From Nitrosopumilus sp. (GTDB taxonomy: Archaea > Thermoproteota > Nitrososphaeria > Nitrososphaerales > Nitrosopumilaceae): a stretch of 64,000 bases of DNA. Both the position numbers and the translations under genes were made by a program. The stretch spans positions 768,001 to 832,000 of the forward strand of contig OZ243974.1 of the NCBI GenBank assembly GCA_965214775.1, in the 5' to 3' direction. The first letter of the stretch is position 1, and the number at the start of each line of letters is the position of its first letter. Positions 1-64,000 of this stretch are shown here, piece after piece. The notes beneath the pieces are model-generated. The model made no database searches. It had not been told where the DNA came from and saw only the letters and a program-made list of their open reading frames with translations.

Positions 1-1
1 T

Positions 2-601
2 TTGGTAAAAATCAGCAAGGTTTGTCAGCCAATCGTGATTGCCGGCGGAGGAAGCATTGCACGGCACTATATTTCACATGCCCGCTCGTCAGGCGCAGAC
101 GAATCCACTTTGGACGAACTGGGAATTGAGATCTCCAGGCTTAATGCAAAATTGCTAATCTATGCTCTAAAAAACAAGGCATATGCACATCCTCCAACCA
201 CTCTGCAAGAAGCCAGACATGCAGTTGATGACGGATTGATTGTGGTGGCAGGCGGATTGCATCCGGGACAGAGTACCAACGGCACTGCTGCCCTGATTGC
301 TGAAAAAGTAAAAGCCGAGCAGTTTCTTAACGCGACTGACGTTGATGGTGTTTATGACATGGATCCCAGAAAATTCAAGAGTGCCAAAAAATTCAAACGG
401 ATTGATCTGAAAAATCTCAGGAATATGCTAGTCCAGAAGGACTCAGTTGCAGGCAGTTATGATCTAATGGATATTGTCGCCCTAAAAATTATTGAACGCT
501 CAAAAATCAAGACTAGAATTCTAAAGGCAAGTCCAGGCATTATTGAAAAAGCAATCAAGGGAGGCGGCGTAGGAACAGAAATCATCCTGCCTTCAAAATA
601 A
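2..601 (+). CDS. pyrH: UMP kinase (5'-truncated by window edge)
   Basis: [22 protein letters not shown] and [10 protein letters not shown] motifs of archaeal uridylate kinase. Confidence 0.93.
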
Positions 602-607
602 TAGCAT

Positions 608-961
608 TCATGAACCCTCGTTTTGAATTGCAGGCCTTGATTCAGACCAAATCTGGATTTCCTTTCCAGGATATTCATCCATGCCCGAATCCCGCAATTT
701 TTTGAAGATTGACAGCGCCTCTTCTTTTTCTACGGCCTTTGATTGCGCTTTGGTGAAACCGTCATTATCTACTATGATTGCAACATATCCATCAGGAGAG
801 TTTATCACTGCTGCCAGCTCTTCTTCTCCAACCGGCTGAAAGCCTCCATCAATCTTTTTTGTAGTCAGGGTCAGCATTGCAAATCCTGCCAGATCAAACA
901 TTTTCATTTGTGATTTTGCAGCGCGCTGTTTTCCTTTCTGAACAGCTTGAAAATATTGCAT
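608..961 (-). CDS. Conserved hypothetical protein (117 aa, MQYFQAVQKG...)
   Basis: ATG at 961 avoids overlap with the divergent gene at 1032; normal coding composition. Confidence 0.7.
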   Translation of the reverse strand: MQYFQAVQKGKQRAAKSQMKMFDLAGFAMLTLTTKKIDGGFQPVGEEELAAVINSPDGYVAIIVDNDGFTKAQSKAVEKEEALSIFKKLRDSGMDEYPGKEIQIWSESRPAIQNEGS

Positions 962-1031
962 GTTTTTTTGAATCTGACACGGTATAATAACCATCTCAAC
1001 ATTTAAGACATCTAGGGACGGGGCTAGAGTA

Positions 1032-1595
1032 TTGAATCCCAGGATTTTTGTCGGAGCCGCAGTTGCAGCACTAGCGGTAATTCTTGGGGGAATTCTGGTG
1101 GCCGGACCGTCGATAACCATCATCGAAGATCAGGCCGGATCTGCGGACGTTCAGAGCGCCATTCCCCAAGTGGCAGATCCCCTTCAGATAGAATTAGACG
1201 ATATTTCCGTGACAAAAATCTCAGAACGGACAGCTACCATAGAAATAGCGTTTAAAATTTCAAATCCAAACCAGCGTTCCATGATAGTCCAAGTAATGGA
1301 TTACCAGTTGTTTGAGACCGGCTATTCGGAGACCGAGCAGATTTCTGGCGGACAGATCGGAAATCGCCCTGAAGGAATGGTTGAATTTGGATCAAATTAC
1401 TATACCCTGCTTGGCGAAAATTCAATTATCCTGAGAGACAAAATCTCTCTGAAAAACTCCGGGAACACTCCTGAGCTGTGGTCTGCCTTGGAAAGCAATA
1501 CTGCCTTGTGGAAAGTTTCCGGGAACGTCTTTTACAACTTGAGTTCTATGACAAGCGGGCAAGAAAACGAATTACACTTTGAATTCACAAGATAG
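1032..1595 (+). CDS. Membrane-anchored LEA_2/WHy-like beta-sandwich protein
   Basis: N-terminal TM helix, then IEIAFKISNPN and MDYQLF pattern typical of LEA_2. Confidence 0.6.
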   Translation: MNPRIFVGAAVAALAVILGGILVAGPSITIIEDQAGSADVQSAIPQVADPLQIELDDISVTKISERTATIEIAFKISNPNQRSMIVQVMDYQLFETGYSETEQISGGQIGNRPEGMVEFGSNYYTLLGENSIILRDKISLKNSGNTPELWSALESNTALWKVSGNVFYNLSSMTSGQENELHFEFTR

Positions 1596-1660
1596 ACAGA
1601 TTGTATCATAAAATTTGAATATTGTGATATTTTGTTTTTAGGGAAGAATTATTGGCAAAG

Positions 1661-1668
1661 TTATAAAA
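1661..1668 (+). promoter_or_regulatory. TATA box (TTATAAAA, purine-rich BRE upstream) for small ORF at 1693
   Basis: ggcaaag-TTATAAAA 24 nt before ATG, leaderless spacing. Confidence 0.6.
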
Positions 1669-1692
1669 GCACGTTTCGTGGGATTTTATCAA

Positions 1693-1803
1693 ATGGCAGA
1701 AGCAAGCATGGCCGCATATGGCGCAGCAGCTGGAGTTGCAATTGCATTGGCAGTAGTAACCTTTGCATTACGTGGTAAGGGACATCCGGAACCACTAGAC
1801 TAA
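1693..1803 (+). CDS. 36-aa single-pass membrane protein MAEASMAAYGAAAGVAIALAVVTFALRGKGHPEPLD (not in ORF track)
   Basis: ATG 1693, TAA 1801-1803, own TATA box, hydrophobic helix then RGKGHP tail, T-rich stretch downstream. Confidence 0.75.
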   Translation: MAEASMAAYGAAAGVAIALAVVTFALRGKGHPEPLD

Positions 1804-1848
1804 AAAGGAATTTTCCTTTACAATAATATTTTTCATTTTGCTAAGCGG

Positions 1849-2496
1849 CTAGTCTTTCTTGCCCAAACCCAGCATTTCTGCCAGGGAGACCTGTTTGGTG
1901 TTTGTCTTTTTTGTGTAGCATCTCTCATAGTATTGGCACTCTGAGCACTCTGAAGACGGTTCAATGATCGGGGCCTTCTGCTCTTTTAGAAGATTGTTCA
2001 ATACCCTGACTCTTCGGATAATCTCCTCAAACATCTTTTTGTTTCTGACAAGTGAGAATGTTGTCTCTTTTCTGTCTCCGGTAATGTAGATAATCATGCC
2101 ATCTGACTTGTCATAAATCCAGAGGCACGCATTAAGATATAAGATGTCGTTTGCCATTGGGTTCTCCAGCTCGTCATTTGCTGATCTAAACAAGAGGATT
2201 GAATCATCAACGATCATGTCTGCCTGGGCTTTCACTTGGATGTCTTCAAGGGCAAATTCTTTTGGCTCGCTGCCATACTGCAGCTTTCTTAGCAGTCCTG
2301 AAAGCAGTTCATTAAACCCCCTTCTCTCTATTTTTTTTGGATCAATTCTGTCATAATAGGAACGCCTTAGACATCGAACAACTTCCTGCAGGTGGATTTT
2401 TTGAATGTTCTCCGAGTCAATTTCTATGTCAAGTTCTTTGCCAATTGAATCAAGCGAACTCTGAATAACTGCTCGAAAATCCCTGTCTCCCATCAT
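1849..2496 (-). CDS. cas4: Solo Cas4-like Fe-S protein (nuclease motifs degenerate)
   Basis: N-terminal RCLRRSYY Cys and C-terminal CSECQYYERC give the 1+3 Cys Fe-S pattern; no cas1/cas2 or array nearby. Confidence 0.75.
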   Translation of the reverse strand: MMGDRDFRAVIQSSLDSIGKELDIEIDSENIQKIHLQEVVRCLRRSYYDRIDPKKIERRGFNELLSGLLRKLQYGSEPKEFALEDIQVKAQADMIVDDSILLFRSANDELENPMANDILYLNACLWIYDKSDGMIIYITGDRKETTFSLVRNKKMFEEIIRRVRVLNNLLKEQKAPIIEPSSECSECQYYERCYTKKTNTKQVSLAEMLGLGKKD

Positions 2497-2543
2497 GATA
2501 TTTTACCTTCCTTCTTGGTCTACTCCTCCCCCTCCTCTTATGT

Positions 2544-2780
2544 TTAACTCATTATTTGGGTCAAAAATTTCGAAATTTTGCCTGCAAAGGCCAATGTGAA
2601 AAAATGCACCCCAAATCCAAGAACTGCCCCTGCAACCAGATTTCCCGTCCCAAGATAGATGCCCAGGAAGATTCCAAGCGGAGGCAGGGAGAAGATCATG
2701 GCCATAAAGGCGCTAACCCAAATTGTATTGACTAGAACTTCAGTCGGAATGCCGTTCTTTTTCCTGGGAAATCTTATCAT
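2544..2780 (-). CDS. Small membrane protein (2 TM) downstream of atpC
   Basis: 78-aa hydrophobic ORF 7 nt after atpC stop. Confidence 0.7.
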   Translation of the reverse strand: MIRFPRKKNGIPTEVLVNTIWVSAFMAMIFSLPPLGIFLGIYLGTGNLVAGAVLGFGVHFFTLAFAGKISKFLTQIMS

Positions 2781-2787
2781 TTTGAGA

Positions 2788-3819
2788 TTATTCTTCCAAA
2801 ATTATTTTTGACATCGTAGTTTCAGTCGGAATCTTTTGTTCAACTGCATAGGCAATTGCCGCCATGTTTCTGACTTCAAACGCCGTTAGTTTTGTGATGC
2901 CGATGATTGTTGCAAAGCTGAACATCCTTGTAAACGCTCTTGCTGAAGAATGATACAATGACATTTCAAACGCCCTCTCAAACTCGGCGACTGCGTCTAA
3001 TTCATTTTCCACCTCCGGAATCAGAGATTTGTATTTCGTGTTAGACAGTTCAGCAAAAGCATCTCTGACTGATGCGGCTGACATCATTCTTCCAAGAAGC
3101 TCCCTTGGCACAGATGGCGTTTGCGTAACAATCAAGTCCTCAATCTGCGAATCGTCCAGTCCCCAAAACTTGCCTCTGATTACGCTTAGAAGGTTGTAAA
3201 AGTCTACATCGGCCCCGACTAGTTTCATTACATCCCTGTCCCTGGTATTTTTCAGGGCACGGCCTAGCTGCTGGTATAGTATTTTGTCAAAATATATGTC
3301 AAAAACTTGAATGTTCTTCTTTTCGCCGTATAACGCAGCTGCTTTGGAAATCTCTTCTCCAAATTGTACAGAGTTTAGGCTTGCAACAGTCTCTTCAAGA
3401 TCTTTTGAGACCAGGGCCTTGATGATAACGTCTCGTTGTTTAACCAGTTCCTCGGCGCGTAAATTGATATGGGTTTCAATCTCTTTCTGGGATTTTCCAA
3501 GTACCTTGCCCTTGAGAATTTGCTTAAGATTTGAGATGATAAACTTCATGTAATATGCATCCAGTATGTCAGAGTCCCCCGCAGTCTTTGCAATTGAATA
3601 GTGAACGCCTGCCAAGTGGCCTCTAAGTGCAGATTCTATGCCTTGGGAGGTGTATGGTTTTTGGACATCTGCAACAGCGTGGCCATAGACGGTATTTTTG
3701 ATTCTAGTCATCAATTCCTCAAGATCCCTTGATTCTGCCAAAGTCTGAAAATCAGCCTTTTTTAGCAGTTTTCCTCTCTGACTGTACGACTTTACAGATG
3801 CATAGACGTTTTTGCCCAT
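2788..3819 (-). CDS. atpC: A/V-type ATP synthase subunit C
   Basis: 343 aa; YASVKSYSQRGKLL, DFYNLLSVIRGK and EVRNM patterns of the vATP-synt_AC39 family. Confidence 0.88.
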   Translation of the reverse strand: MGKNVYASVKSYSQRGKLLKKADFQTLAESRDLEELMTRIKNTVYGHAVADVQKPYTSQGIESALRGHLAGVHYSIAKTAGDSDILDAYYMKFIISNLKQILKGKVLGKSQKEIETHINLRAEELVKQRDVIIKALVSKDLEETVASLNSVQFGEEISKAAALYGEKKNIQVFDIYFDKILYQQLGRALKNTRDRDVMKLVGADVDFYNLLSVIRGKFWGLDDSQIEDLIVTQTPSVPRELLGRMMSAASVRDAFAELSNTKYKSLIPEVENELDAVAEFERAFEMSLYHSSARAFTRMFSFATIIGITKLTAFEVRNMAAIAYAVEQKIPTETTMSKIILEE

Positions 3820-3867
3820 TTAAAAAATCTCCAATGAGCAACGGATTTTAATGTTTGGCGACAGCCG

Positions 3868-4545
3868 CTATCTCTCAGAAGTTATCTCATTTAGGAATCT
3901 CAGGGCATCATCTTTGTCCTGTTTTGATAGTTTTGTAAACGCTTCTAGGATCTCTTTTTGAATGATTAGTGACTCGTCAGAAATTTCTTTTAATTTTGAC
4001 AGGTCAAACGGGAGTAGTTCCTCGAATTTGTTGTCACAAAACGCCTTTACGTATTTTTGAAAGATCAAATGTGTGAAATTTGGGCTGGTCTTCATCAGAT
4101 TTGACAGGATTTTCTCGAATTCTTTTTCTGATGATTCGGACTGTGAGAAAAACATCTTCAACAACTCTTCTTTGTTTTTTACGTCCCTGATTGACAAAGC
4201 GATCAGAATTCCCTTCTTTGTTAAATGATAAAATGGGATTCCCTTTTCTTGAAGTGCCTTTGGTCCTCGTTTCAATGGCAGCCTTCCATCCTCCTCTGCT
4301 ATCTCCATGGGAAGAAGAATTTCGTCTAGATCTCTGAAAATTCCCGAGTAGATATTCTTCCAAGTTATTCCGTGTTTTTTGGCAATCTTTTGGGAGATCC
4401 CCGTTCTGGTTCTTTCGGCGGGGTTGGCACTATTTGCAAGGATCGTAATAATTGCCCTTTGCCTGTTGGCTTCTCCTGTAAGGTACCCGTATTTTGTCTT
4501 GAAGGTATCAAAAACTGCCAGTCTCGAACTGGATTTGACTTTCAT
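3868..4545 (-). CDS. Putative winged-helix transcriptional regulator divergent from amt
   Basis: TRTGISQKIAKK helix and FYHLTKKG wing motif; head-to-head with amt. Confidence 0.55.
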   Translation of the reverse strand: MKVKSSSRLAVFDTFKTKYGYLTGEANRQRAIITILANSANPAERTRTGISQKIAKKHGITWKNIYSGIFRDLDEILLPMEIAEEDGRLPLKRGPKALQEKGIPFYHLTKKGILIALSIRDVKNKEELLKMFFSQSESSEKEFEKILSNLMKTSPNFTHLIFQKYVKAFCDNKFEELLPFDLSKLKEISDESLIIQKEILEAFTKLSKQDKDDALRFLNEITSER

Positions 4546-4592
4546 GCGATCACCATATCATAATTTCTCATTTCTATGTTACTATCAGATTA

Positions 4593-4663
4593 TACTAAAA
4601 TATAACAATTTACATTTTTAGTAGTTTTTCAGCCTCGAAACCTTAAATAATTTTCAATTTCGA
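4593..4663. promoter_or_regulatory. amt promoter (TTAAATAA 4643-4650) with two inverted repeats
   Basis: TACTAAAA 4593-4600 / TTTTAGTA 4616-4623; TCGAAA 4635-4640 / TTTCGA 4658-4663 flanking the TATA box. Confidence 0.5.
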
Positions 4664-4671
4664 TAAATTTA

Positions 4672-6237
4672 ATGAATTCTAGGAACCACAAGTATGCTCT
4701 ATTACTTGTGGCCGCAGTAGCCATTACAGCAACTGGTGCTATGTCTCAGGCATATGCACAACAAGTTACTGACGGAATGGACGGATACAATGAACACGGA
4801 ATTTACACGGGCAACCCCAACGAATGTTGGGTTGGTAACGATGCAGATGGGTTCTTACCATGTTACATCGATACTGGCGATACTGCCTGGATGTTAACTG
4901 CAACTTCATTGGTACTTTTCATGAGCCCTGGTGTAGGATTCTTCTACGGCGGACTGGCACGTTCAAAGAACGTCACAAACGTTCTCGGAATGACCCTGAT
5001 TGTTATGGGTTTGATGGCAGTTCAGTGGGTGCTATGGGGATACTCTCTAGCATTTGCTCCAAACGCTGACGAAGGAGCTAACATGTTCATGGGAAGCCTT
5101 GATTATGCAGGATTTAACATGGTCTCCAATTATGCACCTCTTGGTGCTCCAACAGCTTGTGACGGCGACATTTGGTCAAATGCGTATCAAATGCAGCAGT
5201 TCAAGGCCGAGGAAGCATGTGGTGATAGTTGGCCCAGTACAGTTCCACACTCTATGTTCGCAGCATTCCAAGGTACTTTTGCAATCATTACCCCGATTCT
5301 AATTATTGGCGGTCTGATTGACAGAATCAAGTTCAGTGCACTGGTAATCTTTGTTCTCCTATGGGGTACATTCGTTTATGACCCCGTTGCCCACTGGGTA
5401 TGGGGAGGCGGATTCATCGGTGGCGGTGGAATCGATCTCGATCCAGAAATCGAAGAAGCCTCGTTTGCACTAGACTTTGCTGGCGGTACTGTAGTACACA
5501 TTACTTCAGGATTCTCTGCATTGGCAGCAGCCATGATTCTTGGCAGAAGACTCGGATATGGCAAAGTTCCAATGGAGCCACACAACGTTCCAATGGTTGT
5601 TCTCGGAGCAGCTATTCTATGGTTTGGTTGGTTTGGTTTCAACGCAGGAAGTGAGGTAATGGTTGACGGTATTACTGTCAGCGCCTGGGTTGTTACAAAT
5701 ACAGCTACAGGCATGGCCGTAATTACTTGGGTACTAATGTCCTGGGCACATACTGGCAAACCAAGCATTGTTGGTGCTGCAACAGGTGCAGTAGCCGGAT
5801 TGGTCGCAATCACACCAGCTTCTGGTTGGGTTGGTCCAATGGCAGCTATTATCATCGGCATTGCGGCAGGAACAGTCTGCTATGGTTCAGTAGCATTCAA
5901 GAATGCAAGAAAGTGGGATGACGCACTCGATGTATGGGGAGTACACGGAATGGGCGGTTTCACCGGTGCAGTTTTGACTGGTACTTTAGCAAGTCCTCAC
6001 ATCTGGGATACAGGTGATGGCTGGGGAGCATGGACTGGCACACCACAAGGATACGAACAACAAGCAATCAGTATCATTGGGGCAGTAATCTCAATTGCAT
6101 ATGCTTTCAGCATTACAATTGTAATCCTCAAAGTGATGGACGCAGTATGGCCTGGCGGAATCAGAGTCACTCCAAAAGAAGAGGAGATTGGTCTTGATTT
6201 GGCCCAACACGGCGAAAGAGCATACGTAAACGAATAG
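4672..6237 (+). CDS. amt: Ammonium transporter (Amt family)
   Basis: DTGDTAWML, DFAGGTVVH, WFGWFGFNAGS, DDALDVWGVHG and EEEIGLDLAQHGE motifs; signal peptide plus Cys-containing external loops. Confidence 0.97.
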   Translation: MNSRNHKYALLLVAAVAITATGAMSQAYAQQVTDGMDGYNEHGIYTGNPNECWVGNDADGFLPCYIDTGDTAWMLTATSLVLFMSPGVGFFYGGLARSKNVTNVLGMTLIVMGLMAVQWVLWGYSLAFAPNADEGANMFMGSLDYAGFNMVSNYAPLGAPTACDGDIWSNAYQMQQFKAEEACGDSWPSTVPHSMFAAFQGTFAIITPILIIGGLIDRIKFSALVIFVLLWGTFVYDPVAHWVWGGGFIGGGGIDLDPEIEEASFALDFAGGTVVHITSGFSALAAAMILGRRLGYGKVPMEPHNVPMVVLGAAILWFGWFGFNAGSEVMVDGITVSAWVVTNTATGMAVITWVLMSWAHTGKPSIVGAATGAVAGLVAITPASGWVGPMAAIIIGIAAGTVCYGSVAFKNARKWDDALDVWGVHGMGGFTGAVLTGTLASPHIWDTGDGWGAWTGTPQGYEQQAISIIGAVISIAYAFSITIVILKVMDAVWPGGIRVTPKEEEIGLDLAQHGERAYVNE

Positions 6238-6264
6238 GAAATTCCTTTTCTTTTTCCTCTTTTT
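6237..6264 (+). terminator. T-rich archaeal terminator after amt
   Basis: ggaaattcc followed by ttttctttttcctctttt. Confidence 0.5.
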
Positions 6265-6310
6265 ATTATCCAATGCAAATCAATTTAGAGTTGATCGTTT
6301 CATCCAAATC

Positions 6311-7087
6311 ATGCTAGTCTCTGCAGATGAACTAAATTCGATTCTAGGTGATCCGAATCTGATCGTTGCAGATACCCGCTCATTCAAGGAGTATTCTGAG
6401 GGGCATATTCCAGGAGCTGTCCACCTTGATCTCTTTGCATTTCATTGGATTGATACATCCAGAGAGGGAATTGAGGGTTTCAACAGGCAAACGCAAAACC
6501 TTCTTTCAATTTTAGGAGTCACCTTGGAAAAAAAGGTAGTCTTTTATGACTCGGTTTCCGGAATGCTGGCTGCCAGAGGAGTTTGGATGTTGATGTATTT
6601 TTCACACCAAGATGTCGCAATGCTGGATGGCGGGATTTCAAGATGGCAAAGTGAAAATCTGCCAACCGAGAGAAAACCAAATCGATTCAAACCGTCAGAT
6701 TTTACCGGAACTGCAAATCCAGAAATCATAGCGGGATTTGAGCACATTCGAGACAACCTGGATTCACTAAAAATCCTGGATGCTCGTTCTCCAGGCGAAT
6801 ATGACGGCAGCACGGCAAGGGCCGCCCGGCCGGGCCACATCCCGAATTCTTTTAACATCGATTGGAGCCAAAACCTCAAAGAGGATGGGACCTTCAAAAG
6901 TGACGAGGAATTGTCAAAAATGTATGTCTTTTCCAAGGATGCGCCGGTTGTCACTTATTGTCAAGGGGCATACAGGGCGGCAAACTCTTTTTTGATTCTC
7001 AAAAAACTCGGCTTTGAAAATGTCAAGGTCTATCTGGGTTCTTGGGGCGAATGGGGAAACAGATTAGATCTTCCTGTTGAAAACTGA
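6311..7087 (+). CDS. Tandem-domain rhodanese / sulfurtransferase
   Basis: GHIPGAV, DARSPGEY, YCQGAYRAA active-site loop, YLGSWGEW. Confidence 0.92.
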   Translation: MLVSADELNSILGDPNLIVADTRSFKEYSEGHIPGAVHLDLFAFHWIDTSREGIEGFNRQTQNLLSILGVTLEKKVVFYDSVSGMLAARGVWMLMYFSHQDVAMLDGGISRWQSENLPTERKPNRFKPSDFTGTANPEIIAGFEHIRDNLDSLKILDARSPGEYDGSTARAARPGHIPNSFNIDWSQNLKEDGTFKSDEELSKMYVFSKDAPVVTYCQGAYRAANSFLILKKLGFENVKVYLGSWGEWGNRLDLPVEN

Positions 7088-7101
7088 CTGGCTCTAAGAC
7101 A

Positions 7102-9201
7102 TTACTTTCTCTTCCAGACGAATTGGTTGTAGATCATTTCTGGCCTGATTTGTCTGAATGTTTGGGCACCGCCATCGTACCACTTTGTAAAGTATTCATA
7201 CAAATGCAATCTGAGAGACTGGATATAGACAATCAGTCCCTCAATCATCATAATTCCCAAGTTGCCACCGATAATCATGGCCCATGCTCCGCCTGATTCT
7301 ACACCGCCAAGCGAGTTGAATGCGTTATTGACTGTAAGCAAAAGCGCTGCGTGGACCAGCAACATGATTCCCAACCGGGCATAACTGATTGTATGGGCCA
7401 AACTTTCAACCGTTTTGCCCAAGAATACCTCCATTACGACATTTGCCGCAGAGCCCCCGTCCTCCGGATGCCTCTTTGCATGCAGAATTCCTCCCACCAT
7501 CATCAAAGCCATCGACGCAATTACAACTACGACTGCAATCCTCGTTACAATCCAAACTTGGGCCCATTCGCCTAGGAAGATTGTTACCCAGGGAACGGCT
7601 TCTGTATGCACTTTGGAGTACATGTTCATTACGTCGTACTGTGAACCAATGGCACACATCATAATTACAACAATCCCTCCGTAAAGTGTGATGTTTGGAA
7701 TTGCTTCCATGTACATTGCCAGCTTGTGGCCTTCACGTGCTAATCTCTGAATTCTGAGAATCATGGCCCATACTAGGTGAATGATTCCAATGAACAATGA
7801 AACCTTTAGGATGTTGATTACCTGCTCAAACGTTAGTTCTGCAACGCTAAGAATTCCCACGATCCAGCTAACAGAATGCAGCGCCCCCCCTTCTTCAAGC
7901 AGCCCTTGAATTGGCCACATGTGATCCAGGTGGTAGCCAAACGCTTCCCCTGCACCAACTCCTGCTATGGCAGATGCGGCACCTGAAATTGCAATGAGCA
8001 TTCCCCATCTTGAGAGGTTGCCCTGTCCTTTGACTTTGAACAAAAGCCCCATCCCCATCAAGAGCAGCCCGTGGCCCATGTCTGCAAACATCAGTCCGTA
8101 GAAAATTGGCCACATGAGGGCAATCATGGGAGTCGGGTCAGATTCGCCCTTTCTAGGAACTCCCTGGCTTTTTGTAATTACTTCAAAAGTTCTAACGAAC
8201 CTTTTGTTATCAAATAATGTGGGTGCCTGAGCCTGTAATTTCGGATCTGCAATCTCTTCTGTTACTGACATCCACTGCTTGGTCGAACTCTTGAACTTCT
8301 CCTCCATTTTGCTTGGGATGAATCCTTGGATGACTGCAAAGTGCCTAGTGCCCCCAGGCTTTCTCAGGGTCTCAAGAACGTCTTTTGCAACTTGGGCTTC
8401 TTCATATAGTGCCAGAATGTCCCTTCTTGCGCTTTTTGCAACTTTGGCAATTTCTTTTGCGTTTGCCTTTTGTTTTTCTGCAAGTTCTTTTATTTTCGAG
8501 TCTGCCAGAGCATGTGCCTCGGATGGAACCTGGGGGAATCCCTCAGGAATGGAAAACGGATTTGCGTTGAGGCCCCTTAGAACCTTTAGTGTTTTTTCCG
8601 AATCGCCGGTACCTGCAATGACCAGAATTGCCGCCTTTTCTTTGCTAGCAAGATCATATTTGTAAAACGTAACCCCTTCAAGCGCTCGGCTTATTTCTTC
8701 ATAGTCTGAAGAGTTGATGACAAACAGGTTTGTGTAAAAATATCTCATTAATCCGAATCCGGAAAGATCAATGTCTAGTTTCTTGGCAACCTCAAGGGTT
8801 TCTTTAAGTGATGTGTATTCATCCAGAGAGCGTTTTGTATCTGCCCTCTCTTCAAGTAATTTAGCTGGCCCATCAATGATGCCCGGAGTTCTCCTTTGGA
8901 GATCGCCTACCATATCTGCAATTTCGTCGATTTCATAGTCTTTTTTCTTGATTACGGTTCCTTTGAAAAGAATCTCCAAAATTCCAACAACCGGAGGAAC
9001 GCCTAGCCCTTTGACCACATCATCTATGGATTGGTAAGTTTTTTGTGCCTCTAGTAGCAAATCATCGATTTCCGGGGTGACAATGTCATTTTCGGTGTCA
9101 ATCTTGTGAAACCATTCAAATTCAGCAAGTCTAGAAACTGCTTGTGGAGATTCGCTCCTCGGTAAAATTACACTTCCAAGCTTCAGATCGGCCAATCCCA
9201 A
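7102..9201 (-). CDS. atpI: A/V-type ATP synthase subunit I (a)
   Basis: DPTP, GLMFADMGHG, ISYARL and LRLHLYEYFTKWYDGG motifs. Confidence 0.95.
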   Translation of the reverse strand: MGLADLKLGSVILPRSESPQAVSRLAEFEWFHKIDTENDIVTPEIDDLLLEAQKTYQSIDDVVKGLGVPPVVGILEILFKGTVIKKKDYEIDEIADMVGDLQRRTPGIIDGPAKLLEERADTKRSLDEYTSLKETLEVAKKLDIDLSGFGLMRYFYTNLFVINSSDYEEISRALEGVTFYKYDLASKEKAAILVIAGTGDSEKTLKVLRGLNANPFSIPEGFPQVPSEAHALADSKIKELAEKQKANAKEIAKVAKSARRDILALYEEAQVAKDVLETLRKPGGTRHFAVIQGFIPSKMEEKFKSSTKQWMSVTEEIADPKLQAQAPTLFDNKRFVRTFEVITKSQGVPRKGESDPTPMIALMWPIFYGLMFADMGHGLLLMGMGLLFKVKGQGNLSRWGMLIAISGAASAIAGVGAGEAFGYHLDHMWPIQGLLEEGGALHSVSWIVGILSVAELTFEQVINILKVSLFIGIIHLVWAMILRIQRLAREGHKLAMYMEAIPNITLYGGIVVIMMCAIGSQYDVMNMYSKVHTEAVPWVTIFLGEWAQVWIVTRIAVVVVIASMALMMVGGILHAKRHPEDGGSAANVVMEVFLGKTVESLAHTISYARLGIMLLVHAALLLTVNNAFNSLGGVESGGAWAMIIGGNLGIMMIEGLIVYIQSLRLHLYEYFTKWYDGGAQTFRQIRPEMIYNQFVWKRK

Positions 9202-9297
9202 GATAATCCTTCGGAGAATTCTCAGTTTTTAATATCTTTCTGAATCATTCCAGACAGATCATCGCAGACAGACAGTTCCCAAACATTAAAATCCATT

Positions 9298-9912
9298 ATG
9301 GATAAACGGCACCCATTGGCAAATTCTGCTCTAGAACAGACTATCGACAAGATTCTCAACCAAACAGAAAAAGAGATCTCGTCAAATATCGAGTCTGCCT
9401 TGGCCGATTCCTGCCAGACACTCGACGATGCTGCTCCCAAACTAGAGCAAGAATATGACAAAATCCTGGCTGACGGCAAAAAGGAGGCCGACAAAATTGA
9501 AAAACAAATTGTGGGAAGTTCTGACATTCAGGCCCGAAATAAGCACCTGATGGCCTTGGAGGAGGCAGTTGACAAGGTCTTTGCTCGGGCATTAGATCAG
9601 ATCGCAGATGCTGATCGCAGTGGCGATTATTCCAATCTAATCAGGTCTTTGCTTGACGAGGCAACCAAAATCTTGGGAACGACCGAAGTTGCTGTCTTTA
9701 CAAATGCAAAAGACAGGGATGCTGTCCAATCTGCATTGCCAAACTATCCCGGTTCAGAACTGTCGTCTGAAGCAATTGATTGCCTTGGCGGCGTAAGGAT
9801 CCAGTCCAAAGATGGAACTATGACTTTTGACAATACGATCGATGCAAGAATTGAGCGTCTGAAGCCTTTAATAAGGAAAGAAATTGCAGCAAAATTTGGA
9901 GTAAGTAACTAG
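9298..9912 (+). CDS. atpE: A/V-type ATP synthase subunit E
   Basis: Coiled-coil N-half and [19 protein letters not shown]; directly before atpA. Confidence 0.88.
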
Positions 9913-9913
9913 A

Positions 9914-11695
9914 ATGGCAGCGCAAGGCAGAATTGTTTGGGTCAGTGGCCCTGCAGTTAGAGCAGACGGAATGGCTGAAGCAAAAATGTACGAGACAGTC
10001 GTTGTCGGGGATTCTAAACTAGTCGGCGAAGTAATCAGACTGACCGGCGATGTCGCATTTATTCAGGTATACGAGTCAACAAGCGGATTAAAGCCAGGCG
10101 AGCCCGTAATCGGCACAGGCAACCCGCTTAGTGTCATGCTGGGTCCCGGGATTATCGGACAGCTTTATGACGGAATTCAGAGACCGCTAAGAGAACTGTC
10201 AAAGGCATCAGGTTCCTTTATTGGCAGAGGAATTACGACCACCCCTATTGACATGACCAAAAAATACCACTTTGTTCCCACCGTGAGTAACGGTGACAAA
10301 GTTGCTGCGGGAAACGTAATTGGCACCGTTCAAGAAACTGATTTGATTGAGCATCCAATAATGGTTCCGCCGGATCACCAGGGTGGAAAAATCACAAACG
10401 TTGTTTCAGAAGGAGACTATGACTTGGAGACTGAGCTAGCTACAACTGAGAAGGATGATGGGCAGACTGTCTCCCTTAAGATGTATCACAAATGGCCAGT
10501 CAGAAAACCAAGACCGTACAAGAACAGATACGATCCAACCGTGCCGCTTCTTACCGGTCAAAGAATTATCGATACCTTCTTCCCAATTGCAAAAGGGGGA
10601 ACCGGCTCCATTCCAGGGGCGTTTGGTACGGGGAAGACCGTAACGCTGCACCAGATTGCAAAATGGGCAGACTCCCAGGTTGTAGTTTACATCGGTTGCG
10701 GCGAAAGAGGCAACGAAATGACAGAAGTACTAGTCGAATTCCCACATCTCAAGGATCCAAGAAGCGGAAAGCCACTCATGGACAGAACCGTCCTTGTAGC
10801 TAACACCAGCAACATGCCGGTAGCAGCAAGGGAGGCAAGCATCTACACGGGTGTCACAATTGCAGAATATTACAGGGATATGGGCAAGGACGTCGTTCTT
10901 GTAGCTGACTCTACTAGCAGATGGGCCGAAGCGCTAAGAGAAATGAGCGGCAGGCTTGAAGAGATGCCTGCAGAGGAAGGCTATCCGTCATATCTTGCAT
11001 CAAGACTGGCAGAATTTTATGAAAGGGCAGGACGTGTCAGGGCAGCTGGAAGTCCGGATCGCGACGGTTCAGTCACCCTGATTGGCGCCGTATCTCCATC
11101 CGGTGGTGATTTTACAGAACCTGTCACTACTCATACCATGAGATTTATCAAAACTTTCTGGGCTTTGGATGCAAAACTGGCGTACTCTAGACACTATCCA
11201 TCAATAAACTGGATGAACAGTTACTCCGGATATCTTGCAGACATTGCAAAATGGTGGAGTGAGAATATCAGCGAGGAGTGGTTTAACATTAGAAGTGAGA
11301 CATATGGTGTCTTGCAAAGGGAAGACACGCTAAAAGAGATTGTCAGGCTCTTGGGTCCTGAAGCATTGCCAGACGAAGAAAAGTTGATTCTCGAAGTTGC
11401 AAGAATGGTAAAGATTGCTCTGTTACAACAAAACTCGTTTGACGATGTTGATACTTATTGCAGCCCAGAAAAGCAGTTCAGGCTAATGAAACTGTGTGTT
11501 GACTTTTACAAGAAAGGACAGCAGGCGCTCAAAGAGGGCGCGGCATTATCTGACATTCGTGAGCTGGGAGTTGTAAGCAGCTTGCTCAAAGCAAGAATGG
11601 ATGTAAAAGACGATGAAATGCCAAAACTGGATCAGCTAGACAAAGACATGCAAGAACAATTCAAATCAATCTCAGGAGTCAAGGTGCCAAATTGA
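9914..11695 (+). CDS. atpA: A/V-type ATP synthase subunit A
   Basis: GAFGTGKT Walker [20 protein letters not shown]. Confidence 0.98.
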
Positions 11696-13083
11696 GCGCT
11701 GAGGGCGGGGGGGTTCAATACAGCAAGATTGCCGAAATCAAAGGCCCTCTGGTAATAGTAGATGATGTGTCAAATGCGGCATTTGACGAACTAGTCGAGA
11801 TTGAAACCAGTGATGGCGAAAGAAGGCTTGGCAAAGTTCTCGAGGTAGGAAACGGCAAGGCAATCGTCCAGGTCTTTGAAGGAACTACCGGACTGTCAAT
11901 TTCTGGGACAAATGCAAAGTTTGTCGGAAAAGTCATGGAAATGCCAGTATCAAAAGAGGTGCTTGGCAGGGTTTTTGACGGATTGGGAAGGCCAAAAGAC
12001 GGGCTGCCAGATCCGATTGCCGACAAGTTTATCGACATCAACGGCGAGCCGATGAACCCAGAACAGCGCGAATACCCAAAGGATTTCATCCAAACCGGCG
12101 TATCTGTGATTGACGGACTGATGACCCTAGTCAGAGGGCAAAAACTGCCAATCTTTTCAGGCTCTGGCATGTCTCACAACTTGCTGGCAGCACAAATTGC
12201 AAGACAGGCAAGTGTTGTTGGAACTGATGATGATGACTTTGCCGTAGTCTTTGCGGCAATTGGGGTTCAATACAGCGAGGCAGAATATTTCAGAAGAAGT
12301 CTTGAAGAGTCCGGTGCACTCAAGAGAAGCGTCCTATTCCTAAACACGGCAGATGATCCTGCAATTGAAAGAATCATTACTCCTCGCGTAGCATTGACAG
12401 TAGCAGAATATTTGGCATTTGAGCTAGGGATGCACGTTCTTGTAGTAATTACCGATATGACAAACTATGCAGAGGCGCTAAGAGAAATCAGTGCGGCAAG
12501 GGAAGAAGTTCCAGGAAGAAAAGGATATCCCGGTTATCTTTACACTGACCTATCGACACTTTATGAAAGAGCAGGAAAGTTAAATGGCAAGAAAGGAAGT
12601 GTTACACAAGTACCGATTCTCTCGATGCCCTCTGACGATATCACCCACCCAATTCCAGACCTTACAGGCTATATTACCGAGGGCCAAATTGTAGTTGGCA
12701 GGGACTTGTTCAGACAGGGGGTTTATCCGCCAATCAACATTTTGATGAGTCTCAGCAGGCTGATGAAAGACGGAATTGGCAAGGGGAGTACCAGAGAGGA
12801 TCACGGTGAGATCTCCAACCAGGTCTATGACGCGTATTCCAGAGCACAGGAGGTCAGGGCACTGGCCGGCATCGTTGGCAAGGCAGGTCTTACCGAAATT
12901 GATCTAAAATACCTGGATCTTGGCGATACGTTTGAGAAGGAATTCCTTGCACAGGCAACTGATGAAAACAGAACTATCGAAGAGACGCTAGCCTTGATGT
13001 GGAAGATTGTCTCAAAACTGCCAAAGAGCGAGATTACAAAAATCAAAGACAAGTACGTAGAACAACATTACAAGGAAGAGTGA
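11692..13083 (+). CDS. atpB: A/V-type ATP synthase subunit B
   Basis: [42 protein letters not shown]. Confidence 0.98.
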
Positions 13084-13087
13084 CTCA

Positions 13088-13720
13088 ATGTCGTTTGGGC
13101 AAAATGTTGCAGCAACAAAGATCGAACTCTTCAAGTACAAAAAATCCAGCCAGATCGCCGTAATGGTACAACAAATCTTAGATGACAAGCGCAAGATCCT
13201 CTTAAAAAACATCGAAGAAATGATTCAGGAAGCCTCCAAGGCAAGAGGAGGAATATGGGATCCCTTGCAAGACATCTACAAATCAGTCAACGAGGCATAC
13301 CTTGCATTAGGAACAAGCACTGTTGATTCTGTTGCAGAATCCACTCCCCCGGTCATGGAAGTAGATGTCAACGTACGGAGAGTAGTGGATGTAAAAATTC
13401 AGGCACTGACTGTGACTGAAAAGGATGCAAAATCAATGCCTTACGGATTTGCCGATACAAACTCCTCGATTGACAGGGCGTCAAAACAAATCAAAGAACT
13501 GCTGCCAAAAATTTGCAAGGCCGCAGAGTATGAAAATTCTATTTTCAGCCTTGCAAAAGCATTAGAAAAGACCCAAAAGCTGCTAAATGCGTTAGAAAAC
13601 GTCATTATTCCCCAGTACAAGGACAACATTCGATTCATTCTTGCCACTCTTGAAGAGCGTGAAAGGGAGGAGTTCGCAAAGTTAAAAAAAGTGAAAGAAA
13701 AGATGGAAAGTGAAAACTGA
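13088..13720 (+). CDS. atpD: A/V-type ATP synthase subunit D
   Basis: NALENVIIP and LEEREREEF motifs. Confidence 0.95.
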   Translation: MSFGQNVAATKIELFKYKKSSQIAVMVQQILDDKRKILLKNIEEMIQEASKARGGIWDPLQDIYKSVNEAYLALGTSTVDSVAESTPPVMEVDVNVRRVVDVKIQALTVTEKDAKSMPYGFADTNSSIDRASKQIKELLPKICKAAEYENSIFSLAKALEKTQKLLNALENVIIPQYKDNIRFILATLEEREREEFAKLKKVKEKMESEN

Positions 13721-13854
13721 TGGGAGGAAAAGAGGAAATAAAAAAATTGGTTGAAAATTCTAAAAAAGTAATCCTGCAGGATCACGACAACTTTTCCAAA
13801 TCAATCAAAGATGATTTGTCATCTTTCAAAAACAAAACCCTGGATCGAATCTGA
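13720..13854 (+). CDS. 44-aa charged helical protein between atpD and atpK (not in ORF track)
   Basis: TGATG stop/start overlap with atpD; MGGKEEIKKLVENSKKVILQDHDNFSKSIKDDLSSFKNKTLDRI. Confidence 0.65.
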   Translation: MGGKEEIKKLVENSKKVILQDHDNFSKSIKDDLSSFKNKTLDRI

Positions 13855-13873
13855 CGGTTTGTCATCATCATGA

Positions 13874-13881
13874 TTTAAATA
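13874..13881 (+). promoter_or_regulatory. Internal TATA box for atpK
   Basis: TTTAAATA 27 nt before the atpK ATG. Confidence 0.5.
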
Positions 13882-13908
13882 TGGAACTAAAGGGGACGAG
13901 ATCATAAA

Positions 13909-14220
13909 ATGAAACCTATCGTCTTGCTACTTTTGGCAGCCTCGGTAATATCCGTTTTAGGATCCACCGGACTTGCGTACGCAGCAGAAGAAGATGGTGC
14001 GGCAGGAAGCTCTGACTCGCTGAAAATTCTCGGTGCAGGTTTGGCCTTCGGTCTTGCAGCTTTTGGTGCCGGCATAGGTTTAGGCCAAGTAGGTGCAGCC
14101 GGTCTTGCCGTAATTAGCGAGAATCCAGCCTTACAGTCAAAAGTATTCATCTTCGTAGGAATGGTCGAATCAATCGCCATCTACGGCATAGTAATGATGT
14201 TCATCATCCTGGGACAATAG
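13909..14220 (+). CDS. atpK: ATP synthase proteolipid subunit K/c with signal peptide
   Basis: GAGIGLG..GAAGLAVISENP..GMVESIAIYG single hairpin with essential Glu. Confidence 0.95.
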   Translation: MKPIVLLLLAASVISVLGSTGLAYAAEEDGAAGSSDSLKILGAGLAFGLAAFGAGIGLGQVGAAGLAVISENPALQSKVFIFVGMVESIAIYGIVMMFIILGQ

Positions 14221-14266
14221 GCCCAGCATAGCAGTAATATGCCACTTTTTCAGTTTTTTAAAAGAT

Positions 14267-14728
14267 CTAGTTGTATTTTAGCTTGTTAACATCCAATATT
14301 CGCCCGCAGTATCTGCACTTGAGAACCCTTCCTTCTTTGTCAACCACGTCCATTACCGGTTCTATGTGTTCTGTGCTGTTTGTAATGCAATCGGGATTGG
14401 AGCACTGGAAAATTCTGTCGATCTCGTTTGGAAGTGAGACTCTTCTTTTTTCGACTAACTTGTAGTCTCTTATCATGTTGATTGTGGCCTTTGGGGCGAT
14501 CAATGCAAGCTTGTTTGTGTCATCGTCTTTGAGAAACTTGTTTTCAACTTTGATAATGTCCTTTTTCTTGAATTTTCCGCTTGGAACGTTCAGGGCAATT
14601 GTAATCAGGCTTCCATCCCCCCCGTCAATTCTCAAGGCTCCAAGGACTTTGAGGCCTCTGCCCTCGTCAATATGGTCAATCACGGTGCCCTCTTTGATTC
14701 GTCGAACCGTAAGTTCAGACTGTTCCAT
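14267..14728 (-). CDS. pyrI: Aspartate carbamoyltransferase regulatory chain
   Basis: IKEGTVIDHI, CSNPDCITN, CRYCG. Confidence 0.97.
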   Translation of the reverse strand: MEQSELTVRRIKEGTVIDHIDEGRGLKVLGALRIDGGDGSLITIALNVPSGKFKKKDIIKVENKFLKDDDTNKLALIAPKATINMIRDYKLVEKRRVSLPNEIDRIFQCSNPDCITNSTEHIEPVMDVVDKEGRVLKCRYCGRILDVNKLKYN

Positions 14729-14768
14729 CAGAATACTTTGTATAGTGACCTGTATATATTATTGAAAG

Positions 14769-15698
14769 ATGAACGAGTTCTACAAGAAAGACATCATATC
14801 AATCAAGGATCTTGGCAGGGATCAGCTTGAGAAGATCTTTGCCTCTACGGACAAAATCATACAGATGAGTCCTGCTCAACGAAGGGAAATTTGCAAAGGG
14901 AATACCTTGGGCTACTTGTTCTATGAACCAAGCACCAGGACCCGTCTTAGCTTTGATTCTGCAATGGCATCAGTAGGCGGAAATTCGCTGGGAATAGCAG
15001 ATGTCTCTTCATCATCAACTCAAAAAGGGGAGAGTCTTGCCGATACCGTAAAAATTATGTCAATTTATTCAGACGTTCTTGTTTTACGCCATACCCTTGA
15101 CGGGTCTAGTCGGTTTGCGGCTGAAGTTTCTGAAAAACCCGTAATCAATGCAGGTAGCGGAACTGAAGAGCATCCCACTCAGGCAATTCAGGATTTGTTT
15201 ACCATAAAGAAAGAAAAGAGGAAGATTGACGGATTGAAGGTCGGAATTGTCGGTGATCTGAAATACGGCCGCACTGTTTACTCTTTGCTGTACGGACTGG
15301 GAAACTATGACGTTGATGTCAGACTGATTTCTCCTGAATCGCTTAGAATAAGGTCTGATTCAGTTTATGAAATAAAGAGGAAGCTAGATTTTACAGAAGC
15401 CACGGACATCGAAGACCATATTGATGACCTGGACGTTTTGTATGTGACAAGAATTCAAAAGGAGAGGTTCCCTGACGAGGAGGAATATCTCAAGGTAAAA
15501 GGAAGCTATGTTGTCGGATTAGATTTGCTCAAACAAATGAAAGACGATTCAATCATCATGCACCCTCTTCCAAGAATAGATGAGATTTCAGCCGATATTG
15601 ATTCGACTCAAAACGCAAAATATTTCCAGCAGGCCGAGCATGGGAAGCACACAAGGGCAGCCTTGTTGGGCCTTACACTAAATGAGAACGGGTTCTAA
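14769..15698 (+). CDS. pyrB: Aspartate carbamoyltransferase catalytic chain
   Basis: FYEPSTRTRLSF, HPTQ, GDLKYGRTV, MHPLPR. Confidence 0.98.
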   Translation: MNEFYKKDIISIKDLGRDQLEKIFASTDKIIQMSPAQRREICKGNTLGYLFYEPSTRTRLSFDSAMASVGGNSLGIADVSSSSTQKGESLADTVKIMSIYSDVLVLRHTLDGSSRFAAEVSEKPVINAGSGTEEHPTQAIQDLFTIKKEKRKIDGLKVGIVGDLKYGRTVYSLLYGLGNYDVDVRLISPESLRIRSDSVYEIKRKLDFTEATDIEDHIDDLDVLYVTRIQKERFPDEEEYLKVKGSYVVGLDLLKQMKDDSIIMHPLPRIDEISADIDSTQNAKYFQQAEHGKHTRAALLGLTLNENGF

Positions 15699-15737
15699 TC
15701 CGTATTCCATATATCTAGAGACATTTCACTGAATCTG

Positions 15738-16448
15738 ATGACCCAAGGCAGAGTAATTCCAATCTTTCCACTTGACCTAGTTTTGTTTCCAAGACAAGAG
15801 CTGCCTCTGAGAATCTTTGAGCCCAGATACAAGCAACTAGTCGATGATTGCATGCTCGGTGATGGGCTGTTTGGCGTTTGTCTTATTGACAAGACCAGTT
15901 CCGTAAAGGGCTGGAATGCACCAAAGATGATCGGGACGATTGCAAAAATTACCAAATGCAGGGATGTTGGGTTGGACGGTCTTCAGCTACACATCGAGAC
16001 TGTTGGAAGGAACTCGTTTAAAATTAAAAGAATTATCGAGCCTGCAATTTCGCAGCCCGCTAATTATGATCCTTTATCTGCAGAAGGCCACTCTCAAGTT
16101 TCGGAACTGCATGAAAAGGTTGGAATCGACGAAAAAATGTACATTCGGGCTGAGGTTCAAATGATTCGTGAGATTGATCAAAGCGTTTCGCTTGGGAAAT
16201 GGCAAAGCCTTGTTGGGCTGTGGAAGAAGAAAATCGTCCAACAGGCCCTGCCTAAAGTTGTTGAGCCTCGTACGTTGGATCATGTCTTACAGCAGTACTA
16301 TCTTGCCACAGAGACTCCTACAATTGATTACATCTACTCCCTTTCTGCATTAGGCGCAAAGGATCCCAACGATTTACAGCCACTGCTAGAAGCAGCCAAC
16401 ATGGAGGAATTGCTTCAAAGAGTAGAGGAATTGCTGACAATAAAATAG
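15738..16448 (+). CDS. LON peptidase N-terminal (substrate-binding) domain protein
   Basis: IPIFPL..VLFP..LPLRIFEPRYKQLV. Confidence 0.88.
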   Translation: MTQGRVIPIFPLDLVLFPRQELPLRIFEPRYKQLVDDCMLGDGLFGVCLIDKTSSVKGWNAPKMIGTIAKITKCRDVGLDGLQLHIETVGRNSFKIKRIIEPAISQPANYDPLSAEGHSQVSELHEKVGIDEKMYIRAEVQMIREIDQSVSLGKWQSLVGLWKKKIVQQALPKVVEPRTLDHVLQQYYLATETPTIDYIYSLSALGAKDPNDLQPLLEAANMEELLQRVEELLTIK

Positions 16449-16466
16449 CGGGATCATGGAATTGTT

Positions 16467-18242
16467 ATGATGATGATGATGAGGAGGATGTCTTACAAAC
16501 AACAACTGGCAATTCTGTTGCTTGTTGCTGTTGCAGCAGTGCTTTTACCTGCAAATAGTGCGTATGGCCACGGGCTTGGTTTAGATAAAATCTCATCAAT
16601 TGATATTCAAGGAAAAGAAATTTCTATTTCTGTTGAAATGCCATTAAGTTTTAAAAACGGGGGGGATCAGATTACCATAACTGCAACAGAAGATCAAACC
16701 GGACAAAACGCCAAAAACGTGACATTTCTAATTGGCTTGTTTCATGACAATACAATGGTTTTCAGAAATTACTTTTTTGCAGAAAATGGCGTCTTGCCGC
16801 TCCAGATTTCATCTCAAACAGAGCACGATGGTTTTACAATAAACGGCAGACAAGATTCGCTCCTTGGAGCCTATCACGGAACCGAATCTTCTCCAATTGA
16901 GGTCGCAGGACCAGTTTTTGAGGAGGGTGGGCTATACACGTTTGAGATTGAAGTAAGAGGCATTGATGAGCCCACAAACATCATCGAAGATTCCGGCATT
17001 CATGTTGCTGACTTGAGCGTAGCAAGCACTTCATCTTACGTTGAGAAGGATTCTGAGGATAACGACGTTGAATTTAGAATGAAATCCTATTTTGATAAAA
17101 TTTCAACTTTTGATTATAACCCTGAAACAAAGTTAGCAACCTTTGAGATGCCGTTTGATTGGAGTGAAAGTAAGATGTCACACATTCCAGTTGTTCACGA
17201 AGAAGTGCATTTTCCAAAGGATTTTGTCGAATTCCTGTCTCCAAGCTATACCGGACATGCAAACGGAATCGAGCTGTTCAGAGACTCGGTAACTATCGAT
17301 GATTATACGGAAGATGATGAAAGAATTGTTCATTTTGTCTTGTTGCAAGATCATTTGAGAATCATCAAAAACGAGATGAAAAAGTCAGGAGAGCCGCTGC
17401 CAGAAAACATTGTTTTCACATTAGCTACAAATGAAAAAGCGTCCTTTCCGCTGATTGCATATACCAAAAGTGAAGATTTCCAGATAAATCTCGCATGGGA
17501 TCCAGTTGGGGTCGTCCCAGGAGAAAATACCAATTTTGTATTTACCGTTCGTGACGGATCAACCGGAGAGCCGCTTCGAAACTCCGAATACACGTTTGTC
17601 ATTCTTCAGCATGGTCAGGAAATTCACAGGGTGTCAGGTATTGCGCAAGTAGGCGGAGAGTTTGAAAAATTCACTTTTGATCCAACCCAAACAGGCCCTA
17701 CAATCATCAAGTTTGAAAATATTAGAGGCACGGGACAAGAAACCGAATTTGGAATTGTGATTGCAGCAACTGCCTTGTCAAATAATTCTACAGATACAGT
17801 CAGTCACGCTTCAGAAACCGTTGCTGTTGCTGCTGCCAGAGGGGAGAACAATACAACTGACGATAAGGGAGGAGGAGGCTGTCTTATTGCAACTGCTGCA
17901 TACGGTACTGAGCTAGCTTTTCAGGTACAGTTCTTGAGAGAAATCAGAGACAACGCAGTGATGGGTACAACTTCAGGAATGGCATTCATGACCGGCTTTA
18001 ACCAATTGTACTATTCATTCTCACCAACAATTGCCGACTGGCAAAGAGAAAACCCAGTGTTTCAGGACGCAGTAAGAGCGTTTATCACTCCAATGGTGTC
18101 CACTCTGTCAATTATGACGCTAGCGGGCAGTGGTTCAGAAGCCGAAATATTTGGATTGGGAATCTCTGTTATTGCATTGAATCTTGGAATGTATGTTGCA
18201 GCACCAGCAGTCGCTTTCTGGCAAATAAAAAAACTGTTTTAG
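16467..18242 (+). CDS. Exported surface protein with CFI-box-CTERM anchor
   Basis: Signal peptide ending AYG|HGLG; GGGCLIATAAYGTELA..LREIRD..FNQLYYSFSP anchor; paralog of 57128 and 59091. Confidence 0.85.
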   Translation: MMMMMRRMSYKQQLAILLLVAVAAVLLPANSAYGHGLGLDKISSIDIQGKEISISVEMPLSFKNGGDQITITATEDQTGQNAKNVTFLIGLFHDNTMVFRNYFFAENGVLPLQISSQTEHDGFTINGRQDSLLGAYHGTESSPIEVAGPVFEEGGLYTFEIEVRGIDEPTNIIEDSGIHVADLSVASTSSYVEKDSEDNDVEFRMKSYFDKISTFDYNPETKLATFEMPFDWSESKMSHIPVVHEEVHFPKDFVEFLSPSYTGHANGIELFRDSVTIDDYTEDDERIVHFVLLQDHLRIIKNEMKKSGEPLPENIVFTLATNEKASFPLIAYTKSEDFQINLAWDPVGVVPGENTNFVFTVRDGSTGEPLRNSEYTFVILQHGQEIHRVSGIAQVGGEFEKFTFDPTQTGPTIIKFENIRGTGQETEFGIVIAATALSNNSTDTVSHASETVAVAAARGENNTTDDKGGGGCLIATAAYGTELAFQVQFLREIRDNAVMGTTSGMAFMTGFNQLYYSFSPTIADWQRENPVFQDAVRAFITPMVSTLSIMTLAGSGSEAEIFGLGISVIALNLGMYVAAPAVAFWQIKKLF

Positions 18243-18519
18243 AAACAAGCACTGTTCTCAAGATGTACGCCCCGAAGAGGGAATCACGCAAGAAGAGTTT
18301 CTTGCAGAAATATTTTTCCCATGGTTCTGTGCAATCTTCTATTGTATGAAAAGTCGGTCCGCCTAGGATCAGGAGGACAATAGCGGACTATTTTAGGCTG
18401 TACCGATCACGAAAAACCATGAAAAAAATACTAGCAGTGCCAACATCAAAAAATGGAATATGATTTTGACACATCGTGCCTATTTTGCCAAAGAAATATT
18501 CCATTTTCAACTGCACGCA

Positions 18520-18696
18520 CTATGCAAAGCTCGTAGAGTAGATGTAGATCCTGCTTCCTATGACCTCGCCCTCCTTTGCAGAGTCGGCCCTTGGGATCCA
18601 CAGGACCTCAAGGTCTGCGTTTGCGCCGCTTTCCTTCTTCAGCCTGTCAAGCTCCTCTCTGAGCGATTCCCTGAGTAAGGCTGCTTTGTCTTCCAT
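18520..18696 (-). pseudogene. Truncated 58-aa ORF, possibly N-terminal half of a small zincin-like protein
   Basis: MEDKAALLRESLREELDRLKKESGANADLEVLWIPRADSAKEGEVIGSRIYIYSTSFA*; stops where a HExx helix would be expected (inference). Confidence 0.35.
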
Positions 18697-18909
18697 TTGC
18701 CTACAAGGGACTGCTTTGTTAAAAGTAAGGACGTGGCTTGGAAAAGGCAGACGTGACGATTGGCTGCATCCGATACCCTGGAAGTTCAGTAGTGCATTCC
18801 CGGTTTTTCAAGGCGACCTGGCTCAAATCAACTGCGAACTGACAGGCGCTCGCCAATTCATCAGAACCCCGCATGTGGATCCGGCAGATCACAAGTCCGT
18901 TCAGGTGGG

Positions 18910-18953
18910 GTACCTGTTCGATGTACCTGTTCGATGTACCTGTTCGATGTACC
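18910..18953. repeat. Tandem repeat, 13-bp unit GTACCTGTTCGAT x3 plus GTACC
   Basis: Perfect copies at 18910, 18923, 18936 and partial at 18949. Confidence 0.9.
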
Positions 18954-19046
18954 GTATGTGGTCACGTCCCCTTGCTAGCTAGGCACGAAGATTACAATCA
19001 TTCATGCTAATTTGTGCCTGACTGATGGGGGTAGGTGACCTCGTAC
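18954..19046. mobile_element. 93-bp GTA..TAC MITE (family A), copy 1
   Basis: Imperfect TIR GTATGTGGTCAC / GTGACCTCGTAC with internal hairpin; near-identical copy at 51140-51232. Confidence 0.8.
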
Positions 19047-19105
19047 TACAATTCTGTTGACCATATTCTTCATTATTCTTCACTCTCGAATGAAAAAACC
19101 AAATT

Positions 19106-19312
19106 GTGATCAAAACCATGTTCAAATTCATACAGAAAAAAAATGAAAAGACTGATTATATCGTTGGTGGCGATTGGTCAGAATTGAAAAAAACCTGGGA
19201 TAAATACAACAAAGCAGTTGAGGATCAAAATACTGAGAAAATTGAACAGTTCGCAAACAAAATTAGTCGTTTACAAGAAAAATTAGGAATACCAAAAACT
19301 GATTTTTCTTAA
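19106..19312 (+). CDS. Small hypothetical protein (AT-rich)
   Basis: 68-aa helical ORF in low-GC segment. Confidence 0.55.
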   Translation: MIKTMFKFIQKKNEKTDYIVGGDWSELKKTWDKYNKAVEDQNTEKIEQFANKISRLQEKLGIPKTDFS

Positions 19313-19326
19313 TATTCTCTAATTTC

Positions 19327-20099
19327 TTATTTTGTTCTTAGCCATTCTTCAAATTCTCTAACTGATTTTTTTGGGATTTCAGTTGCAACTTTTACTGGAA
19401 ATCCAAATTTTTGTTTCATAAATTTAGTAAATGTTTCAAATCCCAACGGATACATCTGAATTTTAAACTGCCATAGAAATCCCCCGCTATCTTCTATTTT
19501 TTGTTTATACGGATTTAACCATCTACATGCAAATATTGGAGTTATTTTCAATTCTTTACATAAATTCAGTTTGATGCCCAATTCTGTGTTGTCCATTATG
19601 TCTAACTCATTCTTTACTTCAACACCAATTACAAGATCTTTTTCTTTGTGTTCTGCAAGTAAATCAATGGTATTGTTGATTCCTTCTAATTTTCGCCCCT
19701 TGTACGAATTTACATTGTATTCATCTGTTATTTCAAAACCTTGTACTCTAAGCTCATATTTTACTAAAGCATGTAGATGTTTTCCTAAAATGTTTGTTAA
19801 TTTCTGATTAGAATATTTGTCAATATGCTTGGCAGTTCTCTTTATCTTTGCCATAATTTTTTCTTCATCATTATAATTTGAAATAATTTTTTTTGGAAAA
19901 TAAAATAAAATTTTTGTCCCATATTTTGTTTTTATTTCCATTGAACTTAGAATACCTTCTCTCTCTAATTTTTTGAGTGTATCAGTTACTTTCCATGGAG
20001 GATACTTGTCTTCCCATTTTCTCTGAATTACTGAGGTAGGAATAGGTGTGAGATTAGGACGGTTATAATAATTAAAGAAGAACTTTCTTATTTTCTCCT
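19327..20099 (-). pseudogene. wHTH + PD-(D/E)XK restriction-like nuclease, 5' end cut by IS481
   Basis: IDLLAEH..IGVEVKN motif; frame stays open 53 codons upstream of ATG 19941 right up to the IS end at 20100. Confidence 0.7.
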
Positions 20100-21254
20100 T
20101 GTGGGATCCAGAAAGTAGTTCGCCCCCCCCCCTTATTTGACATCATACTCCTCTCCTGTCTGCCCGTCAATAACGGTTTCCCCCTCCTTGGGCATCTTTC
20201 TGAGAAATGCCTGTGCGGGCGTCTCCTGGTTGTCCCAGTCCAGCGACCTGTGGGGCCTGTCATGATTGTACCACTGCATGAACAGGTCTATCGGGTCGCT
20301 TTTTCTCATCATGATCTCCTCGAACTCGTGCAGCTTGCGCTGGATCTCCCCGTGGAGGCGCTCGACCTTTCCGTTGGTCTGGGGTCGTCCCACGCCTGCC
20401 AGGATCTGCCGTATTCCCAGTTCTGTCAGTTTCTTTTCAAACTCGCCTTCGCCCCTCTTTTTTGCCGTCTCTTTCTCGTTGGCATAGAACTGGCTGCCGT
20501 GGTCTGTCATGATCGAGGCCGGCTTGCCGTGCTTTTCTATTGCCGTCTCAAGCACTGCCAGGGCGTTTTTGGTCGTGGCATTATCAAAGATGCCATATCC
20601 GGTCACAAACCTGGAGGCATCGTCCTCGTAGCACAGGAACCATCTGCCGTCGTGCATTCCGCCGTGGATCTGCTTCCAGTCTGTATGCCACAGCGAGTTT
20701 GAGTGATCGCGCTCGTATCGGACCCACCTGTACCTTGTACCCTTGCTGGGCTGCGCCTCTGCCATCTCCTCGTCCCTCAGTATCTTGTGTATGATGCCGT
20801 GCGGGATATGGATTCCGGTCTGATTCGCTATGCGCTGCTGCAGTCCGGCAGCCCCCATGTGCTCTGCATGTCTGGCAGACATGACTGCAGAGTGCTCCCT
20901 GCGTCCGGGCAGACCGTTCTGGGGCCTTCCCATTGGCGCAGGATGCGATATCTCGCTTGCCGCAGGGCAGCCTTTGTGCCTGGCCCACAGCTTCTGGACC
21001 CACCGTACTGTCACGTCCATGGTTCCGGCTATCTGGGCGCAGGTAAGCTCGCCCTTTTTCTTTTCTTTCACTATCCATTGTACTTGGCTTTTCTCTAGCT
21101 TCATGCCGTTTGGGTGCTCAAGACTCACGTATTTACGGAGCTTTCGTCGCCAGACCCACACACCTGTACTTCCAGTGTGGGTCAGGCTTGCACATCTGCT
21201 CCTGACCGACTTTACACACTCGGAGAAGGGGTGAACTACTTTTTGGACTATACA
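20100..21254 (-). mobile_element. IS481-family element
   Basis: TGT..ACA ends with TIR TGTGGGATCCAGAAAGTAGTTC / GAACTACTTTTTGGACTATACA. Confidence 0.85.
20133..21105 (-). CDS. IS481-family transposase (rve integrase core); start approximate
   Basis: WHTDWK, DDASRF, TDHGSQF and PQTNGKVER DDE motifs. Confidence 0.9.
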
Positions 21255-21520
21255 CGTTGCTATACCCGCCCACAAGGTTTAATTGATGAGATATCCTATA
21301 ATTGTTAGGTGACAGCCAAGTGCGCTAGCCATACTATGCTAGCCTTTTTTTTAATTTTGGAAAAGACATGCCGGAACGTTTGGGCTGTATGACTGCCTTT
21401 CTAAAAACCTCAGACCGACGGGCGGTCGCAGTCTTGCTGCTGTCGCTCTTCCGAACTGCACCCAAGAACCGTGGGCTGCATTACCGGAAGACGCAACGAC
21501 CAGAAAACAAAGAAAGGATT

Positions 21521-23024
21521 CAGTAGTTCCTAGGTGTACTTTTGCAGACTGCCTCCTGACACGGCACCACTGCCGCCGCTACTACTACTACTTTCCGCGA
21601 TCGTTTACAAACGAGTCAGCTGCATCTGTAATGCACGCGGCAAACAACATCATGGTAAAATCCTTGCCTCCCGCAAATCCGTCCCACTTGGATTCCACAT
21701 CAATGAATATGGCAGTCCTCCAGAGATTGTACAGTATGAGGGGCATGTAGAATAACAACATCCTGACGACCGGCGAATTACTGCATGTCTTGCCCATTAC
21801 TCCCTTGATCACCCTGAACCCGGTCTCGATTCCCCACCGCATGCGGTACTCTTCTGGTATCTGAGCTATGACGTCCTCTACGCTTTTGGCAGGCATGTTG
21901 GTGGCAAAGACCAGGTATTCGTCTGCCGTTTCTTTTTTCTTTTCCTTCTTTTTTTCTGTGCATTCCTCTTTTGCTGTGTCATTGTTTTCATTTTCATTTT
22001 CGTCTTCCTCCTCCTTTTTTACAATGACCAGCCTGAACGTGACGTTTTTGCCCTCCTTGTTAGTCATGGTATAGTCAGATATCGCGTCGCGCTTTTTATG
22101 GTGGTGCTCCTCTATTGCCGCCTTTATCCTCTTGTTCTTGGCGGCAGGCATGACGTAGAAGCCCTGGCTTTTGCCTGCAGCCACCATGCAGTTGACATTA
22201 AAGAATCCCCGGTCATACAGGAACATCCTGATCTTCGTCCCTGATCTGGACGCTTTGCGGATCATTTTAGGCACGAAATCGGCCAGTTTTGCATCTTTTG
22301 GAAGCTGCAGCGAGGAAAGCACGAGGTCTGAGCCGTCATCTGATCCTACTCCGTGCACGGTAATGTGCGAGAGAAAAGTAGACGTGCCGTTCTTGGGCTT
22401 TGACTTTCTGGCGACGTCCTTTAGGCCCTTGCCATAGTATTCGACGTCGGTGACATCCACTGCCACTACGTCCGTGTTGTGTAACATGCCGGACCTGCGG
22501 CCGTTTCTTACCGTGTGCTGTAGCATGGAGTTGCACCACCTTTGCATCCGATCCGGGCTGACGCTCCGGATGGTCTTTAAGATCCACTCCGGGTGGGGCG
22601 TACGGGAGCTGTATGCGCCGCCCTTCTTGGAGAAGGTAGCAGCAGCAGCAGTAGTAGTAGTAGCAGTCCCGCCGTCATGCTGCTGCTGCCTGCGGTATTT
22701 TGAGGCCTTCCTGCGAAGATGCGTCACGGCAGACCTGAAAAACATCTTCCTATCAGACATGAGGCTTAGCACGCGCAGTACGTCGGCATGGCCGTACACC
22801 GCGTTGTGACTCTTTGAGACTGCCATTTCGAGCTTGTGGAACCGCCGTCGCAATGTTTTAAACTGTCGTGATGCTATGTCATACTGGTGTGCAAACACAT
22901 CGTTTTGTGTTGGTATCATCATGATGATGTTTGACACACCTTCTGATCTAAGATCGTAATGGTCAAAAAATCTCGGCAAATTACGTAATTATCGTGCCTT
23001 CAAAAGTACATCTGGGAACTACTG
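21521..23024 (-). mobile_element. ISH3/IS4-like element with 4-bp target duplication GATT
   Basis: TIR CAGTAGTTCCTAGGTGTACTTTTG / CAAAAGTACATCTGGGAACTACTG; GATT on both flanks. Confidence 0.88.
21588..22979 (-). CDS. ISH3/IS4-family DDE transposase
   Basis: VAVDVT, LYDRGF and YRMRWGIETGFR (YREK) motifs. Confidence 0.9.
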   Translation of the reverse strand: MPRFFDHYDLRSEGVSNIIMMIPTQNDVFAHQYDIASRQFKTLRRRFHKLEMAVSKSHNAVYGHADVLRVLSLMSDRKMFFRSAVTHLRRKASKYRRQQQHDGGTATTTTAAAATFSKKGGAYSSRTPHPEWILKTIRSVSPDRMQRWCNSMLQHTVRNGRRSGMLHNTDVVAVDVTDVEYYGKGLKDVARKSKPKNGTSTFLSHITVHGVGSDDGSDLVLSSLQLPKDAKLADFVPKMIRKASRSGTKIRMFLYDRGFFNVNCMVAAGKSQGFYVMPAAKNKRIKAAIEEHHHKKRDAISDYTMTNKEGKNVTFRLVIVKKEEEDENENENNDTAKEECTEKKKEKKKETADEYLVFATNMPAKSVEDVIAQIPEEYRMRWGIETGFRVIKGVMGKTCSNSPVVRMLLFYMPLILYNLWRTAIFIDVESKWDGFAGGKDFTMMLFAACITDAADSFVNDRGK

Positions 23025-23041
23025 GATTCAAGGGAACTCAG

Positions 23042-23178
23042 AGAGATGATCCGAAATTAGAGACCGTACGAATTTTTCAAGTAATTTCACAGATAACTTG
23101 TATTTTGTTGGTGTTTTGAACTGTTTTATGCAAATTCGTTCACAAATAATCAGAGTTTGCTAATTTCGAATCAACTCT
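23042..23178. mobile_element. MITE family B (TIR ~AGAGTTGATCCGAAATTAG)
   Basis: Inverted ends; related copies at 39281-39421 and 56003-56164. Confidence 0.7.
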
Positions 23179-23182
23179 CTGC

Positions 23183-23670
23183 GTGAATCCTGATACGCCG
23201 GGAAAGATCCTGCTTGCAGACGGCGCATACGGCTCAAGGAAGAACGTAGCCGAGTGCCACAAGCGCGGCATAAAACCACTCATACGGCTTTTGACAAGCT
23301 GTACTGCAAAGGGCAAGGGCACCGGCGACAAGTGGGGCCGGCTGGTGCGATGGCAGCTTGGGGGCGGCCCGAGGTGCCGGTGGGTGATCTCTCAAAGGAG
23401 GAAAGACAGGAGAACCTGCGGTACTCGAAGAGCACGGTCGGCTTTGGCAGCAGATGGATAGTCGAGATCGTGATATCGTCCATAAAGCGCATGTTCGGCG
23501 AGGGTGTAATGGCCCTCAAGTGGTCCAATGTGGTGCAGGAGGTAAAGCTGAGGATATGGCTGTACAACAAGTGGATCGCAGAGGCGGTGGCGGCTGCCGT
23601 GTAGGAACCGGGCGCCGGTAGTGATCCGGGCGGACTGACTTGGCTCTAGTCGGAGTTATCCAACAAACTA
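23183..23670 (+). pseudogene. IS5-family transposase 3' fragment (frameshifted) and right end
   Basis: ADGAY in one frame, SRWIVEIVISSIKRMFGE in another; same end sequence recurs inverted at 63803-64000. Confidence 0.8.
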
Positions 23671-25196
23671 TGTTGCAAGAAATGTTTTTTTACGTGAACG
23701 AGTGCACTTGTACTGTGAGGCCTCGATACTGGAAAGAAAGACGATCCCCACATCCCGTAAAAATCGACTTGGGAATGGATATTAAAAATTTTGGTCCAGT
23801 CACAAGGGGCACCCTGAACATAAGGCCCCTAACCATCTTTATCGGTCCCAACAATTCAGGCAAGTCGTATGTCGCGATGCTAATACACTCGATTCTGTCA
23901 TCTGCGAACAAAATCAACGAATTCGGATCGTACGGGCTTCCAAACCAAGACCTGATGGACATATACAGTATGAGTGATGAAAAGCTGAAAGACATTGTGG
24001 ATAAAAACAAAGACAAACAGAGGTTTGCCATTCCAGCAGAACTTGTCAAAGAAGTCCGCTCTCACATCATCCAAAGTGTTTTTAGCAATGTGCTAGAGTC
24101 CTCAATCAGTCGTAATTTTGGCTCCACGACACGCGATCTTGTCAGGTCCGGACAAAGGAGTGCAAAGGTTACCGTGCATGACTCCATCAATCTCGATATA
24201 AAGATTGGCAAGAAGTTAAGCGTAATGGAACGCGTTAACGCTGCCCAAAAAGAATACGAGGTCAGCATCTCCCCAAAGGGACCCAAATATCAAGTGCAAG
24301 AGAAGTCAGATGCTAATTCTTCTATAGTCTTTCTGAGCAAGTCTGCGGGAGTTGATTTTTTCAAGTATAATTTGGCCTCTTGGCTAGTCTCTTCAATCTC
24401 TCGTGACATCACACACGACAACATTCCTAGCGACTCGTTTTATTTTCCGGCAGCAAGATCCGGAATACTACAAGGCCACAAGGCGCTTTCTGCAAGCATC
24501 ATCAAAAGTGCCCCGTTTGGCGGCATTGAGCCGTTGCACATTCCCAAGCTGACGGGGGTGGTGTCGGATTTTATATCCGAGATTATCCTTATTCCTCGCA
24601 AACAGGGACCTTTATTCAAGCTTGCCAGACAGCTAGAGGAGGATCTTCTTCACGGACACATCAAACTGTCTTCATTTAAAAAGGAGACCTTTCCCGAAAT
24701 CGTTTACAGTTCAGAACAGGGCGACATCCCATTACACAGAACATCGTCAACGATCTCCGAGATTGCCCCGTTTACTTTGTATTTAAAACACATAGTGTAC
24801 ACCGGCGACATGTTGGTTATTGAAGAGCCCGAAGCACATCTGCACCCCAAAAACCAGCTAATCTTTGCAGAATATATCGTAAAGATGATCCGACAGGGAC
24901 TTAACGTGCTAGTTACCACCCACAGCGTATTCTTGCTAGAACAACTGAACCAGTCAATGCTTGCCAGCAGACTTCCACCCGAGCTAAGAAAAAAACAAGG
25001 ATTTGGCGGGGATGATGGCTATCTGCTGCCAGAGGAAATAGCTCCATACGTCTTTAAGGACGACGGCGACGGCCACCGCATTGTTCCCATTGAGACAGAC
25101 GACGAGGAGGGCATATCCCAGGAAGAATTCGTAGAGATAAACGAGTACCTCTACTCGAAATCAGTCAAACTTTCACAGAATCTGTCGGAGAACTAG
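23640..25196 (+). CDS. ABC-type AAA_15/AAA_21 ATPase (true start likely ~23769-23775)
   Basis: IKNFGP, IGPNNSGKS Walker A, FPAARSG, SSTISE signature, IEEPEAHLHP Walker B, TTHS. Confidence 0.88.
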   Translation: MALVGVIQQTMLQEMFFYVNECTCTVRPRYWKERRSPHPVKIDLGMDIKNFGPVTRGTLNIRPLTIFIGPNNSGKSYVAMLIHSILSSANKINEFGSYGLPNQDLMDIYSMSDEKLKDIVDKNKDKQRFAIPAELVKEVRSHIIQSVFSNVLESSISRNFGSTTRDLVRSGQRSAKVTVHDSINLDIKIGKKLSVMERVNAAQKEYEVSISPKGPKYQVQEKSDANSSIVFLSKSAGVDFFKYNLASWLVSSISRDITHDNIPSDSFYFPAARSGILQGHKALSASIIKSAPFGGIEPLHIPKLTGVVSDFISEIILIPRKQGPLFKLARQLEEDLLHGHIKLSSFKKETFPEIVYSSEQGDIPLHRTSSTISEIAPFTLYLKHIVYTGDMLVIEEPEAHLHPKNQLIFAEYIVKMIRQGLNVLVTTHSVFLLEQLNQSMLASRLPPELRKKQGFGGDDGYLLPEEIAPYVFKDDGDGHRIVPIETDDEEGISQEEFVEINEYLYSKSVKLSQNLSEN

Positions 25197-25290
25197 GATG
25201 TCCCTGCAAAAAATCAAAAACATGTACTCTTGGGCAGAAATTTCCCGCTGTAATGAGCGCTGCAACATCCGCATAGATACGGGGAGGAAT

Positions 25291-26879
25291 AGACCTTATG
25301 CGTAATCGACTGGATCGAAATATTACGTTTGCAAGCTGACCATGCATGCAGAACCGGCAGCGTCATACGGCATGTGCAAAGGCGGCAGAGGACACCGCAC
25401 CGCATGTCATGAGCCCGTCTAGCTGACAAAAACTGTAGTATCGTGCGGCATCGTGTGGCGCCGCAATGCGCTCCGCGTCGTAATATCAGAACCCAAGCCT
25501 GAGCTTCTTGTCCCGCTTGTCCCACAGCGTCCTAAAGTTGGCAAGCCCGGCTGTCACCTGGAACTCCCGGTCAAACTCCTCGGCCGTCCCGTCGTACGGG
25601 TCGCGCATCCGCTTGTACTGTTTTACCAGCCATATGGCATGCTCGACTGTCACCCTCTCGCTACTTGTCCTCCTGTTCTGTGCGCGCTGTTTCTTTGTAA
25701 GATTGTCCCCCTTTGGTTTCTTGTGGGGCTGCATGGATATGACCCCTGGGTACATTTTTTTGATTCCAAGGTACCCAAGATCCGATAACAGTTTTACCTT
25801 CTCGTCATCGGGATGCTTCCTGTTGCTGCGCATCCTGGCAGTCAGGATTCCCAGCTCCGGGGGGTTGTCCCTTATCATGGTGAGGTCGTGCGCGCTTCCC
25901 GGAGCCGACTTGCTTGCGTATATTATCAGCCTGTCCTTGTTGGTCATTACCTGGACGTTGCGCGTAAAGCTCTTCTTCTTGCCAGAGTACGCCTCCTTTC
26001 TTGGCTCCCTGTCTGTGGGGCGCTGTATGTCTATGTGCGTGCCGTCGACGGCTACGGTCAGGTCGGGGACGATCTTCATCAGATCCTCTATGGTGCATGT
26101 GTTTCGTATCTTCTGCGATATTTTATACGGCGTGGGCAGTATCTCAAGGAATATGATGTCAGAAAACTTGATGTACCTGCATACGGTGCTCTGGTCTATG
26201 CCAAAGAATGCCGCCAGCTGCTCCTGGATGAGGTTTCCGCGCTTGCGCATCAGGGCCAGCAGGAAGGCGTGTCTGTAGGACAGCTTGCACCGGTTTCCGG
26301 GCCCGTCGTCCTCGTCCTCAGAAAACAGGGGGCATTCTGTATGCTTTTTGGCCTTCTCCATATACAGGTTTAATATATATTCAAACTGACGCAGGTTCAG
26401 GGACGTGGTGGCCTGCAGGGATCGGCCGCCGATTATGTCCTCGAGCACCTCGAGCCTGTGCATGAACGCGACGTTCTCTGTGGTACGCCTTTTGTCATTC
26501 CATGTTACAGGCCAGAACCCGCGCTCAAAGTCCAGCCTCTGGTTTAACTGCCCTATCTTGTCCTGGGCCTGCTCGTACATTTGCCTGTACTGTGCATTCT
26601 CCCTCCCTTGCTGCTTGGCCTCCCTCTTGTACTGCATCTTCTCCTGCTCGTACATTTGCCTGTACTGCTCATTCTCTTTGCTCAGTTGCCGTATAAGCAC
26701 GGTCTCGGATTTTGCCATCACTCCTGTTCGAGGATGGATCCCGGATCTAAATCAACCGACTGAAAATAGTCGCAGTTTTGATCAAATATTTTGGACAATG
26801 CGAGGCGCTGCCTGCCAGCCTGATGCATGATCAGCTTGCAAACAGGATATTTCGATCCGGGCGATTACGCATAAAGTCT
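25291..26879 (-). mobile_element. IS5-family ISL2-like element with long imperfect TIRs and AAT duplication
   Basis: AGACCTTATGCGTAATCG.. / ..CGATTACGCATAAAGTCT; AAT at 25288-25290 and 26880-26882. Confidence 0.88.
25486..26721 (-). CDS. DDE_Tnp_4 (ISL2/HARBI-like) transposase with coiled-coil N-terminus
   Basis: AVDGTH..QRP, YSGKKK, GSAHD, SDLGY, RVTVEHAI..VKQY. Confidence 0.9.
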   Translation of the reverse strand: MMAKSETVLIRQLSKENEQYRQMYEQEKMQYKREAKQQGRENAQYRQMYEQAQDKIGQLNQRLDFERGFWPVTWNDKRRTTENVAFMHRLEVLEDIIGGRSLQATTSLNLRQFEYILNLYMEKAKKHTECPLFSEDEDDGPGNRCKLSYRHAFLLALMRKRGNLIQEQLAAFFGIDQSTVCRYIKFSDIIFLEILPTPYKISQKIRNTCTIEDLMKIVPDLTVAVDGTHIDIQRPTDREPRKEAYSGKKKSFTRNVQVMTNKDRLIIYASKSAPGSAHDLTMIRDNPPELGILTARMRSNRKHPDDEKVKLLSDLGYLGIKKMYPGVISMQPHKKPKGDNLTKKQRAQNRRTSSERVTVEHAIWLVKQYKRMRDPYDGTAEEFDREFQVTAGLANFRTLWDKRDKKLRLGF

Positions 26880-27457
26880 AATTTTGTCATGTTAAAGGGG
26901 GAGCTGCTGGTGCGGCACCTGCCGGAAAAAACATGCGATTGTATAATCTTTCAAAATGATAAAAAGATTGCAATTGTTGAGTTAAAGAGCGCATCGCTTG
27001 ATGCCAAGAAAATCATCGAGAAGTTTTCCAACAGCGCAAGAAAATCAATCGACATAGCAGTCAATGCCTTCTGCGCATCCAAAAAAGATGATTTTACGCC
27101 ATATCTTATTTTACTGGCAAAAAAATATGCCAACTACTTTGCACATGACAAACTCCAAAGATCCAAAATCCCAATCAACGGAAAAAACCATCGCATAATT
27201 CTTGGCAGGTGCGGATGCTCTTTGAGCAGCTACATCAGTTCACAGAAACGTCACAGAAAATAAACGCAAGACTTTGTATTTGTCAAAAGTGGTGTAAAAG
27301 ATGCCTGATTTTTTGATCTGCGCCGATTACGTATAAAGTCTATGGAGAATCACCAAACAGGGATTGTCCACGGTCAGGGTCACATGTTTTTTGGCACTAG
27401 TGCCTTTTCCTTTGGGATGCCTGCAGGCAAACTACTTTGGAGTCCGGTCACACATGG

Positions 27458-27712
27458 GAGGTTGTCGCCTAATTCCACTTGTCTGACTGTAACAGGATAG
27501 CCCCTGCCTAGGCAGCAATCAGGCATGAATCTGCCTGCAGTTGTGATTTTCATGCCTGGCCGGCAAGGGATGCAACTCCAACTCTAGGCAGGGGCTAACC
27601 TGTTACGTCTGACTCAATCTGCACGTTTTCTGAGTTTCCGTCCTTTTGCACGCCTGATCCATATGGCATCTCAATGGTTTTCAAAAATTCGGGTGAATTA
27701 GGTAACAACCTC
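27458..27712. mobile_element. MITE family C (TIR GAGGTTGTCGCCTAATT) carrying a nested MITE
   Basis: Flanks CACACATGG / CATACATGG (9 bp, 1 mismatch); empty copies at 32391 and 39474. Confidence 0.8.
27489..27606. mobile_element. IS66-type MITE with 8-bp duplication GTCTGACT
   Basis: TIR GTAACAGGATAGCCCCTGCCTA / TAGGCAGGGGCTAACCTGTTAC; duplication at 27481-27488 and 27607-27614. Confidence 0.88.
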
Positions 27713-27777
27713 CATACATGGTGCCTTCAACCCACGCTCAGATTGAATCACGCAAAACCTCAAACTAATTATACCGA

Positions 27778-27975
27778 TTGGGCGATCGGAGTACAATGAC
27801 TGGTAGATCTACACAGTCCGTGAAAAAATTCAAGCCCGCCAGCCAATGGATTGCGCTTGAAGGGGACAGGATCATTGCCAAAGGGGTAGATCTGGCAGAA
27901 GTGTACGTCAATGCAATGACTCGGGCAAAATCAAGGCCCCAATTCAAAAGAATTGCCAACGATGCTAGGTCATAG
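27778..27975 (+). CDS. DUF5678-like small protein (possibly degenerate)
   Basis: QWIALEGDRIIAKGVDLAEV pattern; similar to 42303-42632. Confidence 0.55.
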   Translation: MGDRSTMTGRSTQSVKKFKPASQWIALEGDRIIAKGVDLAEVYVNAMTRAKSRPQFKRIANDARS

Positions 27976-28307
27976 CAGATACCACCTTGAATCCCACCCA
28001 CATAGTAGACTTTGCGTAATTGGCCCATCTGATCTAAAAATATCACATAACAGATCATGGTTTGCATACCGGCGTTGCCCAGAATCATGATTCTAGGGCG
28101 TGATTTCCTAGGAGATTTGTGCAAAATCATGGCGCAATGACTGCAAACACAGAGACGAATCCGCACTCCGGCCCGCATTGTATGGCAACAAGCACAAGTC
28201 TTTGAGTCAAAACAGGATTCATTCCAAAGGCATAATGATCATACAACCGTAATGCGCACAGTTGAAATCCGAACACTTTCTATCAAAATAGGCACGATAT
28301 GCCAAAA

Positions 28308-28791
28308 TTACGGTCCGTTTTTTTTTTTGATGTGCGCACTATGATACTCCCTTGTGTCCGGGCCTGCGGCCCGGCTTTGCCTTTGCAGATGCCGGTACGT
28401 TGCCTGATGCCTTTGCAGCAGCAGTCTTTTTCTGCCTGGTCGGAATCGAGTTCTGCGAGACGGGGTGTGCGGGTTTTCGTAGTATTTGATGTGCTGTTTG
28501 AGCTGCTGGTTTTCTGCTGTCAGCATCGTCTTTTCTGCCGTGACCTCGGCCAGCTGTTCGATAAGCCCGACTATTGTCAGATCCTTGCCTGCGATGGTTC
28601 TGTCCTTGTCTGCGATGGTTCTGTCCTTCCTGCCTAATTCGGCTATGGTGCGGGCCAGCTCGTCGCGCAGTATCTTGGTCTCTGAATCAGGCATGAATAC
28701 AGGTGTGGTCTAGACGCATATTGATCCAGATGGTAATCAAAAATTGTCCTGGTGTTCAATCTAAATTATGCGGAGGAGTGGTAAACTCTTA
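28308..28791 (-). pseudogene. IS66-like transposase 5' fragment with left end
   Basis: Coiled coil with KDRTIA repeats then YENPHTPS; terminus GTAAGAGTTTACCACTCC on minus strand at 28791. Confidence 0.65.
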
Positions 28792-29486
28792 CCGTGCAAA
28801 AGAGCTCCGGGAGACCCGCATCGCCGCCGCCCTCCAACGACGAGATCCAGACTGTGCTTCGCCTGTACGCCGAGCAGGACATCGGCGTGGTGCGCACGGC
28901 CAGGCGTGCAAGGGAGGAACTGGATATAAGCTATAGCAACGAGCAGAAATAATTGAGGTTTTTTACGTGTAGTTATGACCTACTTTGACTCAAAGACTTC
29001 TGCCCGTTGCTATACGACTCTGTATACAGGATAATGAGGGAGAACAATCTGGTATCAAAGTCTGCTGCAAGATCCGCGCAGCGCAAGTGGCTGCGCTATG
29101 AGCGCAAGTACTATAACGCAATGTGGCACGTGGACTGGCACGATATAAAGGATCCACGCCTGAGAGGGCTCAAATTAGTCACGTTTTTGGACGATTCCTC
29201 CCGGTGTATCACGGCAGCACGGACGTTTGCCGAGGCCACATCCGAGAACGTGGTGATAACACTCAGGGAGGCCATAGGCAGGTTTGGCACGCCGGCTACC
29301 ATACTGTCTGACAACGGCAGGCGCTTCAACGGCGGCCGCAGCAAGAAGAACATACCCAAGGGGGCATGGAGGCCGACTGCATTTGAGGCCGAGCTGCTGG
29401 ATCGGGGCATCGGGCTGATAAACTCAGGATCGTACCATCCGGAGACCAACGGCAAGCTGGAACGTTCCACGGTTCTCAGGCGATGA
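28792..29486 (+). pseudogene. Degenerate IS481 transposase interrupted by a MITE
   Basis: Nearly identical to 42930-43530; WHVDWHD, DDSSR, SDNG, ETNGKLER. Confidence 0.85.
28934..29012. mobile_element. 79-bp IS630-type MITE with TA duplication (family D)
   Basis: TAGCAACG..CGTTGCTA; empty site agcTAcgac seen in the intact IS481 at ~43066; twin at 43820-43898. Confidence 0.9.
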
Positions 29487-29745
29487 GACCCCCTCAAATT
29501 TGGGTTTCATCAAGATATTCGTTGTGTGGTTGGATGCGTCGGCTTAAAATTGTTTTGGATTACACGGAGTTTGATCCGAAAAACTAGGAAATTACGGGGG
29601 TACGGCAAAAATGAGTGATCAAAGTGTGCGAACAAAGACGCTCCTATTCTAGCGGGGTTCTCATCACAAGGTGTGCCAATAAGACCTAGCTTTTGACTAC
29701 CCCCACGAGTCTGTCCTTGGACTGCACTGCCGGCCCAGGATCCTC

Positions 29746-30315
29746 ATGATCATGTCCACACACCGTATCCTCCCCGGCACCTGTTCGACTGCTGCTCTTG
29801 GAGTAAACTTTTACACCGACGATGACAAAAAGGACAATAAGAGTGGTGATAAAAAGAAGGGCATGACGGCAAAGTCGCATCCTGACAGCAGACATGGAGG
29901 TGAGATCCCGGCCTCGGAATTTTCCAAGGGACTGCCGTTGGTGGATGATCTCGTCAGGAAAGGCCTCGATGGCAGCTATGACTATGTGACAGGGTCGGTC
30001 TTTGATGTCAAGAACCCAGAGCATTGTAGAAAGTTCTACGATACGCATGGAATTGACGGCAAGCCGGCGGCGATAATTGGCCGTACCAACCATCACGGGC
30101 CATTCGATCAGTCATCAAGGCATGCGTTTAGAAAGGTCGTCAGTGAGGGATACACGCCGTCAATCGGAACATGGACAAACAGGCGCAAGAGGGTGTTCAA
30201 CGACGTAAGCATGATAGTGAGTGCAGACAAGGACGAATTGTTAAGACTTAAAAAGAAGCATGACCAATTAATAATCTTAGTGGTGTACGAAAATGGAGAA
30301 CCAGACTTTATCTAA
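29746..30315 (+). CDS. Hypothetical protein with phage SAM-lyase-like motif spacing (start may be ~29863)
   Basis: IGTW..FNDVS..ELLRLKKKHDQLIILVV..G. Confidence 0.55.
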   Translation: MIMSTHRILPGTCSTAALGVNFYTDDDKKDNKSGDKKKGMTAKSHPDSRHGGEIPASEFSKGLPLVDDLVRKGLDGSYDYVTGSVFDVKNPEHCRKFYDTHGIDGKPAAIIGRTNHHGPFDQSSRHAFRKVVSEGYTPSIGTWTNRRKRVFNDVSMIVSADKDELLRLKKKHDQLIILVVYENGEPDFI

Positions 30316-30508
30316 ACTGTTCAAGAATCCTGCACATAAGAGGGGCTGGAGCAACGAATACGCCACTGCAGGAAAACTGGCCATATACTATGATCGCGGT
30401 CTCTTCGAGCTTGACGAGCTTGAGCCCGAAGCTGTTGAACCCGTAAGGCAGGCCATCAAGGAATGGGACGCAAAAGTCGACGCGCACTATGCAGAACATG
30501 GCGACTGA
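30293..30508 (+). CDS. Small acidic hypothetical protein overlapping upstream gene
   Basis: 71 aa, 23-nt overlap, D/E-rich C-half. Confidence 0.6.
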   Translation: MENQTLSKLFKNPAHKRGWSNEYATAGKLAIYYDRGLFELDELEPEAVEPVRQAIKEWDAKVDAHYAEHGD

Positions 30509-30626
30509 GACGGGTCTTGCCGGGGTTGTCGCCCAAGTACAATATGAGATCCTCAACTTTCCAGGCGGAAAACACTCGTCCAAACTTCCTGTTCGCGCAT
30601 GATTTAGGTACTGCGCAGCAATGCAT

Positions 30627-30719
30627 GCATATGGTCACCTTCTCCTGCCGTCTAGGCATGAAAAATCACAGCTGCGGACAAACTTGCATGTAGCTGTTTG
30701 ATGGGAGGTGGCCTCGTAC
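30627..30719. mobile_element. Diverged family A MITE (93 bp)
   Basis: GCATATGGTCACC..GGTGGCCTCGTAC; same length as 18954 and 51140 copies. Confidence 0.65.
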
Positions 30720-31221
30720 GTCTCAAGATTTGTTCTTTACTGAACATCATTAAAATAATTTACATTAATCATGGATTTTTTATCTTCTAATGCGGAATCA
30801 TATTTCCACGGTTTGTTAGCATGGTAAAAAGAAGTCGCAAAATTTTTTATGTCTTTAATATTACGAATGATCATAGCATGGCGAATTAATTTGCAAGTGT
30901 ATTTTTGTAAGATGGCTCGTTTCTTTGCAAGTTTATGAAGATTTGTCGTGTGGTGGCTGTAAAATACGAAAAACCGATATCAAGCACAGGCACATCAATA
31001 AAAAATCCGTCAGGAAGATTATCACGGTGGATTTTTTCTAATTTTTCTTTAATTTTTTTTTTGCAATAAGTTTTCTATGGCATAACGGAAAATCCAATAA
31101 CAGCATTAGACCTTATGCGTAATCTATTCAGATCTAGGATTATTATAGCAATGATCAGAAGTCTTTGAGCCAAAACGGGATCATTCGAAAAGTATAATGA
31201 TCACATAACTGGCGCAATGGC

Positions 31222-32343
31222 ATGGCAAAAGAAACAGACAAAAGCCTGTCAGAGGCCATGCGCAAAGAAAAGGATGCCAAAGTCTACAAGAAGATCATGG
31301 CGCTGATGTTTGTGCTAGAAGACGACGTGGGCGTGCCTGAGACTGCAAGAAGGGTCCGGTGCAGTGAGAATTCCGTGCGCAACTGGCTGGCGAGGTTTTC
31401 GGAGGACGGCATAGACGGTCTCCGGGATCTTCCCCGTTCCGGATGCAGGCCAAAGGTGGACAGGAAAAGTATTGCCGCCATAATGGACCTGTCCACTGCA
31501 TGCAAAAGTACCGACTCCATGACGGTACGCGATGACATAAGGGATGCCACCGGGATACAATACAGCATAGAGTATGTCCGGAGAATGATGCGCCGGCACG
31601 GCCTGTCGCGCCGCAAGGTGCAAAACATACATGTCAACCATGCCACCCCAAGCTCCGTATACTCGTGGCAACGGTATCTTGAAAACGTGCGTATTCCGTG
31701 CCTGAAAAACGACGGTTTTACGCTGGGTAGGAGTTTACCCCTCACCTGAGATACGGCGGGTCAGGCGTGATCATGAAGGTTCCAGACAGCAGGACGCCTA
31801 AGGGGTAAACTCGTACTTACGCTGGTGTCATCTGATGAGGCGTTCTTCGTGCAGGGCGCATATGACAGATACGTGTGGGATCCGATAGGCACCAGAAGCG
31901 TGGCATCGTATTCGGGGGACCACACAAAGGTGGCCATGTTTGGAAGCATCGCAGAAGACGGCAGAAGGCTGTTCAGGACGTTTACGGGATCCTTTACGTC
32001 GGTGCAGTTCATAGAATGTCTGGAGGCGTTGCGCGCCAAGTTTGGCAAGGTTGCCGTCTTTTGCGACAGGTGGAGTGTGCACAGATCTACTGATGTCGCA
32101 GAATATCTGGCCGACCATCCCGACGTCAGGCTGATAATGCTCCCGAAAGGATCGCCGTACCTCAATATCGTGGAAGAATGCTGGAACCTGGGCAAGCATT
32201 TTGTTTTCAGGGGGATAGTGTACAGAAGGATCAGCGAGCTACGACATGCCATATCCGAGTACTACAGGACGGTGTCGTTTGCCCACCTTAGCATGTACAA
32301 GTACATTTACAGATCGCCGGTCAAAGCCCTCAATTACTTGTGA
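31222..32343 (+). pseudogene. IS630 transposase split by a MITE
   Basis: Removing 99 bp (MITE plus one repeat) restores DGFTLVSSDEAFF; later DRWSVH and SPYLNIVEECW. Confidence 0.88.
31727..31816. mobile_element. 90-bp IS66-type MITE flanked by direct repeat TTACGCTGG
   Basis: GTAGGAGTTTACCCCT / AGGGGTAAACTCGTAC; repeats at 31718-31726 and 31817-31825; sister copy 40542-40632. Confidence 0.88.
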
Positions 32344-32390
32344 CCGTTGCTATAATGAATGCAGATCAAATAGAATTTGTGCCTAAAGTC

Positions 32391-32520
32391 GGGGTTGTCG
32401 CCTAATTCCATTTACTTGACTCAATCTGCACATTTTTTCTGAATTTCCGCCCTTTTGCACGCCTGATCCACTGGTATCTCAACGGTTTTTAGGAATTCTG
32501 GCAAATTAGGAAACAACCAC
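32391..32520. mobile_element. MITE family C, empty copy
   Basis: GGGGTTGTCGCCTAATT..AATTAGGAAACAACCAC. Confidence 0.8.
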
Positions 32521-32548
32521 GGCACCAATACCATTTGCCGCCCTATTC

Positions 32549-33949
32549 TCATTTTAGGATTACATCCAATGCGCGAACCACCGGATCGCCTGATGATGTA
32601 TCTGACGTGACCACGCCGTAGACGCCAACCTTGTCCTGTTTTGACATGGCGATGCTTCCATAGTGGTTGAGGAACTTGACTGCGTCAAATTCATGCGGCA
32701 GTTGGTTGACATCCAGCCTGAATTCTTGCAGGTTGTCGTCAGAATCCTTTTTGATGGAGGATACCAAACCCTCATAGTATACGACGGAGCCTTCCAGGCT
32801 CTTTGAGTTTTCCTTGAGCAGATCATAAGGTATTTCCAGAGCTGCGTCCTTCAACATGACGGAATCCATTTGGGCAGGATTCCTTAGGACCTGCATGGAT
32901 GATGTACTTATGACAGGTATTTGCAACTGTGTTCCTTCACCTGCCAGTGATCCTTCCTGTTTAACACTAACTGTTTTATTCCCTGACTCGATTCGTGTTT
33001 TGCTGGACAAGTAATCCTTGTCTCTAATTTCCAGGCCCGTAATGGTGCCCACAGCCCGTACATAGTCACCTGCCAGCATCCTAGGACCGGCATAATTGAT
33101 TATGACAAAGGCATCACCGTCTTGTGGCATTAAATTGATTTTGTCTGCGCTTACAAGCAAGTCATACAGATTCGCATCACCGGACCTGTCTACGGCATCA
33201 AGCACGATGCCATCAATAAAGAGGTCGTCTCCAACGTGATCAAGGTTGCGTCTGACAAGCTGATCGTAGGATGTATCATACATGGGATTCACTCTTGCGT
33301 TGTCTAGCATCTTGGTAACTGCCACATTCAAGGAAACCGTCCCTTCTAGCACTGCTTTTTCCATGGCTCTTGCGTCGTTTAGCATCTTGGTAACTTCTGC
33401 CTTCTCCGAGCCCGATAACCGGCCCACCGTCATTGCGTGCAGTATCTTTTCTTCCATTCCCAGTAGCGTTTTGTCCTCTTTGGATTCCGACAGCCAGTCC
33501 GTCATTGTTACATAATCAATCAGTCCTTTGGCAGGTAATTTGTCTGAATCTGCTAGAAATATTCTAACAAAGTCAACGGGCGAGTCTTTTGCGACGACTT
33601 CTATCTTGGTACTCGTAGTAGAGTCCGCTCGTGTGGCATCCACGGCGGGGTTATCAATGTCATCCTCGATGTCGTTGATTGCCTCTATTCTTTGCCTCAA
33701 ATCGGCATTTTCCTTTTCCAGTTCTTGAATTTTTTGTGAATCATCAATGTGAATAATGCCTTGCTCAATCAGCAACTCCAATGCGTCAATAAATTCCGAG
33801 TCTGTAATTCTATCCTCTGCCCAAAATCCAGCTATGCTCTTGATCCATTCTGGGATTTCGTTGCCTTGAGAGTATGCAGTATCAAAACTGACACTGCCTA
33901 CAATAATAATTGCCACGATCAGCAGGACGGTTGCAAACACTCTCTTCAT
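32549..33949 (-). CDS. Exported protein: IPxWIK anchor-type domain, coiled coil, two OB-fold-like repeats
   Basis: Signal peptide; IPEWIKSIAGFWAEDRITDSEF; YDQLVRRNLDHVGD and YDLLKENSKSLEGS repeats. Confidence 0.75.
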   Translation of the reverse strand: MKRVFATVLLIVAIIIVGSVSFDTAYSQGNEIPEWIKSIAGFWAEDRITDSEFIDALELLIEQGIIHIDDSQKIQELEKENADLRQRIEAINDIEDDIDNPAVDATRADSTTSTKIEVVAKDSPVDFVRIFLADSDKLPAKGLIDYVTMTDWLSESKEDKTLLGMEEKILHAMTVGRLSGSEKAEVTKMLNDARAMEKAVLEGTVSLNVAVTKMLDNARVNPMYDTSYDQLVRRNLDHVGDDLFIDGIVLDAVDRSGDANLYDLLVSADKINLMPQDGDAFVIINYAGPRMLAGDYVRAVGTITGLEIRDKDYLSSKTRIESGNKTVSVKQEGSLAGEGTQLQIPVISTSSMQVLRNPAQMDSVMLKDAALEIPYDLLKENSKSLEGSVVYYEGLVSSIKKDSDDNLQEFRLDVNQLPHEFDAVKFLNHYGSIAMSKQDKVGVYGVVTSDTSSGDPVVRALDVILK

Positions 33950-34123
33950 GGTCTAGTATATGAAAATCATTTTGTCATATAAACCACGAGTTGGCCAGAA
34001 GAGACATGGTCCAAAGCCAAGCTCAATGCCCGTACGCTGCTTCTGGAGAAATGATCTATAACATCAGTTGAGTATGATTCAAAAAAAAAGAAAAAAGGGG
34101 TAGTTTGAACTAGTTTGTTTGTT

Positions 34124-37100
34124 TTAGCTTACGTTGATGGTCGTACTTAGCGGTGGTGATAGTGCCGTAGGATTGGTAACGGACTCCCAGACAAATGCAG
34201 TAGCAGTGTATGCTCCTGAATCGGCTGGAATCCATGACACGGCCGGGCTGAATGACTGACCTGGAGTCAGTTCACCATCAATCCATGACAGTGAGACTGT
34301 GACGCCGTTTGCATCCTGAATCTGTACCAGGTATGCAAATAGCTGCTCCTTGTCCTGGCCATTTGCCAAGTCGGCGCTGACCTGTACCTGTTGATCAACG
34401 GAAACAGAGTCTAACGTGTTTCCAAATGAGTCAACTGTCTTCAAGTTAGCAACTGGTGCTCTCTCGAGGGGCGGTACGACAGTGCCGATTAGCGAAGTGG
34501 CCTTGACATCAATACTGTCTCCAGTGTCGTATGGTTCAGGTAGCGTATAATCATCGTAACTTGCGGTGACTGTGTCACCTTCTGCGACTCTGAGTCTGTG
34601 GCCGGTTGATACGTCGGTAACCGTAAAGAATACGGTGCCTTCGAAGATTCCGGTTGCCTCGTTTGTCTCAGTTACGGTAAGACCAATACCTCCTGAATCG
34701 GAGTCAGACCATACATCTACCTCAAAGTTGTCGACTGCTTCTGGATCTAGGTTCATGTCTGGATCAATTATTCTTACAACACCTGTTCCGCTAGCTGGAT
34801 AGCTTGCCTCTAACCACTGGACTTCACCGATGTTCCATCTGACGAGTGCTGACGCAACTACAGTCTCCTTCTCTGAGAATTCAAAGGAGATGGAAAGTCC
34901 GTCATCGTCCCTGGCTGGCAACAGTCCATCAGTTGGACCGTTGCCCTCGGCGTCACGTGGATTTACATCATAGCCGGCATCATCGCCAGTCTCGGAATCG
35001 CCATCAGCATCATATCTGAAACCAGTAAGGATAACCTCACCGGTAAAGATACCTGTGTCGGTTCCGGTCTCGACTAGCTTGTACTGGTCAAGATCGGCGT
35101 CTCTGGTTGAGACCTTTATCGGGTCCAAGTCAGTGTCACCGATTTCGTCAACCAGGTCGCCGTCGAAGTTGTGGTCTGGGGCTACGATTGTGATGTATAC
35201 CTTGTCAGTCCATGTGTAGACTTTTTGATCAAGCTCTATGGTTGCACCGAAGTTCGAAGTGTAGACAGTCAGGTTGACGTCTTCGTCTTCGTCACCTACA
35301 TAGTCAGATCCGGATGGGCCCCAGTCAGTATACTCGAGGGCAATCTCTTCGCCCCTTTCTAACCTGTCACCAGCAAGTTCATCAGGAACCTCGATGACAA
35401 CCTGGAAGATACCAGTGCTGTCACCTGTTTCTCTAAAGTCTGTTGGTTCTGGGTCGAATTTGTCTGGCTCAACGCCACGGTCGCCCATGGAAGTTGTTGC
35501 CGCATCAGAGTCCCATTCGATCAGGTCCAGGTCATAGGTCTCGGCACCGTCATTGTCCAGATCCAAGTCTGGCTCAATGAGTGTCAGGATCATGTCTGAA
35601 CCGATGATGTAGACGGATTTGTCGGATTGCAATACGCCGTTTCTCAGGTCAAAGGTTGCAGAGTCAGTTACAGAGTTCTCATCGCCTGATGCATCAGTCG
35701 GGTCTGTGTATTCTACCTGGAGAATGTCTCCCTGCAGGATACAGAAGTCCTCACCCTGTGAGTAGGTATCATCGACATCAAACCTGTCTTCTGTGTTACC
35801 AAGGGCGTTATTCTCGCTGTCGACAAGGATTTCGTAAACAGAGTCGTTTGGACATTGGTTATCTGCAGGACCATCAGTGTATCTAAGAGTCAAGTCTAAC
35901 TCGTAAATGCCTGCGTCTGGTGCAATTTCGGAAATCGGACCAAATTCCCTGATGTTGTCTGCCGGATTAGGGTTATCATCACCGACATCAATCAGGCCAT
36001 CTTTTGGATCCGGACCGCCTGCATAACCGAGTACTACTGTTGAAGAACCTCTGGTAACAGAGACTTTAACAGGTCCTACTCCCTCGTCTGTAGTGGTAGC
36101 GATTGAATCTTCACCGGATGCGTTTACGTCAAAGTCTGGATCGTTGACTCGGATGTGTATTGTGAGATCACCGTTAGCAAGGTATTCGCCAGTGTCTAGA
36201 CCACGTGTACCTCCCATACCAGTTTGATGGATTGGGAATACTGATCTGCCATCTGGGTTTTGTGAATTGCTGTCAGCAAAGTCATCTGCGGTACCAAATG
36301 GTACTGGATAGACGGTTCTGTCCAGGCTGACAGAGCCGGTGTTGGCCCTAACGCCTGCCGAATCGCCTACCTCGATGATTTCGCCGGATGCGTCACGGAA
36401 GTCAACATAGTTGACCTCAATGTCAAGTCCTGTCGTAGTCTCTGGCTGTGTTGCATCTGGCCTACACCATTGGGATGGAATCTGGAAGTCACCAGTGAAA
36501 ATGCCTGTATCTGAACCAGTTTCCGCTAATGTGAATCCGGTAGCGCCAAGACCGTCAAAGTCTGCGCCTGTAGAACAGTCATTTCCATCAGTCCACTTGG
36601 CATCATCAAATGTGACATCAAGCAGTCTTCCCAGAGAACCAAATGCAAGGCCGTCTGGATTATCGTTTGATCTCTTCTCCAAATTACTGTGTACATCGTT
36701 ACCGACTTGGTCATTGTCTGCATCAAGTGATGCGTCAATGTCAACGACGGTATAGATTTCGAGCAGGTCAGAGTCCACGTTGAGATCCGCGTCCTCAAGC
36801 GTAATCACCACGGTATCAGCAACCTTGTAGGAATCCTGATTCAGTGACACGACGCCAGAGTGGCTCGGAGCTGGTTCCTGGTCAGATCGTACAGTAATAA
36901 CGCCATCTTCACCCAAGTCATTGTATGAGACTCTAGGTGAATCCTCGTCAGTAAGATCCTCAATTACGATGAAGGAGGGATCACTGGCGATGGTTGCAAG
37001 ACCAGAGTAAGTACCCTCGTCTAAGATGTTAAGCTGGTTGACCATGGCGTATTCAAGTTCGCCCTCAAAGGTGCTGGTATTGTCACCTGACTCTTCGGCC

Positions 37101-39061
37101 TCGATTCTGATTATTTGGTTTGCAACCCTTTCTCCGGCTTGCTCACCGTCATCAGTAAAACCAAATGAGAAGAAGTCGGTGACTATCGGATATTTACCGT
37201 CGATTTCAAACGTAGTACCTTCGCTCCAGGAATACTGTATGCCTACTGTACCACTTCCTACATCATTGGCCACAGCGCTAGACTGGGCGTCTGTTAGGAC
37301 TACCAGACCCTGTGGATCAGATACTTGGAAGCTGGCTATTGGACGATTGGTATCCGCAACACCCAGCAGACTGATCGTAATGTCGCCTGTAGTGTTAAGC
37401 GATCTGATGTCGTAGTTGAGTAGGTTGTATCCTTTGAAGTCAGTGCTCCAGTCCACGGTGTTTGATTCCATGACTGTGCCTTGCAGATCGCCTATTGTGG
37501 CTTTTGTATCAACGAGTATCGTTGTAATATCGGTAGAATCGATTAAAGTACTACCAGAATACGTGATGACTGCTCTGTCACTGAATGTTTCAATGTTGAC
37601 GTCTGGAGTGGCTAAGTTATTCGCACTATCACGTACCTCTACAGTAGCATTAGTATCGCCCTCGACTCCACCTTCACCTAACGTAAACGGATCACCAGTA
37701 CTAAGTGCTGGAATCAGTGATACGTTTGGATCAGATAGAATAAGATCCTCGTCTGCCCTGCTGTTCTTGTTTTGATCACCATCGACAATGACTACTGGAA
37801 TGGTCTCACCAGAGTTCCATGTATCGTCGACTGGTTGGATGACAACATCAGCAGTGTAAAATCCTGCCAGAACGGTTACTGGTGAATCGTTATAGCCTAC
37901 TGTCGCCGATGTTTGTCTTTTGGCATCATTGCTTATTGTGAGAATCGATGTGTCGGATTCGTCATACGTACCAAATACACCGCTGTTTGGTCCCTGTTCT
38001 GTGAGCGTTACAAGGTGTGTGATATCACCAATGGATATGTGAGCAGCATCACTGTTAGATTGAAGCTCCACAACATCAACATCAGTGCCCTGTGCATCAG
38101 GATCCAGCGTAAAGACCGCATCTTCCTGCATCAGGGATGCACCGGAAACGTCGGTAGTGACAAGAGCGCCACCATCGATGCCCGGCGAGTTGCCGCTTTG
38201 GTCAAAGACCTGGTAGTATGTTCCACCGTTTATGGCGTCCCAACTCCAAGAGTCCTCGTCTGTAGGATCGATGTTCAGCCAGGTGTCGGTAACGGTTGCG
38301 TGGACTTGTGAGCCCGGTGTGTATTTGCTACCGTCCATCATGATACCGGCAAAGCCGTCGACTGTGTCAAAGGTGAGCGAAGTCGACTGGACTCCGCCAC
38401 CGGCGTTGTACTGTACGACAACACTGCCTGTTGGGTTGAGATCATAAAGTTGGATTATGGGCCAAAATTTGTTTTTAAGGCCAATTTGACCCCGCTCAAC
38501 AGTAATGTTGTTATTATTGTCCATTCTTTCTGGATTGATTTCTTTTTCTCCTCTTAGTACGTTCATGATGTCACTACCAGCGAGTGCGCCTGTAGTCGTA
38601 CAGTCTGCAGTAGCATTACTGGGAATTGCAACACCATCAGCATCGGAAAATGAGACGCCACCAATTGTATCCTCATAACAGATTGTACCAAAGTCAAGTC
38701 CTTTACCAGGATATTCTACGGTATCATCTGCGTTTTCTGCCATTGTTTTTTCGGCAAAGTAGCCGTACCATTGGCCGTCAGTGGCCTGAACCATTCTCAA
38801 GTCCTGGCCGTTAACGGTAACGTCGGGCTCACCTTCGCTTTCATCGGTATCACGTAGGTCAGAATCACTAATGACTACCTCGATTACCTGAGGACCTGCC
38901 ATATAGTTCTCAAACTGTGAGTTTTCTGCGGAGACAACCAGGTTCTCGTTGGCAGCATATGCAGCCGGCATCATGCCAGGGACTGCAAATGTCATACCGC
39001 CGGCAACCATGATTGCCATCAATATTAAACTAGTTGTTTTTCTTTGTATTTCTTCATGCAT
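34124..39061 (-). CDS. slaA: Major S-layer protein (thaumarchaeal SlaA type)
   Basis: 1645 aa, very acidic; LVVSAENSQF..GPQVIEVV N-terminus, repeated ETGxxTGIFxG Ig-like motifs, C-terminal FVWESVTNPTALSPP. Confidence 0.9.
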   Translation of the reverse strand: MHEEIQRKTTSLILMAIMVAGGMTFAVPGMMPAAYAANENLVVSAENSQFENYMAGPQVIEVVISDSDLRDTDESEGEPDVTVNGQDLRMVQATDGQWYGYFAEKTMAENADDTVEYPGKGLDFGTICYEDTIGGVSFSDADGVAIPSNATADCTTTGALAGSDIMNVLRGEKEINPERMDNNNNITVERGQIGLKNKFWPIIQLYDLNPTGSVVVQYNAGGGVQSTSLTFDTVDGFAGIMMDGSKYTPGSQVHATVTDTWLNIDPTDEDSWSWDAINGGTYYQVFDQSGNSPGIDGGALVTTDVSGASLMQEDAVFTLDPDAQGTDVDVVELQSNSDAAHISIGDITHLVTLTEQGPNSGVFGTYDESDTSILTISNDAKRQTSATVGYNDSPVTVLAGFYTADVVIQPVDDTWNSGETIPVVIVDGDQNKNSRADEDLILSDPNVSLIPALSTGDPFTLGEGGVEGDTNATVEVRDSANNLATPDVNIETFSDRAVITYSGSTLIDSTDITTILVDTKATIGDLQGTVMESNTVDWSTDFKGYNLLNYDIRSLNTTGDITISLLGVADTNRPIASFQVSDPQGLVVLTDAQSSAVANDVGSGTVGIQYSWSEGTTFEIDGKYPIVTDFFSFGFTDDGEQAGERVANQIIRIEAEESGDNTSTFEGELEYAMVNQLNILDEGTYSGLATIASDPSFIVIEDLTDEDSPRVSYNDLGEDGVITVRSDQEPAPSHSGVVSLNQDSYKVADTVVITLEDADLNVDSDLLEIYTVVDIDASLDADNDQVGNDVHSNLEKRSNDNPDGLAFGSLGRLLDVTFDDAKWTDGNDCSTGADFDGLGATGFTLAETGSDTGIFTGDFQIPSQWCRPDATQPETTTGLDIEVNYVDFRDASGEIIEVGDSAGVRANTGSVSLDRTVYPVPFGTADDFADSNSQNPDGRSVFPIHQTGMGGTRGLDTGEYLANGDLTIHIRVNDPDFDVNASGEDSIATTTDEGVGPVKVSVTRGSSTVVLGYAGGPDPKDGLIDVGDDNPNPADNIREFGPISEIAPDAGIYELDLTLRYTDGPADNQCPNDSVYEILVDSENNALGNTEDRFDVDDTYSQGEDFCILQGDILQVEYTDPTDASGDENSVTDSATFDLRNGVLQSDKSVYIIGSDMILTLIEPDLDLDNDGAETYDLDLIEWDSDAATTSMGDRGVEPDKFDPEPTDFRETGDSTGIFQVVIEVPDELAGDRLERGEEIALEYTDWGPSGSDYVGDEDEDVNLTVYTSNFGATIELDQKVYTWTDKVYITIVAPDHNFDGDLVDEIGDTDLDPIKVSTRDADLDQYKLVETGTDTGIFTGEVILTGFRYDADGDSETGDDAGYDVNPRDAEGNGPTDGLLPARDDDGLSISFEFSEKETVVASALVRWNIGEVQWLEASYPASGTGVVRIIDPDMNLDPEAVDNFEVDVWSDSDSGGIGLTVTETNEATGIFEGTVFFTVTDVSTGHRLRVAEGDTVTASYDDYTLPEPYDTGDSIDVKATSLIGTVVPPLERAPVANLKTVDSFGNTLDSVSVDQQVQVSADLANGQDKEQLFAYLVQIQDANGVTVSLSWIDGELTPGQSFSPAVSWIPADSGAYTATAFVWESVTNPTALSPPLSTTINVS

Positions 39062-39089
39062 AGTTATTAATTATTAGTCAAAATCTTGG

Positions 39090-39097
39090 TTTATAAG
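39090..39097 (-). promoter_or_regulatory. TATA box of S-layer gene
   Basis: CTTATAAA on minus strand about 28 nt before ATG 39061. Confidence 0.6.
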
Positions 39098-39280
39098 CTA
39101 AATGGATCATTTGTCCATTTTCTTATTATGCCATATCTGCCTGCTTATAGCATCGACATTCTGGCCCCCGTCAAGTAGGAATGCCGATGCGTGAACTTTG
39201 TTCATGTTGTTCTTGGCGGGGGCATCAGATTACATTCCCATTGGTATTTGCAGGATATGAGGATGCCAAATGCTGCCCAT

Positions 39281-39421
39281 AGATATGATCCGAAATTAGA
39301 AGCTATGCGAGTTTTTCAAGCGATTTCACGGACAATTTTTACGTATTTTGTCGATATTTTGAGATATTTTACGCAGATTCGTTCACAGATGGTTCAGAAT
39401 TCGCTAATTTTGGGTCAACTG
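39281..39421. mobile_element. MITE family B copy
   Basis: Colinear with 23042-23178. Confidence 0.7.
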
Positions 39422-39473
39422 ACAAGTATTTTTGCAATGAAATCCACGGCTGCGTTGCCCGTCTTGTCACCAA

Positions 39474-39605
39474 GCAGTTGTCGCCTAATTCCATTTAATT
39501 GACTCAATCTGCCATGTTTCTTTTTTGAATTTCCTCCCTTTTGCACGCATTCCATGTGGCATCTCAACGGTTTTCAGGAATTCTGGTAAATTAGGAGACA
39601 ACCCA
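39474..39605. mobile_element. MITE family C copy (a further left end at ~39897-39936)
   Basis: GTTGTCGCCTAATTCC..AATTAGGAGACAACC. Confidence 0.75.
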
Positions 39606-39990
39606 CACAGGCACACGAAACGCGCCATACGCCCCCCACCATAAAATTCCAAGCACAAATTAAACTTCAAGCAAAAATTAAAACATTATTCCACCAACAA
39701 ATTCAATTTCATCGCTACATTCACACAAATTCAAATTCCAACAAAAATAAAAAAGCGTGCCCCGCCGTCATACAAATTACATTTTAAAATAAATTCAAAC
39801 GTCAAACTAAAAAATTATAATTTTTTCCTGGCATCTACTGCAAAAGATCAAACAGACATGAATTCAAGCTAGACAGACAACTGGTATGATGGTATGGGGG
39901 TTGTTTCCTAATTCCACTTGTTTGACTCAATCTCCCATATGAAATCGTACCTAATCCTACCGTGGACTCTTGCCAGCTTGATGTTCCAAA

Positions 39991-40269
39991 TCAGGACAAT
40001 GTTACTATGCGATGCATCCCCATATACTTTCTCTGCGTGAGAGTCTTGTTCTGAATGCGGTACTCTTCTCCGGTGGTCAGCATGTGCCAGATTATCTCCA
40101 GCATATGCCTTGCAACTGCAATCTTTGCCTTCTGCCATCCTCGTCTCTTTCTTATCCTTTCATATATAGAACCAAGTCTTGAGTCGTTTCGTACTGCTAC
40201 TGTGGCCGAGTTGATCATGTTATCACCTCCTTTTTGATCAAAATGCCTGATCCGGGCGGAATCTCCCAT
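39991..40269 (-). pseudogene. IS110-family transposase C-terminal fragment
   Basis: YERIRKRRGWQKAKIAVARHMLEIIWHMLTTGEEY. Confidence 0.75.
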
Positions 40270-40541
40270 TCACCGTCTGCGCGGTATATTGCTTTCCGCC
40301 TGCTGTTGTTGCAAGTCAGTCTGTTTGACACCCTTGTACATGGTAAGATTAAATCGACTCTCAGGCCCAGCAGTAATTGTATATCACAGGATACAGATAA
40401 GATTTCATATAGCGTCTGTTTGTTTGCATCGCAATTTATTTTGGCACCATCTGAATTTTGTTTTTGAGACACATATGGTTACACGTATACGATGATAATA
40501 ACGGACAGGAAAAAGTCCGGGGACGACAACAAGACGGTGGA

Positions 40542-40632
40542 GTACGAGTTTGCCCCTCACCTGAGATACGGCGTGGCAGGCGTGAACATGAGGACTCTGG
40601 ACAGCAGTGACGCCCAAGGGGTAAACTCGTAC
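40542..40632. mobile_element. IS66-type MITE, sister of 31727-31816
   Basis: GTACGAGTTTGCCCCT..AGGGGTAAACTCGTAC. Confidence 0.8.
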
Positions 40633-41080
40633 CGTCCAAATTTCCTGTTCACACCTGATTTTATGGAGGATCTGATGTTGTACTTTCGGATAGTCTCTCA
40701 GGATGCCTGTACCCCTAGCCTTCGGGCCGCACCAGATCCAGGGAGGCCCGTGGCATGTCATACTCGAAGCGAAAACGGCTGAGGAGATCGGTGCCAAACA
40801 GTGCAAAGGAGAATGGGTCTTTGATCTCCGGATCCGGTCTCAAGACTTGCATGTCGGCGTGTAGCACGATGGGTTCTGAAGCCTGATCGTCTTCGAATAT
40901 GAATTTCGTGTCATCCATCACGTATGTGTCCTGCCTGCCGCCTATCCCCGTGGTACCGGTGGGGTGTTTTTCCAGCAACGCAAAGTCAATTTTGTGGTCT
41001 TTGGCTGCACCCTGCAGCATGGTTGTACTATTTGCCCCCGTATCTACCAAGAATCTGGTCTTGATAAAATTACCGTCACG

Positions 41081-42217
41081 TAGTATCCTCGACTACCAAT
41101 TGATCACAAAAAGGACAATTTTTTTCAACCAAAGGATCTAAGAGCTATTAGTCCCATATATACACATGAAAGGAAAGAAGGAATTACCGACGGGAACAGC
41201 GTTCCTGTACGGGATAGCAAGCAAGGACGAGCTTTTTAGGATGCACAAGTCCGAGAAGGACGCCAAGGCGGCAATCCGGCTCCTTGCATACCACATGAGA
41301 AAGTGCGGCGCGAGCATATATGATATTGCCGAGAAGCTGAGCAGGCCGTATGGAACCGTACGATACTGGCTGGTGCGTGCGCACAAGCATGGCCTGGAGG
41401 GCAGGTTTGACATAAAGCATGGCGCCCCGTGCAGGCTCGACAAGAAACAGCTTGAACGGCTGCGCGCAGACCTGATCAAGGGCCCGGACAACTGCGGCTT
41501 TAAGGCCACAACATGGACAGGGCCGCTGGTCATTGCCCACGTCAAAAAGAAGTTCGGCATCACGTATGCAGAAACGAGCATGTACGACCTGCTGCACAGA
41601 ATCGGCTTCTCATGCAGAAAGCCCAGGCCAAAACACCCAAAATCAGCCTCAGAATCCGAGAAAAAGGAGTTCAAAAAAAAAGCTAGGCAGAGCGCAAAGT
41701 ACTATTCAAAAAAGGGGTACACGGTAATGATAGGCGACGAGTCCATGTTCATACTGGGATGGAACGTCAAGAACAGCTGGTACCCCGTAGGAGAGCCGGT
41801 CTATACGCCCGTCAGCCTGTCTAGGAAGCGGTTCTATGTCATAGGGGCCCTCTCAAGAAACAGGTTTGACTATCGCTTTTACGAAAAGGCCAACACGGGA
41901 ACGTTCTACAAGTTTCTCAGGACACTGCGCCGCAAGTACGGCAAGGTGTTGTTGTTTGTCGACAACGCATCGTACCACAAGTCAGCAGAACTCAATAGAA
42001 AGATGGCCAAGTGGAACGGGGACGTGGTGCTAAAGTACCTGCCGCCGTACGCGCCGGAGCTTAACAACTCGGAGGGGCAGTGGCGCGGGTTCAAAAAGGC
42101 GACTTCAAACTGCCTTTACAAGACCGTCAAGGAGATGCAGAGATCACTGCGCAGTATGACGCGCAGGGGCGAGATAAAGGTGGTAAAGATGAACAAATGG
42201 CTGACGTAGATACTACG
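41081..42217 (+). mobile_element. IS630-family element
   Basis: Short inverted ends CGTAGTATC / GATACTACG; excision of this interval restores the protease frame. Confidence 0.8.
41166..42209 (+). CDS. IS630-family transposase, intact single frame
   Basis: GDES, VDNASYHKS, LPPYAPELNNSE. Confidence 0.92.
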   Translation: MKGKKELPTGTAFLYGIASKDELFRMHKSEKDAKAAIRLLAYHMRKCGASIYDIAEKLSRPYGTVRYWLVRAHKHGLEGRFDIKHGAPCRLDKKQLERLRADLIKGPDNCGFKATTWTGPLVIAHVKKKFGITYAETSMYDLLHRIGFSCRKPRPKHPKSASESEKKEFKKKARQSAKYYSKKGYTVMIGDESMFILGWNVKNSWYPVGEPVYTPVSLSRKRFYVIGALSRNRFDYRFYEKANTGTFYKFLRTLRRKYGKVLLFVDNASYHKSAELNRKMAKWNGDVVLKYLPPYAPELNNSEGQWRGFKKATSNCLYKTVKEMQRSLRSMTRRGEIKVVKMNKWLT

Positions 42218-42302
42218 CAACAGCGGATGAGATACAAAGCCGTCAATCCAGACCAATCCGTCCTTCACGATTGTCCTCATGCCCACACGTCATCACATGC
42301 CG

Positions 42303-42632
42303 TCAGAACAACAGATTCGTCCTTTGCTTTGAGATGTATTCTATGCGAACCCCGTCCATCTCACTGTATTTTTTCTCGACCTCGTCTAACAGCGTCGAGT
42401 GATCCTTGTTGCTGGCGCAGATCTTCTCGTCACAGACAGCTACGTACATGCCGCCATGGTCCTTTCTTAGCGCCTCCCGGTTATCTGCAATCCAGTTTGC
42501 ATTGGCAGTGAATTTGTGAAGGCCTGACATCATCTTGTCATAGTCTCTGACAAGCAATTCGGCCGTCCTTTTGGTAAGCGGATCTGACGGAGAACAGCCA
42601 ACAAAGGTAATGTCGGACTCACGGATTGGCAT
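42303..42632 (-). CDS. DUF5678-like protein
   Basis: WIADNREALRKDHGGMYVAVCDEKICASNKD..IEYI pattern. Confidence 0.7.
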   Translation of the reverse strand: MPIRESDITFVGCSPSDPLTKRTAELLVRDYDKMMSGLHKFTANANWIADNREALRKDHGGMYVAVCDEKICASNKDHSTLLDEVEKKYSEMDGVRIEYISKQRTNLLF

Positions 42633-42694
42633 TAGATAACACCTACCTGTACTTGGATATCGTCATATAAAAACCACATAACCAAGATAGTCGT

Positions 42695-43746
42695 TGTCTT
42701 ATATGGAAATTAGGTTCGCCTAAGATTTTGAGAAAAGCCAAGGAATACTTTACCCTTTACCGATCAAGAAAAAAGATGAAAAGACAGTACTTACAGAACG
42801 ACAGATAAGATACGCCACAAGACAGCGTAAGAAGGGCAGGACGCTCAAGGTAATAGCATCAGAGCTGGAGGTGACGCCACAGTACGTGGGCAGGCTTTGT
42901 GCCGAGTTCGAAAGAACCGGCGTAATACACGTGCAAAAGAGTCCCGGCAGGCCAGCATCGCCGCCGCCCTCAAGCGACGAGGTCCAGACTGTGCTTCGCC
43001 TGTACGCCGAGCAGGACATCGGTGTGGTTCGCACGGCTAAGCGTGCAAGGGAGCAACTGAATATAAGCTACGACTCTGTATACAGGATAATGAGTGAGAA
43101 CAAGCTGGTATCAAAGTCTGCTACAAGATCCGGACAGCGCAAGTGGCTGCGCTATGAACGCAAGTACTCCAACGCAATGTGGCACGTGGACTGGCACGAT
43201 ATGAAGGATCCGCGCCTGAGAGGGCTCAAATTAGTCACGTTTTTGGACGATTCATCCCGGTGTATCATGGCGGCACGGACGTTTGCCGAGGCCACATCAG
43301 AAAACGTGGTGATAACCCTCAGGGATGCCATAGACAGATTTGGCACGCCGGCTACCATACTGTCTGACAACGGCAGGTGTTTCAACGGCGGCCGTAGCAA
43401 GAAGAACATGCCACGCGAAACGTGGAAGCCGACTGCATTTGAGGCCGAGCTGCTGGACCGGGGCATCGGGCTGATAAACTCCAGGCCGTACCATCCGGAG
43501 ACCAACGGCAAGTTGGAACGGTTCCACGGCAGCATAGAGGCTGAGATCCGCCACTATGAGAGCTTGGATGCATACATCAAGTATTACAACGAGCGCAGGC
43601 TACACTTTGGGCTGGACATAGCCCACCGCCAGACACCCATCATGGCGTTCTCGGACAAAACTGCCACAGAAGCGATCAGGAAATCCGACCCAAAATGGAT
43701 GGAGAGGGACATCAATGAATAGCGGACATTATTTCCATATAACACA
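42695..43746 (+). mobile_element. IS481-family element
   Basis: TIR TGTCTTATATGGAAAT / ATTTCCATATAACACA. Confidence 0.85.
42871..43722 (+). CDS. IS481-family transposase (frame open from 42724, canonical start unclear)
   Basis: WHVDWHD, DDSSR, SDNG, PYHPETNGKLER, YNERRLH. Confidence 0.88.
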   Translation: MTPQYVGRLCAEFERTGVIHVQKSPGRPASPPPSSDEVQTVLRLYAEQDIGVVRTAKRAREQLNISYDSVYRIMSENKLVSKSATRSGQRKWLRYERKYSNAMWHVDWHDMKDPRLRGLKLVTFLDDSSRCIMAARTFAEATSENVVITLRDAIDRFGTPATILSDNGRCFNGGRSKKNMPRETWKPTAFEAELLDRGIGLINSRPYHPETNGKLERFHGSIEAEIRHYESLDAYIKYYNERRLHFGLDIAHRQTPIMAFSDKTATEAIRKSDPKWMERDINE

Positions 43747-43819
43747 CCAGCCAGACGGGCCTGTAGCTGCACGGTACGCGGACTCTGCCACATTCATACG
43801 CGTCATCTGATGCTATTTA

Positions 43820-43898
43820 TAGCAACGAGCAGAAATAATTGAGGTTTTTTACGTGTAGTTATGGCCTACTTTGACTCAAAGACTTCTGCCCGTTGCTA
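43820..43898. mobile_element. 79-bp IS630-type MITE (family D)
   Basis: One mismatch to 28934-29012; TA on both sides. Confidence 0.9.
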
Positions 43899-44176
43899 TA
43901 CTTTGCATGCACGGTAGACTTTCAATCGGAATGTTTCGATCCGGTCGATTACGCATAAGGTCTTCTGCCTTTCTATGTACCGGAGCGATTTTTCCTCCAG
44001 TCTTTTCTTCACGTTTTTTGATCGGTGCAGCCTGAAATAATCCTTCAAAGCACGCCTGATCTTGGGCCGAACTAATTTTCGTATGATAGAGTGCCCAAGA
44101 TTACACAGAACCTTTCCCATCGCCAGAAAACTCTTGAAATTCCTTCAACTTTTTATTCTCAGCCCGGCATGATGCA

Positions 44177-45229
44177 TTGATGAGTAAAACAGAAAACCTT
44201 CTTGAAAAAATTCAAGTTCTCATTACAGATAACAAATTCAGACAGGCAATCACGGCTTGTGATCACATCTTAAAGACAAACAAAAAAAATTTTCAAGCAA
44301 ATTTTAACAAGGCGAATCTTTTGGCAGAGATTGGGTTCCACAAAAAATCATTATCGTATTACAACAAAGCGTTAAAGATAATCCCGGATGAACCTTTAGC
44401 CTTGTTCAACCTTGGTACAACTTTGTATGATTTGGACAGGTATGATGAAGCTATACGCATGTTTGACAAAGTGATAAAAATTCAACCAAAAAACGTTGAT
44501 GCGATATGCAACAAGGCAAATACGTTTGTGGCTCTTGGAAAACATAAACAGGCAATGTCAAACTATGATAAGGCCTTGAAAATATCCCCGGATGACATTG
44601 TAATTCTTAACAACAAGGGAATTGTTTTTGCTGGAAAGTCAAAGCACGAAGAGGCAATAAAATGCTTTGATGCGGCGCTGAAAATAAATCCGGATGACAT
44701 GTATTCCTTGTGCAACAAAGGAAATTCTTTGGCAGAACTGGAGGATTTTGGCGAAGCTGCAATATGTTTTGAGTCAGCCTTGGAGATCAACCCTACGGAT
44801 TATGACGTATATTTCAGGTTGGGAGTTGCCTATGCAAATACCAATCGGCCAAAAGAGGCAATTCTCTGCTTTAACAGGGTTCTAAAAAAAGATCCTTCCC
44901 ATACTGATGCGTTGATAAACAAGGGAATTGCCTACATTGCATTAGAAAAGTACAAACATTCTGTTCAGTCTTTTGAGAAAGCACTTGCAATTGACAAGCA
45001 GAATACAGATGCCATGTATCATAAGGCACAATGCCTAGCAGAGATTGGCAGGCATGCTCAAGCAGTTTCCCTGCTTTGCAAGATTGCTGCAAAAAAAGAA
45101 AAAACCCATGATCACCATAATCATGAGCATGAACGTTTGTCTCTAAAAGAAAAAATTCTCAAGGATGCCCATTTTGCAAAGGTGAAAAAAGAAGAAAGCT
45201 ATTCATCCCTTATACAGAATCTTCATTAG
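44177..45229 (+). CDS. Tetratricopeptide repeat protein
   Basis: About eight NKG..L..A...F..AL.I.P repeats; short His-rich patch near C-terminus. Confidence 0.9.
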   Translation: MMSKTENLLEKIQVLITDNKFRQAITACDHILKTNKKNFQANFNKANLLAEIGFHKKSLSYYNKALKIIPDEPLALFNLGTTLYDLDRYDEAIRMFDKVIKIQPKNVDAICNKANTFVALGKHKQAMSNYDKALKISPDDIVILNNKGIVFAGKSKHEEAIKCFDAALKINPDDMYSLCNKGNSLAELEDFGEAAICFESALEINPTDYDVYFRLGVAYANTNRPKEAILCFNRVLKKDPSHTDALINKGIAYIALEKYKHSVQSFEKALAIDKQNTDAMYHKAQCLAEIGRHAQAVSLLCKIAAKKEKTHDHHNHEHERLSLKEKILKDAHFAKVKKEESYSSLIQNLH

Positions 45230-45668
45230 TTGAAATTTGGTTTGGGCTAGACGGAATGCGTTTTCCATTTGGGGATATTTTCGGATCTCCAAGAATTGAA
45301 GAAAGCGAATTTGTAAATTCGTCACTCATATGATGTTCCATGCCACAGACAATTTTGTCATCCGGTTTGATCTTTAGATGATTTACCATCAATACTTCTA
45401 GCAATCTGCTTTTTCTTACAATGCCTGCCCCAATTTCTTTTCCTTGGTCTGTCAGCTGAATATCCAGTTTGGTGTACTTTGCAAATCCCATTTCCTCAAG
45501 TTTTTTCATCATCTGCACCACGCTTGGCTGCCTGATTCTTAGCATGTTGGCAATTGTGCTTATTCTGATCGGTTTGTTGTTTTCATTTGTCAGCCACATT
45601 GCCTTTAGATACATTTCAACGTGCTCTTTTGGGGCGGTTCCCACATAGAGTTTTTCCTCAGTTGTCAT
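45210..45668 (-). CDS. DtxR/MntR-family metal-dependent regulator
   Basis: EMYLKAM, PSVVQMMKKL, RLLE, CGMEHHMS, SPNGKRIP. Confidence 0.9.
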   Translation of the reverse strand: MTTEEKLYVGTAPKEHVEMYLKAMWLTNENNKPIRISTIANMLRIRQPSVVQMMKKLEEMGFAKYTKLDIQLTDQGKEIGAGIVRKSRLLEVLMVNHLKIKPDDKIVCGMEHHMSDEFTNSLSSILGDPKISPNGKRIPSSPNQISTNEDSV

Positions 45669-45915
45669 CTTTGCAGTCCGTTGCCTCCTCGTTAATCTTT
45701 AGAATATAGGTAGACCTGACATTTTTAATCTTTCGAATCTTCCACGTAATTGTCTCATTAAGCTCCTCTAGCGTTGATGCCTCTACTTTAACAAGAACGT
45801 CATATGGCCCGGTAATGCATTGTGTCTCCGTGACCTGGGAAATTTCTTTGAGATGTGAGATTACATCTTTTTCATTGTTTTCGGTGCAGTTTAACAATAC
45901 AAATGCTGCTGGCAA
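45658..45915 (-). CDS. Lrp/AsnC ligand-binding (RAM) domain protein
   Basis: AFVLLN, ITGPYDVLVKVEA, KIRKIKNVRST. Confidence 0.88.
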   Translation of the reverse strand: MPAAFVLLNCTENNEKDVISHLKEISQVTETQCITGPYDVLVKVEASTLEELNETITWKIRKIKNVRSTYILKINEEATDCKDDN

Positions 45916-46070
45916 TTTTTTCCTCCGTCAGTTTTTGACATTGTTTTTGCTTTGTTAGAACTCACTCTTGCGACTGTTTTTTGCGCATCTGCCAATGTAA
46001 CAGGCTCGGATTTGATCATGTTGAATATTTTTTTGACACTATGATCATATGCAATCCATATTTCTTTCAT
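45891..46070 (-). CDS. 59-aa paralog of the Cys-free DUF5679-like protein (not in ORF track)
   Basis: MKEIWIAYDHSVKKIFNMIKSEPVTLADAQK.. aligns with MTKEWVAYDVKARKKVKMVDPRLVTLKNGK; overlaps the Lrp start. Confidence 0.55.
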   Translation of the reverse strand: MKEIWIAYDHSVKKIFNMIKSEPVTLADAQKTVARVSSNKAKTMSKTDGGKNCQQHLYC

Positions 46071-46260
46071 GCCAATACTGGGTTTTGAGTATATTAATTA
46101 TTTTTCTTATTGTATTAAATATTGATAAAATCAGCATAATTTTTAATAACTAGTGAGTAATATTTCAGGTAGAAACCGAAATGACTGCCATTCCTACGCA
46201 TTGCCAACCACATGCATTTTACACGACAAGAATTTCAGTTTTTAACATGCCGGTGAAACA

Positions 46261-46458
46261 ATGAAATTAACCAAGCAAGAAGATCAAGACGAGAAAAATG
46301 TCAATGAGATCAGAATTGAGATAAACGATTCATCTTCAACCCATAACAACAATTTTGCCATTACTCTAAGATCAAAAAAAGTGGATGTAGACAAGTTACT
46401 CCCCATGGCAAAAGAATGGGTAATGGAACACAAACAGAAAACCTGGCTTGAAAAATAA
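46261..46458 (+). CDS. Small hypothetical protein
   Basis: 65-aa ORF, ATGA-coupled to a 27-codon uORF at 46181-46264. Confidence 0.55.
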   Translation: MKLTKQEDQDEKNVNEIRIEINDSSSTHNNNFAITLRSKKVDVDKLLPMAKEWVMEHKQKTWLEK

Positions 46459-46597
46459 TCTCTCAGTTATCCTGCCTTTCAAGTCCAAGGATAAACGCCA
46501 AAAAAATTCAAACCGGGTTAAAAAACTGCATGTACAATGATTTTTGAATGTAAAAAAGAATGATTGATGGTTTCTTCTCTTTTGTAAGAGATTGATC

Positions 46598-46786
46598 TTA
46601 TTGAGACTTGAAAATTTTTGCATCTTCAGGACCGATGATCCTAAAGAGCGAAATTCCAGTCTCTGCACTTGTACCCTTGAGAGCCATTTTGCCATTCTTC
46701 AGGGTCACAAGTCTAGGATCTACCATCTTGACTTTCTTTCTTGCTTTTACATCATAAGCAACCCATTCTTTAGTCATACTTTTCAT
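46598..46786 (-). CDS. DUF5679-like small basic protein lacking the four zinc-ribbon cysteines
   Basis: AYDVKARKK..M..P..VTLKNGK.ALKGTSAETG..LFRI versus recalled consensus AYCxKCxxK..M..P..VTxKNGR.AxKGxCxxCG..MFRI. Confidence 0.7.
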   Translation of the reverse strand: MKSMTKEWVAYDVKARKKVKMVDPRLVTLKNGKMALKGTSAETGISLFRIIGPEDAKIFKSQ

Positions 46787-46976
46787 TCGTGTATGTGTAT
46801 ATTAAAACAATGCATAATTAATATTAACAATTATTAAAATTAAAATAGTTCTTAATAAAATATAAATACTCCGTGTACCGTAAAAGAACATAATGCCATG
46901 CTTCAACCACATGCAGCCCTGACATACAGATGCTCATTTTTCGCATGGCATTATCTAACAATTTGGATGTAACAAA

Positions 46977-47387
46977 ATGGATGAAAAATCAAGATATCAC
47001 GTATATAAACTAGAACGAGAAAAGGATCTCTTTTGCAGTGTTCTAAACGTCAGTGGGACAGGCAGCGCAAATATTTATCAAATTGAAGATTCTGATTATT
47101 TCTATTCGGCATATTACTTTTCTGATGGCCATCTTACTGATATTAATCTCTATTATGTCAGAAGCAAGATATTACAAGACACGATTACTCGTAAAGGCAA
47201 TGTTATAAAATTTGAACCGGGTACCGGAGAATGGAATTCTCATCAGGGCGAACTAAAAGACATCTATTGCTGGCTGTTTGTTCTTAGAATCATCTCTTCA
47301 TCATCTAAAGAGATTAAGGAAATTTACAAGCTTGAGGAAGAATATGAAAGAAAGTACGGAATTAGACAGTTGGCCTTGACAGAATAG
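46977..47387 (+). CDS. Hypothetical protein
   Basis: 136-aa ORF downstream of TATAAATA (46861-46868) and a structured leader. Confidence 0.65.
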   Translation: MDEKSRYHVYKLEREKDLFCSVLNVSGTGSANIYQIEDSDYFYSAYYFSDGHLTDINLYYVRSKILQDTITRKGNVIKFEPGTGEWNSHQGELKDIYCWLFVLRIISSSSKEIKEIYKLEEEYERKYGIRQLALTE

Positions 47388-47389
47388 GA

Positions 47390-47614
47390 GTGAAAGTCAT
47401 GTCCCCAGACAGGAAAACAATATACTTTGATCATAAAGGAGATTTTGAGATTTTGGCTGATGACGAAACTTTCCAGGTAGACATGCAATCAATTCAAAAA
47501 ATAGTGTTTACAGATCACAAAAACAAGATACGATACTTGTTCTCAAAGTTTAGAACCGAGATGATAGACGATGATCTAATTCAAATTGACAGCACCGGTT
47601 TACAAAGCAACTAG
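47390..47614 (+). CDS. Hypothetical protein
   Basis: 74 aa, starts 2 nt after previous stop. Confidence 0.55.
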   Translation: MKVMSPDRKTIYFDHKGDFEILADDETFQVDMQSIQKIVFTDHKNKIRYLFSKFRTEMIDDDLIQIDSTGLQSN

Positions 47615-47983
47615 TTTTACCGTATCCATTTTTTTATCAGTAAGAAATCCTTGTGTAATTGCTTGGATCTTTTTTGAATCTCCATCCAAGAAAAACATCT
47701 CCATGCATCTTTCTCCATCAATTTTGTTGTGAAGATGTGTTTTAATCAGATCCTCATAATCATGCTTTATTCCTGCAACTTGATCATCGTGCTCATCTGC
47801 ATGGACCACAATCAACACTGCATTCTGCTTTCCTTTCAATTCTCTTTTTTGTTTCTCCTCTTGTACAAAAGTTCTGATTCCGGCGCGAATAATTTCAGAT
47901 CTCCCGGTGAATCCCATGGAACCCTGCAGTTTGTCAAGTTCCTTTAAAATCCCATCATTAAGAGAGATTGAAACGATTGCCAA
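47600..47983 (-). CDS. NikR-family regulator (RHH + NikR_C)
   Basis: IVSISL..RSEIIRAGIR RHH; THLH..RCME metal site. Confidence 0.88.
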   Translation of the reverse strand: MAIVSISLNDGILKELDKLQGSMGFTGRSEIIRAGIRTFVQEEKQKRELKGKQNAVLIVVHADEHDDQVAGIKHDYEDLIKTHLHNKIDGERCMEMFFLDGDSKKIQAITQGFLTDKKMDTVKLVAL

Positions 47984-48141
47984 TGGCTGGAATGTTATTA
48001 ATTGTTATTTAAACCTAATATCATTTCTTAATAATTTTAACAAAAACCAAGCCTATTGGATTATTAACATAAAAATTCGCTCTTTCAGTTTTTTATTAAG
48101 TTTATATTATATTATTAATAACCATCCCACAACGTGATAAA

Positions 48142-49446
48142 ATGAAAAGCTTGTCAATTGCTGCCATAGGTGTTGGAATCGCCGCAGCTATAGCTGTTGC
48201 AATTGCAGTGACAATGTCAGGAGTTTCTGACAGTCCAGAACTTTCTGAAAACTACATGGGCAAGACAAATGAAGCTGACATGTCTTTGCAGGAAAGCAAG
48301 ATACGGGTTCTGGCCTCTTTTTATCCATATTATGAATTTACAAAAAATGTAGCAGGTGATTCTGCAACAGTTGTTCAGTACATGCCATCCGGAGTAGGAG
48401 CACATGATTGGGAACCAAGACCCCAAGAGATTCAGGCGTTGAAAGATGCGGATGTTTTTGTGTATAATGGATTAGGAATGGAGCCTTATATCGATAACAT
48501 GATTGATTCAGGCGAGTTTGACAATGTTTTGTTTGTTAAAGCCTCTGAAGGAGTTGAACTGATAAAACCTGAGGACGGACATGATGAGCACGCAGAAGAA
48601 GAGGCACATGATGAGCACGCAGAAAACTTTGCAAGAGAGATAGAGCACGTAATAGAAGAATTTGAACACGGTCACATTGATGCAGTCCAGGCACTTGGCG
48701 AGATAGAAGAGATTCTGCACGAGCATGAAGGAGACGGGCATGATCATGGAAATGAAACTATTGAGAGAATTGAGTCAGTAATGCATGAAATTGAGGACGG
48801 ACATATGAGTGCAGAAGAAGGACTAGAGAAAATCCACCATGTTGTTTTAGAAATCAAGGAGGACGGACATGATGAGCACGCAGAAGAAGATGAACACGGA
48901 CATCATCATCACGACTTTGAGTTTGACCCGCACATCTGGTTGGATCCAGTTTTGGTAAAGCAACAAGTAAACAATATTCGAGATGCACTAATTGAGGCAG
49001 ATCCACAAAACACAGAACAGTACAAACAAAATGCCATGGCATACAATGAAGAACTAGACCAATTAGACATGAACATAAAGTCGTCCTTGGCATCATGCAA
49101 GAAAGACACCTTTGTTCCATATCATAATGCATTCACATATCTTGCCGAAAGATATGACCTCAAAGTTATGGCTCTTGGCGGATTAGCTCCGGATTCAGAG
49201 GCAACTGCTGCAGAGATTTCAGAATTTATCGACTTTGTAAGGGAAAATGACGTAAAGGTAATTTTTAATGAAGAACTAATTGATCAAAGACTAGCAGAGG
49301 TCATTGCAGAAGAATCGGGCGCAACAGTAATGCTGTTTAGCCCATTAGAGGTGCTAGCACCTGAAGAATTAGGGAAAAACATATCATACATCGACAAGAT
49401 GGAACAAAATATGGATTCCCTGAAGGTGGCCCTTGAGTGTCAATGA
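48142..49446 (+). CDS. znuA: Zn/Mn ABC transporter solute-binding protein with long His/Glu insert
   Basis: AHDWEP, DPHIWLDP, HNAFTYLAERY; repeated EDGHDEHAEE units. Confidence 0.88.
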   Translation: MKSLSIAAIGVGIAAAIAVAIAVTMSGVSDSPELSENYMGKTNEADMSLQESKIRVLASFYPYYEFTKNVAGDSATVVQYMPSGVGAHDWEPRPQEIQALKDADVFVYNGLGMEPYIDNMIDSGEFDNVLFVKASEGVELIKPEDGHDEHAEEEAHDEHAENFAREIEHVIEEFEHGHIDAVQALGEIEEILHEHEGDGHDHGNETIERIESVMHEIEDGHMSAEEGLEKIHHVVLEIKEDGHDEHAEEDEHGHHHHDFEFDPHIWLDPVLVKQQVNNIRDALIEADPQNTEQYKQNAMAYNEELDQLDMNIKSSLASCKKDTFVPYHNAFTYLAERYDLKVMALGGLAPDSEATAAEISEFIDFVRENDVKVIFNEELIDQRLAEVIAEESGATVMLFSPLEVLAPEELGKNISYIDKMEQNMDSLKVALECQ

Positions 49447-50243
49447 CAAGTGTGCTAGAAGTTGACGATCTTGTCATAGGCTACGATGATCACATAGCAG
49501 TAGACAAAGTCAGCTTTGATGTCCAAGAAGGGGACATACTTGGCATTGTGGGTCCTAACGGCGCAGGCAAAACAACACTGTTTCGAGCAATTTTGGGATT
49601 GCAGAAATATTCTGGAAAGATCAAGATGTTTGGGTTGGAAGATTCAAAGTATCATTCACTGCTACATATGATCGGATATGTGCCACAAAAGGTAATTTTT
49701 GAGCCAAACTTTCCTGCAACGGTTTATGATGTTGTGTCAATGGGCATCATATCTAAGAAAAAACTTGTCAGGGGGGCAAAGTTTGTCCAGCAGTGTGGCT
49801 GCTGTTGGAATCAAATTTACAGCAATCTTGGAGACAACAACAAGGTCATGACAGCGCTAAAAACCGTAGGTCTTGAATCTCTAAAAAACAGAAGAATTGG
49901 GGAACTCTCAGGCGGCGAATTACAACGCGTCTTTATTGCAAAGTGCCTTGTCAAGGATCCGTTGTTGCTAATTCTAGACGAGCCCGTAGCAAGCGTGGAC
50001 GTTGAATCACAAAGTAAATTCTATGATCTAATAAAGAAAATCAACCAAGAAAACCAAATCACAGTCGTTTGGTCATCACATGACTTGGATGCGATATCAA
50101 AGTATGCAAGCAGAGTCGCATGCATGAATAAAAAACTGTTTTTCCATGGGGAGAAAGAGGAATTCTTTTCAAACAAGGATCTTCTAAAAACATATACCGA
50201 GTCATCAATGCAAATGCACATGCGTCATCATGGTTACCATTAG
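49437..50243 (+). CDS. znuC: Metal ABC transporter ATP-binding protein
   Basis: GPNGAGKT, GYVPQK, LSGGELQR, LDEP, SHD. Confidence 0.88.
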   Translation: MSMTSVLEVDDLVIGYDDHIAVDKVSFDVQEGDILGIVGPNGAGKTTLFRAILGLQKYSGKIKMFGLEDSKYHSLLHMIGYVPQKVIFEPNFPATVYDVVSMGIISKKKLVRGAKFVQQCGCCWNQIYSNLGDNNKVMTALKTVGLESLKNRRIGELSGGELQRVFIAKCLVKDPLLLILDEPVASVDVESQSKFYDLIKKINQENQITVVWSSHDLDAISKYASRVACMNKKLFFHGEKEEFFSNKDLLKTYTESSMQMHMRHHGYH

Positions 50244-50260
50244 CAAATCAGGCAGAAAAG

Positions 50261-51115
50261 ATGGTCCTTGAAGCCCTGTCTTATGGATTTGTTCAGAAGG
50301 CACTAATTTCGGGCATTGCTGTTGCGCTAATCTGCTCTTTTATGGGAACGTTTCTTGTATTGAGGCGCTACGCTTTATTTGGGGACGGAATTGCCCATGT
50401 GGCCTTTGGCGGCGTGTCAGTGGGATTGTTCCTGGGGGTGTTTCCAATTTGGACTGCATACATGGTTTCAATATTGGGAGGAATAGGACTGCAAAAACTC
50501 CGACAAAGTACAAAGATTTCGGGAGATGCTGCCGTAGCTGTCGTACTGGTTACCGGATTGTCTTTGGGCGTCATCCTGGTAAGCTCGTCAGGAGGCTTTT
50601 CAGTGGATTTGTTCAGTTTCTTGTTTGGAAGTATCCTGTTGATCAGCAACGAGGATACAGTCATAATTCTAACGATCAGCACGGGAATCATCGCAACGCT
50701 TGTTGCATTACGAAAACAATTCCTGCAAATTACGTTTAATGAAGAACAGGCAAGAATCTCAGGATTGCATGTTACATTGCTAAACTACGCATTCGTAGTA
50801 CTGGCAGCCGTAACGGTAGTAACATCTATGAGACTGGTTGGAATCTTGTTGATATCAGCATTAGTTGTAATTCCCAACATCAGTGCAATGATGTTTGGCA
50901 AAGGATTCAAGCAGACAGTCGGAATATCGATGTCAATTTCAGTCATCTCAGTAGTAGCCGGAATACTTTTGTCATATTATTACAATCTTGCGCCATCCGG
51001 AATCATTGTCATGGTTGCAGTTGCAATTTTGGTAGGAATTGTCCTAGCCAGATCTGCTGGCTTGATTTCGAAAATAAGTACAAGGAAAAAATCCGAAACC
51101 ACGCACAGCGTCTAA
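50261..51115 (+). CDS. znuB: Metal ABC transporter permease (ABC-3)
   Basis: VLRRYALFGDGIAHVAFGG, FLFGSIL, VGILLISAL. Confidence 0.88.
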   Translation: MVLEALSYGFVQKALISGIAVALICSFMGTFLVLRRYALFGDGIAHVAFGGVSVGLFLGVFPIWTAYMVSILGGIGLQKLRQSTKISGDAAVAVVLVTGLSLGVILVSSSGGFSVDLFSFLFGSILLISNEDTVIILTISTGIIATLVALRKQFLQITFNEEQARISGLHVTLLNYAFVVLAAVTVVTSMRLVGILLISALVVIPNISAMMFGKGFKQTVGISMSISVISVVAGILLSYYYNLAPSGIIVMVAVAILVGIVLARSAGLISKISTRKKSETTHSV

Positions 51116-51139
51116 ACAAGCCCACGCTTGAAATATGAT

Positions 51140-51232
51140 GTATGTGGTCACGTCCCCTTGCTAGCTAGGCACGAAGATTACAATCATTCATGCTAATTCG
51201 TGCCTGACTGATGGGGGTAGGTGACCTCGTAC
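51140..51232. mobile_element. Family A MITE, copy 2
   Basis: One substitution versus 18954-19046. Confidence 0.8.
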
Positions 51233-51275
51233 CAAGAGGTTGTTGCAAATATAATCCTAGATGGTAATCCTAGTG

Positions 51276-51354
51276 GTAATAAGATAGCCCCTAGGCAGAA
51301 TTGAAGTCATGATTCCCTACTGGACAGGCATGAAAATCACAACTGCAGGCAAAT
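51276..51354. mobile_element. Truncated IS66-type MITE related to 27489-27606 (opposite orientation)
   Basis: GTAATAAGATAGCCCCT..CAGGCATGAAAATCACAACTGCAGGCA. Confidence 0.65.
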
Positions 51355-51477
51355 CAGTACTTCCTAGGTGTGCTTTTGCAGACCAGGCACGGCATAGCCG
51401 CTAACTTCGTTTATGCATAAGATCTTTTGCAAATTACGTAATTACCGTGCCTGTAAAAGTACACCTAGGAAGTACTG
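51355..51477. mobile_element. 123-bp non-autonomous derivative of the ISH3-like element at 21521
   Basis: CAGTACTTCCTAGGTGT.. / ..GCAAATTACGTAATTACCGTGCC..AAAAGTACACCTAGGAAGTACTG matches both ends. Confidence 0.85.
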
Positions 51478-51544
51478 ATGTGGAGCCTGAAAAAGCGCTA
51501 ATCAAGAGAACAGCTGTAGCATGACATTTCTTGGACAAAATCGT

Positions 51545-54349
51545 TCAAACAGACTTCTGGGAGTTGATCAGATCATTTAGCCTTCGTTTGTCATGTATGC
51601 TCTTTACGTAGAACAACGAAGTTGCAATTATTCCTGCGGCAATTAACGGCGATGCGATCTCCGTATATTTTAATTCAGTTTTTTTATCTGCTGGCTGGGT
51701 TTGAGATGGTGATGAAGCAGGAATTTCAGTCATTTTTATCGTTCCAATCTTGTTTCCCTGCTGTTCGACAAACCAAACGTTGTCGTTCCCATCTGATGTC
51801 ATGAACTGGACAAATGAGGATTCGGTTGGAACTGGAACTTCCAATAGATCATTGTTGTCAGGATCATAAACTGCGATAGAGTCAATCACATGCTGGGCAA
51901 ACCACACATTGCCATATCTGTCAAACGTCATTCCGAATGGAAGTGACTCGCTATCTGGAACAGTTACTTTATCAAAAGTTTCCAAGACAGGATCAAATCT
52001 GGATATTGCCAAGCCTGCATGCTCTGCAACCCACAAACTGCCATCCTCATCATCAAACAGCAGGGCTTCTGGACCCTGAAGGACGGTATCTGATGAAATT
52101 TGAGTCAGTTGATTGCTTTCAGGCTCAATATGACCAATTTTTCCAGAACCGGTGGCAGTATACCATATCTTTCCTTCGCTGTCAATGGCCAGGGCAAATG
52201 GCAGTGACCCTTTTTCAGGCAAAACAATCTCGTCAAAGGTATCGTCTTCGGGAGAATACTTTAGAATCCTGTCCTTGTTTACAATTGTAATCCAAATGTT
52301 TCCATCCAGATCTGCCTGAATAAACAGTGGCGTATTATCTGAAATTACAGGATCCACTTTCGGAATTGTCCTGGTCGTTACTTCCTTTGTATTAGCATCA
52401 AGATATCCTATTTGGTTTCTTTGTCTGTCAACAAACCAAATGTTTTCCTTGCTGTCCTGTGTTAGAAACGTTGTTCCCAGCCCATCAAAGGAATATGGCG
52501 TAAACTCTTGGGAATCCAGTGAGAACTCCCAGAGCCTTGGAGATGATGCATCACTAATCCATAAAGAATTTTTTCCGCCATACAATGCATAAAGCGGCTT
52601 TGCATCCTCTTCTGGCAATTCATATTCTACAACCTGCATCTGGATATCTGCAAGCCGTGGCTTGACAAGCAAGTTGAGCGTTTTTGATTCGTTTGCATTA
52701 TCTGTTCTCTGAGCTTCAACCTCAACTAGCCACTTGCCGGAAAATCCAAAGGTGATCTCCCCTTGAAATTCGATTGGCCTGCCTTCTGTCTGTCTAGTTA
52801 TCTCCATGGGAACTTCAATGGGAGAAATATTCTTTGACGGGTTTGAAATTTTGACCTTCACTTGCTCTGAATCATAAAGCTGATTGCCATCAAAGTCTGT
52901 AACTTTGACAGTTATTGCGTTTGAACCGCTTGTAAATGGCGATATTCCAACATCAAATCTTGCATTCTCTGTAAATTCAATTGTGTTAAAACCATAAGCT
53001 GCTTCTTGTGCATCAACTCTTTGAATTTCTCCTGCAGGCAGCGTTCCATTGGTCAGCAGTGCAACGACACCCAGCAAGGCTATTCCTAAAGCGGCATCAA
53101 CTTTGAGCGATTTTTTTAATTTCTTATGCACGGTAATTTTTCCTGATGATAAGTTCTTTTCTGCATTTTTTTGCAGCCTAAACTGAAAGAATCCGCCCAA
53201 TGCCACCATGACAGCAGCTATCGCAATTTTTAGCATGATTAGCTTCCCAAACACTGATTCTGTGATTAGGCCTACGTCGCTTTCAAGGAACCACATCAGG
53301 GTTGGGCCCGTAACAATTACAATTCCCACCGAAATGATAAACGCGATTGAAAATCTGGGAATCATTACCAGGCTCATTTTCTCTTGGTTTTCTTCCTGTA
53401 ATTGTGAAAATGTCGGAAGCAGTGCAAATACAAAGTATATGATTCCTCCAATCCAAACTGCGGCAACCAGATTGTGGATATAGTCTAGCACTACTGCGCC
53501 AAGCTGCTCACTTGCAGCGCCATGCCCTATCATTGTGGTCGTTGAAATTAATACAAGCGAGACTGCAAGCATTGGAATCTGATTCTTAGTTGATAGTGAT
53601 TTTTTCCTGTCCATTCCAAACCAAATACCCAGCAAGACAAGAGTGATGATCATTCTTGCAAGCCAAATTGTTCCAAAGTATGTTTGAATTACATCAATTG
53701 GCGAAGTTTCCAGTCTGATTGTTTGGACCGCAATCATGAGAATGTCAGATACAAAAACAAGCACGAGTCCGGTTCCTGTCACTGACATAAACTTTCCATG
53801 GTGGAAACTCTGGACTTTTTCAAGCTCCTCTCTGATCAGATTTTTGTTTTGGGTTCCCCAGATAATCAGAGAGGCAATAACTGATCCCAGTACGATGGTC
53901 TGTCCGACAATTCCGGGAAATCTTGCGCCTGCTTCAGGCAAGAATACTAGCTCTGCAGGCCCATCGGGGATATCTTTGACGTCAATAATTACATCGCCTA
54001 TTCCAAAAATAAAAGCTCCCGGTACCAAATGTCCGTCTACCTTGGACAGAACCTTCGTCGTAGCTGTGTACACTCCCTCTTCAAGTGGCAGAGTAGTCAC
54101 AATGATCGATAGTTCGCCTTCATAGTAACTGGTATCCCTGTTATCAATCTGGTTTCCGTTTGGATCAAAAACTCTCATTTCACTAAAACCAATGTCTACC
54201 GGTTCTGAAAAATACACGATTACCTCGGTTGTTCCAACAGGTCCGTTTGATGATATGTTTGGGATCGTCTGTTCGGTAAACGGATGTGCTGCCGCAAACG
54301 GGATTGAAATCAATGATAATGCAAGTAATATAAAGAGAGTTTTTTTCAT
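51545..54349 (-). CDS. CopC-CopD-(YtkA-like)-Vgb/NHL beta-propeller fusion, copper uptake/resistance
   Basis: AAA|HPF, FSEPV, LSKVDGH (CopC); GHGAA, HNLVAAVWIGG, RFS (CopD); repeated D.DGNIWF blades; C-terminal TM. Confidence 0.88.
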   Translation of the reverse strand: MKKTLFILLALSLISIPFAAAHPFTEQTIPNISSNGPVGTTEVIVYFSEPVDIGFSEMRVFDPNGNQIDNRDTSYYEGELSIIVTTLPLEEGVYTATTKVLSKVDGHLVPGAFIFGIGDVIIDVKDIPDGPAELVFLPEAGARFPGIVGQTIVLGSVIASLIIWGTQNKNLIREELEKVQSFHHGKFMSVTGTGLVLVFVSDILMIAVQTIRLETSPIDVIQTYFGTIWLARMIITLVLLGIWFGMDRKKSLSTKNQIPMLAVSLVLISTTTMIGHGAASEQLGAVVLDYIHNLVAAVWIGGIIYFVFALLPTFSQLQEENQEKMSLVMIPRFSIAFIISVGIVIVTGPTLMWFLESDVGLITESVFGKLIMLKIAIAAVMVALGGFFQFRLQKNAEKNLSSGKITVHKKLKKSLKVDAALGIALLGVVALLTNGTLPAGEIQRVDAQEAAYGFNTIEFTENARFDVGISPFTSGSNAITVKVTDFDGNQLYDSEQVKVKISNPSKNISPIEVPMEITRQTEGRPIEFQGEITFGFSGKWLVEVEAQRTDNANESKTLNLLVKPRLADIQMQVVEYELPEEDAKPLYALYGGKNSLWISDASSPRLWEFSLDSQEFTPYSFDGLGTTFLTQDSKENIWFVDRQRNQIGYLDANTKEVTTRTIPKVDPVISDNTPLFIQADLDGNIWITIVNKDRILKYSPEDDTFDEIVLPEKGSLPFALAIDSEGKIWYTATGSGKIGHIEPESNQLTQISSDTVLQGPEALLFDDEDGSLWVAEHAGLAISRFDPVLETFDKVTVPDSESLPFGMTFDRYGNVWFAQHVIDSIAVYDPDNNDLLEVPVPTESSFVQFMTSDGNDNVWFVEQQGNKIGTIKMTEIPASSPSQTQPADKKTELKYTEIASPLIAAGIIATSLFYVKSIHDKRRLNDLINSQKSV

Positions 54350-54425
54350 TCACTGCAAGTTCCGCAGCTGATGTTTTAACAGTTTACATGTTTTCAAGTT
54401 TGTACCAATTCGCATAAAGATAATA

Positions 54426-55082
54426 ATGTGCTATTCTGGTATGATGGTCGTGAAGATAGCATTCTGGGGCCTTGTTGGACTATTGTTTTCCATAGGCATG
54501 ATTGCTCCATCATTTGCCCACACTACTGTTCATGTTGATCCGTATGAAATTGAGGCAGGATGGGGAACCGAGCCTCCTGTTGTGGGAATCAGAAACAACA
54601 TTGTTTTCAAAATTATTGAGCGTGGAGAAAACGAGGGTACGTACGCCGGAGTAACCAGTGTTTTCAAAGGCGTTGATGCAACTGTCATGTTTGGCGGCGC
54701 CTCAAAAGGCATTGACATCAACTCTGATCCAAGACCCGGATACTACTTTTCTCCGATTATTCCAACCAAGACTGGAACCTACATGGTTGAATTAAAGGGT
54801 GAAATTCGAGGGGTTCCAGTTGACGTTAAAATTCCAATTGAGGATGTAGAGCCGACTGCAATTTTGGATTTTCCTCCATCAAGCAGTGCCGGTGACGCCG
54901 ATATTGCCGCATTGAAAAATGCGATTTCATCACTCCAGCAGGATGTCTTGAAGTTAAAATCCGGTGAAACTGAAGTTACATCTACTGATGACGGAGCTGC
55001 TTATGACTTTGCGATATTTGGGTTGTTTATTGCAGCAGCGGCCATTATCTTGGCGATAATTGCTCTAGTAAAAAGAAAATAA
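54426..55082 (+). CDS. Exported membrane-anchored protein with N-terminal His
   Basis: SFA|HTTVHV..GW..EPP; coiled coil and C-terminal TM + KRK. Confidence 0.75.
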   Translation: MCYSGMMVVKIAFWGLVGLLFSIGMIAPSFAHTTVHVDPYEIEAGWGTEPPVVGIRNNIVFKIIERGENEGTYAGVTSVFKGVDATVMFGGASKGIDINSDPRPGYYFSPIIPTKTGTYMVELKGEIRGVPVDVKIPIEDVEPTAILDFPPSSSAGDADIAALKNAISSLQQDVLKLKSGETEVTSTDDGAAYDFAIFGLFIAAAAIILAIIALVKRK

Positions 55083-55096
55083 GAAAAGAGGAATTC

Positions 55097-55963
55097 CTAA
55101 AATCTTGGAACGACTCTAGATTTTGCAGTAACTGCTACAATGCTTATGATTGCAACAGCAAGTATCATCATTGCAATTGTTCCAAATTCCGGAACAACGT
55201 TTGTGAATGCTACTTCTTCACCGATTGGTCCTGTTTTTTCATCAATACCATAGCCTTGGAAGGTAATGGTGATGTCGACTGGATCAGCAGAGCCTAGTGG
55301 TGCAGTTTCGTGCATTCCTGAGCCCTCATGATGGTGTGCGCCCATATCATCTAGAACTGTTTCGCCATTCTGTGTAACAGTAATGTCGTGGTTGACATGT
55401 TCTGCATCTACAAATTCTACGTGAACTTGCATTCTCTCACCTGCCATTGGTTCAGAAGTCCAAACTGAAACTTGTGTTCCGTCTGACATCATTCCTGTAG
55501 CAGATGCATCTATGATCAAGTGACCTTCGTCATCCATGTGGTCATCATGGCCATGATCGTCTTTAACAGCTCCTGCCTCTTGTACAATGATTACACCTTG
55601 CATCCAAGGATGAACCATACAAAAGTAATCATATTCTCCCACTTCAGTCGGATTCCATTCAAATGAATTTCCAGGCGAAAACAAACCAGTGTCAAAGATG
55701 CCGTCCGGTCCGTCCTCTGGAGTTCCTGAAGTGTATGTGTGTGCTGCCGTATCGGTATTTGTCATGATAACAACCCCGCCAACATCAACTGTTGCAGTGC
55801 TTGGAATGTAACAGCCTTCTGAGGTCTCTTCACATCCCGGAACAGCTGAACCGGCTGCTGAGTCAATAGTTACTTCTGAATGATCTGCAAAAACTGCCGG
55901 TGATCCAACACCTGCTGCCAATGCAAACAGTACGAAGAAAGAGCTAATTGCTATTGTCTTCAT
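55097..55963 (-). CDS. Blue-copper (plastocyanin-like) protein with PEFG-CTERM
   Basis: AAHTYTSG and YFCMVHPWMQG type-1 Cu ligands; VPEFGTIAMMIL anchor. Confidence 0.92.
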   Translation of the reverse strand: MKTIAISSFFVLFALAAGVGSPAVFADHSEVTIDSAAGSAVPGCEETSEGCYIPSTATVDVGGVVIMTNTDTAAHTYTSGTPEDGPDGIFDTGLFSPGNSFEWNPTEVGEYDYFCMVHPWMQGVIIVQEAGAVKDDHGHDDHMDDEGHLIIDASATGMMSDGTQVSVWTSEPMAGERMQVHVEFVDAEHVNHDITVTQNGETVLDDMGAHHHEGSGMHETAPLGSADPVDITITFQGYGIDEKTGPIGEEVAFTNVVPEFGTIAMMILAVAIISIVAVTAKSRVVPRF

Positions 55964-56002
55964 TAGACAGATTACTTGTTCAGATACATAAAAACCTCAC
56001 TG

Positions 56003-56164
56003 AAAGTTGATTCGAAATTAGCATATTCGGAAATCATGTATAAGCAAATTTGCACTAAATCGATTAAAATGCATGTAAATGACAAGTTACCTGTCAAATT
56101 ACTTGACAAAGGTACAGAAAAATCCGGGCAATGATTTGCACGGCTTTTAATTTCGGATCACTTT
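56003..56164. mobile_element. MITE family B-related element abutting the 3' end of the CFI-box gene
   Basis: AAAGTTGATTCGAAATTA / TAATTTCGGATCACTTT. Confidence 0.6.
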
Positions 56165-57015
56165 TCGGGGATTTCCAGCTGCTGGATTCTGGCTTTTTCT
56201 ATAAAATTATACAGTTTCAGAACTCCAAACATGGGAATTCCGGCATACATTGCGATGTTCAGCAGGACTATGGGGATTCCATATCCGAGCATTTTGCCTT
56301 CAGAATCAATTTCTACGTCGTTTAGCAGTGACAGAGACAAAAGCATTGGCGTTAGTGCCACCTTCATAACCTCTTTGAACATTGGGTTTTCCCTTTGATA
56401 ATCGGCTACTGCTGGTGAAAACGAGTAATAGAATTGATTGAATGCTGTCATAAATGCAGTTCCAGAGCTGGTCTGCAACACAGTGTTGTCCCTAAGTTCT
56501 CTTAACTGTTGAACTTGAGGCGCTAATTCAGAACCAAATGTCGCAGTGGCAATTAGACATCCTCCATTTTGGCCATTGTTACCCGGTTTTTCCTTTGGAG
56601 GAGAAACCGGCTGTGCGTTTGCCTCTCCTACTTGGATATCAAACGATACCACTTCTTTAGGAATCGGTTGGAACAAAATTCCTTCCACTTCCAAATCCAT
56701 TGTGTAGACTCCTTTGCCTAAACTAAAATCAATCGGGATTTTTACGGTTCCTAACGACGTATGTGTCAACTGGATTGGACCAAAAACAGCTTCGCCATCC
56801 TTTGACACAGCAACAGCATAATCAATATGCTCTTGGACTTTTTGCGTTTGTGGGTTGATGAAATCTATGTTGATCCTAGTTTGGGTGTCGGGCTCTATTG
56901 GATCGTAAGTCAGTCTTACATCCAAGGTTTCTTTGTCTGTAGGCAATGTTTGAGTTTCTGCATATGCGGGAACTAGCAATAACGGAGCTAAAAGCAGTAC
57001 AAGAAAAAGTTTCAT
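56158..57015 (-). CDS. Exported protein with CFI-box-CTERM anchor
   Basis: Signal peptide, QEHIDY..HTS domain, GGCLIATATFGSELAPQVQQLRELRD. Confidence 0.85.
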   Translation of the reverse strand: MKLFLVLLLAPLLLVPAYAETQTLPTDKETLDVRLTYDPIEPDTQTRINIDFINPQTQKVQEHIDYAVAVSKDGEAVFGPIQLTHTSLGTVKIPIDFSLGKGVYTMDLEVEGILFQPIPKEVVSFDIQVGEANAQPVSPPKEKPGNNGQNGGCLIATATFGSELAPQVQQLRELRDNTVLQTSSGTAFMTAFNQFYYSFSPAVADYQRENPMFKEVMKVALTPMLLSLSLLNDVEIDSEGKMLGYGIPIVLLNIAMYAGIPMFGVLKLYNFIEKARIQQLEIPEK

Positions 57016-57127
57016 ACACAGGTTTTTCTTTTGGCAAATAAAAATTCTACTCCAATTTCCAAAATAGAAAGTTTCTCATGCGTAGAAATGCTGTGCCAGC
57101 TTTAAATATGGACTTTGCATAATTTGA

Positions 57128-58849
57128 GTGTTGTACCACCACAAGTTCGGGTTGTTCATTACAATAATTGGAATCTTTACGATTCCAGCTTTAGTTCCTG
57201 ATGCGTTTGGTCATGGACTTGGCGGGGATCAAGCGCCTCCGATTAGCTTTGAGGGAATGGAAGTCACGGTAAGAACAGATCTTACTCCATCAGACATCAC
57301 AGTCGAGGACATTGATGACGTAAACATGAAAGTTAGATTCTTTGATACGTTGACAGATACCACTTTGGAGAAGGTAACGTATAGAATTGAAGTCTGGAGA
57401 AGCGGAGACTTGCTTGCGCGAAATTTGTTTTATGATCTTGATGGACGGCTAGATGTCGAGATCAGGCCTGAAGCCAGCTGTGATGAAGCAGAACTTTGGA
57501 AATGCAGCGTTTATGGCGGCTCTGAGCACGTAACTGCTCCGGGAGCACTCTACGTATTTGGGGAAGATTGTACTGATGAAAACCTGGAGACCTGTGCTAG
57601 GCCAACGATCACCGGACCCATCTTTGAAAAAGGCGGTCTGTACAATATTCGAGTAGACATCGAAGGCGCCACAAGTCCAAAAACACTATTGCCAATCCTG
57701 CTAAGTTATGATACCTTTGTCAGCGTAGCCCAGGAACAGGACTTCCTAGTTCAAACAGCGTCTGCCCAGGAACTTCCAATTGTTGTAAAAACGTACTATG
57801 ACGATGTTGAAAATTTCCAATTTGACACCTTTGATAATTCAATTAGTTTTGACATGGCATTTGACTGGAGTCCGGACTATGTTGATCTTGTCGAAGTAGT
57901 CCACGAAGAAGTTAGAGTTCCAAAATCATTTGTCCCATATGCAGAAGGCACACAGTTCAAGGGATATGTAAATGGAATTGAAGTTGATCAACGTGCGCTA
58001 CTAAATGATCCGTATACGTATAACGACACAAACATAATCCACTTTTTGATTACAAATGCCGAATTGACTAGAATTAACGAGGAACTTGGTCCTGACAATT
58101 ATGGTTCCAAAAACATGAATTTGAGACTGGTGCCATTAGATGAAGTTTCAAAAAGTTCAACCGAGTTTTACCTGGTTGACACTGATAATTTAGAGCGGGT
58201 TCCAACGACTGTAAACATTTCTTGGGACGGAAAATACGGGGCAGATGGAGAAATTCCATTCGAGTTTACCTTCTTCAAAGAGGACAAACAGTTGCTAAAG
58301 GACGTCAGATACTCATACATTGCATTGGACGAAAACAATAATGAAATTGCACGTCATGACGGAGATGATCCAGACAACCCCGGAATCATGTCAACTGAAG
58401 GAATTGACATTCAGAGAATTTTCGTTCCCTCCGAGGGCCAAATGAGAATTGACATCCTGGTTTATGGAACCGGCCTTGATTATGACCCAACTTATTCCGG
58501 AATTGGTTCTGCCATCATCGAAATTGGTCCTAGCGTTCCAAACTCTACAGTAACTCCGGCAATCGAGGAGAAACCCATTCCAGAGTGGATTAAAAACAAC
58601 GCAAGATGGTGGGCAGACGGAACGATTGATGATGATTCCTTTGTGCAAGGGATTCAATATCTGATTAAAGAAGACGTTCTAAGAATACCTCCAACCACCA
58701 CGCAAGGCCCGGGAGATGGTCACAATGAAATTCCAGAGTGGATTAAAAACAACGCAAGATGGTGGGCAGACGGAACGATTGATGATGATTCCTTTGTGCA
58801 AGGGATTCAATTCCTTATCAAGGAAGGAATGATGAGAATCCAGTCATAG
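57128..58849 (+). CDS. Exported HGxG-start surface protein with two [12 protein letters not shown] repeats
   Basis: AFG|HGLGGD; VVHEEV.VPK core; TATA TTTAAATA at 57101-57108. Confidence 0.85.
58577..58811 (+). repeat. Perfect 82-bp intragenic direct repeat
   Basis: 58577-58658 equals 58730-58811. Confidence 0.9.
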
Positions 58850-58864
58850 GTTTTTAAATAAATT

Positions 58865-59089
58865 TTGACAAGTGATGATTACATGAAAGACATCAATGAC
58901 ATAATGCCAAAAGTGCCCAACATGAAATGGGGGGCCTTGATGAACAAAGCGCCAACAAATGAAAAATTCGAGGAGATGAACAAAATCTTTCCAAGCAACG
59001 GAAAATGGCATACGGTTTTTGAAGAAAAAGATTCTGTCACAATAGACGGAAGGCAGATTTGGAAAAAAAATCCCGACAAGTGGACCTAG
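58865..59089 (+). CDS. Small conserved hypothetical protein
   Basis: MPKVPNMKWGAL..FPSNGKWHTV; in operon context. Confidence 0.7.
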   Translation: MTSDDYMKDINDIMPKVPNMKWGALMNKAPTNEKFEEMNKIFPSNGKWHTVFEEKDSVTIDGRQIWKKNPDKWT

Positions 59090-59090
59090 C

Positions 59091-60656
59091 TTGAAAAAAT
59101 TTCTTTTAATTGCAATTCTTACCTTGCCGCTTGGATTGGCATCGACATACGAAGATGTATTCGGCCATGGCATAGGAAGTGAGACGTTTCCTCCGGTTGA
59201 TCTTAACGGAAGGCAAGTGACGCTTGAAGTATCCTCGTCTCAAAACGATCCGGAAACAAATGATGATGACCAACAAATTTCAATATCCCTTGTTGATTTT
59301 GACTCTAAAATCACCCTAAGGGATGTGAAGTTTTTGATTTCAGCCGAACGTGGCGAAAAATTTCTTTTCAAGCAGGAATTTAATGCCGATAGCGGATTTC
59401 TAGTTTTCAATTTTGTGTCCTGGGATACGGATAAAATAATTTTAGAGGAACAAGAAGAAACTGTCGGAAGCTTCTTCGGATCACTGTTGGGCTTGGAAAG
59501 CAGAATGATTCACGTCAAAGGACCCAGTCTTGGCAACGGCGGGCTGTACAAATTCGATGTTTATGTGCTTGCCGCAGACGGATATTCAAACGTCCTTGCA
59601 GAACCGCTTGAATTCAATGCCGGCATATCAATAGCCCAGACTACCAGCCATGCAATCAATGACGAGTATTTTGGACTTCAAACAGTCGATGTCATTACAT
59701 ACTATGACGAAATTTCAAATTTTGAATACGACTCAGAGTCTAGAGAAATTAGCTACACGATGCCGTTTGAGTGGACCGAGACCAACATTAACCAAACGTC
59801 AGTGGTTCATCAGGAGATATCCATTCCCAAATCCTTTGGGGACTTGCTTGCCTCAGGGTTTGTCATGAATGTCAATGGCGCGGATCTATCAGGGGACATT
59901 GTAAATATTGATGACTTTTTTGCCGAGGACAGAGTTGTTCATTTCACCATATATCAAAAAGAACTTTTGAACGTTTTAGAAAGCGGTTCAAATGACAGCA
60001 AAATGAATTTCAAGATCAGGCCCAGCCTGGATTACCCTCATCTAAGTTCCGTAACTGAGAACGGCCAGTTTAGAATTCTGGTGTCATGGGAGCCAGAAAA
60101 TTTGCAGTCAAACTCCAGTGCAAAGGTAATTTTTGACGTAACTGACATCTTTCTAAGGAACAGGCCGGTATCTACAAATTACGATTTTTCAGTTTCGCAG
60201 GGAAACAACATTCTTCATCAACAAAGCGGCGTTAGCACTGATTCAAAGGACGAACACAACGTAGCCGAGTTCCTTGTCTCAGAGGACGTAAGCGGAATAA
60301 TAAATCTGAACTTTTATAATTTGGATGGAAATGATCTTGCAAGAACGTCCATTCCTGTTCCAGTCAATAGAGGAACCAGTGAAACTTTAATTTCAGTTCC
60401 TGACTGGATTCGAAACAATGCAGAATGGTGGTCCGATAAGCAGATTGAGGATGCAACATTCGTTCAAGGAATAGAATACTTGATAAAAAATGGAATTATT
60501 CAAGTTTCCCCAGCACAACAGCAGGATTCAGAGCCTGAAGGTATTCCGGACTGGATTCGTAGCAACGCAGAATGGTGGGCAAATGGGTTGATAGGTGATG
60601 AAACATTTGTCCGGGGACTGGAATTTTTGATTCAAAAAGGAATCATTCGCATCTGA
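59091..60656 (+). CDS. Exported HGxG-start surface protein paralog with two PDWIRxNAEWW repeats
   Basis: VFG|HGIGSE; VVHQEI.IPK core. Confidence 0.85.
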   Translation: MKKFLLIAILTLPLGLASTYEDVFGHGIGSETFPPVDLNGRQVTLEVSSSQNDPETNDDDQQISISLVDFDSKITLRDVKFLISAERGEKFLFKQEFNADSGFLVFNFVSWDTDKIILEEQEETVGSFFGSLLGLESRMIHVKGPSLGNGGLYKFDVYVLAADGYSNVLAEPLEFNAGISIAQTTSHAINDEYFGLQTVDVITYYDEISNFEYDSESREISYTMPFEWTETNINQTSVVHQEISIPKSFGDLLASGFVMNVNGADLSGDIVNIDDFFAEDRVVHFTIYQKELLNVLESGSNDSKMNFKIRPSLDYPHLSSVTENGQFRILVSWEPENLQSNSSAKVIFDVTDIFLRNRPVSTNYDFSVSQGNNILHQQSGVSTDSKDEHNVAEFLVSEDVSGIINLNFYNLDGNDLARTSIPVPVNRGTSETLISVPDWIRNNAEWWSDKQIEDATFVQGIEYLIKNGIIQVSPAQQQDSEPEGIPDWIRSNAEWWANGLIGDETFVRGLEFLIQKGIIRI

Positions 60657-60710
60657 TCGCATGCCTTTCGATGAATGAACCAGTCGTTTTAAATTGGAAG
60701 ATCCGCTAGT

Positions 60711-61112
60711 TTGATCACGTTGTTTCGGCCCGAAAGAATTGTGGAAAGAAAGTCCGCATTGTTCTCCATAGTTGTTACAGGAGTTGTTGCAATTCTAGCA
60801 CTGCCAATCATCATCCCTCACCTGTTACACGGGTATCATATTGCACACATATTCTTGCATGTTGGAGGAATCTCACTTGCGGTATTCATCTCAGTTCTTG
60901 CAGGTTTTGCATATTATCGATTAAGAACAAAACGGCTGCTTCTTAGTGCAATTGCATTTGGAAATTTTATTGCCGCAGAATTTACCTTGCTCATAGATGC
61001 GACTTGGCCTTCGGTATTTGACTTTGAATTCATGCCACTAGCGGAGGTAGGACACTTATTGACCTTTGCAACACTGGGATTACTGGCGTTAGGAGTGTTT
61101 AGAAATGACTGA
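60711..61112 (+). CDS. His-rich 4-TM membrane protein
   Basis: HLLHGYHIAHIFLH between TM1 and TM2; EVGH in last helix; overlaps wHTH gene. Confidence 0.75.
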   Translation: MITLFRPERIVERKSALFSIVVTGVVAILALPIIIPHLLHGYHIAHIFLHVGGISLAVFISVLAGFAYYRLRTKRLLLSAIAFGNFIAAEFTLLIDATWPSVFDFEFMPLAEVGHLLTFATLGLLALGVFRND

Positions 61113-61605
61113 TAGAGATTCTCAATTGCAGCATATAATTGAACAAAATCCGGGAATTCAGTTCCGTGAATTAATGAGATCATCCGGATTGAAAAACGGG
61201 GTTCTGAGCCACTATATTGGAAAATTGGAAAAAAATGGAGTTATCAAAGTCGTTCGCGGGCCCAGACAAGCAAGGTTCTTTCCACCACAAATTACCGATG
61301 AAGAATCAATAGTGATAAAGGCGCTTAGAAAAGATACTCCTCGTGCATTATTACTTGCATTAATTGAAAATGACGGATTAGAGTTCAATCAGCTGGTCAA
61401 AGAGGCAAGGAAATCACCGTCAACAGTTTCACTTTATCTCTCACAAATCGTAGAGGACGAGCTTGTTGAAATCAGAATTGCGGATCTAAAAAAGCGATAT
61501 TATATTAAAGTAAGAGATCTTATCGATAAGTTGATTGAGGACTATAGACCAAGCCTGCTTGAAAGACCGACTTCCGGATTCGAAGACATCGTCAGCTCGC
61601 TTTAA
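61105..61605 (+). CDS. Double winged-helix (ArsR/MarR-like) regulator
   Basis: NPGIQFRELMR..GVLSHYIGKLEKNG and SPSTVSLYLSQI. Confidence 0.85.
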   Translation: MTDRDSQLQHIIEQNPGIQFRELMRSSGLKNGVLSHYIGKLEKNGVIKVVRGPRQARFFPPQITDEESIVIKALRKDTPRALLLALIENDGLEFNQLVKEARKSPSTVSLYLSQIVEDELVEIRIADLKKRYYIKVRDLIDKLIEDYRPSLLERPTSGFEDIVSSL

Positions 61606-62836
61606 CCTGCACAGTCTGCTTCTGGCTGGAATTGTTGCCGTAATCCTCTTTTCGTTTGTGTTGTTATTTCCCACGGCAGCTTTTGCCAAAGTCCTTATTC
61701 CTGCACATGAGTATGTGGGCTATTTTGATTCAAACGGAATCTATACCGTTGTAGGAAATATCAAAAATGAACTTGTGTATGCAGTCCTTCCAACAATTAC
61801 AGTCTCAGTTAGCGATGACGGAAATATCGTTTCAAAAACAATCCGACATGTTCCACTGGCAGCAGGCAGTGAAGTTCCCTTCAAGATGAAATTTTATGAA
61901 GTCAAAAACGGGTTTCCAGGGCTGCTTCCTGCAGAATTTACCTATGAAATAACAACAAAAAATCCTGTTCCAGTAGAGGTCTTGTATGACGACACTTTGA
62001 TCAAACATGATGACGGACATCTGACTGGAAGAATTCAGAATACGGGTGATCAAACAATCTACAATCCAAAAATCTTTGCAGTGATTCACGGATATGAAAG
62101 GGTGCTGGATATTGGCCAAAACGTAGAGCAGATTGATAGGATAGAACCCGGAGAGATTATCGGATTTTCAATGTATCCGGATCCCTCCATTACCGATGAT
62201 GTCTTTTACTATAGCTGCTTTGCACCGGTTGACACTACTGTGGTTCCCGTAACGGCCAAAAAGAATGGCGGTGAGTTTGATTTCAGATACGACTCTGGCG
62301 CATGGTATTATGCAGCAAAGTTTGACGAACCTGGAACAAGCATGACTATGAGGGGATACAACAGTTATCCGTTAGAGACGTATGCAAATTTTGAATTTCC
62401 GCCGATTTCGGGAAATGAAAGGTTTTCAGTAACAATGGATGGCAAGCCCATTGAATTTATTCAGAGCATGGATGAGATGGGATTTTGGCATGTCGCATAT
62501 ACTGTCGAACCAAGATCTCAGGGCGTTGTTGAAATTAGTGGTTTTGAAAAAGGGCTGCCTCCCCAGATGCCGACAGTCCCTGCATGGGTTAAACAAAACG
62601 CTGGTTGGTGGTCAGCCCAGCAGATTACTGACTCGGAATTTCTAGAAGGCGTCGATTTTCTCCTTGAAAAACAAATTCTTTCTGTCCCTCAGAGGGGGGT
62701 TGTAGCCGAGTCTCAATGGACGATTCCGTCCTGGGTAAAAAGTTCGGCCGGTTGGTGGTCTGAAGACAAAATTACCGATAATGAATTTCTAAACATGATT
62801 CAAAATCTAGTAAAGCGGGGCATTCTGACCGTATAA
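61535..62836 (+). CDS. Exported protein with FxLYD-like domains and two PxWVK..AGWW repeats (true start probably later)
   Basis: VVGNIKN and LTGRIQNTG repeats; VPAWVKQNAGWW and IPSWVKSSAGWW. Confidence 0.75.
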   Translation: MRTIDQACLKDRLPDSKTSSARFNLHSLLLAGIVAVILFSFVLLFPTAAFAKVLIPAHEYVGYFDSNGIYTVVGNIKNELVYAVLPTITVSVSDDGNIVSKTIRHVPLAAGSEVPFKMKFYEVKNGFPGLLPAEFTYEITTKNPVPVEVLYDDTLIKHDDGHLTGRIQNTGDQTIYNPKIFAVIHGYERVLDIGQNVEQIDRIEPGEIIGFSMYPDPSITDDVFYYSCFAPVDTTVVPVTAKKNGGEFDFRYDSGAWYYAAKFDEPGTSMTMRGYNSYPLETYANFEFPPISGNERFSVTMDGKPIEFIQSMDEMGFWHVAYTVEPRSQGVVEISGFEKGLPPQMPTVPAWVKQNAGWWSAQQITDSEFLEGVDFLLEKQILSVPQRGVVAESQWTIPSWVKSSAGWWSEDKITDNEFLNMIQNLVKRGILTV

Positions 62837-63206
62837 TTTCCACATATTTTACATATACAGCTGGCATAAACGCAAGACATGTCTCGTTACGTAAAAAGAT
62901 ATGATCGCTTCCCAAACGCAAGAGACTGGAACTTCTAACATTGAAAAAACCCGGCGAGCAAAAGTTATGCCGGCGAGCAAAAGTTCTTGGGCAGCATTTC
63001 ATTGTAAGACGCCCCTACAGACGGTGTCTGGTCCTCGAGAATTCATGGTTGTCAGCATGCCGTATGCTTTGCATGAACTTGCATGTCCTGCCCGAGTCCA
63101 ATCAAAGAGATGGAATCCGTGCGTAATTTTTGGCATCTTCATTGATAGGTGGATTCATACCATGGTTTTTTGAAGAGGTTAAATAACATACAAAGAACAT
63201 TTTTCT

Positions 63207-63827
63207 ATGAAATCCTACGGGCGTATAGATTCTTCATGGGACAAGGCAAAAACCAGGAGTATACTTGAGGATGCTTCGGAGATGGCTAGAGAACACAGCA
63301 TGTCATTTCGCATAGGCGAAGACGCCGATGGAAACGTAGTCATCCTTCCCAATCAAGAGGAAAGTGGCATCCACATATTTGTGTGTGGAATAACAACAAA
63401 AAAGACTGATGGTGACTCTGAAACCAAAGAGGAGTCAGAAAGAGAGTTCTGGGACAATGTAGCATACCATAATTACACAATTGACGAGATGACTCCAAGG
63501 GCGTATGATTGCCTTGTAAATGGAATAGTCAAGTACGGAGGTTTGAGATTTCTTTCAGAAGGACGTTTCCAGCTGCGTAAAGTGTTAGGAGATGCCACAA
63601 AGATGGTAAAAAAACATAACAAGCCTTTCATCATGGGCCTGAGCAAGGAACACGGGATAATGATATCTCCAATGTCTGAAAAATCGAAATTTCTTGCTCC
63701 CTTGTCGTATGTGATCACAAAGTCAGGTTTTTGGAGTGTCTCAGACATGCACTCTGATCAATCAAATCCACCAGAGTCGCTGTATGAGGGTATTGCATAC
63801 GGTAGTTTGTTGCATAACTCCGACTAG
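63207..63827 (+). CDS. Hypothetical protein, C-terminus replaced by IS5 end
   Basis: Stop codon lies inside the IS end that starts at ~63803. Confidence 0.6.
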   Translation: MKSYGRIDSSWDKAKTRSILEDASEMAREHSMSFRIGEDADGNVVILPNQEESGIHIFVCGITTKKTDGDSETKEESEREFWDNVAYHNYTIDEMTPRAYDCLVNGIVKYGGLRFLSEGRFQLRKVLGDATKMVKKHNKPFIMGLSKEHGIMISPMSEKSKFLAPLSYVITKSGFWSVSDMHSDQSNPPESLYEGIAYGSLLHNSD

Positions 63828-64000
63828 AGCCAAGTCAGTCCGCCCGGATCACTACTGGCACCAGGTTCCTACACGGCAGCCACCGCCTCTGCTATCCACT
63901 TGTTGTACAGCCATATCCTCAGCTTTACTTCCTGCACTATATTGGACCACTTGAGGGCCATTACGCATTCGCCGAACATGCGCTTTATGGCCGATATTAC
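63803..64000 (-). mobile_element. IS5-family element right end and transposase 3' end (runs off window)
   Basis: Reverse complement closely matches 23470-23670 (IKRMFGE..VKLRIWLYNKW). Confidence 0.88.

Follow-up and report, generated by a model that had tools for sequence, protein, structure and literature searches.

The small genes that lie between a RAM-DtxR regulator pair and a NikR-ZnuABC locus in Nitrosopumilus sp. may belong to a metal-limitation regulon of the Nitrosopumilaceae that is controlled by a NikR-family protein, responds probably to zinc and includes Cys-less stand-ins for a core zinc-ribbon protein. The probability of this reading is put at about one half. The locus is part of a 64,000-nt window (GCA_965214775.1, contig OZ243974.1, forward strand, positions 768,001-832,000), which is the whole stretch of DNA analysed here, taken from a genome of 2,833,656 bases (2.83 Mb). 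Nitrification in the sea and in soil is driven by ammonia-oxidising archaea, in waters poor in trace metals. To our knowledge, hardly any work has addressed how these organisms keep zinc and nickel in balance. In a full-text literature search, no publication turned up on this module or on any NikR regulon of ammonia-oxidising archaea, in keeping with a preliminary description that called the module undescribed. Searches on DUF5679 returned passing mentions only, those on zinc and NikR in Nitrosopumilus, on ZnuA in ammonia-oxidising archaea and on NikR in Thaumarchaeota (the last by title and abstract) returned nothing relevant, and a search on Cren7 in Thaumarchaeota returned nothing useful.

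The locus contains two units, each with a minus-strand mini-gene opposite a leader and plus-strand genes (Table 1). The five open reading frames of the preliminary description lie at the coordinates it gave, with unit 2 listed there as 46598-46786. The flanking genes are also as it had named them: Pfam assigns their products to the DtxR family, the Lrp/AsnC ligand-binding domain, NikR (RHH + NikR_C) and ZnuA. The RAM gene overlaps the start of the DtxR gene by 11 nt, and the NCBIfam matches of the DtxR/MntR-family protein are below their cut-offs.

Table 1. Features of the metal locus, with positions in the window
Feature	Position	Strand	Basis or remark
TPR-repeat protein with His-rich C-terminal tail	44177..45229	+	Pfam TPR families
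DtxR/MntR-family metalloregulator, 152 aa, without SH3-like third domain	45210..45668	-	Pfam Fe_dep_repress + Fe_dep_repr_C
Stand-alone Lrp/AsnC ligand-binding (RAM) domain protein	45658..45915	-	Pfam AsnC_trans_reg, E 3.6e-12
Unit-1 mini-gene, apparently a decaying copy of second (acidic) DUF5679-like paralog	45891..46070	-	Orthologue comparison, dN/dS
Degenerate repeat, 7-N14-7, two mismatches in left half-site (unit 1)	46122..46149		By inspection
12-mer copy 1, orf65 leader	46205..46216	+	11/12 bases retained upstream of orf65 in L012 and L095
orf65, small protein, GGTGA Shine-Dalgarno-like motif in front	46261..46458	+	dN/dS 0.05-0.09
Unit-2 mini-gene, Cys-less DUF5679-like, 59 aa from second ATG	46598..46777	-	PF18930 match
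Operator-like inverted repeat TTATTAA-N14-TTAATAA between two divergent TATA boxes (unit 2)	46831..46858		Exact copy
Conserved hairpin / inverted repeat, orf136 leader	46890..46954	+	Arms 46890-46901 and 46943-46954; loop with 12-mer copy 2
12-mer copy 2, within hairpin loop	46904..46915	+	Exact copy of 12-mer
orf136, conserved, usual divergent partner of mini-gene	46977..47387	+	26 homologues; dN/dS 0.07-0.23
orf74, small protein	47390..47614	+	3' end overlaps convergent nikR-like gene by 15 nt
NikR-family regulator (RHH + NikR_C), candidate binder of repeat	47600..47983	-	PF01402 E 2.1e-5, PF08753 E 2.4e-13
Operator-like inverted repeat TTATTAA-N15-TTAATAA enclosing znuA TATA-like box	48093..48121		Exact copy
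znuA, znuC, znuB: ABC metal importer	48142..51115	+	Pfam ZnuA E 3.2e-82; ABC_tran and ABC-3 in orthologous loci

An inverted repeat is common to the promoter regions of unit 2 and znuA. When the genome was scanned with gaps of 8-22, the exact repeat was found at just two positions, 46831 and 48093. The fixed spacing of the unit-2 repeat is kept in orthologous spacers, the znuA repeat is kept before the ZnuA homologues of relatives, and the sites orthologous to the degenerate unit-1 repeat are exact in loci L009 and L095. A survey covered 80 loci, nine with module proteins (147,446 bases, GC 0.35) and 71 without (987,226 bases, GC 0.33). The module loci contain 17 exact N14-15 sites and none at 13 other spacings, whereas the control loci contain no exact N14-15 site and one site at the other spacings. 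In relatives, the repeat occurs upstream of znuA/nikR and of orfX and in the spacers between mini-gene and orf136, mini-gene and orf65, and orfX and orf65. L009 has two exact sites between a COG0523 GTPase gene (cobW + CobW_C) and cbtB/cbtA, and in the sister genome an exact site lies 12 nt before the start of the COG0523 gene. Distant loci carry the operator at znuA/nikR; in the mini-gene spacer it is found solely in L059 (at most one mismatch), and the corresponding spacers of L033, L045, L076, L102 and L105 have none at this threshold. Other clusters of the 7-mer half-site in the window genome show no relation to metal genes. The preliminary description had proposed a metal-starvation module; the conserved metal-homeostasis neighbourhood and a genome-unique repeat in common with the znuA promoter agree with this name, and the response to metal status that it implies is an extrapolation from them. 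The sequencing runs listed for this organism include no RNA run.

The NikR-like protein is the candidate to bind the repeat, which sits in the nikR-znuA spacer both in the window and in relatives. Every NCBIfam NikR model scores this protein below its cut-off. The high-affinity nickel site of Escherichia coli NikR is described as His87, His89, Cys95 and His76' (PMC7055735), and alignment to the E. coli and Pyrococcus horikoshii proteins indicates that three of these four ligands are kept. Compared with 1q5v, the positions of His76, His87 and Cys95 hold H, H and C and that of His89 holds Lys, so that the full nickel site is not matched. There is also an extra His two residues before the His87 position. 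The E. coli NikR operator is given as GTATGA-N16-TCATAC (PMC7055735). Like it, the repeat described here is palindromic (7-N14/15-7 as against 6-N16-6), and its half-sites, which consist of A and T only, have centres 21-22 bp apart, or about two helical turns, a geometry that by analogy fits a NikR-type operator. The NikR regulons of E. coli (nikABCDE) and Helicobacter pylori also resemble the module in having an RHH + NikR_C regulator divergent from a metal importer. The module differs from them in its half-site sequence, in its importer (a ZnuA-type ABC system, not NikABCDE), in the replacement of one of the four nickel ligands and in the presence of Cys-less zinc-ribbon paralogs and COG0523.

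Zinc as the metal is favored by the ZnuA-type importer, in which ZnuA has a long His/Asp/Glu-rich insert, and by the operator at COG0523 genes in L009 and the sister genome. Against zinc, the regulator is NikR-like, not Zur, with its three nickel ligands, and a search of the window genome with the L009 query found no COG0523 gene. PF02492 gives one 229-aa cobW/HypB/UreG-family match and two weak ones in this genome.

The most probable start of the unit-2 mini-gene is the second ATG (46777), which corresponds to the start of its orthologues, although the open-reading-frame list starts it at 46786; by inspection, a TATA-like box lies about 24 nt upstream of 46777. Its protein matches PF18930 (DUF5679) with 23 bits and an E value of 8.6e-5, which is below the 27-bit gathering cut-off, and some of its close homologues carry a precomputed PF18930 match. 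Alignment referenced to the 4-Cys copies of the same genome (CxxC...CxxC) reveals that both CxxC knuckles are lost, every one of the 18 aligned Cys-less homologues having D, A, S and T in the four Cys columns. The Pfam match and the aligned Cys columns bear out, for unit 2, the suggestion that the mini-protein is a Cys-less relative of zinc ribbons. The dN/dS values of unit 2 (0.08-0.16), orf136 and orf65 (Table 1) indicate that all three are real genes. With 58 homologues found and this low dN/dS, unit 2 can be placed as a conserved Cys-less DUF5679 branch under purifying selection.

Three 4-Cys DUF5679 copies are retained in the same genome and are found by the family profile with E values of 6.8e-12 to 1.2e-7; the unit-2 protein is 47% and 38% identical to the genome's own 4-Cys copies. 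One type of 4-Cys protein was found in each of 40 other genomes of the family, and in 26 of 29 loci its gene immediately precedes aIF2-beta, a distribution that marks the 4-Cys form as a core protein of the family. Most of the 80 loci also encode members of a second Cys-less subfamily, which end in a CxCxxxC tail; their genes are at an unrelated position and have no operator. Since this subfamily is outside the regulon and the Cys-less state is old, loss of Cys alone is no proof of zinc sparing.

The AF2 model of the unit-2 protein (pLDDT 84.6) has four strands and a C-terminal helix. VIA matches it weakly to the zinc ribbons NrdR and L44E (Z 3.5 each), and the best fold match, also weak, is Cren7 (Foldseek E 0.28, probability 0.96, TM 0.55/0.61; VIA Z 4.1, rmsd 3.0, 53 residues aligned). 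Cren7 (an SH3-like crenarchaeal chromatin protein) is, like the unit-2 protein, small, basic and beta-rich, and the structural match runs over the whole length of the model. However, the scores are weak and a search of PDB sequences with the mini-protein profile found nothing below E 0.76, which makes Cren7 a lead only. The PF18930 microproteins share with unit 2 their length class and a K/R-rich pattern between the knuckles, but unit 2 has lost all four Cys residues, has gained a C-terminal helix and scores below the cut-off. A further idea, that the mini-protein is the SH3-like (FeoA-type) third domain of DtxR split off as a separate protein, was rejected, as Pfam gives DUF5679 alone and no DtxR chain is present among the 50 VIA matches listed. 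Complex prediction for DtxR, RAM and mini-protein with the L012 set gave no support for contacts.

In bacterial Zur regulons, zinc uptake occurs together with COG0523 and with either C- paralogs or DksA2 (PMC11672702). As far as they are described in that source, they have in common with the module a small zinc-ribbon or zinc-finger information-processing protein with a paralog that lacks the Cys ligands (the C-/C+ ribosomal paralogs and DksA2), the location of the Cys-less paralog beside ZnuABC, a common regulatory site and, in relatives of the window genome, a COG0523 GTPase. A Cys-containing paralog is encoded in the same genome here, and the mini-gene has a candidate site in common with the zinc-uptake genes. 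The module departs from the Zur regulons in being archaeal, in having a NikR-family regulator in place of Zur/Fur and in the second Cys-less subfamily outside the regulon; DUF5679 has no known function, and both induction and replacement are predictions from sequence. Because metal uptake combined with a COG0523 GTPase and Cys-less paralogs mirrors the bacterial arrangement, "new system" was an overstatement.

The unit-1 mini-gene has had a different history. Its orthologues are full length in L009, L010 and L092, with dN/dS values of 0.10-0.21 among them, whereas the window copy has values of 0.67-0.81 against the L010 and L092 orthologues. The open reading frame is deleted in the sister genome (L095). 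A simple frameshift of the window copy is ruled out by stops in the other frames. These values indicate that unit 1 in the window genome is a decaying paralog under relaxed selection. Its protein matches neither the family profile nor PF18930, and it ends in a CxxHxxC stretch, so that the term "Cys-free" does not hold for it in the strict sense. The unit-1 protein was also said to head the Lrp-DtxR operon. The mini-gene does so in relatives, being immediately before RAM-DtxR in L009, L010, L012, L092 and L101, but the window copy is decaying and that of the sister genome is gone. RAM-DtxR persists where the mini-gene has decayed or been deleted.

In the proposed mechanism, the neighboring NikR-family repressor, when loaded with metal, would bind TTATTAA-N14/15-TTAATAA. 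Binding would silence znuABC, whose TATA box lies within the site, together with the divergent promoter of unit 2, in which the site is immediately next to the TATA box for orf136 transcription. Metal shortage, most likely of zinc, would derepress the regulon. Unit 2 would then give rise to a leaderless mRNA and a 59-aa basic protein with a DUF5679 zinc-ribbon-like fold that lacks the four zinc ligands. This protein, which would need no metal, may substitute for the core 4-Cys DUF5679 protein, which is probably a nucleic-acid binder, in a manner comparable to the C- ribosomal proteins or DksA2 of the Zur regulons. In the opposite direction, the predicted orf136-orf74 mRNA would begin with a conserved 12-bp stem-loop and converge on the nikR-like gene. 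Unit 1 would be what is left of a second, acidic paralog whose gene stands first in the RAM-DtxR regulator operon of relatives, under the same operator. A wider version, which is tentative and more doubtful than the core proposal, holds that ammonia-oxidising archaea, seemingly lacking Zur here, repurposed a NikR-family repressor, its metal site altered, as a sensor of zinc limitation. Its regulon would comprise ZnuABC, the COG0523 chaperone, a nested RAM-DtxR pair, several uncharacterized small proteins and two kinds of Cys-less replacement for the universal zinc-ribbon protein encoded beside aIF2-beta, taken here as a nucleic-acid binder; the orf136 arm would also be under a new 5'-terminal structured RNA that converges on the nikR-like gene and may be antisense to it. 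The operator offers a testable regulon at the sequence level, and it ties orf136, orf74, orf65, orfX and Cys-less DUF5679 proteins to metal limitation. It would provide the first functional lead for the widespread DUF5679 family and suggests that zinc sparing by Cys-less paralogs arose in archaea under another regulator family. Transcripts of the module could mark metal stress in environmental metatranscriptomes.

Alternatively, the metal that the NikR-like protein senses in the same regulon could be nickel or a different divalent ion, with the mini-proteins acting alongside RAM-DtxR as accessory factors that bind DNA or the regulators, not as substitutes. This is somewhat unlikely. It would account for the family membership of the regulator and its three conserved nickel ligands, for the DNA-binding protein Cren7 as best (weak) fold match, for the operator at cbtA/cbtB of L009, which are named as probable cobalt transporter subunits, and for the position of the mini-gene directly before RAM-DtxR in the five loci listed above. 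Co-transcription of the mini-gene with the regulators in L012, L099 and L101 would likewise fit a regulatory role better than a substitute role. However, the transporter is of the ZnuA family, with a His-rich insert, the operator is present at COG0523 genes, Lys replaces the fourth nickel ligand (His89 in E. coli NikR), and RAM-DtxR is kept despite decay or deletion of the unit-1 mini-gene.

The twofold architecture claimed for the locus is real, and so are the 12-mer and the weak resemblance between the mini-proteins. Collinear direct repeats connect the units: they take in the 5' end of each mini-gene, the TATA region, a spacer block of 37 nt with 76% identity, and the 12-mer. The offsets of these repeats are all within 699-709 nt, which excludes chance and points to a diverged tandem duplication; the two units appear from this alignment to be diverged copies of a bidirectional promoter cassette. 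Taken alone, the similarity reported between the two mini-proteins is weak (BLASTP E 1e-5 in a single comparison; 54 residues at 22% identity), but the full-length unit-1 orthologues of relatives align throughout with unit 2 and the 4-Cys DUF5679 proteins, which confirms homology. The 12-mer CAACCACATGCA is present in both leaders as described and nowhere else, these being its only two exact copies in the 2.83-Mb genome. With one mismatch allowed, 0.49 matches to it are expected by chance in the window, and at least two occur in 8 of 100 shuffles. A "conserved leader" in both units is true of the 12-mer; the hairpin is confined to unit 2 and is absent from the unit-1 leader.

Neither orf65 nor orf136 belongs to a Pfam or NCBIfam family. 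For orf136 (AF2 pLDDT 64.6), Foldseek finds nothing in the PDB at E ≤ 1e-3, the best VIA match (Z 5.0) covers half of a glyoxalase-like fold and is under the chance-arrangement level, and the best score in the Atlas is 0.75, with no clear fold. The overlap of orf74 with the nikR-like gene is the same in L009. The hairpin in front of orf136 begins about 26 nt after a TATA-like box (46860-46868, by inspection), where the transcript is expected to start. Its covariance model (R1) scores 74.3 bits here, the sole plus-strand match in the genome, has matches in 3 of 150 other genomes of the family and gives no match in the more distant module loci. Nine copies in seven genomes are 94.4% paired with two compensatory pairs, and two further copies occur in metagenome contigs. 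Covariation is modest, with a value at least as high as the observed one in 22 of 500 shuffles. An Rfam scan of positions 44000-49000 (E ≤ 10) gave six matches, all far below the gathering scores and none on the plus-strand hairpin (46888-46956). A leader peptide was rejected, since, from copy to copy, the short open reading frames that begin within the 5' arm use different frames and stops and range in length from about 3 to 42 codons.

The leader might act as DNA rather than RNA, its 12-bp arms being binding sites for a regulator (e.g., a DtxR-like protein) across the orf136 transcription start and the 12-mer a duplication remnant. The near-invariance of both arms around a variable loop of 34-47 nt, the identity of the arms even in a contig with an orf136 of just 63% identity, the element without a downstream open reading frame in L010 and L092, and the weak covariation would all be expected of such sites. 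This alternative is nevertheless unlikely, as a single rigid oligomer would not easily accommodate an arm spacing that ranges between 34 and 47 nt, one pair is U-G in three copies, two pairs have compensatory changes that keep plus-strand pairing, and the element starts at the expected transcript start.

Synteny of the module extends well beyond the window genome. orf136 is found in 19 of 400 other genomes of the family and, with the window's own genome, in 7 of 27 genera. The mini-gene lies within 1.5 kb of orf136 in 13 of these 19 genomes (10 of 15 with unpublished genomes set aside), and NikR or ZnuA does so in 15 (12 of 15). In the distant loci L033 and L059, orfX, orf136, a ClpP-like gene and ZnuABC are on one strand, with the mini-gene divergent. 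It is therefore very improbable that these are functionally unconnected, lineage-specific small genes of an AT-rich, horizontally moving island, in which the repeat is a by-product of AT-rich promoter DNA: the island does have a GC content of 35-42% against 47% for the genome, transposase genes alongside and A/T-only half-sites, but the exact N14-15 repeat is absent from 987 kb of control DNA of 33% GC and present 17 times, and at no other spacing, in 147 kb of module loci, and synteny holds across seven genera. The transposase genes that adjoin the island are two in number. The TPR-repeat protein is conserved in the island, and its homologues are found next to the module in L009, L010, L012 and L076.

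By analogy with the zinc-sparing regulon of bacteria, the system is best read as an archaeal variant under putative NikR-family control. A NikR-family protein would bind an inverted repeat (TTATTAA-N14/15-TTAATAA, the candidate operator), the repeat-bearing genes would be induced by zinc limitation, and a Cys-less DUF5679-like protein would be a putative stand-in for the four-Cys form. Synteny and a shared genome-unique operator lend substantial support to the metal-starvation module proposed in the preliminary description; its unit 1, in this genome, is a relic.

By spacer comparison, the N14 form of the repeat was found flanked by the two unit-2 TATA-like boxes, and the TATA-like box of znuA lies inside the N15 form. 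These are the only exact matches in the whole genome (gaps 8-22 scanned), and no further N14 or N15 site occurs in it at up to one mismatch. Eighty loci of the genome collection were grouped by protein matches (orf136, NikR, ZnuA, orf65 or orfX, a further gene of relatives' loci), the motif not being used. The nine module loci (147,446 bases, GC 0.35) contain 17 exact sites with N14-15 spacing, against none at the 13 other spacings; the 71 non-module loci (987,226 bases, GC 0.33) contain none, and one at another spacing. At up to one mismatch there are 68 matches across loci (see table); several of these loci show the same genome more than once, and unpublished genomes (L107, L111, L112) supply some rows. 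L033, L045, L076, L101, L102 and L105 lack a site at up to one mismatch in their mini-gene spacers. In L009, an operator-like site with one mismatch (9864-9891) sits in the gap separating orfX from a TATA-binding-protein paralog (9945-10505), which might, from its position, be a regulon member. Elsewhere in the window's own genome (G000:C1:1332780-1332860), a 465-aa gene is preceded by three tandem copies of a 16-nt unit that includes CTTAATAA.

Features of the metal island and operator-like sites in related loci (L numbers)
Feature	Location	Strand	Remarks
DDE_3 transposase	41166-42209		one side of island; ~50% GC
rve integrase core	42871-43722		same side; ~50% GC
DtxR	45210-45668	-	
RAM (Lrp/AsnC ligand-binding)	45658-45915	-	
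Unit-1 mini-gene	45891-46070	-	
Unit-1 operator copy	46122-46149		two mismatches
Unit-1 12-mer	46205-46216		
orf65	46261-46458	+	
Unit-2 mini-gene	46598-46777	-	
Unit-2 operator	46831-46858		exact, N14
Unit-2 TATA-like box	46860-46868	+	
Hairpin arms	46890-46901, 46943-46954		
orf136	46977-47387	+	
orf74	47390-47614	+	
nikR-like gene	47600-47983	-	
znuA operator	48093-48121		exact, N15
znuACB	48142-51115	+	
CopC + CopD + Vgb-lyase/SGL-like beta-propeller fusion	51545-54349	-	934 aa; immediately after znuB, other side of island
Sites before ZnuA homologues or in nikR-znuA spacers	window, L009, L010, L012, L092, L100, L101, L113, L033, L059, L076; L095 (1 mismatch); L044 and L103 (1 mismatch)		
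Sites in mini-gene-orf136 spacers	window, L009, L010, L095, L100; L011, L012		exact in first five; 1 mismatch in last two
Sites before unit-1-type gene	L009; L010, L092		exact in L009; 1 mismatch in others
Site in orf65-Lrp spacer	L095		exact; unit-1-type gene deleted
Other sites	orfX-orf65 spacers; upstream of orfX		

The NikR-like protein is the only regulator that accompanies the operator sites across clades. Centre to centre, the half-sites are 21-22 bp apart, a spacing resembling that of the E. coli NikR site, given as GTATGA-N16-TCATAC in PMC7055735. Relative to the E. coli Ni site, with ligands as listed in that source, the protein keeps His76, His87 and Cys95, has Lys at 89 and carries an extra His at 85; it falls below the cut-offs of all NCBIfam NikR models. 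Nickel is a possible metal for this protein, and we infer that the altered NikR would sense zinc. In L009 the interval from a COG0523 GTPase gene (cobW + CobW_C) to cbtB/cbtA contains two exact sites, an exact site stands 12 nt before the start of the COG0523 orthologue of a same-genus genome (G224), one site is upstream of a cation-efflux (CDF) gene in L010, and ZnuA has a long His/Asp/Glu-rich insert. A COG0523 gene was not found in the window's own genome with the query used. Bacterial Zur regulons, as described in PMC11672702, comprise zinc uptake, COG0523 and Cys-less paralogs, all of which also occur in the archaeal module (COG0523 in relatives).

The unit-2 mini-protein, whose start is probably the second ATG (46777), matching that of its orthologues, hits Pfam DUF5679 (PF18930) with E 8.6e-5, slightly below the curated cut-off. 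In unit 2 and all 17 co-aligned homologues, D, A, S and T occupy the four Cys columns; the same genome has three canonical copies, each with a pair of CxxC knuckles. The gene is under purifying selection (dN/dS 0.08-0.16) and the protein has a net charge of ~+7 (hand count on translations). Its AF2 model (pLDDT 84.6) has four strands and a C-terminal helix, and its closest structural match, a weak one over the full length, is Cren7 (Foldseek E 0.28, prob 0.96; by VIA, Z 4.1, rmsd 3.0, 53 residues). The Cys-less clade is large, with 58 protein-search clusters and 542 stretches confirmed across the genome collection, and has three forms: short and unit-2-like, 77-aa with a C-terminal CxCxxxC tail, and embedded in 320-400-aa proteins. 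The 77-aa form lies elsewhere, in most of the Nitrosopumilus and Nitrosarchaeum loci (L013-L088); in 47 loci it is followed by a conserved 157-aa protein, and small CxxC proteins, several in number, lie nearby; the operator is absent from these loci. The window genome's own 77-aa-type gene (L005 1468-1720; G000:C1:2565954-2566116) is frameshift-split and has lost conserved residues, and a 44-aa Cys-rich ORF (L005 1149-1283) is just upstream. DUF5679 domains are also fused terminally or internally in 320-400-aa low-complexity proteins, with Cys in L002 (1486-2445, minus strand) and without in L043, L049 and L051. The canonical four-Cys gene is core (in 40 of 40 other family genomes), and the aIF2-beta gene directly downstream of it in 26 of 29 loci (L001 990-1647; L115-L143) hints at a tie to translation or core information processing.

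Units 1 and 2 are a diverged tandem duplication, since mini-gene 5' ends, TATA-like boxes, a 37-nt spacer block (76% identity) and the 12-mer form collinear direct repeats at offsets of 699-709 nt. The preliminary description had placed the ORFs, flanking regulators and transporter correctly, and the likeness it saw between the two mini-proteins is real, though weak (BLASTP E 1e-5 in a single comparison, 22% identity). The 12-mer it reported in both leaders has exactly two copies in the window and in the whole 2.83-Mb genome; at up to one mismatch 0.49 are expected in the window by chance, with at least two in 8 of 100 shuffles. The idea that the unit-1 gene heads the Lrp-DtxR operon holds for L009, L010 and L092, where a full-length second paralog precedes RAM-DtxR; in the window the copy in that position is a relic. 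The full-length paralog is acidic to neutral (net charge about -1 to -4, hand count), with dN/dS of 0.10-0.21 among the three loci. The window protein has diverged in its C-terminal half, has dN/dS of 0.67-0.81 against L010 and L092 (0.23 against L009, dS saturated) and is undetected by the family profile at E <=1. A simple frameshift does not account for this, as stops interrupt the other frames. In the same-genus L095 the unit-1 ORF is deleted to a few codons, orf65 and leader being kept. In L012, one unit-2-type gene both heads RAM-DtxR and faces orf136, which is probably the unduplicated state.

The unit-2 leader contains a predicted hairpin with a 12-bp stem, starting ~26 nt past the TATA-like box, and a 41-nt loop with the 12-mer at its beginning. 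The unit-1 leader, previously regarded as a second copy of a conserved leader, is not a copy of this hairpin, whose covariance model has a single plus-strand match in the genome. The model matches 3 of 150 other family genomes, no Rfam family matches the leader, and nine copies occur in seven genomes, with two more in metagenome contigs. A 5'-terminal RNA stem-loop for stability, translation or antisense control is favoured, and a site acting at the DNA level is a live rival. Of the cells, 94.4% are paired, two pairs show compensatory changes, and one pair is U-G in three copies. These pairing statistics were matched by 22 of 500 shuffles. The arms are almost invariant, whereas loop length ranges over 34-47 nt. 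In L010 and L092 the element lacks a downstream ORF and adjoins the nikR-like gene 3' end. The predicted orf136-orf74 transcript runs towards the nikR-like gene and overlaps it by 15 nt (47600-47614), likewise in L009, and this convergence would allow antisense interference. In other genomes the nikR-like gene faces orf136 or a bare hairpin in the same convergent way.

The module is accessory, with a patchy distribution across genera. orf136 has 26 homologues; Pfam and NCBIfam searches gave it no family, and its predicted model no clear fold against known structures. Of 400 other family genomes, 19 carry it (four of the 19 unpublished); it spans seven of 27 genera, the window's own genome included. 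A mini-gene lies within 1.5 kb of it at 13 of 19 loci (10 of 15 published), and NikR or ZnuA at 15 of 19 (12 of 15 published). In the more distant L033 and L059, orfX-orf136-ClpP-like-ZnuA-ZnuC-ZnuB share a strand, with the mini-gene and then a pentapeptide-repeat gene on the divergent side; L076 has the same core of orfX, orf136 and ClpP-like. The ClpP-like protease gene follows orf136 and the pentapeptide-repeat gene follows the mini-gene (L033 3313-3873, L076 8622-9191, L045 7892-8293); both are absent from the window. The module stretch has 35-42% GC vs 47% for the genome, and two transposase genes border this metal island. The patchiness across genera suggests horizontal transfer.
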